Assembly: GCA_964016885.1 (NCBI GenBank)
Contig: OZ024742.1
Span: 287,246,001-287,310,000 of the forward strand
Reading direction: 5' to 3'
DNA length: 64,000 nucleotides
From: Eledone cirrhosa
Lineage: Eukaryota
The notes under the pieces are model-generated. The model was not told the origin of the DNA. It made no database searches and saw only the letters and a list, made by a program, of their open reading frames with translations. Shown piece after piece: positions 1 to 64,000 of the stretch (positions are counted from its first letter, which is position 1; each line of letters starts with the position of its first letter). The position numbers and the translations under genes are program-made.

Positions 1-13536: not shown

Positions 13537-13591
13537 TGTTTTGTCTGATGAGGACGTACTGTTGTACATCCGAAATATGTATAATAAAATG
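13537..13591 (+). ncRNA. Type I hammerhead ribozyme (family C)
   Basis: TGTTTTGT-CTGATGA-GGAcGTAC-tgtt-GTACaTCC-GAAA-TATGTA-TA-ATAAAATG; related to motifs at 26061 and 49161. Confidence 0.7.
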
Positions 13592-13759
13592 TAATTGATC
13601 AAAAGAACATCTATTTTATTAATATTTGTATTTTAATATATATATAAAATAATATAGTGATCTGGATGATAGTGTTCAAAAGTAAATCAAAGCAAATGAA
13701 GAGATGTATAAGGGAAAATAGACACACACACAGACACACACACATTAAGGAGCATGATA

Positions 13760-14405
<646 letters not shown>

Positions 14406-14855
14406 TTCTCTCTCTATATATAAATGTGTACAAAAACTCTTTAAAAAATATCAATAAAAGGAGTGAAGAAAAGCGAAGAAAAATATGTTGTGGTCCTTAC
14501 CATAAGTTATTTCTCTCTTGGATATAAATAATAATAACAATAATCAGCAAGGACTCTGAAAGGAGGACGGATCTGTGTAAGTCAACAATCTGTTCAGAGG
14601 AAGAATACGCCTGCCTATATTGATAAACGGCTCTGAACGTTTAGTCAGGCCTAACCGCTAAATACAAACACAGCATTAATTATTACTGCTGTCTTGGTGA
14701 AAGAAACTTCCTTCACTACCGTCTAACGTGTTTTGCCCCAACATGTAGAATTATATGCATTTTTTAATGCGTCTATATATATATATATATATGTATATAT
14801 ACACAGAAACACAGACACACACATACAATTACTCATATATATATGTTTGTGTATA

Positions 14856-14968
<113 letters not shown>

Positions 14969-15844
14969 GTGTGTATGAATGCGTGTGTGTATGTATATAT
15001 GAATGTATGCTGTAAGAATCTATTTATATATGTATATGAATGTATATATATGTATGCCTATATACCTACTTAGAGATTTACATTTCTATGATTTACTTTC
15101 ATGATTTAGGCAGTTGAACGTGGTGCTAAACTGATACTTGCAAAAGGTACAGCAACAGTTCTTCATAGGAGTATGTTTGAGCTTTAGTCATGTTTTCTCT
15201 TGCATAATATAGTCGGATATCATAACAAAGTTTAATACATTTACTGACACATTAAGCTGTGTATGACATGTTGAGCAGGAGGGAAGTAATAAACAACGTG
15301 AAAAACGTTCAATTATCACAAACAACGACGTTGATAAAAGATTGGTTCAGTAACAAGTACATGTACTTGCCAATCCACCACCCTCTAGGACAAAGGTTCT
15401 CAACGGGGGGCATATGCACCCCCAGGGGGCGTTTGGGGGCAAGGGGGCATTAGGGGGGCGTTTGGAGCTTTGGAGTGCACTGGAAGGCTCTTTACTTTGG
15501 TAAGTTTTATAAGCCATATTTGTATGTCTTTGAGACAGCCAGTGCGAATGCATTTGAATGAGCATGCAGACAGCATAACTATGGTCTGACCGCAGGTGTG
15601 CAGGCGTGTTTAGACATTAACCTGCAATTGAGATCCTAACCATGGAAAAACCCACAGTCAACTGGGTCAAGGACACTTCAATCGCAGCCAGTTAGAATCT
15701 TGTCTTTCCTTCACCGATAACAATGTATTTCATGTCTGAAATTATTGACTCAACCGTAACGAGTTAACACTATGTAGATCTATTTTATTTCCTATTGTAT
15801 AAATAATATTACAAATAAAAAAAAACAAAAAAACACACAGAAGC

Positions 15845-17240
15845 GGGTAGCACACATATCTAGGACCACATACAACACAAGCAGGTAATACACACATCTA
15901 GGACTACATGCAGAACATAATCAGGTAATACATACATCTAGGACCACATACAACACATAATCAGGTAATACAAACATCTAGGACCACATACAACACATAA
16001 TCAGGTAATACATACATCTAGGACCACATACAACACATAATCAGGTAATACATACATCTAGGACCACATACAACACATAATCAGGTAATACATACATCTA
16101 GGACCACATGCAATAAATAAGCAGGTAATACACACATCTAGGACTACATGCAGAACATAATCAGGTAATACAAACATCTAGGACCACATACAACACATAA
16201 TCAGGTAATACAAACATCTAGGACCACATACAACACATAATCAGGTAATACATACATCTAGGACCACATACAACACATAATCAGGTAATACAAACATCTA
16301 GGACCACATACAACACATAATCAGGTAATACATACATCTAGGACCACATACAACACATAATCAGGTAATACATACATCTAGGACCACATACAACACATAA
16401 TCAGGTAATACAAACATCTAGGACCACATACAACACATAATCAGGTAATACATACATCTAGGACCACATACAACACATAATCAGGTAATACATACATCTA
16501 GGACCACATACAACACATAATCAGGTAATACATACATCTAGGACCACATGCAATAAATAAGCAGGTAATACACACATCTAGGACTACATGCAGAACATAA
16601 TCAGGTAATACAAACATCTAGGACCACATACAACACATAATCAGGTAATACAAACATCTAGGACCACATACAACACATAATCAGGTAATACATACATCTA
16701 GGACCACATACAACACATAATCAGGTAATACAAACATCTAGGACCACATACAACACATAATCAGGTAATACATACATCTAGGACCACATACAACACATAA
16801 TCAGGTAATACATACATCTAGGACCACATACAACACATAATCAGGTAATACAAACATCTAGGACCACATACAACACATAATCAGGTAATACATACATCTA
16901 GGACCACATACAACACATAATCAGGTAATACATACATCTAGGACCACATACAACACATAATCAGGTAATACATACATCTAGGACCACATGCAATAAATAA
17001 GCAGGTAATACACACATCTAGGACTACATGCAGAACATAATCAGGTAATACAAACATCTAGGACCACATACAACACATAATCAGGTAATACAAACATCTA
17101 AGACCACATACAACACATAATCAGGTAATACATACATCTAGGACCACATGCAATAAATAAGCAGGTAATACATTCATCTAGGACTACCTACAACACACAG
17201 GCAGGTAATACATACATCTAGGACCAAATACAACACACAT
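15845..17240. repeat. 40-bp minisatellite (about 35 units) inside the hAT element
   Basis: Unit CATACATCTAGGACCACATACAACACATAATCAGGTAATA; variant units recur every 440 bp. Confidence 0.97.
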
Positions 17241-18303
17241 TGTATCATGTGCTACGGACGACGCTAGAGCAATGGTCGGCCAACATAAGGGTTTCGTCAC
17301 TCTTCTGAAGAGAGAAAATCTATCTGTATTTGTTGTTCATTGGGTCATTCATCGACAACACTTGGCTGTGAAGAAACTCAGCAAGCCACTGAACAAGTCC
17401 TTGCAGGTGGCCCTTGATGTCATCAATTTTATCAAACGGCATTCCCTCAATGAACGAATTTTCCGGCAACTGTGCCAAGATAATGACGAAGAATTCGTCA
17501 AGTTGCTCCTTCATAATGAAGTGAGGTGGCTTTCAAAGGGCAAGTGCCTTACTCACTTCTTTGAACTGTTTGACTCTATCATTGAGTTTCTGCGAGGACG
17601 CAACACAGAACTGTACAAGAAAACCCTCAATGTGAGGCAAAACTGCGCCTGCCTCACCGACATCGTCGACAAATGCAATAGCGTCATTTTGGCTTTACAG
17701 GGGAAGAAGATCACCTTGGTTAAAGCAAGGAATGCTGTGAAAACATTCCTGGCCAAATTGAATGTCATCGAAAGGAATCTTTGTTGACGGGAATTCTATA
17801 ATTTTCCTAGTGTCGCCAATGTTGAAAACAGTGTAAGCGATGACTAACTCCAAATTTATACCGCTCACCTCCGTGCGCTATAAGACAACACGAGAGAACG
17901 GTTTGTCGACCTTTTGCCAATGGACATTCCAATGTGGGTAGCAGATCCCTTCACAGCTAACGTCGATGATTTGGACGTTATATTTCAGGAAGAATTCATT
18001 GAGCTTCAAGCAGATGACATGATCAAAATTAGATTTCCCAAAATAGGTGAACCCCTTTTTTTGGATGCAAGAGGAAATTCAGCGACGATTTCCACACTTA
18101 CATGCAGAGGCTAAGAGATTTGCTCTGCCTTTTACAAGCTCATACTTAGTCAAGAGAAGGTTTGGTGCTGTTTCCAGACTGCACAGTAAGGCTCGCAACC
18201 GCTACAATGTAATTACATGTGGAGATCTCCGGCTACATCGTACGAAAATCCAGCCTGACGTCAAATAGTTAGCTAGACTCCATAAAGTTCAAGGGTCCCA
18301 TTG
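17241..18303 (+). pseudogene. Buster-type transposase (ZBED5/ZBED8/SCAND3-like), C-terminal half, with stops and frameshift
   Basis: CATDDARAMVG, HWVIHRQHL (CxxH), EVRWLSKG, LPFTSSYLV..RFGAV dimerisation region. Confidence 0.9.
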
Positions 18304-19413
18304 AAATGAGGTCAAAGTTAAAGTAAGTTGATTTATCCGAAAACTTGGATATGCTATTGTCACAAAGCAAATTATTAACAATTTGTAGTTGCAGTCTGAC
18401 TGGACTGGAAACCATCTACTACAATTCACTTACTCATTTGTTGTATATATTTTACCATTTACTAATAAATATACCCTCCCGCGTGGTCATGAAAACCCTC
18501 TTCCGTGGTCTCTAAGCTCACAAAGGAGAGGGGACATCAAGTTAGATATCAGCATTATTCTGTCTGTTTCATTAAAGGGGAAATTGGAAAGCTTTGAAAT
18601 GATATAATTGCCACTTTCTTCCAGATAAGAGCACTCTTGGAATAGACAGAGTTGCTCTTGTATAAATGTTCAAAATAGTTGGTATCGCCTGCTGGGAATA
18701 TAACAAATTCAACTGGTCTTTATTCATAAAAAAGAACATTTATGTTCCTTTTTTTTAAATTTATATATTTCCTTTCAAGGAATGTATTTATACTCTCAGC
18801 TGCCTGCGATGGTATCTTTGGAATATTGTTAATCAATTTTTTAGTAATCTACAGATATCAAAATCAGTAGTATATTGAAAAATGGAAAAATAGGGGGGGG
18901 GGGGGGGGCGTTTCGTAATTTCGAGGGCCAAAAGGGGGCGTTTGGCTTAAATGGGTTGAGAACCTGTGCTCTAGGAGATAGACAATGTCATAGCATAATT
19001 ATTTAACATCTATTTCGTCGCTATTGACATCTCAGATGGCCCGAGGTGGGTGTTGGTGTTGGTGTTGGGATCATTTCGTTAAGTTACGTTCCAGCACTCT
19101 TCAGAGTGCACTGGGTGCATTTTATTGTGTCACCAGCAAGGGAGAAACTGTCATGTTTTTGACACAACTGAAGAATTCTGTTGATACTTTGTATGACTAG
19201 GTTTCAATATGTGGAGGTTCTTCCTATCACCAACCAGTTTACAGGGTATATTGAGTGCATGCATATTTGTGGCACCAGCACTAGGGAGTTTTTCGGTCGT
19301 TGATTCAACTGAAGAGCCCTCTCTGCTTTACGTGGGGTGGGGGGAGGTCGGACGAAATCTATGAGAAAGAAGATAAGTATGGTATATATATATATATACA
19401 TATGCAACATTTG

Positions 19414-19448
<35 letters not shown>

Positions 19449-19560
19449 GAAAATGTGTGAGATCCTTGGTACAGTTAGGTATATTTGCAAAAAAGGAAAA
19501 GAATGATTTCACTTGTAGTGTTAAAGAATTTTTATGATTTAATGTTATAATATAATATTA

Positions 19561-19752
19561 TAATTGTTTCTACTTTTGGCACAAAGCCAGCAATTACCTA
19601 GTGTATTACTGGTACTTTATTTTATCGACCCCGTAAGGATGAAATGCAAAGTTAACCTCGGCGAGATTTGAACTCAGAATGGCAAGGGCCGTAACTCTAT
19701 GTGTCAAAGCCTCCTTCTACCGACCTTCTACCGATACTGCCAATCCACCGCC
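19561..19752 (-). mobile_element. Full-length tRNA-derived SINE (Meta-domain-like)
   Basis: Minus strand GGCGGTGGATTGGCAGTATCGGTAG...GAGTTCAAATC...TTTCATCCTTACGGGGTCGATAAAATAAAGTACCAG...GTGCCAAAAGTAGAAAC. Confidence 0.8.
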
Positions 19753-19776
19753 CTTTGTGCCAAAAGTAGAAACAAT

Positions 19777-22146
19777 TATAATATATAATATAATATAATA
19801 TAATATAATATAATATAATATAATATAATATAATATAATATAATATAATATAATATAATATAATATAATATAATATAATATAATATAATATAATATAATA
19901 TAATATAATATAATATAATATAATATAATATAATATAATATAATATAATATAATATAATATAATATAATATAATATAATATAATATAATATAATATAATA
20001 TAATATAATATAATATAATATAATATAATATAATATAATATAATATAATATAATATAATATAATATAATATAATATAATATAATATAATATAATATAATA
20101 TAATATAATATAATATAATATAATATAATATAATATAATATAATATAATATAATATAATATAATATAATATAATATAATATAATATAATATAATATAATA
20201 TAATATAATATAATATAATATAATATAATATAATATAATATAATATAATATAATATAATATAATATAATATAATATAATATAATATAATATAATATAATA
20301 TAATATAATATAATATAATATAATATAATATAATATAATATAATATAATATAATATAATATAATATAATATAATATAATATAATATAATATAATATAATA
20401 TAATATAATATAATATAATATAATATAATATAATATAATATAATATAATATAATATAATATAATATAATATAATATAATATAATATAATATAATATAATA
20501 TAATATAATATAATATAATATAATATAATATAATATAATATAATATAATATAATATAATATAATATAATATAATATAATATAATATAATATAATATAATA
20601 TAATATAATATAATATAATATAATATAATATAATATAATATAATATAATATAATATAATATAATATAATATAATATAATATAATATAATATAATATAATA
20701 TAATATAATATAATATAATATAATATAATATAATATAATATAATATAATATAATATAATATAATATAATATAATATAATATAATATAATATAATATAATA
20801 TAATATAATATAATATAATATAATATAATATAATATAATATAATATAATATAATATAATATAATATAATATAATATAATATAATATAATATAATATAATA
20901 TAATATAATATAATATAATATAATATAATATAATATAATATAATATAATATAATATAATATAATATAATATAATATAATATAATATAATATAATATAATA
21001 TAATATAATATAATATAATATAATATAATATAATATAATATAATATAATATAATATAATATAATATAATATAATATAATATAATATAATATAATATAATA
21101 TAATATAATATAATATAATATAATATAATATAATATAATATAATATAATATAATATAATATAATATAATATAATATAATATAATATAATATAATATAATA
21201 TAATATAATATAATATAATATAATATAATATAATATAATATAATATAATATAATATAATATAATATAATATAATATAATATAATATAATATAATATAATA
21301 TAATATAATATAATATAATATAATATAATATAATATAATATAATATAATATAATATAATATAATATAATATAATATAATATAATATAATATAATATAATA
21401 TAATATAATATAATATAATATAATATAATATAATATAATATAATATAATATAATATAATATAATATAATATAATATAATATAATATAATATAATATAATA
21501 TAATATAATATAATATAATATAATATAATATAATATAATATAATATAATATAATATAATATAATATAATATAATATAATATAATATAATATAATATAATA
21601 TAATATAATATAATATAATATAATATAATATAATATAATATAATATAATATAATATAATATAATATAATATAATATAATATAATATAATATAATATAATA
21701 TAATATAATATAATATAATATAATATAATATAATATAATATAATATAATATAATATAATATAATATAATATAATATAATATAATATAATATAATATAATA
21801 TAATATAATATAATATAATATAATATAATATAATATAATATAATATAATATAATATAATATAATATAATATAATATAATATAATATAATATAATATAATA
21901 TAATATAATATAATATAATATAATATAATATAATATAATATAATATAATATAATATAATATAATATAATATAATATAATATAATATAATATAATATAATA
22001 TAATATAATATAATATAATATAATATAATATAATATATTATATTATATTATATTATATTATATTATATTATATAATATAATATAATATAATATAATATAA
22101 TATAATATAATATAATATAATATAATATAATATAATATAATATAAT
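19777..22146. repeat. About 2.35-kb near-perfect (TAATA)n pentanucleotide array with a short internal inverted (TATTA)n block at about 22037-22072
   Basis: Direct inspection. Confidence 0.97.
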
Positions 22147-22234
22147 GAGTTTATAATATTATAATATTATATTATAACATTAAATCATAAAAATTGTTTA
22201 GAACTACAAGTGAAGTCATTCTTTTCCTTTTTTT

Positions 22235-22265
<31 letters not shown>

Positions 22266-22359
22266 TACCGTTTGAGAATGCATAAGGAAAAGACAAAAAA
22301 ATTGTATATATATATATAATATATATATAATATATATATATATATAATATATATATAAT

Positions 22360-22592
<233 letters not shown>

Positions 22593-23239
22593 TATATATA
22601 TATAATATATAATATATATATATTATATATTATATATTATATATATATACAATTTTTTTGTCTTTTCCTTATGCATTCTCAAACGGTAATAGTATTAGAC
22701 CCCGGGATTAACAACATGTAAATTTTATTTACATTTGGATTAAAACCATATAACATTTTATCTAAAATAATCCTTCTATTGTCAACTATAATAAATAGAC
22801 ATGGTATATATGAGTTTGTAAGCGTCTGTGTATGAGTATGTGTCGGTGAGTGTGTGTTTGCGCGTTCGTTACATACGTAAGGCCTTAGTAATTTACATGC
22901 ACACACATCTTCACGTAAATATTTAATCAGATACACAGATAATTAAATGCACACACACACACACACACACATCTACACATGATGACTGACAATTATATGT
23001 GTGTGAGTGTATGTGAGAGTGTATGTGTGTGTGAGTATATATACATTTCCGTAACGAAATGACGTAATGAAACGCTGGGGGTGAAACTGTGTGTGTTTGT
23101 ATGAATGTATGTCTGTGTGTGTTTTTTTATAAGTGTATGTTTCTGCATACACACACACACACATAGATATTTTGAAATAATTATGAGAAAAAATATATCA
23201 TCATATTTATTGTTTACAAATCTGAATAAGAATAGCAGA

Positions 23240-23270
23240 AACCCGGGCAAAACCGGGTCATTCAGTTAGT
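23240..23270 (+). mobile_element. Helitron-like 3' terminus
   Basis: Hairpin ACCCGG-gcaaaa-CCGGGT followed about 8 nt later by TTAG|T (decayed CTAG); similar to 50515-50544. Confidence 0.55.
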
Positions 23271-23283
23271 ACATATATATATA

Positions 23284-23397
<114 letters not shown>

Positions 23398-23869
23398 GTA
23401 TGTATGTATATGTAGAAACATACATACATATATACATACATGCATACATACATACACACACCTATCCTTCAGTTAAATGAAATGATGTTAGTCCAACATA
23501 AAATATTGTAATTCATTCAACTATTTTTCAAAATCTTTTTATATTTATGTTTAATCGCTTATGTAAAGTTAAAAGAAGGTGACATACGATACTAAACTTC
23601 TAAATATATAAACAGAATTTAATTGTTTTACAGAAATTATATAGAGTAGCGGTTTTGAAACTTTTATTAGAGACATTTATTTATTCAGATCATCACAAAA
23701 CCATGGGGAGACACGCTGGAACAGCCACCCCACTTCACGGGGCTCGCACCCGCGGACAGCGAACTCCGCCTCAATAGTTTAAAAGCATCCATTTTTTTGG
23801 TTCTCTTCATATATACGTATATAACAACTCAACGCATTGTCAATCACTTGACGGACTTGCATGCTTCTT

Positions 23870-24560
23870 TTAAAATTTGAACCAAAGTTAATAAATTCTT
23901 ACTTCAACTTGTCACTAATGCTAACTATCCTCTAAAAAATTGCACTTCATTTCTGTTTTTGGAGCACTTTCTTGGTTCATTCGACATCATTGTATTCATA
24001 TGTTTGCTCTGGATCGATATTAATCAGATCGTTATCGCTCAACTCTTCACGATGGGAGTTAAATAATTCATGCTCATTTGCTAAGCCTATTTTCCTAAAA
24101 CCTAATTCATGTCCAATGACAGCAATTTCATCAACAACGGTGACTATTTGCTGGCTAAGCCCAACAAAATCAGTTGTGCAATGAAGCAAAATTTCTTTCC
24201 ATAGGAGCTCTCTTGCTGCTTGATAATACTTGCTGCCACGATTCGCGAATATTTACAACTACATTTATCATGATGAATTTATTCCAGAACTCAACCAATG
24301 GAATGGCTTTGTATTGCTTTTTCAAATGTAATGTTTTGGTAATTAGCTTTAAAAATTTGCAATGACCCTCAAAATCCGTAGGCTGCAAAATAGGTAAAGT
24401 TTTAGGAGAGGAAAACATGATTTTTGCATTTTTACTGAAGAATCTAGCGTAGGAGGATTACCAGGGGTATTATAGAACAACAATAAAACTGTAAAGCTGG
24501 GGCTTAAAGCATTAAACAAGATAAACGACTTGCTTAATCCTGCTTATTTGCGCGCCAATG
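23870..24560 (-). pseudogene. Tigger/pogo (TIGD1-like) transposase remnant
   Basis: LQPTD (QPMD motif), FWNKF..NIRESWQQV, ELGF...ELFNSHREELSDNDL. Confidence 0.75.
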
Positions 24561-25366
24561 TCTGCTGATTATATTCTCTGAGAGCTTTAGGATTTTGGTT
24601 TTTGTTCAAAATTGCTTTTTTCTCTTATCCATTATTGTATGAGTAAAAATAAGTTTAGAAAGCTCGCAGAAAAAGTATGTGATACGTAAGAGGGGAAAAT
24701 AAGAGCACGGCCATCTTTTACTGTTGTTGAAGGTCAACTTTTCACACAGTTACCAAGAACCAACACACGGTTTCTCTCTCTCTCTCTCTGTAGTTCAACC
24801 AGTTGGTTGGTTGGGGCTACACTTTTTGCTCATTCGCCAACGGAGAACGGCCTGATAAAAAATAAACAAACAAATACTTCCTGCCGTTGCTTGGACCGTA
24901 TTAAGGGAAATTTAGCAAGCTTTAAATATGAGTAATATCAGGTTACAATTTAAAATCCGTTTTCATTTGAAAAACGTGCTAAACAAGCAGCACAAGACAT
25001 CTCGACTGACGCTCTACCAATTCCTTTGATCCACTACCTATACAATGACTTTGTTTTAGCACACATACACACACAAACACGCAGACACACAAACACACAG
25101 ACACACCCGCATACATACATATTCACACGCACACACAAACGCAAACACACCTGGGCACCACCAGACCCACATTCCGCCATATATTATGTCTTTCATGACA
25201 GGGTAACGAAACAATCCCAATTCTATCACAGTCCTTCAGTCTACCACTTAAAAACTCCAATATACGAGTGGCAGTTTGCTCTCGTCCATCTGGTCGAAAT
25301 GTGATAACACCCAGGCTAATATGTATGCAAATTATTTGATTATACGTCTTAACTTGCTTTTCCGTT

Positions 25367-25503
<137 letters not shown>

Positions 25504-25518
25504 ATACATGTATGTATG

Positions 25519-25549
<31 letters not shown>

Positions 25550-25747
25550 GTGTATATATATGTATATATGTATATATATGTATGTATATATATATGTATG
25601 TATATATATATGTATGTATATATATATGTATGTATATATATATACATACATATATATATATATACATACATATATATATACATACATATATATACATATA
25701 TATATATACACATATATATATACATATATAAATATATATACACACAC

Positions 25748-25840
<93 letters not shown>

Positions 25841-25859
25841 ATTAGAAGTTGTATTTAAT

Positions 25860-26130
25860 TTGTTAGAAGTCCGACAAACATAGATGTTTATAACTGATTT
25901 AGAGCACTCAACAGTTTACTGGAGTAAATATTCAATGATATTAAATAGATGGAAACTATATTTATAAAACCATATTTATTTTATTATATTACTACCCAGT
26001 GAATTTCCAACCGATAAGGTATGATTTTCATGGGTACGTCTCTATTTATAAGTCAAACTGTATTTTATCTGAGGAAAGCGTACCAATGTTGTCTTGGTTG
26101 CCCTTGAAATATATATAATAAAATAAATAT
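25860..26130. mobile_element. Head-to-head pair of family C fragments with a hammerhead at 26061-26125 (+)
   Basis: 25860-25988 is the reverse complement of the sequence downstream of the 49161 HHR. HHR reads TATTTTAT-CTGAGGA-AAG...CTT-GAAA-TATATA-TA-ATAAAATA. Confidence 0.7.
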
Positions 26131-26253
26131 ATAAATATATATATATAAATATATATATATATAAATATATGTATAAATATATATATAAATATATATATAA
26201 ATATATATATAAATATATATATAAATATATATATAAATATATATATATATATA

Positions 26254-26367
<114 letters not shown>

Positions 26368-26479
26368 AGCAGAGTATAAAAGTTTTAATATAGAAGAGCT
26401 TCTACAGGACTAGAACTGTTTCCTTCGTGAGAAATCATCTATATATATATATGTATATATATATGTATATATATATACA

Positions 26480-26564
<85 letters not shown>

Positions 26565-26579
26565 GTGTGTATATATATG

Positions 26580-26658
26580 CAGGGTCTCCCAAAAATATAT
26601 ACACACTTTGATTAGAATGCTGTTGAAGTGTGTATACATTTTTTGGATACCCTTTACA
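26580..26658. mobile_element. Very short Tc1/mariner-like MITE
   Basis: Imperfect TIRs of about 30 bp, CAGGGT.TCCCAAAAATATATACACACTT / AAGTGTGTATACATTTTTTGGATACCCT. Confidence 0.6.
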
Positions 26659-26768
26659 TATAGCGTTGCGTAGTTAAGATTGAGGCATATTCTGTCATGC
26701 AAATTACCACAACGGCTTAAGATAGTGTATAACAATGGCGATGTCCTTGCATAGCCTCAGACCATTAT

Positions 26769-26875
<107 letters not shown>

Positions 26876-26877
26876 AT

Positions 26878-26995
26878 AATATAGAAATGGCTTCTACAGG
26901 ACTAGAACTGTTTCATTCGGGAGAAATAAACAGGACTTCTTGATGATTTCTCCCGAATGAAACATTTCTAGTCCTGTAGAAGCCATCTCTATATT
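26878..26995. repeat. Inverted repeat (50-bp arms) carrying a degenerate hammerhead (26930-26977, +)
   Basis: ACAGGACT..TTGATGA-TTTC-tccc-GAAT-GAAA-CA.TTC-T-AGTCCTGT; further partial copy at about 26395-26440 (-). Confidence 0.65.
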
Positions 26996-27084
26996 AAATA
27001 TTTATACTCTGCTTTGTATTGAGTACCTTACTTACTGTGGTTACCCCCGATTGAACCTGGGATAAACTTATATATGTATATATA

Positions 27085-27450
27085 GTCCTGGAATGGACGC
27101 ACAAAAATTGCATATGCCGAGATTCCAAAGAGGGTTCGGAAAGGAGCAAACCATGACAATTGGAACTTGGAACATCACAATCCTTAGAGATAAGGAGCAA
27201 GATTTAGTGGAGGAGGATAGAGGCTACCGGTTAGATTTAGTCGGGGTTTCCTCAACAAAGTTCCGTGGCTGTAGATTTGGATGGAGGATGAAAAGTCCAC
27301 TATTTAGGTGTGGTGCCAGAAATGTCTGCACGGGTGGGAGTGGGGATACTCGTAAGCCCCCGGCTGTCAGAATATCTTATGGACTGGATATCATTAGGAA
27401 GGAGGATTTGCCTCTTGAAGCTTAGGCTGAAAGATAGGTCATGTGGGTGA
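27085..27450 (+). pseudogene. RTE LINE apurinic-like endonuclease N-terminal fragment
   Basis: MTIGTWNITIL..KEQDLVEE...YRLDLVGVSSTK (APE domains I-II, Expander/Rex3-like). Confidence 0.85.
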
Positions 27451-27456
27451 TGTACA

Positions 27457-27575
<119 letters not shown>

Positions 27576-28062
27576 TTTGTGTGTTTATTTTCGTGTCCGT
27601 GTCAGCATTCAACAAAAAAAAAAAGGATATCAATAAAACAAGTACCAGGACTTGAAAAAAAATAATACTTGGATTGATATGATTACCTAAATCACGGCGC
27701 TGCCCCAGCGTGGCCTATTGACAGAAAAACCAACAATTTCATCACTCTATACTTCGTGCTACACTGCAGTCGATGTTTCCCGTTTTATAATTGGCAACTA
27801 CAACTAGATGAAAGGTTTCAATGAGTCAACAATTTGTGTCGAACACACGAGATCACGAAGGAAATGCTTTAGTGGCTTTAAAACCTCACTGCAACTGGCA
27901 GGCATGTAATTAGATATTAGATCGAAATAATTATGAAAGAGTGCAGTGAACTAACTTTGTTGTTGTTATTGTTGTTGTTGCTGATGATGATGATGATGAT
28001 GATGACAATGTTGCTGGTTAATTATTGTTATTATTAGGCCATTATTGTTATTGTTATTATTA

Positions 28063-28992
28063 GGGCGGTGGATTGGCAGTATCGGTAGAGAGTCGGACGC
28101 CATGCTTTCCAGCATAGTTACGTCCCTTTACGATCTGAGTTCAAATCCCGCCGAGGTTCACTTTGCCTTTCATTCTTACGGGGTCGATAAAATAGAGTAC
28201 CAGTAATGTACTGGGTAATTGCTGGCCTTGTGCTAAAAGTAGAAACAGTTATTATTAGGCCCTTGTTCAAATCCCACCGAGGTTACCTTTGCCTTTGATC
28301 CTTAGTTGTTTGCGATAAAATAAAGTACCAGTAACGCACTGGGGTCGATTTAATCGAGTCATCTTCCCCAAATTGCTGGCCTACTGTCTAAATCAGAAAC
28401 CATCACTAGGCCCTTATGGCCAATAAAGAAAGAATTATTATTATACATTCTGAGTTCAAATCCCGTCTAGTTAGCTTTGCTTTCATCCTTCAGAGGTCGA
28501 TAAAATAAAGTACCAGTAACGCACTGGGGTCGATTTAATCGAGTCATCTTCCCCAAATTGCTGGCCTACTGTCTAAATCAGAAACCATCACTAGGCCCTT
28601 ATGGCCAATAAAGAAAGAATTATTATTATACATTCTGAGTTCAAATCCCGTCGAGTTAGCTTTGCTTTCATCCTTCAGAGGTCGATAAAATAAAGTACCA
28701 GTAACGCACTGGGAACGACTTCACCCCCCCCCCATATTTGTTGGGTTTGTGCCTAAATCAGAAACCATTATTATTATACGGTGAATTGGCAGTATCGGTA
28801 GAGAGTCGGACGCCATACTTTGACGCATAGAGTTACGGCCCTTTCCATTCTGAGTTCAAATCCCGCCGAGGTTAACTTTGCCTTTCAGGGGTCGATAAAA
28901 TAAAATACCAGTAATGTACTGGGTAATTGCTGGCCTTGTGCCAATAGTAGAAACAACTATTATTATACGTTCTCTGAGTTCAAATCCCGCTG
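28063..28992 (+). mobile_element. Cluster of tandem tRNA-derived SINEs including a 185-bp tandem amplification
   Basis: Repeated GAGTTCAAATCCC / GGTCGATAAAATAAAGTACCAG; TAAAGTACCA recurs at 28321, 28506 and 28691. Confidence 0.85.
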
Positions 28993-59801: not shown

Positions 59802-61111
59802 TAAAAACAAATAACGAAACGAAATTAAATTTCGTTTCGTTTGTAACTCACTTTTGTATGACTGACGCTTAAACAATTAAGTTAAAAATGTACATCTACA
59901 TATGCATACTGAAATACTAGTGTGTATATGAATACACACACGTATACATATGCAGATGTAACAAGTCTTTCACTGGTTGCTTTACTGTGAGCAACCCAGC
60001 TATTCTGTATGTAAACACACAGACAAACCGGTTTTTAGAGTCATACTGGTTTTCGAGGAAACACCTTCCCTCTATTCTCCAGAAAGCCAGACAAGGAATA
60101 TTGAACTAGTTTCGTTGTTGTTACAACTCATCAGCAATATTTACCTATCTACCGGCCTTTCTGGAGAATTGTAAAAGCACATATCGTTATATGCTTTTTC
60201 TATGAAAATTAGTAGTGGGCAGACTAATTTGCATAGAGTGTGAGTACGCACCGGTTCAGCGGAGACGATAAAAACAAATAACGAAACGAAATTAAATTTC
60301 GTTTCGTTTGTAACTCACTTTTGTATGACTGACGCTTAAACAATTAAGTTAAAAATGTACATCTACATATGCATACTGAAATACTAGTGTGTATATGAAT
60401 ACACACACGTATACATATGCAGATGTAACAAGTCTTTCACTGGTTGCTTTACTGTGAGCAACCCAGCTATTCTGTATGTAAACACACAGACAAACCGGTT
60501 TTTAGAGTCATACTGGTTTTCGAGGAAACACCTTCCCTCTATTCTCCAGAAAGCCAGACAAGGAATATTGAACTAGTTTCGTTGTTGTTACAACTCATCA
60601 GCAATTTCAGTATGCATATGTAGATGTACATTTTTAACTTAATTGTTTAAGCGTCAGTCATACAAAAGTGAGTTACAAACGAAACGAAATTTAATTTCGT
60701 TTCGTTATTTGTTTTTATCGTCTCCGCTGAACCGGTGCGTACTCACACTCTATGCAAATTAGTCTGCCCACTACTAATTTTCATAGAAAAAGCATATAAC
60801 GATATGTGCTTTTACAATTCTCCAGAAAGGCCGGTAGATAGGTAAATATTGCTGATGAGTTGTAACAACAACGAAACTAGTTCAATATTCCTTGTCTGGC
60901 TTTCTGGAAAATAGAGGGAAGGTGTTTCCTCGAAAACCAGTATGACTCTAAAAACCGGTTTGTCTGTGTGTTTACATACAGAATAGCTGGGTTGCTCACA
61001 GTAAAGCAACCAGTGAAAGACTTGTTACATCTGCATATGTATACGTGTGTGTATTCATATACACACTAGTATTTCAGTATGCATATGTAGATGTACATTT
61101 TTAACTTAATT
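59801..61111. mobile_element. Retrozyme-like multimer of a 467-bp HHR unit: 1.7 units (-) joined head-to-head to 1.09 units (+), inserted in (TA)n
   Basis: 59801 and 60268 start identical sequence (period 467); 60604-61111 is a circularly permuted reverse complement with 41-nt terminal redundancy. Confidence 0.9.
60845..60889 (+). ncRNA. Minimal type I hammerhead ribozyme (mirror copies at 60097-60141 and 60564-60605 on minus strand)
   Basis: AATATTG-CTGATGA-GTTGT-aaca-ACAAC-GAAA-CTAG-TT-CAATATT; predicted cleavage after 60882. Confidence 0.92.
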
Positions 61112-61122
61112 ATATATATATA

Positions 61123-61283
<161 letters not shown>

Positions 61284-61430
61284 GGGTGTGTATGATTTTG
61301 TATAGAAGATTATATTAATAAGAGGAATTCCAACTTTGTCTGATTTACTCGTTTTATTTACAATCCTTTAAAATTTATAATGGTATTATAATGAAATAGT
61401 ATGATAGAATATTAAATTCTAAGTGTTAAT

Positions 61431-61469
61431 TGAACAAGTACTTTCATGCTTTCGCAATCTTCAGGTTCA
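61431..61469 (-). ncRNA. Minimal type I hammerhead ribozyme of the Penelope-like element
   Basis: TGAAC-CTGAAGA-tTGC-gaaa-GCAt-GAAA-GTAC-TT-GTTCA. Confidence 0.88.
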
Positions 61470-61529
61470 TAATATGTGGTGACAGTCAAGTTTGCAATTT
61501 TCAACTGTAATAAGATGGGTAAATTTCCT

Positions 61530-61680
61530 ACCTTTTATACATTTTATACAGGGAAAAGTGGCTCCAGAATGCTAAGCCCTGCAAACTGTATTTCGACCAA
61601 TCAGTGTGTAGTTTCACTGAATTACTAAAGCTGATTGGTTTAAGCGTCACGGCTGGTTGGGCATGTCTAGCGACCAATAA
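61530..61680 (-). promoter_or_regulatory. Putative Pol II promoter in the PLE terminal repeat
   Basis: Three CCAAT boxes (near 61597, 61634, 61674) followed by two TATAAAA (minus strand, about 61533-61548), 65-80 nt upstream of the HHR. Confidence 0.5.
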
Positions 61681-61783
61681 TTAATCATATCCAAAGCATC
61701 AATTGTTTTGCTATTTTTAGAAATGATGAAAATAGCATTTTCTATTAATCATCACCATCAACATCACTTTTATTATTATTATT

Positions 61784-61819
<36 letters not shown>

Positions 61820-61866
61820 AGTGGTCGTAGTCATAGTGGTAGTAGAAGTAATACCCCTAAGCGTTA

Positions 61867-63334
61867 TTATTGTTCATTTAGCTTGGGTTTGAATTTATCA
61901 ATAAAATTCTTTTCTTTGATTTTTCTCTTGATTTCACTTGGGCTGTGTAATTTGTAGAATGGGAATATTATAAATATTCCCTGTTGCTAGATGGTTACTT
62001 AGGGGTATCTGACGGACATTTGGGTCTCTGATTTGTTGACTGTGTATCCGTGCACGTTCCGATAGTGCATTTCCAGTTTGACCGACATATAGTTCTTCAC
62101 AATTCGGGCATTTAATGCAGTAAATTAGATTTCTGCTTTTGCAGTTCATATTTGCATTTGGGAATATTTTTCCAGTTTTTGTTTTCATATATTGACCGGC
62201 GTGTATGGATTGACATGTGCCGCATCGACTATCATTGCATTTAGATACAGTGAATGATTGGTCTTTGTTGTTAAGGTCAAACTTTGCTTTTGTTAGTAAT
62301 TGCTTCACATTTTTTGGCTGTCTTTTACTAAGAGTCAAAGATCGATCTGTGTTTAAGCCTTTTAATTCATTACTTTGAGCAATGATCGGTAGGTTTGCTT
62401 TGGCAGTGTTGAAGATATTCTGGTGACATGGGTTGTGTGTCATTATAAATGGTATGACCAGTTCTTGGTTTCTTCTTCCTTGGGTTGTCCTAAGTTGTTG
62501 TATAGGTATTTTTATAGCCCGCTGTATGCCATTTTCTATAAGCAGAGATGGGTATTTTTGTTTGAGCAAATATTCTCTTAGTTCTGTTAGGCGTTTGTAC
62601 CTGGTAATCGTATCTTCTACAATGGTACAAATTCTTCTGGCTAGGCAGTATGGGATGTTGCGTTTTGTATGAGGTGGATGGCACGACTTAAAATTCAGAT
62701 ATTGATGGGTGTCTGTGTGTTTATAATATATATCCGTGGTAATGGTGGTGTCGTTTTTGATTATCATTATATCTAGGAATGGTAATTTGGTCCTACTCAT
62801 CTCTTTTGTGAATTGGAGAGATGGGTGTAGGTTATTCAGGAGGATATTGAACTCGTCCAGAGTATCTAGAGATTCTGCCCAGATGATGAAACAGTCGTCA
62901 AGGTATCTCTTCCAAGATTTTTCAATGTACTTTCTAAAGTCAGTACTATATTTTTCCTCTATTTCTTGGTAGAGTTTTTGTTCTAAGTATTCCATTACAG
63001 AGTTCACGTAAACGGGAGCAAACTTCGTTCCCATCGCTGTGCCTCTAATTTGGATATAATTCTTTCCATTGAAGAAGAAAGTGTTATTTTCCAGAATAAG
63101 TTTAACTGCGTCTAATATAAATGGCGCTGTGAATCTGATGGGAATCACTTCTCTATGTTTTTCCACCCAGTATCTAACCGCCTTTATTCCTAAATCATGT
63201 GTAATGTTGGTGTAAAGGCTTACCACATCAAAACTGAGTAGAAGTGAATTCGTTTCCGTGGTTTTGGGAAGATGGGACAGGAAGTCGATATCATCCCGGA
63301 TGAAACTGGGTATGTGAATACATAGTGGTTTCAA
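61867..63334 (-). pseudogene. Penelope-like reverse transcriptase + GIY-YIG endonuclease (N-truncated, one frameshift near 61975)
   Basis: SFDVVSLYTNI, GTAMGT, KRYLDDCF, LPFLD; Cys linker CNDSRCGTC..C; LIYCIKCPNC..LYVGQT..L.ER..IH; after the frameshift FPFYK...EKNFIDKFKPKLNEQ* ends at 61867. Confidence 0.93.
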
Positions 63335-63371
63335 AATAATGTCAACATATATATATAATTATATATAATTA

Positions 63372-63407
<36 letters not shown>

Positions 63408-63480
63408 TGTATGTATGTATGTATGTATGTATGTATGTATGTATGTATGTATGTATGTATGTATGTATGTATGTATGTAT

Positions 63481-64000
63481 GTTCTTCTGATTTTATAATT
63501 TCACAAATTTTTGCCAATAGAGAGAGAGTCGGTTTCTAACATAGACGCAAGACTCTCTCATTGGAATTTACACAACATCAACTAGGTAGATATGTATGCA
63601 TGTCTGCTTGCATGCATGTGTAGATATGGATGTTATTGTATGTGTGGATGTGGATGTTTTGAGTTGTATGTGTGCATGTGTATATGCTTAGTATCTGTAC
63701 ATGTGTATATGCAGTTATTAGATGCAAAGTTTTTGGAATCTTTTACATACTTTTACTGTTCCATTAATGGATTGTACTTGTAATTTCCTAACTAGTTGTG
63801 TTTTTTCTGTTCCTGTGAAGCCCAGCTTCTCAAAATTTGTATTGAGGCAGTTACTAACATATCGCAGTGCCCCAATAATCACAGGCATAAATCTGAAGGT
63901 ATAATCAGGGTGGAGTATCTACAGATTTCTCATCAGTTCTGCATAAATACTCTCCTTTTCGCTAATCTTTGATATTATATTAACATCTGCTGAACAGCTA
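63481..64000 (-). mobile_element. R4/Dong-like element 3' portion (runs off the window) followed by (CATA)n
   Basis: Reverse complement matches about 6500-6997 and 8335-8643; (TATG)n at 63378-63480. Confidence 0.88.

Follow-up and report, generated by a model that had tools for sequence, protein, structure and literature searches.

Non-LTR retrozymes of metazoans are built of tandem non-coding units that each contain one type I hammerhead ribozyme, and their predicted circles are AT-rich and highly self-paired, with the ribozyme left free; Penelope elements have been proposed as their helpers (PMC7229834; 10.64898/2026.07.22.740005). Penelope-like elements insert into (TA)n targets with an inverted arm and a 30–40 bp tail (10.1101/2021.04.23.441226), and in vitro a Penelope protein extends both strands and begins copying at two positions inside the RNA, which set the tail (PMC11167929). 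The Pelamoviroids PLMVd and CChMVd join a hammerhead rod to a multibranched domain with loop-mediated long-range pairing; they carry ribozymes in both polarities, which are blocked in the stable fold, and replicate from RNA to RNA with no DNA form (PMC11722881; PMC7761336). Newt satellite 2 has a dimer-dependent hammerhead in tandem units (via PMC7229834).

We analysed a 64-kb window, the whole stretch of DNA to which our coordinates refer, and describe an insertion made of a 467-nt unit (Table 1). This unit is a non-autonomous hammerhead retroelement, a non-LTR retrozyme, and forms a young non-coding repeat. It shares all of the metazoan retrozyme traits listed above, and its one-pair palindromic helix III resembles that of axolotl HHR_Amex1 (PMC7229834; 10.64898/2026.07.22.740005). 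At 467 nt it exceeds the 170–400 nt of the metazoan retrozymes in PMC7229834. Cleavage and circles were demonstrated for those elements, whereas the present one is known from sequence alone; conversely, the accessible text of the two reports gives minimum free energy (MFE) folds only, with no covariation, pseudoknot or two-site tail-out mark (PMC7229834; 10.64898/2026.07.22.740005). Like Penelope-like elements, the unit occurs in tandem copies, contains a hammerhead and sits in AT-rich or (TA)n targets, with one arm inverted and 5'-truncated and the 3' ends fixed at two sites. Unlike them, it has no ORF, its two end sites lie 69–74 nt apart, longer than the usual 30–40 nt Penelope tail, its hammerhead is canonical where that of Penelope is minimal, and it has no sequence beyond short words in common with the Penelope-like element next to it (PMC11167929; 10.1101/2021.04.23.441226). 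Our model, which we hold with considerable confidence as a whole, is of a non-LTR retrozyme whose conserved branched RNA is likely locked by a pseudoknot and likely copied by a Penelope enzyme from two sites. The DNA itself shows the unit and its copy number, arms that are paired and point outward, two fixed ends, and compensatory changes.

Table 1. Features of the insertion and its surroundings, in window coordinates; unit positions are numbered from the predicted cleavage site.
Feature	Position	Strand	Description
Whole insertion	59801–61111		Two opposed arms flanked by (TA)n tracts
Left arm	59801–60605	−	805 nt, 1.72 units; 3' end at unit position 303 (site 2) adjoins (TA)n
Right arm (element under study)	60604–61111	+	508 nt, 1.09 units of 467 nt; 3' end at unit position 229 (site 1) adjoins (TA)n
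Type I hammerhead	60845–60889	+	Rfam Hammerhead_HH9, E 1.1e-7, 38.6 bits, under the 52-bit gathering score
Second complete hammerhead	60097–60141	−	In left arm
Third hammerhead	ends at 60605		In left arm; cut off on 5' side
Stem I extension	60817–60912	+	60817–60843 pairs with 60891–60912; brings the two ends of the cleaved monomer together
P2 5' strand	60940–60947	+	GUAUGACU; partner 60656–60663; in family B, GUACGGCU/AGCYGUAC
P2 3' strand	60656–60663	+	AGUCAUAC
Site-1 hairpin	60638–60651	+	CUUAA-UUGU-UUAAG; arm ends in or beside loop, unit 229–235
P3 domain	60668–60746	+	GUGAGU 60668–60673 / ACUCAC 60741–60746; contains 13-bp hairpin 60678–60706 and site 2 at 60716–60718
Pseudoknot 5' strand (likely)	60954–60960	+	ACCGGUU, unit 72–78; alternative local partner AGCUGG
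3-bp hairpin with 9-nt loop	60725–60739	+	Presents 3' strand AACCGGU, 60730–60736, unit 315–321
Octamer	60752–60759	+	ATGCAAAT; ~130 nt ahead of cut; kept in family B
Penelope-like element, 5'-truncated	61283–63358	−	RT and GIY-YIG frame 61934–63358; minimal hammerhead 61424–61472

The two arms overlap by 2 nt at their inner junction and differ at one base only, G>A at 60909. The longest ATG frame in the repeated unit is 19–20 codons on either strand, so the unit does not code for a protein. Units are dispersed in tandem without LTRs, in arms that reach 31 units and end inside the unit. The octamer ATGCAAAT is possibly a DNA-level promoter element of the snRNA type. Newt satellite 2 has an snRNA-type promoter that contains an octamer; here, the octamer occurs in both the unit and family B (see below), and its promoter role is putative. 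Elsewhere in the window we observed two arrays of other repeats: a tandem one of 40 nt at 15858–17237 (34.5 copies, 93%), and an AT-only one of 10 nt at 19783–22647 (281 copies).

Motif searches of the 3.0-Gb host genome assembly returned 5,248 and 4,195 matches for two stem II variants, or about 9,400 ribozyme-bearing units. Monomers of this family, family A, group into subfamilies that are 89–95% alike. An older homologous outgroup, family B (~425 nt; 860 and 628 motif matches), has about 66% identity to family A across part of the unit. The first pair of stem II is mismatched in family B, whose loci (L082-L109, L160-L249) again end at the two sites, here about 51 nt from each other. Sequencing runs filed under 16 other organism codes (X5-X20) contain 15–44% of the unit's words, and the five that we examined were mostly shallow contigs. 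These words may come from related species, prey or environmental DNA, and we draw no conclusion about host range from these runs. Our literature search found no description of this family or of any retrozyme pseudoknot, although such families may be listed in supplementary material to PMC7229834 or the 2026 preprint.

Each unit carries a type I hammerhead with an intact core. The copy in the right arm consists of a 7-bp stem I, CUGAUGA, a 5-bp stem II with an AACA loop, GAAA and a palindromic ACUAGU helix III. Cleavage is predicted after 60882, at GUU; the cut site reads GUC in 18 of 56 distinct monomers, all from sister subfamilies. A GUU site is cut more slowly than GUC. Weak palindromic helices III of this kind act through ribozyme dimers (PMC4209133). 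Stems I and II both form in the MFE structure of the unit and the ribozyme is left free rather than sequestered. A search of the antisense strand of the unit for a hammerhead core found none, and Rfam at gathering thresholds gave no match in the 64-kb window. In three arrays (L250, L262 and L063), units with mutated ribozymes alternate with intact ones, mostly at every second unit, which could reflect uncut dimer templates or DNA-level duplication. Eight more motifs resembling the hammerhead core lie in the window (at 659, 13545, 19104, 26069, 29829, 48725, 48875 and 49169), those at 48725 and 48875 as an inverted pair; they are likely the ends of other Penelope families.

The original prediction was of a stable branched fold in the hammerhead-sense polarity, and folding bears this out. 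The predicted circular MFE of the unit is −161.4 kcal/mol with 68% of bases paired, far below 40 dinucleotide shuffles (−95.7 ± 4.7 kcal/mol; z −13.9). The antisense strand is also more stable than its shuffles, to a lesser degree (−131.2 kcal/mol; z −6.7). The sense fold contains 11 G-U pairs among 159, compared with 3 of 156 in the antisense fold. Once cleaved, the linear monomer (−165.7 kcal/mol) adopts a structure identical to that of the circle. The predicted fold is thus better than chance and biased to the ribozyme strand, yet a circle is not required for it. Closure across the cleavage site therefore proves no circle: the linear monomer folds alike, and a multimer with a type I hammerhead needs this stem anyway.

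The hairpin and long-range motifs listed in that prediction were all located as described, except that one letter had been taken from the other arm: TCTGGCTTTCTGGAGAAT is absent from 60604–61111, where the right arm reads ...GGAAAAT, and occurs only in the minus arm (60074 and 60541). Three long-range complements had been said to cross one another. Two of them, GTATGACT/AGTCATAC and GTGAGT/ACTCAC, do not, and correspond to mutually compatible helices, P2 and P3, both present in the MFE structure; only ACCGGTT/AACCGGT crosses them.

Comparison of natural copies supports selection on this RNA structure. Ten natural monomers of family A gave pairing in 96% of cells and seven pairs with changes on both sides, compared with 2.2 ± 1.1 in shuffles and 1–3 in slid controls; this count is not a probability, since the rows are related. 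When eight monomers of each family were aligned, 27 pairs had changed on both sides, compared with 8–11 in slid controls, a number that the shuffle control reaches in 19 of 500 runs. The covariation draws on about six related lineages and one distant family. Stem I changes from CAAUAU/AUAUUG to CAUCGU/ACGGUG between families, stem II is also double-changed (the two variants used in the motif searches differ by U-A/A-U), and the long-range P2 helix is replaced on both strands in family B (Table 1). Family B, at 66% identity, keeps the same helices using different letters. The earlier reading of G-U pairs as a sign of RNA-level selection fared less evenly: it agrees with their excess in the sense fold, but among single-side substitutions in the subfamilies 16 yield G-U and 10 A-C, which is not significant (p 0.33). 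Two old, decayed family-B copies showed no sense-over-antisense advantage by z-score. The least variable part of the unit is 223–336, where 11 of 114 positions vary, compared with 54 of 222 upstream. Overall, the compensatory changes support the prediction that the branched fold of the 467-nt RNA is conserved.

The ends of the insertions point to a Penelope-type origin. We mapped 73 non-overlapping family-A loci, a non-random set drawn from the best matches and the first listed motif matches, with duplicates removed. The 3' ends point outward in all 49 loci with two orientations. Outer ends fall at unit positions 226–236 or 298–305 in 115 of 119 cases and never at the cleavage site, and 43 of 44 classed arm pairs have one end of each kind. 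TA-rich DNA adjoins 106 of the 119 outer ends; target-site duplications are unreadable within (TA)n. Family B behaves alike, with 38 tail-out and 3 tail-in loci, 109 of 126 ends at the two sites and 28 of 30 pairs mixed. The same three positions carry loose (TA)n ends in run X1, which may be the assembly's own sample. An outward inverted, 5'-truncated arm, two fixed internal 3' ends and an AT-rich or microsatellite target are all features of Penelope-type insertion, and they make a Penelope-like reverse transcriptase, starting at two fixed internal sites, the likely agent that copies the unit into (TA)n.

A Penelope-like element that is not part of the unit ends in the same (TA)n tract as the right arm, and is a candidate for the type of helper involved. 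Its family is young, with many intact 775-codon frames, a 4,211-nt tandem period and 32,330 first-look candidates in the genome, and itself has inverted arms and a pair of 3' ends separated by 28 nt. The CX4CX2C motif that precedes GIY-YIG places it with the Neptune/Nematis type by published description, and its minimal hammerhead has a palindromic AGUACU helix III. In a comparison of the unit with this family alone, only short words were found in common (best E 0.013). One of these words, the 12-mer GTTTAAGCGTCA in the Penelope 3' region, is antisense (E 0.55), and we judged it a chance match.

The arms cross the cut in 107 of 116 cases, a figure inflated by the choice of loci, and 5' ends do not pile up at the cleavage site, with 5 of 116 within 10 nt where 5 were expected. 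An apparent excess of 5' ends at unit 8–37 in the first 30 loci was gone in the larger set. Because the arms cross the cut and their 5' ends show no pile-up there, the template spans the cleavage junction. We lean slightly towards a circle as this template, and give an uncut multimer a little under an even chance. In its fuller form, the latter alternative keeps the same element and Penelope enzyme but has the uncut linear multimer copied, with the fold serving enzyme binding or stability and circles rare or irrelevant; this is a serious possibility, though not the outcome we expect. It fits the identical folding of the linear monomer, the combination of a GUU cut site with a one-pair helix III, and the report that uncut RNA is the main substrate of a Penelope protein in vitro (PMC11167929). 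The even spread of 5' ends around the cleavage site argues against it, as does the finding that circles are the main form of the animal retrozymes tested (PMC7229834). Arrays give evidence on both sides. In nine of 21 multi-unit loci no variant is common to the units, and one of these arrays, with 20 units over both arms, has a single variable position, which speaks against a linear multimer; eight of the 21 are irregular period-2 or period-4 mosaics, which speak for it. The mosaics indicate that arrays also grow at the DNA level or derive from multimers, and they rule out long arrays as proof of rolling-circle copying. Assembly polishing could also homogenise arrays.

One locus (L254, G000:C2:95687000-95694000) records an RNA step. 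It holds a hypermutated unit in which 28 of 34 differences are A>G in the hammerhead sense, all within 30–363, and this unit recurs six times among unedited units, in both arms. It is likely the fossil of an ADAR-edited RNA template. The edited adenosines are not enriched at paired positions (12 of 28, compared with 61 of 99), so that editing more likely took place in a long duplex, such as read-through of the inverted arms. A matching T>C cluster is present in raw DNA reads of another study (one start). The A>G unit marks an RNA step in the ribozyme sense, not a circle; because it recurs at irregular steps, we rejected it as proof of a dimeric circle.

The suggestion of a pseudoknot or alternative folds holds in the form of a likely pseudoknot or switch, since family B keeps the crossing complementarity. 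A GC-rich long-range 7-mer complement appears in 38% of 300 shuffles, and the ACCGGUU pairing, the only one to cross P2 and P3, therefore counts only through its conservation. The family-B strands, UCGGGC/GCCCGG, form at least five of six pairs in 47 of 52 loci and all six in 7 of 12 full monomers, given a one-base shift in the preceding linker (one alignment column). In nine monomers, forcing both strands open costs 0.4–7.8 kcal/mol, compared with −8.3 to −9.8 kcal/mol for the duplex; with these strands open the folds of A and B resemble each other, and AGCUGG, once released, lengthens the hairpin that follows, as it does in family B. Modelling and conservation together suggest that the pseudoknot is probably present. 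The competing explanation, which we find possible but doubtful, is that the crossing complement is due to chance or belongs to a conformational switch, the working fold being the nested MFE, in which CCGGUU forms a local helix with AGCUGG. Both the MFE and the RNAalifold consensus favour this local helix, the shuffles readily yield such a 7-mer, the 5' strand is a palindrome, and family A shows no double change in the crossing pair, of which 5 bp remain in 86–89% subfamilies. Against it, family B changes both crossing strands and retains their complementarity, the pair that closes the 9-nt loop occurs as C-G, U-A or G-C across lineages, and 98.9% of cells pair in the competing GCUGG/CCAGU helix, which sets the strand free. 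The 3-bp presenting stem has a probability of 0.02 in the nested ensemble, and its two most frequent broken variants, which make up 14 of 90 cases, each lack one pair. A search for a third homologous family with four sequence patterns found none; one pattern gave mostly a family-B variant.

The description of the unit as viroid-like is apt for its shape only, with no antisense hammerhead, a free ribozyme and integrated DNA copies in the thousands. Endogenisation of a viroid-like replicon, an RNA-to-RNA circle captured in DNA, would explain its size, branched fold and hammerhead, and the possible loop interaction recalls that of Pelamoviroids (PMC11722881; PMC7761336). However, hammerheads in both polarities, a blocked ribozyme and the absence of a DNA form, all features of Avsunviroidae and Pelamoviroids, are missing here. 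The antisense strand lacks a hammerhead core and the ribozyme is not sequestered, and for these two reasons the unit is not a viroid; in addition, about 9,400 DNA units bear a retrotransposon insertion mark and all inferred templates have a single polarity. We regard capture of such a replicon as highly improbable. Hardly credible at all is a DNA satellite or foldback element with hairpins from DNA-level inverted duplication. In its favour are the near-perfect, AT-rich pairing of several stems, the stability of the antisense strand as well (z −6.7) and the DNA-level turnover of arrays. This origin is largely refuted by ribozyme covariation (an intact ribozyme with stems I and II double-changed) and by arm geometry (one-way orientation, fixed ends), and is further opposed by the restriction of G-U pairs to one strand and the single polarity of the A>G hypermutation.

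For a retrozyme copied by a Penelope enzyme, we envisage the following cycle. Tandem transcripts would cleave themselves when two ribozymes dimerise by way of the palindromic helix III. The long stem I would keep the two ends of each refolded monomer together, and ligation into circles would likely follow, as shown for coral, mussel and axolotl retrozymes. The enzyme would nick both strands of (TA)n, and one cDNA starting at site 1 and another at site 2 would give two divergent arms through the cleavage junction. Immediately within P2, a small hairpin holds site 1; a single-stranded stretch of P3 next to the pseudoknot loop holds site 2. Both sites fall within the most conserved, pseudoknot-tied part of the unit (223–336). 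By its position and conservation, the P2-pseudoknot-P3 core with both start sites would likely be recognised by the enzyme. A more speculative extension, which we think rather unlikely, makes the pseudoknot-locked P2-P3 core a dedicated landing pad in the RNA, fixing the two points at which a Penelope reverse transcriptase dimer would start on a covalently closed circle, so that both strands of the (TA)n break would be extended round the same circle.

In the literature we consulted, the folds of animal retrozymes are energy predictions only, and their mobilisation by Penelope is proposed from co-occurrence and phylogeny (PMC7229834; 10.64898/2026.07.22.740005). What is added here for a retrozyme is a covariation-backed fold with a testable pseudoknot beside two start sites: in one young family, next to a young Penelope family, a 467-nt RNA offers compensatory changes and a candidate pseudoknot together with two start sites placed to the nucleotide. 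An in vitro Penelope assay already exists (PMC11167929), which makes both the circle as template and the reading of the RNA structure directly testable. Should the landing pad prove real, retrotransposition of a circular RNA would have its first defined cis-acting tertiary structure.
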